DNA of 64,000 bases, taken from Squalus acanthias. Its lineage: Eukaryota. How positions within the stretch are numbered: the stretch's first letter is position 1; each line of letters opens with the position of its first letter. The notes beneath the pieces are model-generated. The model saw only the letters and a program-made list of their open reading frames with translations. It did not search any database and was not told the origin of the DNA. Below are positions 1 to 64,000 of the stretch, piece by piece. The stretch is taken from contig CM059432.1 of the NCBI GenBank assembly GCA_030390025.1, forward strand, positions 10,540,001 through 10,604,000, in the 5' to 3' direction. A program made the translations under genes and the position numbers.

Positions 1-268
1 GTCCATGCACAGCGGGAAACCGGTGGGAGACCAATGAAAGTTAAAACGCTGAAAAAAAAAGCATTGTTAAGTGGCTGTAAACAAGCCCCTAATGATTTAA
101 ATTGGCTCCCCCGCCTGTCGGGTCTGCTCAGCGCTGGCAGATCCGACATCAGGAAATGCAGGAGTGCGCGTTATGACAGTGGGTTCCCGACCCCGCTGTC
201 AATCATTTTCAATTTCACAGCTGACCCGCCACCCATCCCGTCCGCTGAGAGCCGGCAAAACCGCGTCC
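1..268. mobile_element. Probable right end of a GC-rich MITE
   Basis: The composition and the terminus ...gcaaaaccgcgtcc resemble the other Harbinger-like ends here. It is truncated by the window edge. Confidence 0.3.
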
Positions 269-683
269 ATGGGTCAGGTTGCCCAGCCCTGACCAGGAGT
301 GAAGCCCGAGATGAGAGATGGAGCCACACTTGACTTCCACCAGGTCGCTCGGCTTGTAGCTGGGGTGACCCTAACCTGACCTTCTTCATAAAATGGTTGA
401 TCGTGGGCTCCTTCCGCAAACAGCGCACACAAGCCATCCCCTTATGGGTGGGCTGATCGTTCTCCCCTCTCTTGTCTGGGGGAATATACTTTGAAACGTC
501 GCTCTAGGCCAAGGACCATGGACTAGACTGGGCCAATAACCATAATTCTCACTGGGAGTACCAGCTGTCAATCCTCCTTGATCTGCTTCTAGGCATGGGA
601 TTCAGGAAGTCCCAACCTAGAGGGTCTGTGGCTCTAGCTTCACCCCCCCCCACCCCCCCACCCACCACCCCTCCACCCACCCA

Positions 684-1583
684 GACTTTTCCTCCTGTCG
701 CCTCTGGCTCTTTTGCCAATCACCTTAAATCACTGCCCTCTGGTTATCGACCCTTATATTCGCTGGAGTTTAGAAGAATGAGAGGGGATCTCATTGAAAC
801 TTATAAAATTCTAACAGGACTAGACAGACTAGATGCAGGAAGGATGTTCCCGATGGCGGGGGAGTCCAGAACCAGAGGTCACAGTCTAAGGATAAGGGGT
901 AAGCCATTTAGGACTGAGATGAGAGGAATTTCTTCACCCAGAGAGTGGTGAACCTGTGGAATTCTCTACCACAGAAGGCAGTTGAGGCCAATTCATTAAA
1001 TATATTCAAGAAGGAGTTAGATATATTTCTTAAGGCTAAAGGGTTCAAGGGATATGGGGAGAAAGCAGGGACAGGGTACTGAATTTGGATGATCAGCCAT
1101 GATCTCATTAAATGGCGGAGCAGGCTCGAGGGGTCGAATGGCTTACCCCTGCTCCTATCTTCTATGCTTCTATGCTTCCAGCCACTGGAAACAGTTTCTC
1201 TTTATTTACTCTAGCTAAACCCTTCATGATTTTAAACACCTCGATCAAATCTCCTCTTGGCCTTCTCTGCTCCAAGGAGAACGATCCCAGCTTCTCCCCA
1301 GGTCTATCCACGTAACCGCAATCCCTCATCCCTGGGTCCACTCTAGTAAACCTCTTCTGGACCCTCTCCAAAGCCTTCACGTCCTTCCTAAAGATACTGG
1401 AAGCGAGCTGCATTTAGGGAGAAGCGGGATAAACGCACGAGGGAGAAAGGAACTGAAGGTTCTGCTGATAGGGTGAGATGAAGAGGGGGGCGGGTGGAGG
1501 CTGGTGTGGAGCATAAACACCGGCATGGACCTGTTGGGCAGAAGGGCCTGTTTCTGTGCTGTAAATTCTATGTAATTCTATGT
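684..1583. mobile_element. Nested CR1 fragments: + copy 750-1175 inside a - copy (684-745 and 1176-1395), then a + tail at 1397-1583
   Basis: LEFRRMRGDLIE/RTRGHSL on +, LEQRRPRGDLIE on -, and microsatellite tails. Confidence 0.8.
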
Positions 1584-2304
1584 AGCTGGCCTCCATGTAA
1601 ACACAACCCAACAGAATGTCATTGCTTTGCGGGGATGAAAATTGGATGGTAGAAGGTAAAAGGGGAGCTACGTTGGAGCAGCACACTACTGCTTTGATGT
1701 ACTAATTCAAAGGTGGTGAGACACTGAGAGGTATAAGAGGAGAGTGAGTCGCTTGATGCTGCTTTTAGACCAACTCTTTGAACGAGACGCTTGCTTTTCC
1801 TTATCTCCTTCAGGGAATAAATTGAATAACAGATCTGTGAACTCAATTCATAATCAAAAATAAATGCGTATTTCAAGAGGCATTTCAAAGCTGGAAGGCG
1901 CGGCAATTATGTAGATTGTTAATTTTGACAAAGTGACATTTAAATCAACAAATACCAGAACAACACAATATCGTAGAGGATAGACAAATACTTACCTGAA
2001 CCCTGTTGTCTCCCTGCGAGGATTTGTGTTCAGCTTTACTCTGATCCTGTGTACAATTTGTTGCTTCCCCGGCAGAAGTAGGTAATCCGTTTTCAACTCA
2101 CATCCGTGCCTAATTAATAGCAGATGAATTGTCCTTGTTCGTGTCGATAACAATTAATAGTGAGTGAGTGAAACAAAATTGCAGTTGTTTCTGCTGAGCT
2201 TCCATAGAAAATGTTGTGCCTGTGCCAAGCTTCTGCTTGGGTCGGGACTACTGTCTAACGTGAGTTAGTATCTTCATCAGAGCCCTTTTTTCACGAGTGA
2301 GTCT

Positions 2305-2660
2305 AAATCCCTCCATGGCCCTCGCCCCTCCCTATCTCTGCAACCTCCTTCAGCCCCACAACCCTCCGGGATATCTGCGCTCCTCTAATTCTGGCCCCCT
2401 GATTTCAATCATTCAACCATTGGCGGCCGTGCCTTCTGTTGCCTTGGCCCTAAGCTCTGGAATTCCCTCCCTAAGCCTCTCCGCCTCTCTACCTCTCTTT
2501 CCTCCTTTAAGACACATCTTAAAACCTACCTCTTTGACCAATCTGCCCTAATTTTTCCTTATGAGACTCGGTGTCAAATTTTTTTTATAACGCTCCTGTG
2601 AAGCGCCTTGGGGCATTTTACTACGTTAAAGGTGCTATATAAATACAAGTTGCTGTTGTT
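2305..2660 (+). mobile_element. L2 LINE 3' fragment (others at 28996-29395 - and 31961-32340 -)
   Basis: HGLAPPYL / LRSS / WNSLP / FK..LKTYLF pattern and the L2 tail gcgctatataaat-(gtt)n. Confidence 0.75.
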
Positions 2661-3014
2661 GAATAGTCTGGGGAATTTATGCATAAATCACTATAACCCC
2701 AATTTTAACCTAACCCCACTCAATTTCATGCTCCAATGGAGCCTAAATGGGTGTAAAACAGGCATCTGACCTGAACACACCGTGTGGGGAGGGGCTTAAA
2801 TTAAAATCGAGACAATCCTTGTTTTTTTCCCACACTTTCACAGGCATCATATTGCATAGAATCATACAGCACAGAATGGAGGCCGTTTGGCCCATCGTGC
2901 CTAGTGCTGGTATACCTTCAACTGAATTCAAATTCTCACACTGCCATGGGATTTGAACTTGTGTCCTATTGCATTAGTCCAGACCTCAGGTTTACAAAAA
3001 TACTAATATAACCA

Positions 3015-4155
3015 CACAAGAGGTTATTAAACAAAATTAGGGCTCATGGGATTGGGGGTAATATACTAGCATGGATTGAGGATTGGTTAACGGACAGAAA
3101 ACCGAGAGTAGGAATAAATGAGTCATTTTCAGGCAGGCTGTAACCAGTGAGGTCACTCAAGGATCAGTGCTTGGGCCTCAGCTATTTACAATCTACATCA
3201 ATGACTTAGATGAGGGGACCGAGTGTAATGTATCCAAGTTTGCTGACGATACAAAGCTAGGTGGGACAGTAAGCTGTGAGGAGAGCACAAAGAGGCTGCA
3301 AAGGGATATGGACAGGTTAAGTGAGTGGGCAAGAAGATGGGAGAAAGAGAATAATGTGGAGAAATGTTAAGTTACCTTCTTTGGTGGAAAAATAGAAAAG
3401 CAGAATTTTTTTAAATGGTGAGAGATTGGAAATGTTGCTATTCAGAGGGACTTGGGTGTCCTTGTACACAAATCACTGAAAGTTAACATTCAGGTACAGC
3501 AAGCAATTAGGAAAGCAAATGGTATGTTGGCCTTTATTACAAGAGGATTTGAGTATAAGAGTAAAGAAGTCTTACTGCAATGATATAGGGCCCTGGTGAG
3601 ACCACACCTGGAGTATTGTGTACAGTTTTGGTCTCCTTACCTAAGGAAGGATATACTTGCCTTAGAGGAAGTGCAACAAAGGTTCACCAGACTGATTCCT
3701 GGGGTGGGGGGGATTGTCCTATGAGGAGAGATTGAGTAGACTAGGCCTATATTCTCTAGAGTTTAGAAGAATGAGAGGTGATCTCATTGAAACATACAAA
3801 ATTCTTACAGGGCTTGACAGGGAGGATGTTTCCCCTGGCTGGGGAGTCTAGAACCAGGGGTCACAGTCTCAGAATAAGGCGTCGGCCATTTAGGACTGAG
3901 ATGAGGAGAAATTTCTTCACTCAGAGGGTGGTGAATCTTTGGAATTCTCTACCCCAGAGGGCTGTGGAGGCTCAGTCGTTGAGTATATTCAAGACTGAGA
4001 TTGATAAATTTTTGGATATTAAAGGAATCAAGGGATATGAGCATAGGGTGGGAAAGTGGAGTTGAGGTAGATCAGTCATGATCTCATTGAATGGCGGAGC
4101 AGGCTCGAGGGGCCGAATGGCCTGCTCCTGCTCCTATTTCTTATGTTCTTATGTT
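3015..4155 (+). mobile_element. CR1/HER1 LINE 3' fragment
   Basis: Contains [16 protein letters not shown] and RTRGHSL, with a (ttcttatg)n tail. Confidence 0.88.
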
Positions 4156-6583
4156 CCAGCATCTGCAGTATTTTATTTTTGTTTTAGATTAACACTGGTC
4201 TTGGTGTAGTGTAAACACAGTTCTGGAGAGACAATATGGAAGAGGCATGACGTTAGCACGCTGCCACATGTTCAGTGTTCCTCTGCTGCTGAATTCCAGA
4301 GTCTGCAGTTTCAGACCTCGCTCAGTGTTGTTTGGTCAACCATTGTGGATAAATACTGCCTTCTACTTAAAACTCCGAGTCACGTATCACTAACCATATT
4401 CAAAATATAGAATTCTCTGCTGTCGCTCTGGAGTACGGAAAGTGTTCAACTAAATTTATTTCTCCTTAAGCTGATTATTTGAGCGACTGCAATCAGACAG
4501 CGGCAAATGAGATTCACATCCCTTCAGAGTTTCAATAAATTGGGTGGATTTACCCATTATAGTACAAATTGTGCCCAGCACAATAGAAGGAGTGGGTTTA
4601 ATTTACCAAATGACCTGTTCTTTTTCACATTTTGTTATATTTTATAAATGTATTTGCTTTCCTGTTGTCTAAAATGCTTTCTTTTTTTTTGATGTAACCC
4701 TGCTTACCTTGAGGCAAGGTAACATTATTGAGAGAGAAAGAAAAATCTTAGACCCTATCCTGGGAATATTAACTATTGGGTAGATTTTTTCCTAAGGTAG
4801 CCATAGTTTTGCTTTAATATCATGGTCATGTTCTCCTGCTTTCCCTGACTTCTTTTCTGTTCATGCGTTGAATCCAACTGTTGCTTGAGTCCTTGAACTT
4901 TGCCACAAAAAAAATGATTAGCAATTTGACGAGTTAATTATCATCTCTCCAAAGATAAGGTTTCCATGGTGCCTCCCACTGGGGTTGGAAATGTAATTCT
5001 TTTCTTGCAATTCCATTGAACTCTTACAATTACATTACATCGAATTACGTGGAACGTGCAGCACAGGAGCAGGCCATTTTTGCCCAACCGGTCCCTGCCG
5101 GTGTTTATGCTCCACACGAGCCTCCTCCGACCCCTCTTCATCTCACCCTATCAACAGATCCTTCTCTTCCTTCCTCCCTCATGTGTTTATCTAGTTTCCC
5201 CTTAAATGCATCTATACTATTCGCCTCAACCACTCCCTGTGGTAGCGAGTTCCACATTCTCACCGCTCTCTGGGTAAAGAAGTTTCTCCTGAATTCCCTA
5301 TTGCAATTATTAGTGACTATCTTATATTTATGTCTCCTAGTTTTGGTCTCCTCCCTCCCAAACATCTCTATCCTTGGCCCCCTACAATTTCTCATCTACA
5401 TGCTGCCCCTCGGCGACATCATTGATTTCGCTCCTGTGAAGCGCCATGGAACATTTTACTACGTTAAAGGCGCTATATAAATGCAAGTTGTTGTTGTTGT
5501 TTTCTTTATGTACGGTGGGATGTAAGGAATAGGGCGATCAGACTAAATTGTGAGTCTTTCCCTCCAATTTATCTCCCATGGCTCTTCTCTCCTGAAGGTG
5601 CTAACCCCTCCCTGGGTACCGTTACATGCATTACTCCCTGGCACCTTGCCCAACTGGCCATTATTTAGCCATCAATCTTGACCAGTGAAGGCAGGGTAGC
5701 AGCAGAATGGGACTTCCGCTCGTCACTGTGAGTCCACCATGACCGTGACCCATTTTCCTGGATCGGGGTTCGTCTGGAATGTAGGGGCCGGGCTCTGAGC
5801 AGAATCCCCGCCACCAAAAGGCAGCCAGCTGCTGCCAAGGAAGGGACATCTGGCAGTGCTGAAGCAGGACAGGCATCCAAAGGTGGGCGGACCGTTTAAA
5901 AAGGACAGAAAATGCCCCGAAGGTGCAGGAGGGGATTTGGAGTGTTTTAGGCCTCGGACTGGACCAAGGACTGAAAAGATAAGGGACTGAGGTCTAATTG
6001 GAGGGAGAGAGGTTTCCACATCTGGGCGCTTTCCCTCCTCAAAGAGACGTCAGCGGACGTTTACGATTTTTATTGCAAGTTTCAAATCTAAACCTTTTGA
6101 TCTCACGCGGGACTTTGCTGCTCAAAGAAGGTTATCATGGAGTATTTTCTGTATTACGTAACTTTTTAAAATATGATCATTCTCAGGGCGTGGGTGTCGC
6201 TGGCAAGGCCGGCACTTGTTGCCCGTCCCTAGGTGCCCCTGAGAAGGTGGTGGTGGGCTACCGCCATCTTGAACCGTTGCAGGTACTCCCATAATGCTTA
6301 GCAGTTGGATACGACCGAGTGGCTTTTCTCAGCCGCCTCAGAGGGAAGTTAAGAGTCAACCACATTAATGTGGGACTAGAGTCACATACAAACCAGACTG
6401 CGTAAGGTTCTAGGACATTAGTGAACTGGTTGGGTCCTGGTGGGACTTGAATTCACACGCTTTAGCTGATTAGTTCAGATTTACATGGATTGCTAGTCCA
6501 GTAACATAACCACTACACTACCCTAAGAAAAAAATGAGAAGTCGCACAACACCAGGTTATAGTCCAACAGATTTATTTAAAAT

Positions 6584-6619
6584 TACAAGCTTTCGGAGCT
6601 GTCGCCCCTTCTTCAGGTA
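6584..6619 (-). ncRNA. Hammerhead ribozyme motif in the inverted 5' pLTR copy
   Basis: Exact reverse complement of 8966-9001. Confidence 0.72.
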
Positions 6620-6780
6620 GGGTAGCTGTGAGAGAATCTCCCAGAATTCACAATATAAACACAGAAAAAATGTATTCAAATCTTTCCCTACATCAAAGAC
6701 ACACTAAGAGCACAGCCAAGACAATGCGATGTGTCCCAGGAGGTCCAACGTGTCAAAACACCTGCTGGCTGCATATCCTC

Positions 6781-8754
6781 AATTTGGACCCCTCCGGAGG
6801 GTCGCAGCCCTAAGCTTGACATGTATGCTCAAGCTGTCAGGAAATGCATCAACGCCAGATTCATCAGCCGTACTCACAAGACAGTCCAGAATGTCACCCG
6901 AGCACAACGCAACGCCATCCACGCTCTCAAGACCAACCGCAACATCGTCATCAAACCAGCGGACAAAGGAGGAGCCATCGTCATACAGAACAGAATGGAC
7001 TATTGCAAAGAAGCATACCGACAACTGGACAACCAGGAACACTACAGACAGCTACCCGCAAATCCGACCAAAGAACACACCCGCCAACTCAATAGACTGA
7101 TCAAGACCTTCGATCCAGACCTTCAAAACATCCTACACGCTCTCATCCCACGTACTCCCCGCGTAGGAGACTTTTACTGCCTCCCAAAGATACACAAAGC
7201 CAACACACCCGGACGTCCTATCGTATCAGGCAACGGAACCCTGTGTGAGAACCTCTCTGGGTACGTCGAGGGCATCCTGAAACCCATCGTACAGGGAACC
7301 CCCAGCTTCTGTCGCGACACTACAGACTTCTTGCAGAAACTCAGCACCCATGGACCAGTTGAACCAGGAACACTCCTCGTCACGATGGACGTATCGGCAC
7401 TCTACACCAATATCCCCCACAATGACGGCATCGCTGCGACAGCCTCAGTACTCAACACCAACAACAGCCAATCTCCAGACGCCATCCTACAACTCATCCG
7501 CTTCATCCTTGACCACAATGTCTTCACCTTCGACAACCATTTTTTTACCCAAACACACGGAACAGCCATGGGGACCAAATTCGCACCCCAATACGCCAAC
7601 ATCTTCATGCACAAGTTCGAGCAAGACTTCTTCGCTGCACAGGACCTCCAACCAACGCTGTACACCAGATACATCGACGACATCTTCTTCCTTTGGACCC
7701 ACGGCGAAGGATCACTGAAAGGACTACACGATAGCATCAACAGGTTCCATCCCACCATCAAACTCACCATGGACTACTCCTCAGAATCGGTTTCATTCTT
7801 GGACACACGAATCTCCATCAAAGACGGACGCCTCAGCACTTCACTCTACCGCAAGCCCACGGACAACCTCACGATGCTCCACTTCTCCAGCTTCCACCCC
7901 AACCACGTTAAAGAAGCCATCCCCTATGGACAAGCCCTGCGAATACACAGGATCTGCTCAGACGAGGAGGAACGCGATGGACACCTACGGACACTGAAAG
8001 ACGCCCTCGTAAGAACGGGATATGACGCTCGACTCGTCGATCGACAGTTCCGACGGGCCACAGCGAAAAACCGCATAGACCTCCTCAGAAGACGAACACG
8101 GGACACAACCAACAGAGTACCCTACGTCGTCCAGTACTTCCCCGGAGCGGAAAAACTACGCCATGTTCTTCGCAGCCTTCAACATGTCATCGATGACGAC
8201 GAACACCTTGCTAAGGCCATCCCCACGCCTCCACTACTCGCCTTCAAGCAGCCGCCTAACCTCAAAAGTACCATCGTTCGCAGCAGATTACCCATCTTTC
8301 AGGAGAACAGCAACCACGACACCACACAACCCTGCCACGGCAACCTCTGCAAGACATGCCAGATCATGGACACAGATACCATCATCACACGTGAGGACAC
8401 TACCCACCAGGTACATGGTACATAATCAGTGACTCGGCCAACGTTGTCTACCTGATACGTTGCAGTAAAGGATGCCCCAGAGCATGGTACATCGGCGAGA
8501 CCATGCAGACACTGAGACAACGTATGAACGGACACCGCGCAACAATCGCCAGGCAGGAGGGTTGCCTCCCAGTCGGGGAACACTTCAGCAGTCAGGGGCA
8601 TTCAGCCTCGGATCTGCGGGTAAGCGTTCTCCAAGGCGGCCTTCGGGATACATGACAGCGCAAAATCATAGAGCAGAAACTGATAGCCAAGTTCCGCACT
8701 CATGAGGATGGCCTCAATCGCGATATTGGGTTCATGTCACGATACAGAACGTGA
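6781..8754 (+). pseudogene. PLE ORF: open reverse-transcriptase frame plus disrupted GIY-YIG endonuclease
   Basis: PLE RT motifs WTPP.GR, IKPADKGG, FYCLPKIHK, GRPIVS, MDVSALYTNIP, GTAMG, YTRYIDDIF, FLD, YRKPTD. A TAA at 8423-8425 plus a 1-nt frameshift is followed from 8431 by DSANVVYLIRC..WYIGETMQTLRQRMNGH..HF..E.KLI....GLNRD, with an internal TGA at 8653-8655 and a stop at 8752-8754. Confidence 0.9.
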
Positions 8755-8965
8755 CTTGACATCATGGCCGGTCTTTCCAGGTTTTTTTTTTAAACCCAAA
8801 TGGAGAGGATATGCAGCCAGCAGGTGTTTTGACACGTTGGACCCCCTGGGACACATCTCATTGTCTTGGCTGTGCTCTTAGTGTGTCTTTGATGTAGGGA
8901 AAGATTTGAATACATTTTTCCTGTGTTTATATTGTGAATTCTGGGAGATTCTCTCACAGCTACCC

Positions 8966-9001
8966 TACCTGAAGAAGGGGCGACAGCTCCGAAAGCTTGT
9001 A
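8966..9001 (+). ncRNA. Minimal type-I hammerhead ribozyme motif in the PLE-A 3' pLTR
   Basis: UAC-CUGAAGA-A-GGGGC(GACA)GCUCC-GAAA-GC-UU-GUA. It has the conserved CUGAnGA and GAAA boxes, a 5-bp helix II, a palindromic AGCU helix III and a UAC/GUA helix I. Confidence 0.75.
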
Positions 9002-9735
9002 ATTTTAAATAAATCTGTTGGACTATAACCTGGTGTAGTGCGACTTCTCATTTTTGTCCACCCAGTCCAACGCCGGCATCTCCACATCATACCCTAAGAA
9101 AGACTTACATTTATACAGCGCCTTTCACGACCACCGGACGTCTCAAAGCGCTTTACAGCCAATGAAGCATTTTTTTGGAGTGTAGTCACTGTTGTAATGT
9201 GGGAAACGCGGCAGCCAATTTGCGCACAGCAAGCTCCCAAAAACAGTAATTAGATAATGACCAGATAATCTGGTTGTGTGATGTTGATTGAGGGGATAAA
9301 TATTGGCCAGGACACCAGGGATAACTCCCCTGCTCTTCTTCGAAATAGTGCCATGGGATCTTTTACGTCCACCTGAGAGAGCAGACGGGGCCTCGGTTTA
9401 ACGCCTCATCCGAAAGACGGCACCTCCGACAGTGCAGCGCTCCTCAGTACTGCACTGGAGCGTCAGCCTAGCTTTAATATGCTCAAGTCTCTGGAGTGGG
9501 ACTTGAACCCAGAACCTTCTGACCCAGAGGCGAGAGTGCTACCCACTGAGCCACAGCTGACACAGACCTGCCCATTCTATGTCTTCTAATTGTCAATGGT
9601 AATGTGGAAACACTCTGAATGTAAAAGGCTCTCATTTTGATACTCTTTAGAGGGCATAAATTGCACAATGTTTGCAGTGGTCATATGCTTTTGATACCTT
9701 GTACGTACAATGCCATTTTTGCCTAATTCTACCCA

Positions 9736-10705
9736 ATGATTTGGATGAGGGGACTAAATGTAACATTTCCAAATTTGCTGATGATACAAAGAGTGGTGGC
9801 AGTGTCAGTTGTGAAGAGGATGTGAAGAGTCTTCAAGGGGATCTCGACAGGCTCAGTGAATGGGCGAGAACATGGCAGATGGAATATAATGTGGATAAAT
9901 GTGAAGTTATCCACTTTGGTAGAAAAAACAGAAAGGCAGAGTATTTCCTAAATGGTGAAAGATTGGGGAATGCAGATGCTCAAAGGGATCCTGAGTGTCC
10001 TTGTACATGAGTCACTGAAAGTGAATGTGCAGGTGCAGCAAGCCATTAGGAAGGCAAATGGTATGCTGGCCTTCATTACAAGAGGATTTGAGTACAGGAG
10101 TAAAGAATTCTTACTCCAATTATATAGGGCCTTGGTGAGACACCACCTGGAGTACTGTGTACAATTTTGGTCTCCTTACCTAAGGAAGGATATACTTGCC
10201 ATAGAGGGAGTGCAACGAAGATTCACGAGATTGATTCCTGGGATGACGGGACTGTCGTATGAGAAGAGATTGAGTAAACTAGGCCTGTATTCTCTTGAAT
10301 TCAGAAGAATGAGAGGGGATCTCATTGAAGCATACCAAATTATTACAGGGCTTGATAGGGTGGATGCTGGGAGAATGTTTCCCTTGGCTGGGGAGTCTAG
10401 AACCAGGGGCCACAGCCTCAAGATAAAGGGTAGGCCATTCAGGACTGAGATGAGAAGAAATGTCTTCACACAGAGGGTGGTGAATCTTTGGAATTCCCTA
10501 CCCCAGAGGGCTGTGGAGGCTCAGTCATTGGGTATATTCAAAGCAGAAGTCGATAGATTCCTGACTAGTAAGGGCATCAAGGGATATGGCGATAAGGCCG
10601 GTGAATGTAGTTGAGGCAGAAGATCAGCCATGATCTCATTGAATGGCGGAGCAGGCTCGAAGGGCCGAATGGCCTACTCCTGCTCCTATTTCTTATGTTC
10701 TTATG
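9736..10705 (+). mobile_element. CR1/HER1 LINE 3' fragment
   Basis: RT C-terminal frames at 9672-10614, followed by the tail. Confidence 0.88.
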
Positions 10706-11083
10706 TAATGACACTGGATTGAAATGGCAGGAGAAGTGTTGGAGTTTGCAGAGATTCAGATATAAGAATTAGTAAATATTGACAGAGAGCGATGAAGCAT
10801 GAAGAAATCAAGAGGTGAAAATCAATAATCAATTACTAATGTAGTTGGTTATTGATTATGAACATTTAAAGATGGTCATTAGAGTATCAAAAGCTTCAGT
10901 TAAGCAACCGGTTATATCCAGTCAAGAGCAGTCAGTCTGCAAGGTGGAATTTTTTAGTGAAAGTTGAGCGGCTGAATGTGAAGATCTTTAAAACCATAAT
11001 AATTCTGATTATTATTTTATTATTTGGTGCTGAATTGTTAACATTGCCAGAAAATTATGGGACCTTTCCCTCTTTTGGCATTC

Positions 11084-11770
11084 TTTCCCCTCAATCCCCC
11101 AGTTCACACTTACACTCTTCCCCTCAATCCCCCAGTTCACACTCACACTCTTCCCCTCAATCCCCCAGTTCACACTCACACTCTTCCCCTCAATCCCCAG
11201 TTCACACTCACACACTTTTCCCTCAATCCCCAGTTCACACTCACACACTCTTCCCCTCAATCCTAGCTCACACTCACACTCTTCCCCTCAATCCCCAGTT
11301 CACACTCACACACTTTCCCCTCAATCCCCAGTTCACACTCACACACTTTCCCCTCAATCCCCAGTTCACACTCACACACTTTCCCCTCAATCCCCAGTTC
11401 ACACTCACACACTTTCCCCTCAATCCCCCAGTTCACACTCACACACTTTCCCCTCAATCCCCCAGTTCACACTTACACTCTTCCCCTCAATCCCCAGTTC
11501 ACACTTACACTCTTCCCCTCAATCCCCAGTTCACACTCACACTCTTCCCCTCAATCCCCAGTTCACACTCACACTCTTCCCCTCAATCCCCAGTTCACAC
11601 TCACACACTTTCCCCTCAATCCCCCAGTTCACACTCACACACTTTCCCCTCAATCCCCCAGTTCTCGCTCACACTCTTCCCCTCAATCCCCCAGTTCACA
11701 CTCACACTCCTCCCCTCAATCCTAGCTCACATTCACACTCTCTCTTCTCCATCCCCCAGTTCACACTCAC
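11084..11770. repeat. Minisatellite, about 20 copies of a 32-35 bp unit (ttcccctcaatcccc(c)agttcacactcaca(ca)ct)
   Basis: The tandem repetition is directly visible. Confidence 0.95.
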
Positions 11771-12034
11771 GCTCCCTCTACCCCTGCCACCATTCATGCT
11801 CACCCTCTGTTTCTTCTCAATTCACATTGGCAAACTTCCCTTCACCGGGAACCAAATAATGGAGCCTGAAAATTCTGTGAATGAAAAGGTGCGTATAATG
11901 AGGTTTAATGGACAGGAGATCAAAGCGTGAGAATGAATAACAACTTAGTGACTAAGGCTTGAAATGTTTATAAAGGACAAGTGAGAAGAATTAGTGAGCA
12001 TGGTTTTCCTAGTCAGAGATAATAGGCTGCATAT

Positions 12035-13329
12035 TGTAGGGGGCGGTGGTTTGTGTCAGCTTCACCTCTGACTTCTGAGCGGTTCGAATCGCTCCCACTC
12101 CCTTGGTTCTCGACCTTGGACTTATTTGGGGGTTGTGACAAAAAGTGCAGCAGACAACTGGGTTTGATGCAAGAACTTTGATCTTTATTCAAGAAAGTAA
12201 AAACACAACACAAACACTCTTAACACTCTAAAGGTGGGGAACACTTCGGTACAAGCGAGGGAAATAACATTAGAAGAATACTTCACCCCTCCCAATCCCA
12301 CTTCACTAGCTAGGTTGGACTCTGGAGAACCAGGGATAATGCTCACCAAACGAATCCTTGACAGTTGAGAGTCAGGGTTTAGAGTCTTTTGAGTAAAAAG
12401 TTTCGTCAGGCCCTTGTTGCCGCGAGGTGTCCGATGGTCACTGAGGCGGTCGCTCTGGTCTCTTCTTGCGTGTCGGCCTACTTCTGGAGCTGTTGGCCTT
12501 CTTTGTTGAACTTCTTTCTGTTGAACTCTGCCTCTGTTTAAACTGTCTTCTTCCGAGCTGTGGAACTGCCTTCTTGCAGAGCTGTGGAACTGCCTTCTGC
12601 CTGCTTGTTGAACTCTGTAACTCCAGCCCTCACTTCTGCTGAAAACAGGCTTTCAATTGAACTCAAAACTGCAGAACTGCCTTCTGTTGAACTTGAACTG
12701 TTTTACTGGAGAACTGTTGAGAACAGGCCTTTTAATTATACCCATCGAAGCTTCCTTATCAAAACCAAATAAAATCCTTTGTAAGATTTTTGGAGGCCTC
12801 GTTAACAGTAACGACTTTACTAGCGTGTTAACTGGTTTTGTAAATGTGTGAAGTGGTTTCAGGATAGCTCCATCCTGTCGATCTGTTGTTTAATCGGAGT
12901 TTGAATTGTCCTCATGTTTTGGGTTTCTTGACTGGGCCTAGGACTTCTCTCGAATATTTGCTTTATGCATGTGTTTAATGGGTTCTGTAAACGGTTTTGA
13001 TGGGGCCTGTCTTTGGGTGGGACTGTCTTCTCCCAGGGTCTATTGTTCAAATGTTAATGTCTGCTGGGGCTTGAGTGAGGTCATCACGGTTCCCCAGACA
13101 GTGTAATTAACTGCAATAACCAAACTGCTTTTACAGAGGTCGAACCCAACTTCCTTCACAGCCTTTTCTCCCTTTACAGGCCTAGACATGTTTTTAAAAT
13201 GCCAAAACTTGGTTTTTGGTCTTAAATTCCTTATGTTAGGCCCAAATGCATTTTTATCACTCTGAGGTAGTTCCAAAGTCCTTTTTCCTTAGGTTTTGGG
13301 GATCTGTAAAAGTTTGGAAACCCTACACA
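12035..13329 (-). mobile_element. Solo LTR (1295 bp), probably Gypsy/ERV-type, with 4-bp TSD
   Basis: Termini are TGTAGGG...CCCTACACA, with ATAT at 12031-12034 and 13330-13333. The uninterrupted target ggctgcATATagtgaca is present at about 27467. An AATAAA on the - strand near 12185 suggests the orientation. Confidence 0.8.
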
Positions 13330-14019
13330 ATATAGTGACATCACAAGTCCCGAACCAGAATGGAGACGATTGGGTAATTCCCCCATCAATCATGCTGTAA
13401 GGGATTGATTTTACGCACATAATTTGTGTCATGTAACTCTCCTCCACTCACTGCATGTTGCTGGAGAAATCACCCTGCTTTTATCGGGAGGAGTTGCTGT
13501 AGTTTCGGTCATGAGTTCTGTTTGCTGTAGTTCGTAGAGCTGAGTAGATAGATTGTTTGCTGTAGTGCGCTGTTTAAATAGACTCTGCTTGCTATTTGCT
13601 GTAAAATAGAGTCTATTTGCTATTTGCTGTAAGATAGGCTCTGTTTGCTGTAAGTCTCGCGGTAAATCCCACCCCACTTCCAAATCACTGGCTGACACAG
13701 TGCTGTCAATGCTCACATTCGGGGAAAATATCACCAGGAAGAGGAAGGGCTGAAATTGCAAGAATGGGGGTTACAATGTAAAAGCCCTATCTCTGACCCA
13801 TGCTCGCGTTTAACAAGGCACCACACTCAGAGCAGATCCTTGCAATTTCCACCATAATGAAATCAACCTGAACGGGAGTCTGTGTGACAAAAAAATAGAA
13901 GCATGTTTGTCAGTTCGATTAATGATTGGATTCTTTCTTGTTCGGCATGACACACACAGTGGAAACTGGCTACAGCCTTCAGATTTTTCAGAAAGCGTAC
14001 ATCACAGTCTGGGTCAGTG

Positions 14020-14478
14020 TCAGCCCTGGCTCAGTGGGCAGCACTCTCACCTCCGAGTCAGAAGGCCGTGGGTTCATAGTCCCAGCCCAGAGACTTGAAC
14101 ACAATTCTAGGCTGACACTCCAGTGCAGTGCTGAGGGAGTGCTGCACTGTCGGAAGTGCCGACTTTCGGATGAGACTTTAAACCGAGGCACCGTCTGCTC
14201 TCTCAGGTGGAGGTAAAGGATCCCGCGGCCACTATTTCGAAGAAAAGCAGTGGAGTTATCCCTGGTGTCCCGGGGCCAATATTTATCTCTCAATCAACAT
14301 AACAAAAACAGATTATCTGGTCATTGTCACATTGGGAGCTTGCTGTGCGCCAATTGGCTGCCGCGTTTTCTACATTTCAACAACACTTCAAAAAAGAACT
14401 TAATTGGCTGTAAAGCGCTTTGGGACGTCCGGAGGTTGTGAAAGGCGCTATATAAATGCAAGTCTTTCTTTCTTTCTT
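14020..14478 (+). mobile_element. Deu-domain tRNA-derived SINE, SacSINE1-like (others at 9102-9562 -, 15860-16110 -, 16421-16876 -, 17150-17390 +, 21951-22390 +, 24735-25165 +, 30946-31960 +, 51548-52013 -, 56088-56530 +)
   Basis: tRNA-like head (ggctcagtgg...ggttc), central ggatgagacgttaaaccgaggcccc...gatcccatggcactatttcgaagaagagcagg domain, and an L2-type tail. Confidence 0.8.
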
Positions 14479-14996
14479 CGGACTCCAAACGAGTCTATCC
14501 AGAAGCATTTTGTGACACTTTGGTGCTTAGATATCATTCCATTTCAAGTCGAATAGAATGGTTTGTAATTATTGTAAATATACTGTTTGGACTGAGTGCT
14601 GTTCATTTACCTGTTCACTGTTCAGTTAATGGCTCCGTTGGTTTATAGCTTGACAGACCAAATATTCTTCCACCTGCTGAAGATGAGGAGATCATGTAGC
14701 AACATGTGGTGCATTCCAGTTTAAGCCAGAATACTTAGATATGCGCTTGAAGTGCCGTAACCTGCAAGGCTACAGACTAAGAGCTGGAAAGTGGGATTAG
14801 GCTGGGTGGCTCTTTTTCAGCCGGCACAGACAAGATGGGCCGAATGGCCTTCTTCTGTGCCGTAACTTTCTATGATTCAATGACTACAATGACAAGGGTT
14901 CTCTGCTCACGCCCTGAATTTCACTTACAGTTGCCAACCCTCCAGGATCATCCTGGAGTCTCCAGGAATTAAAGATTCATCTCCAGGACACGGCTG

Positions 14997-15620
14997 ATGT
15001 GGGTGTCGCTGGCAAGGCCAGCATTTATTGCCCATCCCTAATTGCCCTTGAGAAGGTGGTGGTGAGCCGCCTTCTTGAACCGCAGCAGTCCGTGTGGTGA
15101 AGGTACTCCCACAGTGCTGTTAGGGAGGGAGTTCCAGGATTTTGATCCAGCGACGACGAAGGAACGGCGATATATTTCCAAGTCAGGATGGTGTGTGACT
15201 TGGAGGGGAACCTGGAGGAGATGCTGTTCCCATGCGCTTGCTGCCCTTGCCCTTCTAGGTGGAAGAGGTCGCGGGTTTGGGAGGTGCTGTCGCAGAAGCC
15301 TTAGCAAGTTGCCACAGTGCCTCTTGTCGATGGTATACACTGCAGCCACGGTGCGCCAGTGGTGGAGGGAGTGAATGTTTAAGGTGGTGGATGCAGTGCC
15401 AATCAAGCGGGCTGCTTTGTCCTGGATGGTGTCGAGCTTCTTGAGTGTTGTTGGAGCTGCACTCAACCAGGCAAGTGGAGAGTATTCCATCACACTCCTA
15501 ACTTGTGCCTTGTAGATGGTGGAAAGGCTTTGGGGAGTCAGGAGGTGAGACATTCGCCGCAGAATACCTAGCCTCTGACCTGCTCTTGTAGCTCTTTGTA
15601 TGGCTGATCCAGTTAAGTTT
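14997..15620 (-). mobile_element. Second CR1/L2-group LINE family, 3' fragment (others at 23200-23500 +, 38385-38735 +, 40808-41035 -)
   Basis: Contains LSTIYKAQVRSVMEYSPLAW and SWNSLP. The tail is gggcaataaatgctggccttgccagcgac.cccacatc. Confidence 0.78.
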
Positions 15621-18497
15621 CTGGTCATTGAGCGGTGAAAAGCATTCATGGATCCATATCTTAGATTACTGAGTTTTAAAGAGAGGAGAAAGGAAATCTA
15701 TACGTTCTGACTGGCAAGGAGGGGATGATCTGACTTTATTTGGGATGGGTGAGTTATTTTTAGGTTGAACTTGTTGAGAGATGTCAGCACTGTGGAGTGG
15801 AATCTGCCACAGGTATGCCCTAGTTAGGAAGAAGAACTCATTGGCTGACACAGTGTGTCGCACCTTTCACAACCTCAGGACATCCCAAAGCGCTTTACAG
15901 CCAATGAAGTACTTTTTGGAGTGTAGTCACTGTTATAATGTAGGAAACATGGCGGCCAATTTGCGCACAGCAAGCTCCCATAACAGCAACGTGATAATGA
16001 CCAGATAATCTGTTTTTGTGATGTTGATTGAGGGATAAATATTGGCCAGGACACCGGGGATAACTCCCCTGCTCTTCTTCGAAATAGTGCCATGGAATCT
16101 TTTACATCCGCTTGTTGCCTGTCCCTAGGTGCCCCTGAGAAAGTGGTGGTGGGCTACCGCCATCTTGAACCGTTGCAGGTACTCCCATAATGCTTAGCAG
16201 TTGGATACGACTGAGTGGCTTTTCTCGGCCGCCTCAAAGGGAAGTTAAGAGTCAACCACATTAATGTGGGACTAGAGTCACATACAAACCAGACTGCGTA
16301 AGGTTCTAGGACATTAGTGAACCGGTTGGGCCATGGTGGAACTTGAATTCACACACTTTAGCTGATTAGTTCAGGTTTACATGGATTACTAGTCCAGTAA
16401 CATAACCACTACACTGCCCTAAGAAAGACTTACATTTCTATAGCGCCTTTCACAACCACTGGACGTCTCAAAGCGCTTTACAGCCAATGAAGTACTTTTT
16501 TGGAGTGTAGGAAATGCCTCAGCCACTTTGCGCACAGCAAGCTCCCACAAACAGCAATGTCACAATGACCAGATAATCTGTCTTTGTGATGTTAATTGAG
16601 GGATAAATATTGGCCAGGACACTGGGGATAACTCCCCCTGCTCTTCTTCGAAATAGTGCCACGGGATCTTTTACGTCCACCTGAAAGAGCAGACAGGGCC
16701 TCGGATTAACGTTTCATCCGAAAGACGGCACCTCCGACAGTGCAGCGTTCCCTTAGCCCTGCACAGGTGCGTCAGCCTAGATTTTTTTTGTGCTCAAGTC
16801 TCCGGAGTGGGACTGTGAACCCACAACCTTCTAACTCAAAGGCAAGAGTGCTGCCCACTGAGCCACAGCTGACACATAAAACAAGATAGCTGCTGGATAA
16901 AACTCTGAATATGCATCAGTCTGAATTTCAGAGGCACCCCCCTCTCCCCCTACCGCCCACCCGCTGCACTGTGACATTTGGATGCCAATTAGTGATACAT
17001 TACTGTGCTGCAGACTAGCACTCGTTCAGAAGTGGGCTGAAACTGCACTGACTCACTTCACTCAAGATCTTTCCAACCAGCAGAATATTAACAATCAAAG
17101 CTCGAATCGAAGTCAAAAGCGAGAGAGAGCACAGTATTTTAATCCCCTATGCAACTATGGCTCAGTCAGTAGCACTCTGATCGCGACGTCAGAAGACTGT
17201 GTGGGTTCGAAGACCTCTACAGAGATAAAAATCTAGGCTGTCACTTCAGTGCAGATTTTCGGATGGGACGTTGAACCGAGGCCCCTGTCTGCCCTCTCAG
17301 CTGAACATTAAAGATTCCCATGGCACTATTTCGAGGAAGAACAGCGGGGGAGTAGGCAGTTCCCACTTGTGTCCTGGTCGATATTTATCAAGGGGACATG
17401 TGTGGGAGAATTTCTGGGCTACTCTGGGTATTCCATAGGATTACATACGGCACGGAAACAGGCCATTCGGCCCAACCAGTCCCTGCCGGCGTTTATGCTC
17501 CACACGAGCCTCCTCCCGTCTTTCCTCATCTAAATCTATCAGCATAACTCTCTATTCCCTTTTCCCTCATATGCTTGTCTAGCCTCCCCTTAAATGCATC
17601 TATACTATTCACTTCAACCACTCCCTGTGGTAGCGAGTTCCACATTCTCATCACTCTCTGGGTAAAAGAGGTTTCTTCTGAATTCCCTCTTGGATTTCTT
17701 GGTGACGATCTTATATTGGTGGCCTCTAGTTATGCTCTTTACCCACAAGTGGGATTGTAGGAGTACCTCAGGGCGATGCGGTCGAGCCCCTTCTGGGCCC
17801 AGTACGCCCTTGGCAAGCCTCAGCTGAGCGTTGGTGTGTCGTCTACTGAGGCCCCAGGAAAGGCCCCGAAACTTCAGCAGACTAAAAGAAAAACTCTACT
17901 GGCTCTACAGTCAGCTGAAGATTGAAAAAAGCTAACCTTTTTTTTTTCACTGGGGCTCTTCCCACGCCTCTGCTCCACTGTTGGAGCAGAATAGTGCCCT
18001 TCTGATTTTCCAGGCCTCCGTCAGGACGGGCACTTCTGAAGTGCCCTTATTGGTCACGGGCCGCCCACTGAGTGTTGCAACTTACTGTGTGTCCATTGCA
18101 GCTTTGGGGCCTTCCTCTCCAGAAGGGGTTCGACCAGATCGTCCTGAGGTACTCCTATCATCCCAATTTTACCTCGCTTGGTAAAAACTGAGGCAACTTC
18201 ATTGCTCAGCGTCTAGAATCATAGAAACTCTTCTTCTTCTTCTTCTTAGGCAGTCCCTCAGAACCAAGGATGACTTATAGAAACTCACAGCACGGAAGGA
18301 GGCCATTCGGCCCGTCGTGCCTGTGCCGGCTCTTTGAAAGAGCCGTCGTGCTCAGTCCCACATCCCCGCGGTTTGTCCGTAACCCTGTGAGCTCCTCATC
18401 CTCCAATACCATGCCTTCACTTTGAAGTGCAAGATTGCTTCCTTCACCTCTAACACCTTCTTGGACTATCTTTAACTTCTTATTGTCTGTATAATAA

Positions 18498-19006
18498 ATA
18501 AGATTGTGAAGGGGTTGGATCGGGTGGATGCGGGGAGGATGTTCCCGATGATGGGTGAAACTAGAACTAGGGGGCATAGTCTTAGAATAAGGGGCTGCTC
18601 TTTCAAAACTGAGATGAGAAGGAACTACTTCACTCAGAGGGTGGTAGGTCCATGGAATATGCTGCCCCAAAAAGCTGTAGAAGCTACATCATGACATAAA
18701 TTTAAAACAGAAATAGACAGTTTCCTAGAAGTAAAGGGAATTAAGGGTTACGGGGAGCGGGCAGGAATTTGGACATGAGTCTAGGTTCGGATCGGTCATG
18801 GCCCTGTGGGTAGCGTAGCGGGCCCAGGGGCCGTGTAGTCTGATCCTGCTCCTATTTCGTGTGTCCAATTCTGTTAGGTTCAGGAGATGGTTCTGTGATA
18901 GTAGATTGGCGGTTAGGATCAGATCAGCCATGATCTTATTGAATGGCGGAGCAGGCTCGAGGGGCCAATTGGCCTACTCCTGCTCCTATTTCTTATGTTC
19001 TTATGT
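18498..19006 (+). mobile_element. Young CR1/HER1 subfamily 3' fragment
   Basis: Matches 40143-40650. Confidence 0.85.
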
Positions 19007-19284
19007 ATAAAAAGTCCTTGCTGTTTTGCTTTATGCCTTTTCTCGCGCTCTCTCTCAGCGTGACCAACCCTTTTTTTTTGCTTTGCTTTCCACACTTTTT
19101 TACATTTCTCAGAAGTTTCTTCTGTATTTCACATCCCCCAATTTGTCACGTGCCATTATTTTTTAAAACCTTGAGTGTCAATTTTAACTGTTCCAACGGC
19201 AGGGAAATGGGTGGAAGCGGGCATCAGTGGAAAGGAAAATCAGGCGAGGCGTGAAACGGGAGGCCGACCTTTTTTTCAAACCCA

Positions 19285-19910
19285 TCACTAGATTGATCCC
19301 TGGGATGAGACGGTTGTCCTATGAGGAGAGATTAAGTAGATTGAGCCGATACTCTCTGCTGCTTAGAAGAATGAGAGGTGATCTCATTGAAACGTAGAAG
19401 ATTCTGAAGGGGAATGACAGGGTAGACGCTGAGAGGCTGTTTCCCCCTGAGTCATAGAGTCATAGAGTTATACAGCACAGAAAGAGGCCCTTCGGCCCAT
19501 CGTGTCCGCGCCGGCCATCAAGCCCTGTCTATTCTAATCCCCTAGAACTAGGGGGCATAGTCTCAGTATAAGGGGTCGGCCATTTAGGACTGAGATGATG
19601 AGTTTTCTCCCGGAGTTGCTCGCAGCTGTGTCCGGGAAATTAGTCTTTCATTCCTGGAGGCTCCAGGGCAATCCTGGAGGGTTGTGAATCTTTGGAATTT
19701 TCTACCCCATAAGGCTGTGGTTGCTCAGTCGTTGAGTATATTCAAGGCTGAGATCGATAGATTTTTGGACTCTAGGGGAATCAAGGGATATGGAGATCGG
19801 GCAGGAAAGTGGAGTTGAGGTCGAAGATCAGCCACAATCTTATTGAATGGTGGAGCAGGCTCGAGGGGGCCGCATGGCCTACTCCTGCTCCCATTTCATA
19901 TGTTCTTATT
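19285..19910 (+). mobile_element. CR1 3' fragment with small nested inserts
   Basis: CR1 tail sequence interrupted at about 19450-19540 and 19600-19685. Confidence 0.75.
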
Positions 19911-20003
19911 ATTCTGGGCTAGGTTCCATTTCATCGCATTGATTTCCAATCTTTGAATCCTCGAATTCCTTCTCAATTTTCAATGTGAACCTAGTTAGGT
20001 TAT

Positions 20004-21690
20004 AAGAACATAAGAACATAAGAAATAGGAGCAGGAGTAGGCCAATCGGCCCCTCGAGCCTGCTCCGCCATTCAATAAGATCATGGCTGATCTGATCCTA
20101 ACCGCCAATCTACTATCTATCACAGAACCATCTCCTGCATCTAACAGAATTGCACACACAAAATAGGAGCAGAATCAGGCTACACAGTCCCTGGGCCCGC
20201 TCCACTACCCACAGGGCCATGACCGATCCGAACCTAGACTCATGTCCAAATTCCTGCCCGCTCCCCGTAACCCTTAATGCCCTTTACTTCTAGGAAACTG
20301 TCTATTTCTGTTTTAAATTTAATTAATGTTGTAGCTTCTACAGCTTTTTGTGGCAGCATATTCCATGGACCTACCACCCTCTGAGTGAAGTAGTTCCTCC
20401 TCATCTCAGTTTTGAAAGAGCAGCCCCTTATTCTAAGACTATGTCCCCTAGTTCTCGTCTCACCCGTCATCGGGAACATCCTCCCCGCATCCACCCGATC
20501 CAACCCCTTCACAATCTTATATGTTTCAATAAGATCGCCTCTCATTCTTCTGAACTCCAATGAGTAGAGTCCCAATCTACCCAACCTCTCCTCATATGAC
20601 CACCCCCTCATCCCCGGGATTAACCGAGTGAACCTTTTTTGCACTGCCTCGAGAGCAAGGATGTCTTTCCTTAAGTAAGGACACCAAAACTGTATGCAGT
20701 ATTCCAGGTGCGGTCTCACCAATACCTTGTACAACTGAAGCAATACCTCCCTATTTTTATATTCTATCCCCCTAGCAATGAAAGCCAACATTCCATTTGC
20801 CTTCTTAATCACTTGCTGCACCTGCATACTAACCTTTTGAGTTTCGTGCACCAGGACCCCCAGATCCCTTTGCACTTCAGTACTCTCCAGTTTCTTGCCA
20901 TTAAGATAATGGGCCGAAAATTGATCTCGGTGCGCGAGAGTACGCACTGCGTACTCTCGCGTATTCCCACTCCAATTGCCGGTTTTCTGCATGCCCTGCG
21001 CATGCGCTGAAAACCGGCAATTGCTCTTCCGAAAAGGGGGCGGGGCCGGAGTGCATCGCGTGCGCGCTACAGGCTGCGCGCACGCTGTGCACTTCATGCT
21101 TTGGACGCGCAGGTAAGTAGGGAAGATTTTGGAAATGTAAAAAGGAGGAGTAAGACCCGCTTTTAAGAAGGTAAGTAGTGAATTAAGTATTTTTTTGAAT
21201 TTTTTTTTACAGGTATATCTTTTTTATAGACTTTAAAGACAGGTAAGTTTATTTTTATAACTTTTTAAAAGATTTTAAATTTTTTCAAAAATTTAATTTT
21301 TTATTTAAAATGGTTAATTTAATTAACTATACTTATTTTATTAATGTGATGGGTTTTTTTTTAATTTAATTGAGGTTTAGCTGTTATTTTGGGGGGGTGT
21401 AAGATTCATAAGTCTCTCAGCCATGCTGTGAGACTTATGAATGGAAGATGGTGTGCTGCCATTGGCTCTAACTGAGTCACGTGATCCCACAGCTCGCACG
21501 AATTCACTACGCCGCCGGGATACGCAAGCCCAGCACAGCTGATGTCTGGAACATCAATTTCGTGCGAGCTGGATCAGAAAAAGCATAAGCGAGGTGAGAC
21601 ATCGCGGGAAAGGCTTACCCCCGCGGGAACAGAGCGAGATCAATTTCTGGGCCAATAAATTGCTCTAGGATTTTTCCTGCCAAAGTGCTC
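20004..21690 (-). mobile_element. Young CR1/HER1 subfamily copy, interrupted by a MITE
   Basis: Near-identical reverse complement of 39715-40662 apart from the 20911-21653 insertion. Confidence 0.9.
20911..21653. mobile_element. Non-autonomous Harbinger/PIF-like DNA transposon (743 bp)
   Basis: TIRs are GGGCCGAAAATTGATCTCG and CGAGATCAATTTCTGGGCC. The 3-bp TSD is AAT. It interrupts a CR1 whose intact sequence (ttaagataataaattgctc) is seen in the sister copy near 39745. Confidence 0.85.
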
Positions 21691-22688
21691 ACGTAGTTCC
21701 CTGCTTGGTCACCTGGAACCATATGCTGATAAGGTGAGATGAAGAGGGGTGGGAGGAGGCTCGTGTGGAGCAGAAACGCCAGCGCAGACCAGTTGGACCG
21801 GATGGCCTGTCCCTGTGCTGGAGACTCTGTGTAATTCTGTGTAATTCTACCGAGAACCCTTTCTTCTTGGACATGCAACATACTGTTTAACACAACAATA
21901 GCGACTGCAGTGGAAAAGTAATTCAATGGCAAAGTGCTGAGGACAAGAAAGGTGTCAGCTGTGGCTCCGTTGGTCGCTCTGAGTCAGCAGGTCGTGGGTT
22001 CAATTCCCACTCCAGAGACTTGAGCCCATATTCTAGGCTGACGCTCCAGTGAAGTGCTGAGGGAGTGCTGCACTGTCGGAGGATGAGATGTTAAACCGAG
22101 ACACCATTTGCCCTCTCAGATGGACATAAAAGATCCCACGGCACTATTCGAAGAAGAGCAAGGGAGTTCTCCCCGGTGTCCTGGACAATATTTATCCCTC
22201 AGCCCACATCACTACAACAACGGATTATCTGGTCATTATCACATTGCTGTTTGTGGGAGCTTGCTGTGCGCAAATTGGCCGCCGCATTTCCTACATTACA
22301 ACAGTGACGACACTTCAAAATGTACTTCATTGGCTGTAAAGAGCTTCGTGACATCCTGAGGTCGTGAAAGGCGCCGTAGAAATGCAAGTTTGATCATCGT
22401 TCATACGAAAAGAGTCCTGGATGCATTTTTTAATCACTAGCAAACAAAAATGTTCAAAGAAAATTTGAAAGGAAAACCATTTTTTATTGCCCCGGTGATT
22501 TATCTCCCAGAGTTGCTCGCAGCAGTGTCCTGGAAATTAGTCTTTCAATCCTGGAGGGTTGGCAACCCGAAGTGGGGCCTCACCCTTCCTCCCCCACCCC
22601 CAACCTCCACTGGGATGATTAGGTTGCTTGAATTCAAATCTTTCATCTATTCCCAGTACAAAGCAATCAAAAATAATGTTCACACACA

Positions 22689-22985
22689 TCTTCTTAGGCA
22701 GCCCCTCGGAACCGAGGATGACTTGCTTCCACGTTAAAAATGAGTTCTCAGGTGACTGATGTGTCCGATGCGGGACCTACAGTCTCTGTCACAGGTGGGG
22801 CAGATGGTGGTTGAAGGGGCGGGTGGGTGGGGTGCTTGGGTTGACGTGCGCTCCTTGCGCTGCTTGCGCTTGGCTTCCGCTTGCTCCCGGCGAAGAGACT
22901 CAAGGTGTTTGGCGCTTTTCCTCCACTTTGTGTGGTCTTGGGCCAGGGATTCCCAAGTGTCGGTGGGGATGTTGCACATACATGC
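22689..22985 (-). mobile_element. RTE-clade LINE 3' fragment (short tail copy also at about 18228-18276)
   Basis: Encodes WESLAQD..KWR and CPTCDRDCRSRIGHISHLRTH, followed by a (GAA)n tail. Confidence 0.75.
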
Positions 22986-23637
22986 AGCATGTCATTCACA
23001 ATGGAGTTCAAACTTATAAGGGAGCCATCCAGAGCCCTGTTACCAAATATACAAGACGACAAGCTATCAATCTTCCAGAGTCCGAACCATGCAGATGTTA
23101 TCAGAAGGCGCTTCCAGTGAGGCCAACACTGACTGCTTCACAATTTAAATGCATTAACATTTTAACACCAACTGTACATTTTACAACCACCTCTAGATAC
23201 AAACCCGCCACCTCTTCCACCTAGACGGACAAGGGCAGCAGGCGCATGGGAACACCACCACCTCCATGTTCCCCTCCAATTCACACACCATCCTGACTTG
23301 GAAGTATGTCGGCCATTCCTTCATCGTCGCTGGGTCAAAATCCTGGAACTCCCTCCCTAACAGCGCTGTGGGAGAACCTTCACCACACAGACTGCAGCGG
23401 TTCAAGAATGCGGCTCAACACCACCTTCTCAAGGGCAATTAGGGATGGGCAATAAATGCTGGCCTTGCCAGCGACGCCCACATCCCGGGAATGAATAAGA
23501 AAGGCATGTCAACTGTGGAAAATCATTTCTGATCACGCATATAGGATTTGAAATGTTAACAATTCATCAGTATGCCTGCAGTACAACGGATTTAAAGTGA
23601 CCAGCCACCTCTTGTAAATAGATGTTTAAACAAATTG

Positions 23638-24178
23638 ACCTAAGGAAAGATATACTTGCCATAGAGGGAGTGAAACGAAGGTTCACCAGACTGATTCCTG
23701 GGATGGGGGGATTGTCCTATGAGGAGAGATTGAGTAGACTAGGCCTATATTCTCTAGAGTTTAGAAGAATGAGAGGTGGTCTCATTGAAACATACAAAAG
23801 TCTTACAAGGCTTGACAGGGTAGATGCAGGGAGGATGTTTCCCCTGGCTGGGGAGTCTAGAACACGGGGTCACAGTCTCAGAATAAGGGGTCGGCAATTT
23901 AGGACTGAGATGAGGAGAAATTTCTTCACTCAGAGGGTGGTGAATCTTTGGAATTCTCTACCCCAGATGGGTGTAGAGGCTCAGTCCTTGAGTATATTCA
24001 AGACAGAGATCGATAGATTTTTGAATATTAAGGGAATCAAGGGATATGGGGATCGGGCGGGAAAGTGGAGATGAAGTAGAAGATCAGCCATGATCTTACT
24101 GAATGGCGGAGCAGGCTCGAGGGGCCGAATGGCCTACTCCTGCTCCTATTTCTTATGTTGTGTTCTTATGTTCTTATG
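23638..24178 (+). mobile_element. CR1/HER1 3' fragment
   Basis: A 150-aa RT C-terminal frame and the tail. Confidence 0.88.
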
Positions 24179-26514
24179 ATCTAAAATGAGATGTAACTCT
24201 ATCAGTCACAGTAATACTTTGTCCATTCCTCCCTCACAACATAGATGTAGAAATGGGAAGCCCCGAAACCTGAATCTGAAATGCTTGCATAAGAGAAGAT
24301 TTGACAAACCTCAGAATGAAATCACACCCTGTTAAACGATAATAATTTTAGATCAGAATAGCATGATCCTAATGTAAAAAATGTTACTATCAATCCACAC
24401 TGTTCCACACAGATATTTAATCCCTCACTGAAGTCTGACCTTTTCGCATTTTCTCCACAACAAGTATTTACCATTTTTCCACTAGGCAAGTGTTTGCTAG
24501 GAAGTCGACGATAAAAATAGAAAGAGGTAGAGCCTGTGTAGGAGGAGAGGAACAGCTGCAGAAAGGGAATAATCTGGACATGGGATAAACCTGTTGAATT
24601 TATTGGCAACTTCAGTAATACTGTTGCACTCATGACAGAATCCATTAATTGAATGTTCGCACAACAGATGTTTTGTTAATCATTTTATTCTGGCAGACAG
24701 CTACAGAAGGAGATTTACACATGGAAAGTGTCTCAGTGTGCAGCACCCTCGCCTCTGAGTCAGAAGGTTGTAGGTTCACCGTCCCACGCCAGAGTCTAGA
24801 GCACAAAAATCTAGGCTGACCCTCCCAGTGCAGCGCCGAGGGAGTGCCGCACTGTCGGAGGCGCCGTCTTTCGGATGAGACGTTAAGCTGACTTTTCCTC
24901 TCAGGTGGACGTAAAAGATCCCACGGGCACTATTTCGAAGAAGAGCAGGGGAGTTATCCCCGGTGTCCTGGGGCCAATATAACAACCAACCTAACAAAAA
25001 CAGATTATCTGGTCATTATCACATTGCTGTTTGTGGGAGCTTGCTGTGCGCAAATTGGCTGCCGCATTTTCTACATTACAACAACACTTCAAGAATGTGC
25101 TTCATTGGCTGTAAAGCGCTTTGGGACGTCCGGTGGTCGTGAAAGGAGCAAGTCTTTCTTTCTTTCTATTTATGAGAGAGATTTTACAGGATTTTCTTGG
25201 CACGCTGATTAAGACCAATTTTATCTCTAATACTTGCCCACTTACTTTCACTGCAGCGGGAGATTCATCGCTGAAATATAAAGGAGAGTGCAGGAAAAGG
25301 TTCTGCAGTCTATCTGGCCAGTCCTAAAAATAATTAGCTCTCAACTGCCCCGATCCTTCTGACATCTATCTAATTCTCCATATTCGTTCAATTTTCTATC
25401 GTCTAGTATCTCGAACCTAAGACCCCCTGGAATTCTGATAAGGCCAATTTCCATGGCAACCCCAACCAACCTCTGCAGTGCGAGAGTATAAATCCTGCAG
25501 CTAGTTTCTGCAGCATTTCAATTTCAATGGTATTACATATCTTTATAACTTTATATAAACACAGTGCTGAACCGGTAGCCCTTGCTTGGAAAAGTGTGCC
25601 CGTTAAACAGACTAAATGCAGTTTCCTATGTGCTGCCTCTGAGTCCCCAGTAATAGCTGCCACTAAGTGACAGCTAAATTTTAAGTGCGTTCGTAGCTAA
25701 TCAATGCCTGGTAAATCGATACTAGTATGCTGAATCACAACGGTGTCTGTCGACTCCCATTCTTTAATCCCCGTTCACTTGAACTTTATTAAGCTCCATT
25801 GACCCACCCGTGGCACAGTTACCGACGAAACGAGAGTCCAAGGGGGTAAAATTCAACTGCGGGCGGGGGCGCAAGAGATTTCAATGGAAGTTGAGTTCCG
25901 GCCCTGAAAATCCTGCAAACCTATTGGATTAAGGGCCTGAGATCAATGGGGCTCATTGCCCTCTATTTTTACTTCCCTGTAGTTGTGCAAAAACAAGTTG
26001 GACACTTTGTTAAAAAAAAAGTTTTCCTCTCAAACTTTCTCCCCTCTCTTCTGGTCAATAACTCCCTTAATCGGGGTTACATCGGTTCGACGTCAGAATT
26101 TTACCTCTAGCACCTCATGCACATGACCATTCATGTATGAACTTTGCCAGTAAGTATTCACCTACAGCCAAGCTTCAGCCTGTCCTCACCCGACATGAGC
26201 GCGCACACTTCCAGTAGGGATCAATGGGTAGTGGTCAGGAATGAGAAATATGGTTGTTTTCGCTTCCCTAATCCAGAGCACTGTGGGGAATTATGCCACC
26301 CCTATTGTTGCGCCGGCTGAGGTTAGCTAACTCCCCCACGACCAGAAAATACATCAAAAATGTAGCAATATATTAAAAATCGTACGTCCTCGTGCACATC
26401 CCGTCGGCCTTTTCCATTATAAATTCCTATGTCCATGTTTATAATGGAAACTGCCTACGTAAAAACCACTTGATCTGAACTCTCTGTGTGCAATGCCAGG
26501 GATGATTGACACTG

Positions 26515-27355
26515 GGCAGTGGCTGCGTGGATATGTAATTGACAATGGGACAGGAAGCAGAGAGTGGTGGTGAGCGGATGCAGTGGTGTCCAACAGAGGT
26601 TGGAGTTGGGCCCACTGCTCTTTTGGATGTATATTAATGACCTGGACTTGGGTACACAGGGCATCATTTCAAAGTCTGCTGATGACACAAAACTCAGAAA
26701 TGTAGTAAACAGCGAGGAGGATAGTAACAGACTCCAGGAGGATATAGACAGACTGGTGAAATGGGCAGACACATGACAGATGAAATTTAGCACAGAGAAG
26801 TGTGAAGTGATTCATTTTGGGAGGAAGAATGAGGCTTTATAAATAGAGTACGAAAGCAAGGAAGTTATGCTAAACCTTTTATAAAACGCTGGTTAGACCC
26901 CAGATGGAGTATTGTGGACAATTCTGGGTACCACACTTGATGTCAAGGCCTTAGGAGGAGATTTACTAGACTGGTACCAGAGATGAAAGACTTCAGTTAC
27001 AGGGACAGACTAGAGAAACTGGGGTTGTTCTCCTTGGAGCAGAGAGTAAGGAGAAACTGTTTCCAGTGGCAGAAGGGTGAATAACTAGAGGGCACAGATT
27101 TAAGGTAATTGGCATGAGGGGGGGATATTTACACACCGATTTATGATGTTGTGGAATGCACTGCCTGAAAGGGTGGTGGAAGCAGATTCAATAATAATTT
27201 TCAAACGGGAATTGGATAAATACTTTAAATATTTGCAGGGCTATGGGGAAAAAGCAGAGGAGTGGAACTAATTGGATCGCTCTTTAAAGAGCCGGCACAG
27301 GCACGATGGGCCGAATGGCCTCCTTCTGTGCTGTATCATTCTATGACTCTATGAC
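26515..27355 (+). mobile_element. Decayed CR1 fragment
   Basis: Contains GPLLF.YINDLD and ADDTKL, with a tail. Confidence 0.8.
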
Positions 27356-27459
27356 TAGTTTACATAATCCCCATACATTTCACACCTTGCACACTTCAAC
27401 TGTGTGGCATGATATGGCAAAGTGTGAAACAGGTTAAGAAGATGTGAATTACTGGGGTT

Positions 27460-27850
27460 AGAAAATGGCTGCATATAGTGACACCAATATTAACCGGCCA
27501 GAATGGAGATGATTGGGTAATTCTCCCGTCAGTCACGCTTAGAGACCGCGCAGCTGTAAGTGACCGGGATTGATTTTACGCACATGATTTGTATTATGTA
27601 ACTATCCTCAACTCACGGCATTTTGCTGGAGAAATCAGTCTGCCTTTATCGGGAGACTTTCGGTCATGAGTTCTGTCTGCTGTAGTTCGTCGGAACTTTT
27701 TTAAATAGATTCTGTAGACTGTTTGCTGTAGTGCACTGTTTAAATAGACTCTGTTTGTTGAGTAATTAGACTTTATTTGCTCTGAGTCCTGACGTAAATC
27801 CCGCCTCACCTCCTACTCATTGGCTGACACCGTGGTGTCAATAGATGCTC
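27460..27850. repeat. ~390-bp interspersed repeat, possibly a non-autonomous DNA element (second copy at about 12025-12034 plus 13330-13710)
   Basis: The two copies align. Ends are imperfectly inverted: gcatatagtgacac and gtgtcaatagatgc. Confidence 0.6.
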
Positions 27851-30800
27851 TGTTAGAAGATTGGTGTTTGCTGGCACCATTTAGAATCAGAACACCGGGT
27901 ATTACAGCTCCAATTGAGAAAGCTGCATGGTGAGATGCAAGGAAAACCTGGCAAGGAGGAATTCCACAGTGATTTCTGCAACTGTGGGATGACGGAACAT
28001 TGGGGAGCATTGTTTTTTTCTGTTAGACATCCACCTCTCTGGGTTTCATCCTCTGATGATATTTTGAAGACATTTAAAATCCTGGACTCCAGAAAGTTAG
28101 ATTGTTTTTTTTGCTGAACTGCATTTCAGTAATGACATTTGCAACTTTCAGCAATGAAATCCAGTGGGGTTTTCTTTTCAAAACTAACCTTTTCACGTTG
28201 TTAATTCAACAATCCTATGGCGCTCAATATAGTATTGCTGCTTTTTGTTTACAGCCATGATGGTGTGACGTCGCTATCCTGTGATGCCTGCTAGACAGGA
28301 GGCAAGAATAGATGTTAAGTGAGGACAGAATTGGATAAATACATGAAGTGGAAAAATTTGCATCGCTATGGGGAAAGGGCAGGGGAGTGGGATTAATTGG
28401 ATAGCTCTTTCAAAGAGCCGGCACGATGGGCCGAATGGCCTCCTTCTGTGCTGGATAATTCTATGATTCGAAGAATTGACTGTGATGCCTCCTTTAGTCA
28501 AATAATGAGTAACACTCATTGCCTAGCTTCATGGATGGTGAATGGTCTAATTGGACGAGTTGGATGAGTTACTGGAGGATCAGTAGTAGCTAGGAAACAC
28601 TGCACCAGCATCAATCACCACCTTCGCATGAGCAGGAGAGAAGGGAAGCATAGGGAAGAAAAATGATACTGAAGAATGCTTTGGATTTAAATAATATACC
28701 TGTTTCCTTTAAGTTGTCTGAAACAAGGGTCTTGTGCGGAGACTATGTTCAAGCATCATTTTCTGAATGGGATGATAGAGTTAGAGTGAACAACAACAAC
28801 TTGTATTTATATAGCGCCTGTAACATAGTAAACTGTCCCAAGGCGCTTCACAGGTCCTTGCCGGTGTTTATGCTCCACACGAGCCTCCTCCCATCCTACT
28901 TCATCTAAGCTTATCTGCATATCCTTCTATTCCAATCTCCCTCATGTACTTATCTAGCTTCCCCTTAAATGCATCTATACACCTCAACTAGAAGATATTA
29001 GACAGGCGGTCAAAGAGGTAGGTTTTAAGGAGCGTCTTAAAGGAGGAAGAGAGGGGTAGAGAGGCGGAGAGGTTCAGGGAGGGAATTAGGAGCTTAGGGC
29101 CTAGGCAGCCGAAGACACGGCCGCCAATGGTGGAGCGATGTAAATCGGGATGTGCAAGAGGCCAGAATTGGAAGAGCGCACTGATCTCGGAGGGCTGTAG
29201 GTGCTGGAGGAGGTTCCAGAGAGAGGCAAGGCGAGGCCGTGGAGGGATTTGAAAACAAGCAGGAGAATTTTTAAATCGTGCCGTTGCCGGACCGGGATCC
29301 AATGTAGGTCGGCGACCACAGGGGTGATGGGTGAACGGGACTTGGTGCGAGTTAGGACACGGGCAGCAGAGATTTGGGTGAGCTCAAATTTCGGGAGGGT
29401 AACTTAGATTGGACCGAGGTCTATAGACTGATGATTTTAGTCCCGGCTTTGGAAAGCTAAATTCAGTTGGTTGATGCCCTTTAGCTACATCATGAGATAC
29501 AGAGCGGCACATATAAACACAAACCTGATGGGCTTGTAGCCCTAATCAGTTCAGCAACAGACATCTGTTTTACGATTGTTTTATTTGTCAGGGATTTACA
29601 TTTGCCTAATTGGATAAGTCTTTTCCAATAGACCCTGCCTGTAAGAGATTGTGACAAAGTCTTTTGTCAGAGTGATTGGATCATTTATACCGGAGCCTTA
29701 GATTACGGCTGGAGCCCTGACTAATATCACCGTCCATAGCTGTGAATTATTTTTACAGATTATTGATACGAAATGTTTGAAGAGGTTTGCCTCACTTCAT
29801 TGAAATAGCGGTAACCCGCGTTTGCTACTGTGAGCCATGGCATACCTCACCTGGAGAAGAACTATCGGATAAATTTTACAATTCGTGCTGCTGGTGTACA
29901 GCTTCTCTCGCCAGAGCACTTATTGGCATTTAGTGGACCCCGCAGGACATTCTATCTCCGTTAAAATAAGGCAATTTGGCGGGTGTGTATCAAGCATTCA
30001 TTGCCAACAATAATTTTATGCTACAGTGCCCAGAATTGATCCTAACCTTGTTATTGTCATCCATTCTGCGCCTTAGTGTTCCCGTGCACGTGCTTGTGTG
30101 TTCATCTGCCTGAGTAGATACTTGTGCATGTTTAGAATCATACAGCGCAGAAGGAGGCCATCCAGCTTGCACCGGCTCTTTTGAAAGAGCTCTCCAATCA
30201 GTCCCACTTGCCAGCTCTGTGCCCATCAGGCTCTTACCCCGTAGCCCTGCAAATTCCTCCTTTTGAAGTACTCCATTATTAAAGTCGCCATTGATTCTGC
30301 TTCCACCGCCCTTTCAGGCAGCGCATTCCAGATCACAACAACTCGCTGCGTAAAAAAAAAAAAAATTCTCCTCATCTTCCCCCCTGGATTTTTTGCCAAT
30401 CATTTTAAATCTGCGTCCTCTGGTTACCCACCCTCGGCCTGTGGGTGTCTAGATTTTAATTGGTGCTCCCCTGAAAGAGCAGAAAAGCTGTCATATAATT
30501 TCAAAGGAAAGACCTGGTTGCATTTGCTAAATAAGAACTTTGTTTTCATGGAAAATGCATTACTTACATTGAACGATAAGGGAGTGAAGGGTTATGGGGA
30601 GCGGGCAGGGAAGTGGAGTTGAGGCCAAGATCAGATCAGCCATGATCTTATTGAATGGCGGAGCAGGCTCGAGGGGCCAAATGACCTACTCCTGCTCCTA
30701 CGTCTTATGTTCTTATGTTCTTATGTTTACTTTCGCTCCTAATTTGGCTTTGACTTTCAACTTGGGTCCAACAATATAAGATAGTCACTGATAAATCCAA

Positions 30801-31214
30801 TAGGGAATTCAGGAGAAACTTCTTTACCCAGAGAGTTGATAGAATGTGGAACTCGCTACCACAGGGAGTGGTTGAGGCGAATAGCATAGATGCATTTAAG
30901 GGGAAGCTGGATAATTACATGAGGGAGCAAGGAATAGAGCGTTATGCTGTGGCTCAGTGGTAGCACCCTCGCCTCTGAGTCAGAAGGTTGTGGGTTCAAG
31001 TCCCACTCCACGGGACTTGAGCACATAAAGCTAGACTGACACTCCCAGTGCAGTGCTGAGGGAGTGCTGCACTGTCGGAGGTGCTGTCTTTCGGATGAGC
31101 CGTTAAACCGAGGCCCCCGTCTGCTCTCTCAGGTCGGACATAAAAGATCCCATGGCACTATTTCGAAGAAGAGCAGGTGAGTTATCCCCGGTGTCCTGGC
31201 CAATATTTATCCCT

Positions 31215-31866
31215 TGTTGTCTGAATTCGCTAGATGTTCGAAAGATCGAACAAATAGGTTAGCAACATTTCCTTTTCGGGTTCAAATGTAAGTTTGGCCT
31301 GAACAAACACACAGGCAACAGATTTCGTGTACAAAGATTTATCTTTAATAAATGCTTAACAAACACCGTTCGTAGTTTAAAGTACAATTCCAAAATATAA
31401 GACTCACAACTTATATTGATATCACCTGATTTGGTCCGAGGTGATCAATCTCTGTCCAAACCTTTGCATAGAGTGTCTGTTCCCAGGTCCCTGCTGTCGA
31501 GTGTTGCTCCCAGGTTCTCGCTGCCTATCTGGAGTTTTTCCTCCTGATTTATACCATTCTATAATCTGTCCCATCTCTCTGGTTACACATTTGTTCCCTC
31601 TGTCCTGTGTCCTGATGATTAGTTTATCCTATTCTACAACCTGTCCCATCACCTTGATTAGTTTACGTCTGTCTTCATCCATTTTCTTTAATTGACCCAT
31701 TGTTTGTTAACTGGTGTCTGTAGTGACCTCACCCGTGTCTGACGAGGTTACCGATGAGCCCTCTGGTTCAGAACATTACTCAACTCTGCATTATGTATCC
31801 ACTGTCCCTTACACATGGTGATTCCTTCATTTATTTCAGTTTTACACTACTTCTTCCATTTCCACA
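31215..31866 (-). mobile_element. Solo LTR (652 bp) with 5-bp TSD inserted in a Deu-SINE
   Basis: TG...CA termini with TCCCT at 31210-31214 and 31867-31871. Removing it restores the SINE sequence tttatccctcaaccaac. Orientation is tentative. Confidence 0.8.
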
Positions 31867-32659
31867 TCCCTCAACCAACATAACAAAAACAGATTATCTG
31901 ATCATTATCGTATTGCTGTTTGTGGGACCTTGCTGTGCGCAAATTGGCTGCTGTGTTTCAGCAACAACAACAACTTGTATTTATATAGCGCCTTTAACAT
32001 AGTAAAAGGTCCCAAGGCGCTTCACAGGAGCGAGCGTTATCAAATAAATTTGACACTAAGCCACATAAGGAGATATTAGGGCAGATGACCAAAAGCTTGG
32101 TCAAAGAGGTAGGTTTTAAGAAGCGTCTTAAAGAATGGTAGAGAGGTGGAGAGGGGGGTAATTCCAGAGCTTAAGGCCTTGGCAGCTGAAGGCATGGCTG
32201 CCAATGTTGCAGCGATGAAACTCGGGGATACTCAAGAGGCCAGAATTGGAGGAGCGCAGTTATCTCGAGGAGTTGTGGGGCTGGAGGAGATTACGGAGAT
32301 AGGGAGGGGTGAGGCCATGGAGGCTTTTGAAAACAAGGATGACAACAGTGACTACACACCAAAAGTACTTCATTGGCTGTAAAGCGTTTTGGGAAATCCT
32401 AAGGGCGTGAAAAGTGCTATGTAAATGCAAGTCTTTATTTCTTTTAGAAAGCCCTACTGACACTCAGCAGATAGGAAGCACAGAGCTTACAAAATCCCAG
32501 CCAGCAGATCTGTTGTGTTCTTTCAAGCATTAAGTCTACTTGCAGGATTTAGCAAGCTTCCCATCTATAGCGTCCAGTTAGGGCTTTGTAATTCATATTA
32601 ATACCAGGTACATGGATTGAATATAGAAATCATAGAATCATAGAATAGTACAACACAGA

Positions 32660-33130
32660 CCCTATCAGGCAGTGCATTCCAAATCCTAACCACTTGCTGC
32701 ATAAAAAAGATTTTCCTCGTGTCGCCTCTGGTTCTTTTGCCAATCACCTTAAATCTGTGCCCTCTGGTCATCGACCCTTCAGCCATTGGAAACAGTTTCT
32801 CTTATTTACTCTATCAAAACCCTTCATGATTTTGAACACCTCTATCGAATCTCCTCTTAGCCTTCTCTGCTCCAAGGAGAACAACCCCAGCTTCTGTTGT
32901 CTATCCACGTCACTATAATCCCTCATCCCTGGAACTGTTCCAGTAAATCTCTTCTGCACCCTCTCCAAAGCCTTCACGCCCTTCCTAAAGTGTGGTGCCC
33001 AGAATTGGACACAATACTCCAGCTGGGGCCAAACTAGTGTTTTATTAAAGTTTAGCATAACTTCCTGTCTCTTGTACTCTATATGCCTCTATTGATAAAG
33101 CCCAGGACCTCGTATACTTTATTAACTGCT
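32660..33130 (-). mobile_element. CR1 fragment
   Basis: Contains [10 protein letters not shown] and LEQRRLRGD. Confidence 0.82.
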
Positions 33131-33584
33131 TTTATTGGCCCAGAATCAAAATTACAATAATGCACCCTGAGCAATTTGTTTTGAATCTAAATCCATGTTA
33201 GAATTATTTCAGTGCTCAGATGGAGCCTATCTCAGAGCTGCCTGAGGAAAGTAAAATGGAACTAAAAGAGAATGAAAATCACGGGACCCATGACACTTGC
33301 CAAAAACGTACGGCTTTACCCAGTGCAAATGCAGCTTACTGGCACGAATCAAGGCTCCCGTTCCATGTACAATCCATTCAAACAGCCCCAAACTCAATAC
33401 TCTTTGGGAGTGTTAGGATTGGATTTGTCAGTTGTGAGATTATTGGAACACAAGCTGGTAATCTAGGTACCTGAAGCCTGAATAATTAATAGGAAACAGG
33501 CCAGAAACCTGCCAAATACAAATAAACCGATGGTTAGGAACAGCTAACCGTCAGAATACAACATCTACCACCACAGGTTTGCAT

Positions 33585-33965
33585 TAGCTGTTGCGGCCTG
33601 GATGAGTCCGTGTTTCATGTATATGTTGAGTGAAGGGGTTGCTCCTCAACTTCTGGCTGCACTTCAGTCCCACGCTCCTGATCTTTGGCCACCCGGTGCG
33701 GAGGGGGGAGGCAGGCAAGTCGGAGGACCTTCCTGTGGGTCTGCTCCTCGACCTGGCCAAGGTGGCCATCTCTAGGTCCAAGGGCCAAGATTGGTGGTGT
33801 GGGGGGGCGTGGAGGTCGCTCTAGCTGCTTGCCTCCCTTCCGCGGTCTTGTCCGCTCCCGGGTGGCCCTGCAGAAGGAGCGCGCGGTGACCACCGTTACC
33901 CTTGAGGCCTCCCGCGGCCGGTGGGCACCGCAAGGGACTGGGGTGAGCAGTGGACACCAGGGAAT
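33585..33965 (+). mobile_element. Tx1/L1-clade LINE ORF2 3' fragment
   Basis: Across frames it reads CGLDESVFHVYVE, GLLLNFWLHFSPTLLIFGHP, LLLDLAKVAI and FRGLVRSRV, typical of a Tx1 ORF2 C-terminus. Confidence 0.65.
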
Positions 33966-33973
33966 AATATTAC

Positions 33974-34491
33974 AAATAAAAACAGAAAATGCTGGAAATA
34001 CTCAGCAGGTCAGGCAGCATCTGTGGAGAGAGAAAGCGGGTTAACCTTTCAGGCCGATGACCTTTCGTCAGAGCTGGGAAAAGATAGAGATGTAACAGAT
34101 TTTAAGCAAATGCAGGGGCAGGGAAAGGTGGGAGGGGAGGAAAGAACAAAAGGGGAGGCCAGTGAGAGGGTAGAAGGCAGGAGAGATTAAATGACAAAAG
34201 GGATAATAGTGCAAGGCGAAAGGAGATGGTGATGGGACAAGTAAAGAAACAAAAGATGGGTCTAGAGGAGGTGTAAATGGGAATATCAGAATCAACAACA
34301 GCTGCCATCTGGAAAAATGAGGGCAGAGGTTATGGTCTGAAATTGTTGCACTCAATGTTGAGTCCAGAAGGCTGTAAAGTGCCTAATCGAAAGATGAGCT
34401 GCTGTTCCTCGAGCTTACGTTGAGGTCCATTGGAACAGTGTAGGAGGCTGAGGACAGAGAGGCCAGAGTGGAAGCGGGGCGGAGAATTAAA
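33974..34491 (-). mobile_element. PLE family B 3' fragment (GIY-YIG C-terminus plus pLTR with degenerate hammerhead)
   Basis: The - strand reads FNSPPRFHSGLSVLSLLHCSNGPQRKLEEQQLIFRLGTLQPSGLNIECNNFRP*. The pLTR matches 58044-58626. CUGACGA..GAAA occurs at about 34040-34075 (-). Confidence 0.8.
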
Positions 34492-35061
34492 TTCTAACTT
34501 AGTTTTATAAGTTTCCCATTGTTTTGTTCAAGAGAACAGAAAAAGAAATAGAAAGCTTTTGACTATAACATATACCATTTTGTTCTAACATCCTTAGACC
34601 AGAAAGAAACTGACAGGAGTAAAGATAATAGAAGGAAGAGAATTTCAGATGTGTGGTTTTTTGATGCTTTCTTGTCAATGCTAATGGCCCGAAGCACTTT
34701 TCCTGGACTATGGAGTGAAAGATGTTCCATCTGAAGCAAAGACCAGATCAATTTGAAGTTACAGCACTTCCTCTCACCTTTCCCTACAGAAAAGGCTTTA
34801 GATGGAACAAAGCCTGTTCTTACCCAGGGAAACAGGAGTCAGTGATAAAATAGAGTGCATCCCTTGTGTTGGAGGGGACAACACCAGGCTAGAAACTACT
34901 GTTAACAATATCAATGAACAAGTGCTTCACGTAGCCCTATAGCATTCCTCTGAGCGCTATTTTAGTCGAGGTGTTAAGCCGGTTGTTTCTTTTAAGCAGG
35001 TTATTGCCTCTTCTAAAATAGTGAACTGAGGAATGTCATCAAAATGTCTTCATCTTCAAGG

Positions 35062-35465
35062 GGCTGGTAGCATAGCGGTTATGTTACTGGACTAGTAACC
35101 CAGAGGTCTGGACTAATAATCCAAGTAGATGCAAGTTCAAATCCCACCACAGCAAGTGGGGAAATTTAAATTCAATGAATAAATAAATCAGGAATCAAAA
35201 GCTAGTGTCAGTAATGGATATGACCATGAAACTACTGGATTGTTGTAAGAAACCCATCTGGTTCACTAAGGCCCTTTAGCAGAGGAGGAAATCTGCCATC
35301 CCTACCTGGTCTGGCCTATATGTGACTCCAGACCCCCAGCAATGTGGTTGACTCTTAACAGCCCTCTGAAATGGCCTAGCAAGCCACTCAGTTAAGGGTA
35401 ACGAGGGATGGGCAATAAATTCTGGCCTTGCCAGCGACACCCACATCCTGTGAATGAATAAAATA
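35062..35465 (+). mobile_element. tRNA-derived SINE with CR1/L2-family tail (others at 6180-6520 -, 16111-16420 -, 50583-51025 -)
   Basis: A-box-like ggtagcatagcggtt and B-box gttcaaatcc. The tail is shared with the 14997-15620 LINE family. Confidence 0.72.
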
Positions 35466-36686
35466 AAACTATAATGAATACAAAATTGTGGGTTTGAGGG
35501 TATAGTCCCCTGGTTAATGATTTACTTCTCCACTTTCAATTGTCATAAATGATATTTAGTCAAGCTTTGATTTTAGTTCTGTTGCAAGTTATTTGTGACC
35601 AGATAGGTACTAAACTCATTCAGAAGCAAATACTCAATTGGCATTTTTTTAATTCCACATGTAATTCTTGCTTTTTGTCACATTGAATTTAAAATCATTT
35701 GGATAAATAATATAGGCCACTCTTATATCAATTATATTTTTTCACATATTCCCGGTCAAATTTCCTCTTTAAAAAAAACATAAATTTATGACAAACTATC
35801 AACGTTACAGGAAATGTAGTCATGTGTTTACTTATTGTCCATTTCTAACATGTGCCAAATCCGCTCCTGATATGACTGATATCTTATTCAGTGTTACCGT
35901 TAACTGACAGCAGAGCTTGAATGGGTTCTGACAGATATTCCCTCTCATGAAGGCACAGCAACCTTTACAGCTAAAGGTATCAAGGGATATGGGGAGAAGG
36001 CAGGTACAGGGTACTGAGTTTGGATGATCAGCCATGATCTCATCGAATGGCGGAGCAGGCTCGAGGGGCCGAATGGCCTACTCCTGCTCCTATCTTCTAT
36101 GTTTCTATGTACAGGCACCTCGTTCATTTTTGCAACCGAATCACACGTGAGAACTGCTTGAAGCTAAACGGCTGCACCTAGTGCCGCCCGAGGAAGTGGC
36201 AACTTCCTGATAAGAGACTGAATGTGCTCTTTTTTTGCATAATCCAGCCTTTACCAGCTGAAGGTTTTGTTGAGGTGGGATTTATTTGCCATCTTCCACA
36301 GGAGCATTTAGTCACTTGCTCTCTGAACGTACTCAATCGAGCAGGTCCAGGGAACTAGCTCGACGTCGGTGGTAGGAAAGATAATGGACTCCTAACTCAA
36401 AGATGTAATAGAAAAAACATCTAGAAACTGAAAATAATAATAAAGAGTTTATATTATATATTGAAAATATATTTAATGTAAACCTGGAACTCGCTGCCGA
36501 CGAGGGTGGTGGAAGCGGAGGCGGTCAATGATTTCAAAAGGAAATTGGATAAGCACTTGAGGGAAATAAACTTGCAGGGCTATGGGGATGGAGCGGGGGA
36601 ATGGGACTGACTGGATTGCTCGACAGAGAGAGCCGGCAAGGACTCGATGGGCCGAATGACCTCCTTCTGTGCCGTTATGACTCTGT

Positions 36687-37576
36687 GGGGTAAAAATTCA
36701 GTTGGTTGCGCCTCCCGTTAGCGCCTTAAGAGGGCGCTAATGGGGCGCAAAGCCGCTAACGCCCGGGCGCAGCGATGTTTGCGCCGCTCGGGAACTTAAC
36801 TAGAGATTGTGCGGCGGCGCTAAACTTTACCGCTGCGACCACCTGCGCGCGCAGATTGTGACGTCATTCCATGGTGCAACGCCCTTGTGGCGCCCCGGAG
36901 CAGAAATTGAGTGGCGCCCCCTGCCTTACCGCCTGGCGCATCCAACGACCAGAAGACTGGAACGCTATCAATCGCTGTGGGGCTGGGGGGGGTATTTAAA
37001 GGGGGCCTCTTCCTGTCTTTTATTGTTGGTGGCATTTTTGAACTATGCATTCTGAGAGAGAGAGGGAGAGACTTCTGGAGAGATTCAACGTTGTGTGAAG
37101 GAGTTTTGGGTACTGAGCAGCACTTTGCAGGTTCATTTTGATTTGCCATTCCTTGTATCGATTTAGCAGAGACCGTGGGAGCTGCACTCTGAGCTCTTTG
37201 CCTGGTGCTCTCCATTGTTCTTTCCAGCACATTTGATGTGCAAGTCTCTCCAGGCTGAGATTCAAGGCAGCAATGAACAGGATGTGGATGGAAAGCAAGA
37301 TTAACCATCCCCTTTAAGAACTGGCCCGTACCATTGTGTGTGTGTTCCATTGCTGACTGACATTACATGAGCTTCGCCAGCGCTCCGAGTTAGCGCCTCA
37401 CTGCTCGGCCTTTGCGCCTTAAGACAGGTGTGCAGCGCCTGCTTTAGCGCTCCACTCACCTCCCGGGGCGGTAAAAGTGAAGTTTCCCGTCAGTGCCGAT
37501 AATTAGCGCCAGGCGCTAATATTTGCGTCCGGACGATATTTGCGCCCCAAATGGGGCGCGACCTAATTTCTACCCC
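36687..37576. mobile_element. Non-autonomous Harbinger-like DNA transposon, copy 1 (890 bp)
   Basis: TIRs GGGGTAAAAATT...AATTTCTACCCC, flanked by tgt/tat. Subterminal tagcgcc/ggcgcta motifs are repeated. Homologous along its whole length to 42107-42999. Confidence 0.82.
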
Positions 37577-37769
37577 TATGAGTTGAGGCGATTGGATAGA
37601 TCCATTTAAGGGGAAGCTAGATAAGCATTTGAGGGAGAAAGGAACAGAAGGATATGCTGATGGGGTTAGATGAAGAAGGGTGGGAGGAGGCTCGTGTGGA
37701 GCATAAACACCGGCATGGACCTGTTGGGCGGAATGGCCTGTTTCTGTGCTGGACATTCTACGTAATACT

Positions 37770-38120
37770 ATGTCTGTGTGGAGTTTCCACATTCTCCCCG
37801 TGTCTGCGTGGGTTTCCTCCGGGTGCTCCGGTTTCCTCCCACAGTCCAAAAATGTGTGGGTTAGGTTGATTTGGCTATGATAAATTGACCCTTAGTGTTA
37901 GGGGGGATTAAATATGTGGGGTTATGGGGATAGGATGGGATATGTTAGGGGGAATTAAATACGTGGGGTTACGGGGGTAGGGTGGGATATGTGTACTGTG
38001 GGGATTAAAGCAGGGACAGGGTACTGGATTTGGATGATCAGCCATGATCGTATTGAATGGCGGAGCAGGCTCGACGGGCCGAATGGCCTACTCCTGCTCC
38101 TAGATTCTATGTTTCTATGT
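37770..38120 (+). mobile_element. V-SINE (HE1-like) fragment with HER1 tail
   Basis: V-domain ttctccccgtgtctgcgtgggtttcctccgggtgctccggtttcctcccacagtccaaa followed by the HER1 3' tail. Confidence 0.75.
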
Positions 38121-38178
38121 AAAAGAATGGCCTCTGAAGTCAGAGGTTTTTGAGTCAAACGTCGATAGTGCAAAGTAT

Positions 38179-38327
38179 AAAAGTAAAATACTGCGGATGC
38201 CGTAAACCTGAAATTTAAAAAAATGCTGGGAACACTCAGCAGGTCAGGCAGCATCTGTGGAAAGAGAGAGAGGGTTAACGATTCAGGTCGATGACCTTTC
38301 ATCAGTTCAGCATTTTCTGTTTTTATA
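38179..38327 (-). mobile_element. Short PLE family B pLTR insertion with 14-bp TSD
   Basis: Homologous to 58044-58180. The TSD is ATAGT(G/A)CAAAGTAT at 38165-38178 and 38328-38341. The hammerhead GAAA box is mutated to GAAU. Confidence 0.75.
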
Positions 38328-39059
38328 ATAGTACAAAGTATTCTGTGTTGTCAATGTGAGCTTGATGCATCGTAGATGTAGCGTACCGTGGCTGCAGTGT
38401 GTACCATCTACAAGATGCACTGCAGCAACTCACCAAGGCTTCTTCGGCAGCACCTCCCAAACCCGCGACCTCTTCCACCTAGTAGGACATGGGAACACCA
38501 CCACCTCCAGGTTCCCCTCCAAGTCACACATCATCCTGACTTAGAAGTATACCGCCGATCCTTCATCGTCGCTGGGTCAAAATCCTGGAACTCCCTCCCT
38601 AACAGCACTGTGGGAGTACCTTCACCACACGGACTGCAGCGGTTCAAGAAGGCTGCTCATCACCACCTTCTCAAGGGGCAACTAGGGATGGGCAATAAAT
38701 GCTGGCCTTGCCAGCAACGCCCAGATCCCATAAAACGAAAGACAGAAGCAACAAAGACCTAGATGTTTTTCTATAAAGTTGCCTTTGGTGACATATCACT
38801 CTTGCCTAGGTTAACAAAGACAGGGCCATAAATATCTGCACTTTTTAACTGTTTCCAGCTTTCCCTCTTTCCATTGCGGCTCAAAGCACTATCACTGTAT
38901 AGAGTCCACGTGTGGCCTGTGTCAGATATCCAAGGTGCCCTGCTATAATATGGACTGCAATATATTTTCCTTATTTCTTCACGCCAGTCCTGAACCGCAG
39001 GTTAAGATGTGTGTCCATGATGTAGGCTGAAAGATGGTGGCAGTGAGCTCATACAATTA

Positions 39060-40662
39060 CTGCTAATGTAACACCCTTATTTAAAAAGGGCAGTAGACAG
39101 AAGGCTGGTAACTATAGACCGGTTAGCCTAACATCTGTGGTAGGTAAAATTTTGGAGTCCATTATTAAGGAAACAGTAACAGGACATTTGGATAATCATA
39201 ATTTAATAGGACAAAGTCAGCATGGTTTTACGAAGGGGAAGTCATGTTTGACAAATTTGCTGGAGTTCTTTGAGGAAGTAACATATAGAGTGGATAAAGG
39301 GGAACCAGTGGACGTAGTGTATTTAGACTTCCAAAAGGCATTTGACAAGGTGCCACACAAAAGATTATTGCTTAAGGTAAAAAATCACGGGATTGGGGGT
39401 AATATTCTGGCATGGATAGAGGATTGGCTATCTAACAGAAAGCAAAGAGTTGGGATAAATGGTTCATTCTCAGACTGGCAATCAGTAACTAGTGGTGTTC
39501 CACAGGGGTCAGTGCTGGGTCCCCAACTCTTTACAATCTATATTAACGATTTGGAGGAAGGGACCAAGTGTAACATATCAAAATTTGCAGATGATACAAA
39601 GATGGGAGGGAAAGTAGTGAGTGAGGAGGACATAAAAAACCTGCAAGGGGACATAGACAGGCTAAGTAAGTGGGCAGAGATTTGGCAGATGGAATACAAC
39701 ACTGGAAAGTGTGAGGTGATGCACTTTGGCAGGAAAAATCCTAGAGCAATTTATTATCTTAATGGCAAGAAACTGGAGAGTACTGAAGTGCAAAGGGATC
39801 TGGGGGTCCTGGTGCACGAAACTCAAAAGGTTAGTATGCAGGTGCAGCAAGTGATTAAGAAGGCAAATGGAATGTTGGCTTTCATTGCTAGGGGGATAGA
39901 ATATAAAAATAGGGAGGTATTGCTTCAGTTGTACAAGGTATTGGTGAGACCGCACCTGGAATACTGCATACAGTTTTGGTGTCCTTACTTAAGGAAAGAC
40001 ATCCTTGCTCTCGAGGCAGTGCAAAAAAGGTTCACTCGGTTAATCCCGGGGATGAGGGGTGGTCATATGAGGAGAGGTTGGGTAGATTGGGACTCTACTC
40101 ATTGGAGTTCAGAAGAATGAGAGGCGATCTTATTGAAACATATAAGATTGTGAAGGGGTTGGATCGGGTGGATGCGGGGAGGATGTTCCCGATGACGGGT
40201 GAGACTAGAACTAGGGGACATAGTCTTAGAATAAGGGGCTGCTCTTTCAAAACTGAGATGAGGAGGAACTACTTCACTCAGAGGGTGGTAGGTCCATGGA
40301 ATATGCTGCCACAAAAAGCTGTAGAAGCTACATCATTAAATAAATTTAAAACAGAAATAGAAAGTTTCCTAGAAGTAAAGGGCATTAAGGGTTACGGGGA
40401 GCGGGCAGGAATTTGGACATGAGTCTAGGTTCGGATCGGTCATGGCCCTGTGGGTAGTCGAGCGGGCCCAGGGACCGTGTAGCCTGATTCTGCTCCTATT
40501 TCGTGTCTGCAATTCTGTTAGATGCAGGAGATGGTTCTGTGATAGATAGTAGATTGGCGGTTAGGATCAGATCAGCCATGATCTTATTGAATGGCGGAGC
40601 AGGCTCGAGAGGCCGATTGGCCTACTCCTGCTCCTATTTCTTATGTTCTTATGTTCTTATGT
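39060..40662 (+). mobile_element. Young CR1/HER1 subfamily copy (RT 3' half) with extended 3'UTR
   Basis: A 327-aa RT frame plus a 1-nt frameshift, ending in a (ttcttatg)n tail. Nearly identical to 20004-21690 and 18498-19006. Confidence 0.9.
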
Positions 40663-41539
40663 ACTAGTTGCTCACCAGAGCACTTAAACTCGCTTGTCAG
40701 TTCCCTAATGGCCAACTCGTGATTATTCTCCTTTCCCGGGAAGTCAATAAAGTTCAGGAGATGGCACGTCCCGTAATGGAAGATTGGAAATGAATCAATC
40801 CTGTGTGGCCAGCATTTATTGCCCGTCCCTAATCGTCCTCGAGAAGGTGGTGGTGAGCCGCCTTCTTGAACCGCTGCAGTCCGTGTGGTGAAGCGACTCC
40901 CACAGTGCTGTTAGGGAGATAGTTCCAGGATTTTGACCCAGCGACGATGAAGGAACGGCCGATAAACTTCCAAGTCAGGATGGTGTGTGACTTGGAGGGG
41001 AACTCGGAGGTGGTGGTGTTCCCATGCGCCTGCATTACTTACTTACTGCTGCAGAGCTGTATCGCTGCAGATATTCACCGCGTGGGGCTGACCACCAAAG
41101 TTGCCTTGTCACAACTGAAACGACTGGATGAAAGGATTTCATGATGACCAACACGGCATAAAAAGTGGAGAGGGGCATGGTCCTCATGATCCTCATTGTC
41201 CTGAGCATTAATGTCACAGTAACATTCCAAAACTCTTCAACTAAGTTTTGTCAAATAACTTGTGTTGAGCTCTCTCATTCACTGTCAGAATCTTTAAGAG
41301 CAAACATGGAAAAAAGGCTATGCTATATCCTTGCAAGTCCAGCAAGTATTTATTTGTCACTTTTGTCCAAGAGAACTCACAAGAAAATAAGAACATAAGA
41401 AATAGAAGCAGGAGTAGGCCATTCGGCCCTTCGAACCTGCTCCGCCATTCAATAAGATCATGGCTGATCTTCGACCTCATCTCCACTTTCCTGCACTTGC
41501 CCCATATCCCTTGATTCACTTGATATCCAAAAATCTAGC

Positions 41540-44500
41540 ATAGAAACATAGAAACATAGAAGATAGGAGCAGGAGTAAGCCATTCGGCCCCTCGAGCCTG
41601 CTCCGCCATTTAATGAGATCATGGCTGATCATCCAAATTCAGTACCCTGTCCCTGCTTTCTCCCCATATCCCTTGATCCCTTTAGCCTGAAGAAATATAT
41701 TCAACTCCTTCTTGAATATATTTAATAAATTGGCCTCAACTGCCTTGTGTGGTAGAGAATTCCACAGGTTCACCACTCTCTGGGTGAAGAAATTCCTCCT
41801 CATCTCAGTCCTAAATGGCTTACCCCTTATCCTTAGACTGTGACCCCTGGTTCTGGACTCCCCCGCCATCGGGAACATCCTTCCTGCATCTAGTCTGTCT
41901 AGTCCTGTTAGAATTTTATAAGTTTCAATGAGATACCCTCTCATTCTTCTAAACTTTAGCGAATATAAGCCTAATCGACCCAATCTCTCTTCATACGTCA
42001 TTCCTGCCATCCCAGGTATCAGTCTGGTGAATCTTCACTGCACTCCCTCCATGGCAAGAACATCCTTCCTCAGATAAGGTGACCAAAACTGCACACTATA
42101 CTCAAGGGGGAAAAAATTCAGTTGGTTGCGCCTCCCGTTAGTGCCTTAAGAGGGCGCTAATGGGGCGCAAAGCATCTAGCGCCCAGGCGCGGCGAAGTTT
42201 GCGCCGCTCGCGAAATTAACTAGACATTTTGCGGCGGCGCTAAACACTACTGTCACGATCTCCTGCGTCGGCAGATCATGACGTCACTCGAGTGTGCAAC
42301 GCCCCGGTATCGCCCCAGAGCGGATATTGAGTGGCGCCCCCTGCCTTACCGCCTGACGATAGCAACGACAGGTTGAGGGGAGCGTTCTGCAGTCATGAAG
42401 GGAAAGGGGGAGCGCTATTTAAAGGTGACCGCTTCCTGCCTTTTATTGTTGGTGCCATTTTTGAACTACGCATTCTGAGAGAGAGAGGGAGAGACTTCTG
42501 GAGAGATTCAACGTTGTGTGAAGGAGTTTTGGGTACTGAGCAGCACTTTGCAGGTTCATTTTGATTTGCCATTCCTTGTATCGATTTAGCAGAGACTGTG
42601 GGGGCTGCATTCTGAGCTCTTGGCCTGGTACTCTCCATTGTTCTTTCCAGCACATTTGATGTGCAGGTCTCTCCAGGCCGAGATTCAAGGCTGCAATGAG
42701 CAGGATGTGGATGGAAAGCAAGATTAACCATCCCCTTTAAGATCTGGCTCGTGCCATTGTGTGTGTGTTCCATTGCTGACTGACATTACATGAGCTTCGC
42801 CAGCGCTCTGAGGTAGCGCCTCGCTCCTCGGCCTTTGCGCCTTAAGACAGGTGTGAAGCGCCTGATATAGCGCTGCAATCACCTCCAGGGGCGATAAAAG
42901 TCAAGTTTGCAGTCGATGGCGATAATTAGCGCCAGGCGCTAATCTTTGCGCCTGGCCGATAATTGCGCCCCAAATGGGGCGATACTGAATTTCTCCCCCA
43001 AGGTGTGGCCTCACCAAGGCCCTGTACAACTGCAGCAAGACATCCTTGCTCCTGTACTCGAATCCTCTTGCTATGAAGACCAACATACCATTTGCCTTCT
43101 TAACCGCCTGCTGCACCTGCATGCTTACCTTCAGCGATTGGTGCACAAAGACACCCAGGTCACGTTGCACTTCCCCTTTTCCCAATCTATTGCCGTTCAG
43201 ATAATAATCTGTCTTCCTGTTTTTGCCACCGAAGTGGATAACCTCGCATTTATCCACAGTAAACTGCATTTGCCATTCATCTGTCCAATCACCCAACCTG
43301 TCCAACTCATACTGGAGTTCCTCTGCATCATTCTCACAGCACACACGCCCACCCAGCTTTGTGTCATCTGCAAACTTGGAGATATTACATCTAGTTCCCT
43401 TATCTAGATCGTTTATATATATTGTGAATAGCTGGGGTCCTAGCACCGATCCCTGCGGTACCCCACTAGTCACTGCCTGCCACTCGGAAAAAGACCCGTT
43501 TATTCCAACTCTTTGCTTCCTGTCTGCCAACCAGTTCTCTATGCAACACAGTACCTTACCCCCAATCCCGTGTGCTTTAACTTTGCACGCTAATCTCTTA
43601 TGCGGGACTTTATCGAAAGCCTTCTGAAAGTCCAAATACACCACATCCACTGGTTCTCCCTTATCTATTCTACCAGTTACATCCTCAAAAAATTCCAGTC
43701 AATTAGTCAAGCATGATTTACCTTTTGTAAATCCATGTTAACTTTATCCGATCCTGTCACTGTTTTCCAAGTGCTCTGCTATTGCATCTTTTATCATGGA
43801 CTCTAGCATTTTCCCCACTACCGATGTCAGGCTTACCGGTCTATAATTCCCCGTTTTCTCTCTACCACCTTTTTTAAATAGTGGGGTTACATTAGCTACC
43901 CTCCAATCCATGGGAACTGTTCCAGAGTCCATAGAATTTTGGAAGATGACCAGCAATGCATCTATTATTTCTAGGGCCACTTCCTTAAGTACCCTAGGAT
44001 GTAGATTATCAGGCCCTGGGGATTTATCGGCCTTCAGTCCCATCAATTTCCCTAACACCATTCCCCTACAAATACTGATTTCTTTCAGTTCCTCCCTCTC
44101 ATTAGACCCTATGTTCCCCGACATCTCTGGGAGGTTATTTGTGTCCTCCTTTGTGAAGACAGAACCAAAGTATGTATTTAATTGGTCTGCCATTTCTTTG
44201 TTCCCCATTATAAATTCCCCTGATTCTGACTGCAAGGGACCTACGCTTGACTTCACCAATCTTTTTCTCTTCACATATCTATAGAAGCTTTTACAGTCAG
44301 TTTTTATGTTCCCTGCAAGCTTACTCTCATAATCTATTTTCCCCCCTCTTAATTAATCCCTTTGACCTCCTTTGCTGAATCCTATACTGTTCCCAATCCT
44401 CAGGTTTGCTGCTTTTTCTGGCCAAATTATATGTCCTCTCCTTGAATCTTATGCTATCCCTAATTTCCCTTGTTAGTCACGGTTGAGTCACCTTTTTTGT

Positions 44501-45125
44501 TTTATTCTTATGCCAAAGAGGGATGAACAAATTCTGTAGCTCATCCATGCGATCTTTAAATGTTTGCCATTGCCTATCCACCGTCAACCCTTTAAGTAAC
44601 GTTCCCCAATCCATCCTAGCCAACTCGTGCCTCATACCATCATAGTTTCCTTTATTTAAATTCAGGACCCTAGTCTCTGAGTCAACTACTTCACTCTCCA
44701 TTTTAAAGAAGAATTCTATCATATTATGATCACTCCTCCCCAAGGGGCCTCGCACAACAAGATTGCTAATTAATCCTTTCGCATTGCATAATACCCAGTC
44801 TAAGATGGCCTGATCTCTAGTTGGTTCCTCGACATATTGGTCCAGGAAACCATCCCGTATACACTCTAGGAATTTCTCCTCCACAGTATTGTTACTAATT
44901 TGGTTAGCCCAATCTATATGTAGATTAAAGTCACCCATGATAACTGCTGTGCCCTTATTGCACGCGTCTCTAATTTCCCGTTTAATGCCATCCCCAACCT
45001 CAGCATTACTGTTTGGGGGTCTGTATACAACTCCCACTAACGTTTTCTGCCCCTTGGTATTTCTCAGCTCTGCCCATACAGATTCCACATCATCAGAGCT
45101 AATATCCTTCCTTACTATTGTGTTA
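41540..45125 (-). mobile_element. Long HER1/CR1 LINE (APE endonuclease plus RT), frameshifted, interrupted by a MITE and nested in another CR1 (41391-41538 and 45126-45390)
   Basis: Contains GVVYRPP, MGDFN, SDHN, KSPGPD, NYRPVSLTS, DFQKAFDKVPH, GVPQGSVLGP, FADDTK and a (tctatgtt)n tail. Confidence 0.9.
42107..42999. mobile_element. Non-autonomous Harbinger-like DNA transposon, copy 2 (893 bp)
   Basis: TIRs GGGGAAAAAATTCAGT...ACTGAATTTCTCCCCC with a 3-bp TSD AAG (42104-42106 and 43000-43002). It splits a CR1 RT region. Confidence 0.85.
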
Positions 45126-46065
45126 ATCTCCTGTCTCTGTCTTGAATATACTCAACGACTGAGCCTCCACAACCCTCCGGAGTAGAGAATTCCAAAGATT
45201 CACCACCCACTGAGTGAAGAAATTCCTCCTCATCTCAGTCCTAAATGGCCAACCCCTTATTCTGAGACTGTGACCCCCTGGTTCTAGACTCCCCAGCCAG
45301 GGGAAACATCCTCCCAGCATCTACCCTGTCAAGCCCTGTAAGAATTTTATATGTTTCAATGAGATTACCTCTCATTCTTCTAAACTCTTCCAGTCTAAGA
45401 ATAAACATGGACCCCCCAGCCCCTCATCCCGACCTCTCCAGTTCATTTGAAAAGGGACATCTCAGCAGAACACTGAGCAATACCTTTTTACTGGCCGTAC
45501 TTTTGGCTGTACATTAGTCTAGAAATTTTTGCTGTTAAATAATGTGTTCATGGGACGAATTATGTAAAAACGGAGCCAAATAACTGGAGTCGAGTTCAGG
45601 AACTGGCTGGCTTCCCGCCCACTCCCTACATAAATTCCTGGCCTGGTTGCCTGGCAGAGATGTGTTCTCTCCTGCAGAGCGAGCAAGCGCTTCATGATGA
45701 AGTTTTGTTCTGAGTACATGAGGATCAAGTCAAATTCTATTTTTCTCACAGGGACGCAGTTCCCCATTTAGAATTGGCATTAGAGGCCAGAAAGGTTCTT
45801 GCCTTTTGGGATGGGGTCACTTAAAGCTACACTGCTGAGTTACTCTTGCTGCCTTTCATTCACAGGTTGTGGGGATTGCATTCAGTAATCCCCTCTCATA
45901 GGATTTCATGGAGAAGCAATGAGAACGAGGAGGAATGCCAAGGATATCAGACGGCACCAGAGGTGACAGGTCAAACCCAACATAATGCCGCCGACCATAT
46001 CAACCATGCATGTATGAGGTCATCCACTTTGGACCAAAAAAAAGGAATAGATCAGATAACAGTAC

Positions 46066-47585
46066 AAGAGTTGTAAGAGGAGGGGTGGGGCCGATTAGGG
46101 ACCAAAATGGAGATCTATTGGTGGAGGCAGAAGGCATGGCTGAGGTACTAAATGAATACTTTGCATCGGTGTTTGCCAAGGAAGAGGACTTTGCCAAAGC
46201 TACGGTAAACGAGAAGGCTGCTGGGATACTGGATGAGATAAAAATAGATAAAGAGGAGGTTCTAGAAAGGCTGGCGGTACTTAAAGTGCATAAGTCACCT
46301 GGTCGGATGGGATGCATCCTAGGTTGCTTAGGGAAGTAAGGGTAGAAATTGGGGAGGTGCTGGCCACAATCTTCCAATCCTCCTTCGATATAGGGGTGGT
46401 GCCAAAGGACTGGTGGGTTGCAAATGTTACACCCTTGTTCAAAAAAGGGGAGAAGGTTAAACTTGGCAATTACAGGCCGGTCAGTTTAACATCGGTGGCG
46501 GGGAAGCTTTTAGAAATGATCAGCCATGATCTTATTGAATGGTGGAGCTGGCTCGAGGGGTCATATGGCCTACTCCTGCTCTTATTTATTATGTTCTTAA
46601 ATACCAATCCGGGAGAAAATTAACAGCCACTTGAAGAAGCATAGACTAATAAAGGAGAGCCAGCACGGATTTGTTAAGGGCAAATTGTGTTTGACTAACT
46701 TGGTTGAGCTTTTTGATGAGGGAACAGAGAGGGTGGATGAGGGCAGTGCAGTTGATGTTGTGTATATGGACTTTCAAAAGGCGTTGGATAAAGTACCACA
46801 AACTAGGCTTGTTAGCAAAATTGAAACCCATGGGATAAAAGGAGCAGTAGCAGCCGGGATACAAAATTGGACAAGGGATAGAAAACAGAGAGTTGTGAAT
46901 GGCTGTTTTTCGGACTGGAGGGAGGTATACAGTGGAGTTACCCAAGGTTCAGTACTAGGACCACTGCTGTTTTTCATATACATCAATGACTTGAACTTGG
47001 GGGCACAGGGCACAATTTGAGAATTTGCAGATGGCACGAAACTTGGAAGTGTAGTAAAACAGTGAGGAGGATAGTGATAGACCTTAAGAGAACATAGACA
47101 GGCTGGTGGAATGGGCGGACACATGGCAGATGAAATTCAGCGCAGAGATGTGTGAGGTGATACATTTTGGTCGGAAGAATGAGAGCGACCATACACAATA
47201 AATGGCACAATTTTGAAGCGGGTGCAAGAACAGAGAGACCTGGGAGTGTTTGGGCAGAAATCTCTGAAGGTGGCAGGACAGGTTAACAAAGTAGTTAATG
47301 AAGCAGGTGGGCTTTATAAATAGAGGCATAGAATACAAAAGACAGGAAGTTATGCTAAACCCGTATAAAACACTAGTTCGGCCCCAGCTGGAGTATTGTG
47401 TCCAATTCTGGGCACCACACTTTAGGAAGCACGTGAAGGCTTTCGAGAGGATACAGAAGAGATTTACTAGAATGGTTGCAGGGATGAGGGATTACAGTTA
47501 TGTGGATAGACTGGAGAAGCTGGGGTTGTTCACTTTGGAGCAGAGAAGGCTAAGAGGAGATTTGATGGAGATGTTTAAAATCACT
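46066..47585 (+). mobile_element. CR1 LINE decayed fragment
   Basis: Same family and RT motifs as 52335-54502. Confidence 0.85.
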
Positions 47586-47656
47586 TTGGGATGTCCTGAG
47601 CTCGGGAAAGGTGCTATAGAAATGCAAGTCTTTCTTCCTTTCTTTTTTAACGAGAT

Positions 47657-48113
47657 GGGCCCCAATATTTACGGGGAGGTGGGGAGGGAGCGGGGGTGGG
47701 GAGGAAGGGTTGTAGCGGCCAGGAAACCTGGAAATGCGGGTAATGGGGCGGCCCTGCCAAATATAACAGCAGGACCTTCTTCAAAAATTTTTTCACTCTG
47801 TTTCCCGGCCGGCAGCCGACCAGATTGAGAGGCTGATTGGCTATTCGGGCGGGAAGGCCTGCGCTCGTAGGCCGCAGCCGGGGAGTGGAGAGGAGGGCGT
47901 GAGGGGAAGGTCGTGGGGAGGCCGGGGAGAGATCGTGCAGGTCATGGAGGGATCGTGGGGAGATCGTGGAGGTTGGGGCGAGATCGCGGAGGTCGTGGCG
48001 AAGATCACGGAGGTCGTGGAAAGGTTGTGGAGGTCGTGGGGGAGGTCGTGGAGGTCATCATTCATTTTTCAGGCTCCTGTGGTTCTTAGTAGACCTAGTA
48101 AACGGGCTGGTCC
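47657..48113. mobile_element. Probable MITE (Harbinger-like) with internal ~10-bp ggaggtcgtg/gagatcgtg tandem array
   Basis: GC-rich block starting gggccccaatatttac and ending gtaaacgggctggtcc (weak TIR). Tandem units lie at about 47905-48055. Confidence 0.4.
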
Positions 48114-48629
48114 ATCTTTACGCTACATTTTTTAGATTAATCATGTCTTGCTATAGTCTTATGGTCACCTCGTCGATTTAAAAATCAGCTGGCTGGGCTC
48201 AATATCAAAGTTTTGGCAAATGTTATATTGCAGCCTTAATCAGGTAATGTTTGGCCAAGCTCTGTCCTGATGCGGTGGTGCAACATTAAGGGAACAGAGA
48301 AAAAGGATCAGACATCATTATATTCCCATAAAAAAGAAATGAACAGCCGTTTGTAAATCCCTGCCCCACTCCTGTTGTTTACAAAGGCTTTGTTTAAAAG
48401 TGTAATTGTGATTTACAGCCTGGAGGTTCTGTTTAATCGTCTGTCCATGTTTCACGGACGTCATAGAACGTTAATCAGGGTCTGCGTCTGCCGTGGAGGA
48501 ACTGGACTCGGAGTACTATTTGCAGCGGGTGATTTGTTTGCTAATTCCGTACCGGTGGAGATTTCCTGTTGATTATCAGAGACCAGAGCAGATCTTAGCC
48601 AGTGTTGATTCTGCAAAATGAATACGGGA

Positions 48630-49052
48630 TTGATTCCTGGGTTGAGAAGGATGTCCGATGAGGAGAGATTAGTAGAATGGGTCTGTATTCTCTGGTGTTC
48701 AGAAGAATGAGAGGTGAAACGTATAAAATTATTAGAAGGCTTGACAGAGTGGATGCTAAGAGGATGCTTCCTCTGGCTGGAGAGTTTAGACGAGGGGGCC
48801 ATAGTCTCAGGATAAGGGGTTGGCCGTTTAAGACTGAGATCAGAAGAAATTTCTTCACTCAGAGGGCTGCGGCTGCTCTGTCATTGAGTGTATTCAAGGC
48901 TGAGATCGATAGATTTTTGGACACTAAGGAAATCAAGGGATTGGGCGGGAAAGTGGAGTGGAGGTCAAAGATCAGCCATAATCTTATTGAATAGTGGAGC
49001 AGGCTCGAGGGGCCGTATGTGGCCTACTCCTGCTCCTAATTCTTATGTTCTT
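48630..49052 (+). mobile_element. CR1 3' fragment
   Basis: Contains GLYSL.FRRMRG and GHSLRIRG, with a tail. Confidence 0.8.
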
Positions 49053-49209
49053 ATATTGGTTAGTGAACAGTTTGCTAACATTTGAATTCCCTCAATGGTT
49101 CAGTTAGTAAATTTACTGCCCAGTGTGGGAATAGACCACACAGACTGGGAAAATCTTTTGTTCAATTTTTTTTTTTATTCGTTCACGGGATGCGGGCGGT
49201 GCTGGCAAC

Positions 49210-50582
49210 CTAGGAACAGGAGGAGGCCATTCAGCCCCTCGAGCCTGTTCCGTCATTCAATGAGATCATGGCTGATCTGCGACCTAACTCCATGTACCCG
49301 CCTTTGGCCCATATCCCTTAATACCCTTGATTCACAAAAAGCTATCAATCTCAGATTTAAAATTAACAATTGATCTAGCATCAATTGCCGTTTGCGGTAG
49401 AAAGCTCCAAACTTCTCCCACACTTTGTGTGTAGAAGTGTTTCCTAATTTCACTCCTGAAAGGTCTGGCTCTAATTTTTAGACTATGCCCCCTAGTCCTA
49501 GAATCCCCAACCAGCGGAAATAGTTTCTCTCTGTCTACCCTATCTGTTCCCCTTAATATCTTGAAAACTTCGATCAGATCACCCCTTAACCTTCAAAATT
49601 CTAGGGAATACAACCCGAATTTGTGTAATCTCTCCTCGTAACTTAACCCTTGAAGTCCAGGTATCATTCTGGTAAACCTACGCTGCACTCCCTCCAAGGC
49701 CGGTATATCCTTCCGATGGTGTGGTGCCCAGAACTGCTCCCAGTACTCCAGGTGTGGTCTAACCAGGGTTTTGTACAGCTGCAGCATAACTTCTACCCCC
49801 TTGTATTCTAGTCCTCTAGATATAAAGGCCAGCATCCCATTAGCCTTTTTGATTATTTTCTGTACCTGTTCATGACATTTTAATGATCTATGTACCTGAA
49901 CCCCCAAGTCTCTTTGGACCTCCGCTGTTTTTAACTTTTTACCATTTAGAAAGTACCCTGTTATATCTTATTTAGGTCCAAAGTGGATGACCTCACTTTT
50001 GCTTACATTGAAATCCATTTGCCATAGTTTTGCCCATTCACTTAATCTATCAATATCCCTTTGTTAATTTTATGCTTTCATCTACACTGCCTACAATGTC
50101 GCCTATCTTTGTGTCATCGGCAAATTTGGATATATGACTTTCTATGCCATCACCTTAGTCGTTAATAAATATTGTGAATAGTTGAGGCCACAACACAGAT
50201 CCCTGCGGTACACCACTAGTCACCTCCTGCCAATTTGAGTACCTGCCCATTATCCCTACTCTCTGTGTCCTGCCGCTCAGCCAATTTCTTAACCAGGTCA
50301 ATAATTTGCCCTCAATTCCGTGGGCTTCTACCTTAGTTAACAGCCTCTTATGTGGGACTTTATCAAATGCCTTCTGGAAGTCTATGTAAATAACATCCAT
50401 AGACATTCCCCTGTCCACTACTTTAGTCACCTCTTCAATAAATTCAATCAGGTTCGTCAGGGCATGACCTGCCTTTCACAAATCCATGCTGGCTCTCTCT
50501 GATCAGCTGAAAATTTTCGAGGTGTTCAGTCACCCCATCCTTAATTATAGACTCTAGCAATTTACCCACAACAGATGTTAGG
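49210..50582 (-). mobile_element. CR1 LINE fragment (same subfamily at 59060-59856 +)
   Basis: Contains DFQKAFDKVPH, GVPQGSVL and KANGMLAFISRG. Confidence 0.85.
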
Positions 50583-52334
50583 CAAGGCCGGCATTATATT
50601 GACCATCCATAACTGCCCTTGAGAAGGTGGTGGTGAGCCGCCTTCTTCAACCGCTGCAATCCTTGTGGTGAAGGTACTCCCACAGTGCTGACTTTGTCGT
50701 AGCGGTTTGGTACAAACTGAGAGTCTTGCTAGGCCATTTCAGAGGGCAGTTAAGAGTCAACCACATTGCTGTGGGTCTGGAGTCACATGTAGGCCAGACC
50801 GGGTAAGGACGGCAGATTTCCTTCCCTAAAGGGCATCAGTGAACCAGTTGGGTTTTTCCAATAATCCAGTAGTTTCACGGTCACCATTACTGATACTAGC
50901 TTTTTTTAAATTCCAAATTTAACTGAATTTAAATTCCCCCAGCTGCCGCGGTGGGATTATGAACTCACATCTCCGCATTATTAGCCCAGGCCTCTGGATT
51001 ACTAGTTCAGTAACATAACCACTATGATATGGGCTATACCCCATGATAATGCCTGGACTATGCTGATTGTACCAATGGTAACAACGGTCTTAATTCATTT
51101 TTTTTGGGGGTGGTGGGGAGGTGGAAATAAGCTGGGGTTCCTGTTTCTGAATGCTAATCAATGACTTTCTGCTGTGAAGTGTACATGTGTGATCATCGGG
51201 TGAGAATGAATCAGCCTCAGCTGCAATGCACCCTCGTAGATGAAGAGATCTCACACCCTTCAGTGGCGCCATGAAAATCTTCAAAGCGACTTCCAAGATC
51301 GGCGGAAACGGCCACGCTACTGCAGGAGATCAAAGGCAGGGCCGTGCAAATTCCCACCCTTGTGTTCAACCAAAATTTCATCTGCACTTTCAATAGGATG
51401 AAATACATTCTTTACTCAGAGCGTGGTGAGAATGAGGGACTCGCTACCACAGGGAGTGGTTGAGGCGAATGGCACAGATGCATTTAAGAGGAAGCTAGAT
51501 AAACACATGAGGGAGAAAGGAATGGAAGGATCTGTTACAAAGTATTAGAAGAAAGAAAGAAAGACTTGCATTTATATAGCACCTTTCACGACCACCGGAC
51601 GTCTCAAAGCGCTTTACAGCCAATTAAATACTTTTGAAGTGTAGTCACTGTTGTAATGTGGGAAACGCGGCAGCCAATTTGTGCACAGCAAGCTCCCACA
51701 AACAGCAATGTGATAATGGCCCGATAATCTGTTTTTGTTATGTTGGTTGAGGGATAAATATTGGCCCCAGGACACCAGGGATAATTCCCTGCTCTGCTAC
51801 GAAATAGTGCCATGAGGATCTTTTACATCCACCTGAGAGAGCAGATAGGGCTGCGGTTTAACATCTCATCCGAAAGACAGCACCTCCAACAGTGCAGCAC
51901 TCCCCTGGAGTGTCAGCCCTAGATTTTTGTGCTCAAGTCCCTGGAGTGGGACTTTGAACCCACAACCTTCTGACTCAGAAGCGAGGGTGCTACCGACTGA
52001 GCCACAGCTGACACTACAACGTATTTACAGCACAGAAACAGGCCATTCAGCCCAACGGGTCTATGCTGGTGTTTATGCTGCACACGAGCCTCCTCCCACC
52101 CTACTTCATCTCACCCCATCGATGGACTTAGTTGAAGAAGGGTGGGAGGAGGCTCGTGTGGAGCATAAACACCGCAGTGCATGGACACGAGTTCCACATT
52201 CTAACCACTCTCTGGGTAAAGACATTTCTCCTGCATTCCCTATTGGATTTATTAGTGACTATCTTATATTTATGGCCCCTAGTTTTGGACTCCCCCACAA
52301 GCGGAACCACTTTTCTACGTCTACCCTATCGAAT

Positions 52335-54502
52335 CCTAGAGTAAAAATACTTAATTGGAGGAAGGCCAATTTCAGTGGGATGAGAACAGATCTGGCCCGG
52401 GTAAATTGGAATCAAAGATTGGCAGGCAAAACTGTAATCGAACAATGGGCTGCCTTTAAAGAGGAAATGGTTTGGGTACAGTCGAGGTACGTTCCCACTA
52501 GGGGGAACGGTAGGGCAACTAAAGTCAAAGCTCGCTGGATGATGAAAGAGATAGAGAGTAAGATGAAGCAGAAAAAGAGCGCGTATGACAGATGTCAGGT
52601 CAAGAATACATCTGAGAATCAGGCTAAATATAGAAAGTTCAGAGGAGAAGTGAAAAAAAAATAAGAGGGGAGAAAAGAGGGTATGAGAATAGAATGGCAG
52701 CTAACATAAAAGGTAATCCAAAAAATCTTCTATAGGCATATAAATAGTAAATGGGTAGTAAGAGGATGGTTGAGGCCAATTAGGGACCAAAAAGGAGACC
52801 TACGCATGGAGGCAGAGGGTATGGCTGAGGTACTAAATGAATACTTTGCATCTGTCTTCACCAAGGAAGAAGATGCTGCCAAAGTCATAGTGAAAGAGGA
52901 GGTAGTGGAGATACTGGATGGGATAAAAATTGATAAAGAGCAGGTACTAGAAAGGCTGGCTGTACTTAAAGTTGATAAGTAACCAGGACCGGATGGGATG
53001 CATCCTAGGACGCTGAGGGAAGTGAAGGAGGAAATCACGGAGGTACTGGCCATAATCTTCCAATCCTCCTTAGAAACGGAGGTGGTGCCAGAGGACTGGA
53101 GAATTGCAAATATTACACCCTTGTTCAAAAAAGGGTGTGAAGATAAACCCAGCAACTATAGGCCAGTCAGTTTAACCTCAGTAGTAGGGGAGCTTTTAGA
53201 AACAATAATCAGGGACAAATTGTGAATTAATTAAGGAATGCCAGCACGGATTTGTTTAACATGAGGTGACAGAGAGGGTTGATGAGGGCAACGCGGTTGA
53301 CGTGGTGTACATGGATTTCCAAAAGGTGTTCGACAAAGTGCCATATAATAGGCTTGCCAGCAAAGTTGAAGCCCATGGAATAAAAGGGATAGTGGCTACA
53401 TGGATACGGAATTGGCTAAGTGACAGGAAACAGAGAGTAGTGGTGAACAGTTGTTTTTCGGACTGGAGGAAGGTATACAGTGGTGTTCCCCAGGGGTCGG
53501 TTCTAGGACCACTGCTTTTCTTGATATATATTAATGACTTGGGCGTGGGTGTACAGGGCATGATTTCAAAATTTGCAGCTAACACAAAACTTGGAAGTAT
53601 AGTGAACAGTGAGGAGGAGAGTGATAGACTTCAGGAAGACATAGACAGGCTGGTGAAATGGGTGGACACGTAGCAGATGAAATTTAACGTGGAAAAATGC
53701 GATGTGATACATTTTGGTAGAAAGAATGAGGAGAGGAAATATAAACTAAAGGGTACAATCCTAAAGGGGGAGCATGAACAGAGAGACCTGGGGGTATATG
53801 TGCACAAATCAGTGAAGGTGGCAGGGCAAGTTGAGAAAGCAGTTAAAAAAGCTTATGGGATCCTGGGCTTCATGAATAGAGGTATAGAGTACAAAAGTGT
53901 GAAAAATATGATGAACCTGTATAAAACACTGGTTCGGCCTCAACTGGAGTATTGTGTCCAATTTTGGGCACCGCACTTTAGGAAGGATGTGAAGGCCTTA
54001 AAGAGGGTGCAGAAAAGATTTACAAGAATGATTCCAGGGATGAGGGACTTAAGTTACGTGGATAGACTGGAGAAGCTGGGGTTGTTCTCCTTCGAGCAGA
54101 GAAGATTGAGAGGAGATTTGATGGAGGTGTTCAAAATCATGAGGGGTCTGGACAGAGTAGATAGAGAGAAACTGTTCCCATTGGCAGAAGGGTCGAGAAC
54201 CAGAGGACACAGATTTAAGGTGATTGGCAGAAGAACCAAAGGCGACATGAGGAAAAACTTTTTACGCAGCGAGTGGTTAGGATCTGGAAGGCACTGCCTG
54301 AAAGGGTGGTGGAGGCAGATTCAATCGTGGCTTTCAAAAGGGAATTGGATAAGTACCTGAAAGAAAAAAAAATTGCAGGGCTACGGGGAAAGGGTGGGGG
54401 GAGTGGGACTAGCTGAAGTGCTCTTGCAGAGAGCCAGCATGGGCTCGACGGGCCGAATGGCCTTCTTCCGTGCTGTAACCATTCTATGATTCTATGATTC
54501 TA
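52335..54502 (+). mobile_element. CR1 LINE, long decayed fragment
   Basis: Contains LNEYFASVFT, NYRPVSLTS, GVPQGSVLGP and [10 protein letters not shown], with stops and deletions, and an (attctatg)n tail. Confidence 0.9.
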
Positions 54503-54790
54503 TCCCTTCATAATTTTAAAGACCTCTATCAGGTCACCTCTCAGCCTTCTCTTTTCTAGAGAAAAGAGTCCCAGCCTGTTCAGTCTTTCCTGATAGTTAG
54601 AACCTCTCAGTTCTGGTATCATCCTTGTAAATCTTTTTTTTTTGCACTTTCTCCAGTGCTTCCGTATCCTTTTACGTAATATGGAGACCAGAACTGTTCG
54701 CAGTACTCTAAATGTGGTCTAACTAAGGTTCCATATAATCTTAACTTAAATATTTAACTTAAAGTTTAACTTAAATTAATTTCATCTAAA

Positions 54791-54809
54791 TGTCCTTTTT
54801 CAAATACAG
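54791..54809 (+). other. Probable 3' splice acceptor of the mc2r coding exon (exon would start at 54810)
   Basis: tgtcctttttcaaatacAG|c lies 149 nt upstream of the ATG, near the edge of repeat-derived sequence. Mammalian MC2R has an upstream non-coding exon spliced to a coding exon with a short 5'UTR. Confidence 0.55.
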
Positions 54810-54958
54810 CTTCCGCTTCTTGATGCAGTGAAAGTTCATGGCTCTACGCAAAGCCGGAGCAAGAACTAGGCAATTCCACATCCAGCACTTGTTTTTTTCA
54901 ATCTACTTGTTGAAGATTAATTTTCCTTGAGTTTCACCTTGGACACCTAAGGCAACAA

Positions 54959-55987
54959 ATGGCAGGACTTAACATCTCACTGGACGCAGATGCCACCGTC
55001 TCTCCGCAGGCAGATGCCACCGTCACTCCATGGCTGCCAAACAGGACGGTGCCTGAAGTAAACGGCAGCAGTCAGGTGAACGTGAGCGCTGTGAAGGAGT
55101 GCACCCAAATCCCAATCCCCACCGAGGTGTATCTCATTCTTGCAGGAATAAGTCTGCTCGAAAACCTGCTGGTAATCGTTGCAGTGATCAAAAACAGGAA
55201 TCTGCACTCTCCTATGTACTTCTTCATCTGCAGTTTAGCTGTTTCAGACATTCTGCTAAGCTTGACCAAGGCCTGGGAAGCAATTACAATGTCCATAACA
55301 CATCACAATGAACATCTGTTCGCCGGTGCCGTGCTGGAAAGATTAGATGATGTGTATGACTCATTATTGTGCATTTCTTTCATAGCCTCCATTTTCAACT
55401 TGGCAGCAATCACGACCGACAGATACATAACTATTTTCCATGCTTTGCGTTACCACAACATCATGACAGGAAGGCGAGTAGCTCTCATCATTGCAGGGAT
55501 ATGGGTCTTTTGTACTTTTACTGGCATCATCATGATCGCTTTTGCCCGGTATTACGCCATTGTTAGCTTCTTTATTATACTGTTCTTCTTAACATTGGTT
55601 CTAATTGTATCCCTTTACTTATACATGTTCCTGTTGGCTCAAATGCATGCAAGGCGGATTAGAACCCTTCCGGGTCACGCAGCTCATCGAAGAACCAATT
55701 TTAAAGGAGCCCTCACAATAACTATCCTCCTCGGGATATTTGTTGCCTGTTGGGCCCCATTTTGCCTACACCTCACTCTCTTCCTATTCTGTCCCTCAAA
55801 CCCATACTGTACATGCTTTATATCACTCTTTCAGGTTGATCTAATCTTCATCATGTGCCACTCAATCATTGACCCTCTTATTTACGCATTCCGAAGTCCT
55901 GAATTATGCGCTACTTTTAAGAAAATGGTATGTTGTTTCAGAAGACGGAGCTACTTTCAAGGCTCAGCCAGTTTTTCTAATGACTAG
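54959..55987 (+). CDS. mc2r: Melanocortin 2 receptor (ACTH receptor), single coding exon, 342 aa
   Basis: Class-A GPCR with 7 hydrophobic segments and melanocortin-receptor motifs: ENLLVIVAVIKNRNLHSPMYFFICSLAVSD, DRYITIFHALRYH, CWAPF, CPSNPYC, DPLIYAFRS. MC2R-type features are RSPEL (not RSQE), the DD..DSL TM3 start and a Lys in TM2. The N-terminus has sequons NIS, NRT, NGS and NVS. ATG at 54959, TAG ending at 55987. Confidence 0.9.
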   Translation: MAGLNISLDADATVSPQADATVTPWLPNRTVPEVNGSSQVNVSAVKECTQIPIPTEVYLILAGISLLENLLVIVAVIKNRNLHSPMYFFICSLAVSDILLSLTKAWEAITMSITHHNEHLFAGAVLERLDDVYDSLLCISFIASIFNLAAITTDRYITIFHALRYHNIMTGRRVALIIAGIWVFCTFTGIIMIAFARYYAIVSFFIILFFLTLVLIVSLYLYMFLLAQMHARRIRTLPGHAAHRRTNFKGALTITILLGIFVACWAPFCLHLTLFLFCPSNPYCTCFISLFQVDLIFIMCHSIIDPLIYAFRSPELCATFKKMVCCFRRRSYFQGSASFSND

Positions 55988-56727
55988 TAGTTGAGCCACA
56001 CCCAGACCAGAAAGGTTCAGGATTGCTCCCCAGTCTGAGCTGAGTTCTCTGATTTCAGGTCGAGCGGGTGATAAGGATGCTATAACTAGTAGCACCCTCG
56101 CCTCTGAGTCAGAAGGTTGTGGGTTCACAGTCCCACTCCAGAGACTTGAGCACAAAAATCTAGGCCGACACTCCAGTGCGGTACTGAGGGAGTGCTGCAC
56201 TGTCAGAGGTGCTGTCTTTCGGATGAGATGTTAAACCGAGGCCCCGTCTGCCCTCTCAGGGGGACAATGGCTCTATTCAAAGAAGAGCAGGGGAATTCTT
56301 CCCGCTGTCCTGGGCCAATATTTATCCCTCAAGCCACATCACTAAAAACAGATTATCTGGTCATTATCACAGTGCTGTTTGTGGGAGCTTGCTGTGCGCA
56401 AATTGGCTGCCACGTTTCCTACATTACAACAGTGACTACACTTCAAAAAGTGCTTCATTGGCTGCAAAGCGCTTTGAGACGTCCTGAGGTCGTGAAAGGT
56501 GCTATAGAAATCCAAGCTCTTTCTTTTTTTCTTTAAAGCATCCCTGGGCTAGGGAACAGGAAAATCCGTCAGGGTGTCTACTCCTGGCCAATATCTAGTA
56601 ACTCCTGCTGGAAGTACGATATCGGTGTACAGTAGGCGAGGGTTGGGCTCAGCTGATTTGTAGTGCGCAGGCCTCCCGTGCTCACTGTCAAGTTGCACAC
56701 GCCAGTAATAACCACCTTGCCACCTCA

Positions 56728-57215
56728 CAAGGCTGATACCTGGGATGGCAGGAATGACATATGAAGAGAGATTGGGTCGATTGGGCTTATACTCGCTGGA
56801 GTTTAGAAGAATGAGAGGGGATCTCATTGAAACTTATAAAATTCTGACAGGACAGGACAGACTAGATGCAGAAGGATGTTCCCGATGGTCGGGGGAGTCC
56901 AGAACCAGGGGTCACAGTCTAAGGATAAGGGGTAAGCCATTTAGGACAGAGATGAGGAGGAATTTCCTCACCCAGAGAGTGGTGAACCTGTGGAATTCTC
57001 TGCCACAGAAGGCAGTAGAGGCCAATTCATTAAATAGATTCAAGAAGGAGTTGGATATATTTCTTAAGGCTAAAGGGATCAAGCGATATGGGGAGAAAGC
57101 AGGGACAGGGTACTGAATTTGGATGATCAGCCATGATCGCATTGAATGGCGGAGCAGGCTAGAGGGGCCAAATGGCCTACTCCTGCTCCTATCTTCTATG
57201 ATTCTATGATTCTAT
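56728..57215 (+). mobile_element. CR1/HER1 3' fragment
   Basis: Same subfamily as 750-1175 and 41540-42100. Confidence 0.85.
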
Positions 57216-57441
57216 GGTACCACAAGGCGATCAGCGCCAATTAAACTGTGCTTTCAGGAGAGAACGTACGACTATCTGAAATTGGCAGGCAGGAAATGAC
57301 CAGCTGGGCCATCGAGCCTGTCCCATACTATGTTGGCTGGAGCATCATGACTCAACCCTTCTTTTACAACACCCCGCCCAATATAGCATCAACAATGCCA
57401 TATTGAATAATATTAATAATGCTATTCAATACAGAGCAGCA

Positions 57442-57479
57442 CCCCCCCCCCCCCCCCCCCCACCCCGCCCCCACCCCCC
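57442..57479. repeat. Poly-C / C-rich tract
   Basis: About 20 consecutive C, followed by shorter C-runs. Confidence 0.9.
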
Positions 57480-57566
57480 TATCTGGAACATAAGCCTCAG
57501 CTACGGGACTTTCGACCGATGCAAAAATAGTCATTTAGCAGCTCTGCCATAACCAGCTTTTTAATT

Positions 57567-57901
57567 AAAAACAGAAAACGCTGGAAATACTCAGCGGGTG
57601 GAGCGAGAAACAAGGGTTAATGGCCCAGCTGCTGATGACCTTTCGTCAGAACCGAAAAAAAGTTCGAGATGTAACAGGTTTTCAGCAAGTACAGAACAAG
57701 GTAAAAGAGACGAATGGAAATCCAGTCAGGGAGAAGAGCGGAACTTCATCGAGGTGGGCATTCCTGGAAGAGAGGTGGCAGTGAACCAAACACTAATACG
57801 AAAACCAAAATACTTTCCACAGATGCTGCCCGACCGGCTGAGTATTTCCAGCATTTTTCTGTTTTCATTTCAGATTTCCAGCATCGGTAGGATTTTGCTT
57901 T
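57567..57901. mobile_element. Degenerate PLE family B pLTR remnant, inverted ends
   Basis: Begins aaaacagaaaacgctggaaatactcagc and ends ctgagtatttccagcatttttctgttttcatttcagatttccagcat, matching the family B terminus. Confidence 0.6.
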
Positions 57902-58043
57902 GAGTCAGTTTGAAATCTGCCCTGCGGTATCCTTTAGTGGCCCCTATAATGATCCTTAATGGTCTTCTGACACAGCTGAAAAAATCTTTGCTGTTACTGC
58001 CACAATTACGCACCATCTTCTGTTCCAGAGGTCTCTTTTTATG

Positions 58044-58626
58044 CAAAAGCAAAATACTGCGGATGCTGGAAATCTGAAATAAAAACAGAAAATGCTGGAA
58101 ACACTCAGCAGGTCAGGCAGCATCTGTGGAGAGAGAAACAGAGTTAACGTTTCAGGTCGATGACCCTTCGTCAGAACTGGAAAAGGCACTTTACAGCCTT
58201 CTGGACTCAACATAGAGTTCAACAATTTCAGATCATAACCTCTGCCCCTATCTTTTTTTCCATTTATTTATTTATTTATTTTCTCTCTCTCTTTCTCTCT
58301 CTCACATGGCAGCTGTCTTTCATTCTGCCAGTGCCATTTACACTTCATCTAGAGCCATCCTTTGTTTCTTAACTTGTCCCATTACCATCTCCTTTTGCCT
58401 TACACCATCATTTCTTTTGTCTGTTAATCTCTCCTGCCTCCATCCTATCACAGACCTTCACTTTTGTTCTGTCCTCCCCTCCCCCCTTTCCCTGCCCCTA
58501 CACTTGCTTAAAAACCTGTTCCATCTCCAACTTTTTCCAGTTCTGACGAAGGGTCATCGACCTGAAACGTTAACTCTGTTTCTCTCTCTCCACAGATGCT
58601 GCCTGGCCCGCTGAGTATTTCCAGCA
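58044..58626. mobile_element. Penelope-like element (family B), short copy with inverted pLTRs and 13-bp TSD
   Basis: About 58093-58184 is inverted relative to about 58533-58626. The GIY-YIG C-terminus GTLQPSGLNIEFNNFRS* starts at 58185 (+). The TSD is GTCTC(T/C)TTTTATG at 58031-58043 and 58627-58639. Confidence 0.85.
58539..58575 (+). ncRNA. Minimal hammerhead ribozyme motif, PLE family B (inverted copy at 58142-58178, - strand)
   Basis: AGUU-CUGACGA-A-GGGUC(AUC)GACCU-GAAA-CG-UU-AACU. Same core as family A, with different but still pairing helices and a palindromic ACGU helix III. Confidence 0.78.
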
Positions 58627-59059
58627 GTCTCCTTTTATGGCTGTTTTTGTCTCCCTCAATTGCATGCGATACTTTGCCCTGTTCTCCTGCGAGTTCAATT
58701 CCTTAAGTGTGCAGAATGCCTTCTGTTTCAATCTGATTTGCCTCTGCACGTTCCTTGTCAACCAGAATGGCTTTATTTTGTCATGTGGCTTTCTTTTTAA
58801 CCATTGGGACATACATGACTTCACTCTGTTTGATAATGGTTTTAAACAGAACCCATTTGCCCTCAGTACTTAATTCCCACTACTTGATTGAGAGGAAGTG
58901 AGGTGAAAGGGCCAACAGAAAACAGCCACATTGATACTAATGCAAGTAATGATTTTAAAAATCAATAAAATTAATTTAATTTTTGCATAATATTGCTGTA
59001 GCAGTAAGGGTGCTATATACACAGTGATTATATTGAAAGCTAGCACTCCCTGCTCTAAA

Positions 59060-59856
59060 TAACTGGGCTGCAAATGTGAGGTCATCTACTTTGGACCCCA
59101 AAAAAGCATAGATCAGATTACTTTCCAAATGGTGAAAAGCTAGAAGAAGTGGATGTCCAAAGAGACTTGGGGGTCCAGGTACATAGATCATTAAAATGTC
59201 ATGGACAGGAAAAAAATAATAATCAAAAAGGCTAATGGAATGCTGGCCTTTATATCTAGAGGACTAGAATACAAGGGGGTAGAAGTTATGCTGCAGCTGT
59301 ACAAAACCCTGGTTAGACCACACCTGGAGTACTGTGAGCAGTTCTGGGCACCACACCTTAGGAAGGATATATTGGCCTTGGAGGGAGTGCAGCGTAGATT
59401 TACCAGAAATAATACCTGGACTCCAAGGGTTAATTTACGAGGAGAGATTACACAAACTAGGGTAAGGTTAAGGGGTGATCTGATCGCAGTTTTCAAGATG
59501 TTAAGGGGAACAGGTAGGGTCGATGGAGAGAAACTATTTCCGCTGGCTGGGGAGTCTAGGACTAGAGGACATAGTCTAAAAATTAGAGCCAGACCTTTCA
59601 GGAGTGAAATTAGGAAACACTTCTACACACAAAGGGTGGTTGAAGTTTGGAACTCTCTTCCGCAAACAACAGTTGATGCTGGATCAATTGTTAATTTTAA
59701 ATTTGAGATTGATAGATATTTGTTAACCAAAGATATGAAGGAATACGGGGCAAAGGCGGGTTTATGGAGTTAGGTCACAGATCAGCCATGATCTCATTGA
59801 ATGGTGGAACATGTTTGAGAGGCTGAATGGCCTCCTCCTGTTCCTATGTTCCTATG
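59060..59856 (+). mobile_element. CR1 LINE 3' fragment
   Basis: Contains KANGMLAFISRG and RPHLEYC, with a (ttcctatg)n tail. Confidence 0.85.
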
Positions 59857-61208
59857 CAGTACACACCAAACCGTTAGATTTGAGAGGTCATTTTCTGAGG
59901 CTAACTCCGAGCACTACCCATGACTTTTCGACCTTTGATGCACTTCTGATGGGTGAGGCTCACTGTTGGACTCCCCTTAAAGTTTCCATCATTGTGCAAA
60001 TGGCGAGTGTTTCACAGGAGTAAATCGATAGTCGGCCAGTCTCTAAATCTGCTGTCCAGGAAGTCAGTAATGTGGTTGTAATTTTCTGAGTACCCGCTGC
60101 CAACAAGGAACCTCATACACTGGCGGGAAAAGATGGGCGATGTTTGTCATTTTCCATCCAACGCCCGCACAGTAGATGTGTTAGAAAGCGGACAGTGCCA
60201 GCTACCAGCAGAAGCAATTGCAGAGCCAACTCATGACCCAGCACAAGGAGGTATATAGGGGCACTTGAATCTCAAGTGGCTCCCGATGAAACTCTGCAGC
60301 CAGTTAGCACACTTGCCCCATCCATTAGGGAAATGCAGGTTAGGTGTTAGAATTTACGCACAATATCCTAAGTGGAAGCACCATGGGAAAAGAGACTAAC
60401 ATCACTGATACATGACACCCCTTGCTGGAACATGGGTCAACCAACACCAATCACCTACGTATACCTTGCTCACGTTGCCATTACTCACGTATGAACCGTG
60501 ACAGTGAGCCCCAGCCAATCCCAATCTTATCCTCACCCAACACCCATCCATAACTGCTTCCACCAGGCAATTCTGCATAGTGATCAGACAGGGTGAGCTG
60601 GGTCAGAAGTTGGTATTGTTTAATTTAACACGTTTGACTATAAAAAAGCTTGGGATGCTCTAACCTGCAGGGCTACGGACCAAGAGCTGGGAAGTGGGAT
60701 GAGGCTGGATAGCTCTTTGTTGGCCGGCGCGGACACAATGGGCCGAAATGGCCTCACTCCGTGCTGTAACTTTCTATGATTCTATGATAATTCTGGCTGA
60801 TTGTGCCTTCTATAATCCGCCCTCCTGTCTCTGAAATCACATAACTCAGCACGAACCCACCTTGGTAAGTGTGGCTCAGAGACACCAACCCATTAAGGAA
60901 CCATCATTTTCTTTCAAAATACCCAAAATGATGATTGGCAAAATGAGGTTATTATGCAACCAGTATTGTAATTACATACTTGAAGGGAAAACATTTGCAG
61001 GGTTATGGGGAAAGAGCGGGGGGGAGTGGGATTAATTGGAGAGCTCTTTCAAAGAGCCGGCACAGGCACGATGGGCTGAATGGCCTCCTTCTGTGCCGTA
61101 TGATTTACGCTCCCTGTTCAGACAGGGTGAGCTGGGTCAGAAGGTGGTATCGTTTAATTTAGCATGTTTGACTACAAAAAGCTTTAGAGAACATTATCTT
61201 CAAATTTG

Positions 61209-61426
61209 ATGATGTGGAAATGCCGGTGTTGGACTGGGGTGAACAAATGTGAGAAGTCGCACAACACCAGGTTATAGTCCAACAGCTTTATTTGAAATCA
61301 CAAGCTTTCGGAGCGCTGCTCCTTCGTCAGGTGAAGTCACCTGACGAAGGAGCAGCGCTCCGAAAGCTTGTGATTTCAAATAAAGCTGTTGGACTATAAC
61401 CTGGTGTTGTGCGACTTCTCACATTT
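61209..61426. mobile_element. Palindromic pLTR-only PLE (family A relative) with TSD
   Basis: Perfect 90-bp inverted arms (61245-61334 and 61337-61426) with a 2-nt spacer. The arms are homologous to the 8966-9055 pLTR, and the left arm has the additional ~35-nt terminal extension. TTCAAATTTGATG occurs at 61199-61211 and 61425-61437. Confidence 0.9.
61333..61377 (+). ncRNA. Minimal type-I hammerhead ribozyme motif (mirror copy on the - strand at about 61298-61334)
   Basis: GAAGUCAC-CUGACGA-A-GGAGC(AGC)GCUCC-GAAA-GC-UU-GUGAUUUC gives an 8-bp helix I, a 5-bp helix II and an intact core. Confidence 0.8.
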
Positions 61427-61775
61427 CAAATTTGATGTTACGCGTATTATCTATCGTTGTTGTCAACCCATATATTTGTTACAATTTGGATTATTGATAA
61501 TTTATGTAGAATCAGCAACATGTTGTTAAAAGTACTACAGACTGCCAGCTTTGTTTTACATAATGGCATGACTGAACTCCATCATTGTAATTGAAAGCAA
61601 TTCATTCATATTCTGCTCATCTATTTCGCACTTGATTTTTAATTCAACTATTAGACAGCCCCGGTGCACGAAGAGGGCTCGCCATTCTTGCTTTGTGCTT
61701 GTCTACTAAGCGAATGTTCCATAATATTTACATTTCATTTAAATTTGCATGAAGGTATATTTAGCCACAATTTCA

Positions 61776-62294
61776 GCTTCTTCTTCTTTCGTGTGCTAGT
61801 AGCAAAGCTAATCAAATGTCTAAGTCGGATACCCAGGCCAAAGCTTCAGTGTAACAGCGGGATATCTTGTAGGCTGCCTGTAATTTCCTCTGAGGGCAGT
61901 GCTCAATGATGTGCTCCAGGGTCTGATTAGGAGCTCCACAGTCGCATGATGGGGATGCTTTAATCTTCCATCTATGGAGAAGGTGGCAGCATCTACCATG
62001 ACCAGTTCTGAGGCAGTTGATGGTTGTCCACTGTTTGCGAGGAAGGTTTGATCCTTCAGGTTGTACTGTGGGGTCCTCTATAAGGAATCCATTTGGTACG
62101 TTGCAGTTCTTCCAAGCATTTCGCCATCGGTCATCAAGGCTGAGGGGAGATCGCTGAAGGGCTTCGGCGACGGTCCAAAATGGCCTTCTAGATTTAAGAC
62201 GGGTTGGTGGTAGGTTGTTCAAGTGAGCCTGGATCGGCATGTCTTTGCTGGTGTCGCGGTTGTATTCTCTGGAGACTGCATATTCGCGGCGTTT
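61776..62294 (-). mobile_element. 5'-truncated Ingi/Vingi-like non-LTR retrotransposon with 8-bp TSD
   Basis: C-terminal RTGHGRC..W....P.CDCG...QTLEHIIEHCP zinc knuckle and a (GAA)n tail. CAATTTCA flanks it at 61768-61775 and 62295-62302. Confidence 0.7.
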
Positions 62295-62454
62295 CAATTT
62301 CAATTCCTGCAATATTATTTAATAAAGAACCCTTAAAAATGCTTGTCTACTATTTTTCTTTTTCTTGTTATTTCTGAAAAAGGCCTGCACAGCATCTGAA
62401 TCTAGTCATGAAGCTCATCGCAGGTTTCAGGCACAATATCTGATTTAACCCATT

Positions 62455-63810
62455 AAAAATGGGGAGGCAGGTAAACCAGGCAAATACAGGACAGTCAACC
62501 TAACGTTGGTGGTGGGGAAACTTCTCGAGACAATAATCCGAGACAAGATTAATTATCATTTGGAAGAACATGGGTTAATAAACGACAGCCGCCATGGATT
62601 TGCTAAAGGCAAATCGTGTCCGATAAACTTGATTGAGTTCTTCAATGAAGTAAGGGAGAGGGCTGATGAAGGTTGATGTTGTATATATGGATTTTCAGAA
62701 GGTGTTTGATAAAGTGTCACATCATAGACTTGTTAGCGAAATTGAAGCCCATGGGATTAAAGGGGCAGTGGCAGCGTGGATACAAAGTTGACTAAGAGAC
62801 AGAAAGCAGAGAGTTGAGGTAAACGGTTGTTTATCAGACTGGAGGGAAGTGTAGAGTGGTGTCCTACAGGGGTCGGTATTAGGAACACTGCACTTTTTGA
62901 GATATATTAATGACCTGGATTTGGGTATTCAGGGCATAACTTCAAAGTTTGCAGATGACACAAAGCTTGGAAATGTATTAAACAGTGCGGAGGCTGGTAG
63001 CAGATTCCAGGAGGACATAGACAGACTGGTGAAATGGGCAGACACATGGCAAATTAAATTTAATGCAGAGAAGTGTGAAGTGATGCATTTTGGAAGGAAA
63101 GATGAGGAGAGGCAATATAAATTAAATGATACAATTTTAAAAGGGGTGCAGGAACAGAGAGGCCAGGGGGTTCACATTCACAAATCTTTGTAGGTTGTGG
63201 GATCCTTGGCTTTATCAATAGAGGCATGGAGTACAAAAGCAAGGAAATTATGGCAAATCTTTCTAAATCACTGGTTAGGACCCAGTTAGAGTACTGTCTC
63301 CAATTCTGGGCATCTCACTTTAGGAAGGATGTCAAGGCCTTGGAGAGGGTGCAGAGGAGATTTACCGGAATGGTACCAGGGATGAGGGTCTTCAGTTATG
63401 TGGAGAGACTGGAGAAGCTGGGATTGTTCTCCTTAGAGCAGAGACGGTTAAGGGGAGATTTAATAGAGGTGTTCAACATTATGAAGGTCTTTTATAGATG
63501 GATAGGGAGAAACTGTTTCCACCGGACAAAGGACACAGATTTAAGATAATTAGCAAAAAAGCCAGAGGGGAGATGAGGAGAAATTTCTTTACGCAAGAAG
63601 TTGTTATGATTGGGAATGCACTGCCTGAAAGGGTGGTGGAAGCAAATCAATTATAACTTTCTAAAGGGAATTGAATATATACTTGAAAAGGAGATATTTT
63701 CAGGGCTGTGGGGAAAGAGCAGGGGCGTCGGACTAATTCGATAGCTCTTCAAAGAGCCGGCACAAATACAGTAGGCTGAAAGACTTCCTTCTGTGCTGTA
63801 TCATTCTATG
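62455..63810 (+). mobile_element. CR1 LINE decayed fragment
   Basis: RT motifs FADDTK and LEYCLQFW, plus a CR1 tail. Confidence 0.85.
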
Positions 63811-64000
63811 TTTAACTCTCTCTGATCAGGGTTTCTGATAATGAGAGGCCTGCAGCTATGCTCCAATTTCTTCCACAACTTTCTGGGACAAGGCCCAGCC
63901 AATGAATGAACCATACAAATGGTTCAGGGCAAGATAATCATGTGCGCCCACCCTCTGACAGGCATCCAATGATGCTCACCAATAGAGGAAAATTTGCCTT

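Follow-up and report, generated by a model that had tools for sequence, protein, structure and literature searches.

The insertion at positions 61199–61437 of the window (the whole stretch of DNA analysed here, 64,000 nucleotides long) is a Penelope insertion with inverted pLTRs that has been cut down to its two leaders, and it is most likely dead. The 218-base insert is one of thousands of short Penelope stubs, likely formed when two DNA copies of the start of the element's RNA were joined head to head, and the copy in the window is probably a dead by-product, not a ribozyme that spreads by itself. As a single locus it is ordinary, and nothing points to a function close to the melanocortin receptor gene; the interest lies in the bearing of the family on the replication mechanism, not in 61199–61437. 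Judged from sequence comparison, the family counts favour priming from both ends of the target on a capped sense RNA over the published proposal of antisense self-priming, because tailed and tailless arms are strictly paired, either arm can be the longer one, solo tailless arms have TSDs of their own, and an extra G occurs at a fixed start.

The arms at 61245–61334 and 61337–61426 were complementary at 90/90 positions across a 2-nt spacer, and a 13-nt direct repeat at 61199–61211 and 61425–61437 bracketed the hairpin insert. In this repeat-rich window, 1,500 pairs drawn at random at the same spacing gave 18 chance matches of at least 13 nt. A 507-nt contig from run X22 (organism I), ~93% identical to the window in the flank, spanned 61109–61211 and, with the repeat present once, passed directly into the right flank. 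A single copy in organism I represents the empty site, so that 61199–61437 is a true insertion with an exact 13-bp TSD and is younger than the split from that organism. X22 was the informative run in this look-up; runs X23, X5 and X19 had no left-flank cover and were uninformative. These results bear out the description in an earlier note on this DNA (an insert of ~218 bp, two perfect 90-bp arms, a 2-nt gap and a ~13-bp TSD), and its view of a recent insertion is supported in the sense of fairly recent. The interior from TSD to TSD is 213 bp whereas the match to the element is 218 bp, because 3 + 2 nt of the TSD copies also match the element ends.

On the plus strand, the left TSD copy shares its last 3 nt with the end of the tailed arm, where the target may have paired as a primer. 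The tailed arm (61209–61338, minus strand) represents the leader from +129 to +1, which lies at 61337, and is followed by a non-parental base, a minus-strand G at 61338 that may be a copy of the cap. The insert is asymmetric, since the 36-nt Penelope tail (61209–61244, minus strand; +94 to +129), which ends at the start codon of the ORF, is found on the left side only. A minimal type-I hammerhead with the parental 4-bp helix I occupies 61298–61334 of the minus strand. The head-to-head junction at 61335–61338 consists of 2 unpaired nt and a 2-nt overlap at 61337–61338, which is +1/−1 of the tailed arm and also +4/+5 of the tailless one. The tailless arm (61337–61426, plus strand) represents the leader from +4 to +93, and its last 2 nt are the first 2 nt of the right TSD copy (61425–61437, plus strand). 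The second minimal type-I hammerhead spans 61333–61377 on the plus strand, where the junction formally lengthens helix I to 8 bp.

By extending the tail into flanking sequence, we reached a parent element, L180, in which 154-bp direct pLTRs surround an open frame of 891 aa (L180:3754–6426, minus strand) matching RVT_1 at E 2.8e-09. A GIY-YIG-like motif was read by eye at residues 790–820 of the L180 protein, without profile or PDB support, and a search of solved structures with the C-terminal 183 aa gave no match. Positions are numbered with the A of an initiator-like motif as +1, on an initiator consensus that we take to apply here. By this numbering, a TATA-like box lies ~30 nt before +1, the hammerhead extends from +4 to +40, the tail reaches ~+129 and the ORF begins at +128. 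In the upstream pLTR of L180, just 16 nt precede +1, and the TATA-like box is therefore missing. Comparison with L180 showed that the stub contains neither a TATA box nor an ORF. The arms in the window were closest to the L180 type, with 127/129 (tailed) and 90/90 (tailless) identical positions, and the Penelope copy at 6519–9101 of the window was only 88–90% identical to them in the pLTR. On these identities, the L180 type is the true parent type of the insert; the earlier note was right about a Penelope pLTR origin, and the window's own copy belongs to a sister subfamily. The parental ORF with direct pLTRs, the one-sided 36-nt tail and the A+T-rich TSD are together those of an endonuclease-positive Penelope-like insertion.

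The sister-subfamily copy at 6519–9101 has the same build on a larger scale, with a tailed pLTR, an RT domain, a 254-nt inverted tailless arm and a 12-bp TSD; its ORF is 5′-truncated and has an early stop near 8423–8425. Hammerhead-like boxes were also observed in another repeat family, at 58039–58636, 33977–34384 and 57632–57657, the first of which includes 56-nt perfect inverted arms (58129–58184 and 58533–58588) that are 348 nt apart. This repeat is probably a further Penelope-like family that also tends to stand head to head. Words of the family at L058:1200–1592 were present at shares of 0.56–0.73 in sequence runs of organisms A, B, H, I and J, which indicates that several species have copies very similar to these. 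By its repeat content, the host appears to be a cartilaginous fish. A single-exon melanocortin receptor gene lies at ~54959–55987, ~5.2 kb upstream of the insert. Its best matches among solved structures were MC5R, followed by MC2R and MC4R; the distance of ~5 kb given in the earlier note therefore stands, but its assignment of the gene to mc2r does not agree with the higher score of MC5R.

A motif scan placed hammerhead boxes at 61341–61365 (plus strand) and 61330–61306 (minus strand), confirming one motif on each strand. In the scan and in folding, both consisted of the core boxes with helix I and helix II and no helix III, as in minimal type-I hammerheads. With a hammerhead numbering and cut rule that we assumed, cleavage is predicted after 61369 on the plus strand and at 61302/61301 on the minus strand. 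The 8-bp helix I reported for the plus strand does form in computation, where the isolated motif folds at −15.8 kcal/mol; the parental helix I is 4 bp, and the longer version is a by-product of the junction. An Rfam scan of the insert gave no hammerhead match at E up to 1. Rfam miRNA-hairpin models matched only below threshold and reflect the hairpin shape, and a miRNA precursor was rejected as a candidate.

The complete insert folds at −184.6 kcal/mol, compared with −120.4 kcal/mol when the plus-strand ribozyme is forced, a penalty of 64 kcal/mol. The competition between hairpin and self-cleaving fold expected by the earlier note is thus seen in computation, with the duplex favoured, and in a transcript across the whole insert both ribozymes are predicted to be buried in the 90-bp duplex and inactive. 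Co-transcriptional folding would be of no help on the plus strand because the complementary arm is transcribed first. A dimer co-fold of two 50-nt leaders resulted in a mixed structure.

Arms that begin at the predicted cut numbered 420, versus 134 at one control position. When 30 of the cut-site arms were inspected (L183–L212), 8 were explained by a 4-nt microhomology, 2 were false starts and five were joined straight to flanking DNA; inspection of the control set revealed 4 tandem duplicates and 2 false starts. By hand count, ends at +37 were present in 17 of the 100 deeper-truncation matches listed, and the 4-nt microhomology favours that site. The approximately threefold excess of arms at the predicted cut is a hint of a trace of ribozyme cutting. 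Short head-to-head junctions near the start gave 5,414 matches versus 562 for deeper truncations (strand matches, with some loci counted twice), indicating that most templates were uncut. At ~7.56 Mb of C1, two short hairpins (L050/L051) lie 1.2 kb apart in inverted orientation, and the tailed arms of both are cut to +37.

The structure is abundant: a 41-mer of the arm had 12,626 exact occurrences in the genome, and the 36-nt junction had 342. Of 2,129 candidates, the 40 that were scored, one of them the window itself, all matched the entire structure at 95–100% identity. Near-identical full copies were recovered at 29 other loci with differing flanks, and the TSD was at least 10 nt in 25/29. 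This set was picked for likeness; exact counts and position-ordered samples were used instead. In 23 of the first 30 junction loci, the tail was on the same side as in the window; 5 had it on the opposite side and 2 had no tail. Three subfamily sites defined five recurrent haplotypes among these loci, which match those of long read-through copies. A hand count of the 100 rows listed, of 5,414 strand matches, gave ~40 junction types in 81 loci; the window junction accounted for 7/81 loci (11 with one-letter variants) and another type for 11. Among 59 hairpins with the window junction, only the three subfamily sites varied jointly in more than three copies, and the two private variants of the copy at 61199–61437 had one occurrence in the genome. 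The fixed polarity and inherited private variants of an independent lineage were not found in these samples of 30–81 loci, nor does the insert have the build of a retrozyme (head-to-tail tandem with at least two consecutive ribozymes on one strand), being head to head with one motif per strand.

As far as sequences can tell, the window junction is one that has formed repeatedly from parental RNA, since it occurs in both polarities, on parental haplotypes, beside many other junction types and with unshared private variants. The ribozyme-only mobile unit suggested in the earlier note is contradicted by the polarities, the five recurrent parental haplotypes and the private variants. Its other suggestion, an extreme truncation product, comes closer to the data than the mobile unit, but the ends are non-random, with a fixed putative RNA start and a frequent extra G. 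The genome search that it proposed did find the same junction with different TSDs (342 junction copies, 25/29 loci with a TSD of their own), but no master lineage.

Palindromes may occasionally be recopied whole or converted. L039 (1340–1640) and L041/L042, ~0.5 Mb apart, have in common a junction with an 85-nt centre and a derived base, and differ in their TSDs. Helix II of the tailed arm differs in one of the two palindromes. That the palindrome with the 85-nt centre replicates widely was considered and rejected, the junction being present in 0/9 further loci.

To describe the ends of the arms across the family, 100 listed arm matches were taken in position order (C1, 0.8–24.5 Mb) and mapped to L180. 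They represented 88 insertions, and an inverted partner lay next to the arm in 64 of these but was absent from 24; the sample includes a few duplicates of single events, and one divergent pair was left unmerged. The 3′ ends were bimodal, with 53/100 at +85–99 and 42/100 at +125–134. One tailed and one tailless arm were present in 64/64 two-arm insertions, of which approximately three duplicate one event. The tailless arm extended further 5′ by at least 5 nt in 26 of the 64 and the tailed arm in 16, and the two were within 4 nt of each other in 22. Tailless arms reached up to 1.9 kb, versus ~0.1 kb for the tailed partner. Simple fold-back of the tailed copy is thereby excluded for the class in which the tailless arm is longer (26/64). 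Seven solo arms started near +1, and, as read by eye, 3/4 of the tailless ones had an 11–12-bp TSD, indicating that the site at +90 primes alone.

TSD length was assessed in 65 short two-arm insertions, drawn from the 30 junction loci and the position-ordered sample: 34 had a TSD of 12–13 nt and 52 one of at least 10 nt, with 70% A+T. The TSDs mostly overlapped both element ends by a few bases, and the starts deduced from these overlaps were +125–131 and +85–90. Arm starts fell between −9 and +4 in 65/100. A G at −1 was found in 15/20 arms starting at +1 and in 0/35 read-through arms (P about 1e-9), and genome-wide the base before +1 was G in 2,631 cases and A in 303. Copying of an mRNA cap would be expected to leave such a non-parental G at −1. 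We also considered a second RNA start, at −73 (80 matches), and rejected it, as it showed no excess of G and 8/9 of its G-bearing loci ran on in parental sequence. At the subfamily site, the two arms agreed in 45/52 insertions and differed in 7/52, where ~29 agreements are expected with random template pairs; the discordant cases exceed the expectation from mutation, suggesting that two templates were used at times.

We propose that the stub quite probably arose in one event, in which both nicked target strands primed, the cDNAs ran off the start of a capped RNA and the two were joined through a 2-nt overlap. The mRNA would be capped and would start at +1 of the pLTR, and the endonuclease nicks would be staggered by 13 nt, as the TSD suggests, leaving two 3′ ends. 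One of these would pair near +126 and the other near +91, which makes the start sites flank the tail; in the window copy, the top strand would have paired through 3 nt at +127–129 and the bottom strand through 2 nt at +92–93. With an RNA starting in the pLTR, each cDNA would be exhausted after ~90–126 nt, having passed the uncut ribozyme, and a C would be added opposite the cap at the RNA end. The two 3′ ends would then anneal via a few bases and be filled in. In the window copy, the last two bases of the tailed cDNA may have annealed to the other copy, with the overhang trimmed to leave the overlap at 61337–61338. The reverse annealing choice would give the opposite polarity, and in long insertions the template would be a read-through RNA with a pLTR at its far end. 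That Penelope-like elements routinely prime at two ends by means of a protein dimer, with a capped, uncut sense RNA and head-to-head joining, seems to us moderately probable.

The G at a single junction is often assignable to either arm, and the cap reading draws on the excess across loci, not on individual cases. The agreement of arms in 45/52 insertions fits one RNA or one active locus, and is also consistent with one arm having been copied from the other, as would happen if priming took place once, at the tail, and the cDNA, on reaching the RNA 5′ end, snapped back and copied ~90 nt of itself, or if an antisense RNA primed itself, with the endonuclease trimming one tail. We regard this origin as unlikely, although its components have precedents in the available portions of the literature, where head-to-head pLTRs were proposed to arise by self-priming on an antisense template (PMC3846280), the tail was attributed to endonuclease resolution (PMC8557442) and R2 proteins were described to snap back following full-length cDNA (PMC11371274). 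For the window copy alone, in which the tailed arm is longer and the arms are identical, snap-back fits, and the tailed arm is likewise longer in 23/28 tailed copies with the same junction. However, even there it requires a 2-bp stem on a 2-nt loop, and 5/28 copies of the window junction have the reverse polarity. Snap-back also does not account for the tailless arm being longer in 26/64 insertions (up to 1.9 kb versus ~0.1 kb), for solo tailless arms with TSDs or for the arms that are discordant in 7/52. Asymmetric deletion at the centre of the palindrome after insertion could mimic some of the cases with a longer tailless arm. As for antisense self-priming, a cap G would imply a sense, capped template.

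Alternatively, palindrome instability could have removed the middle of a longer inverted insertion of Penelope, so that just its pLTR ends remained. Inverted insertions with centres of 0.1–2 kb are known (6519–9101 in the window; L113, L136 and L142), and junctions have short microhomologies; but a deletion is unable to add a non-parental G at −1, and the clustering of breakpoints at the initiator-like site, where solo TSD-flanked arms start too, is left unexplained. We consider such a collapse highly improbable. Whole hairpins could instead be transcribed from one or more masters, retrozyme- or MITE-like, and recopied by the Penelope protein, which would suit the 342 exact junction copies, the 29 full copies with different flanks (25 with a TSD of at least 10 nt), the longer L039/L041 palindrome that was apparently recopied entire and, in the part of PMC3846280 available, the mobilisation of cargo in trans by pLTR sequence alone. 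Such masters are very unlikely to be the source, as the junction exists in both polarities and on five haplotypes matching the subfamilies of long copies, the window junction makes up 7/81 loci among ~40 types with another type commoner, and the 59 hairpins have no variants common to more than three copies beyond the subfamily sites, those of the window occurring once. In addition, the stub has no TATA box and is not a tandem, and the L039/L041 junction was seen in 0/9 further loci.

The stub family bears on the origin of the inverted pLTRs and the one-sided tail of Penelope-like elements, a question left open in the available sections of the papers. It yields exact positions (+1, ~+90 and ~+126) together with an intact parent. 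If priming does occur at two ends, the inverted pLTR, one-sided tail, fixed 12–13-bp TSD and abundance of pLTR-only stubs would all follow from a single mechanism, and the stubs in a genome sequence would be enough to locate the RNA start of an element and, weakly, its ribozyme cut. The stubs likely record how Penelope-like elements copy themselves. Thousands of near-perfect genomic hairpins are also predicted to give rise to double-stranded RNA if transcribed. The architecture of inverted pLTR, tail and TSD is already in print; in the literature searched, which left most subscription journals uncovered, we found no proposal of two-ended priming or a cap G for Penelope-like elements.

As described in the available sections of the cited papers, Pen2a of A. 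vaga and Penelope of D. virilis resemble the stub in having head-to-head pLTRs and a TSD, a one-sided tail of 30–40 nt with an inverted arm ~37 nt shorter, and, like the stub's family, TATA-like and TCACT initiator-like motifs in the pLTR (PMC3846280, PMC8557442, PMC2377424). In contrast to those elements as described there, the present stubs contain no ORF between the arms, number in the thousands and end at the putative start with an extra G. The inversion in the published elements was ascribed to antisense self-priming and the tail to endonuclease resolution (PMC3846280, PMC8557442). In vitro, the protein of Poseidon from Anolis carolinensis (PAc) nicks and extends both strands and takes uncut RNA as template, beginning at two internal RNA sites, one on either side of the tail; the protein is a predicted dimer (PMC11167929, available sections). 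PAc and the present family have in common the layout of an RT with a C-terminal endonuclease, a hammerhead in the pLTR and AT-rich targets; the PAc ORF, however, begins inside the hammerhead, so that the tail lies within it, whereas that of the present family begins at the end of the tail. The available text of that paper states no link between the two start sites and inverted insertions.

According to the available sections of PMC4209133, the minimal hammerheads of metazoan Penelope-like elements need a tandem partner and are weak in vitro, and pairs on opposite strands lie 100–700 bp apart. The stub motifs are like these hammerheads in their 4-bp helix I, the extra base before helix II, the lack of helix III and the palindromic stretch at positions 15–16. 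Unlike the opposite-strand pairs, the two motifs of the stub are ~10 nt apart and perfectly complementary, which makes a tandem dimer impossible. Non-LTR retrozymes, in the portion of the preprint available (bioRxiv 10.64898/2026.07.22.740005), are non-coding, carry a type-I hammerhead and are derived from the pLTRs of Penelope-like elements, as is the stub, and form head-to-tail tandems with two consecutive ribozymes on one strand. The stub differs in its head-to-head arrangement, its single ribozyme per strand and the lack of any sign of a master lineage.

In LINE-1, twin priming is occasional, and its two pieces mostly derive from separate regions of the RNA. The cap is marked by an extra G in LINE-1 insertions and twin priming leads to inversions with discrete TSDs, and, as in the model proposed here for the stub, a second reverse transcription starts from the opposite end of the target and the inner junction shows microhomology (PMC11702581, available sections). 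Unlike in LINE-1, both copies in the stub family come from the same part of the RNA, begin at two fixed starts and are usually found as a pair.
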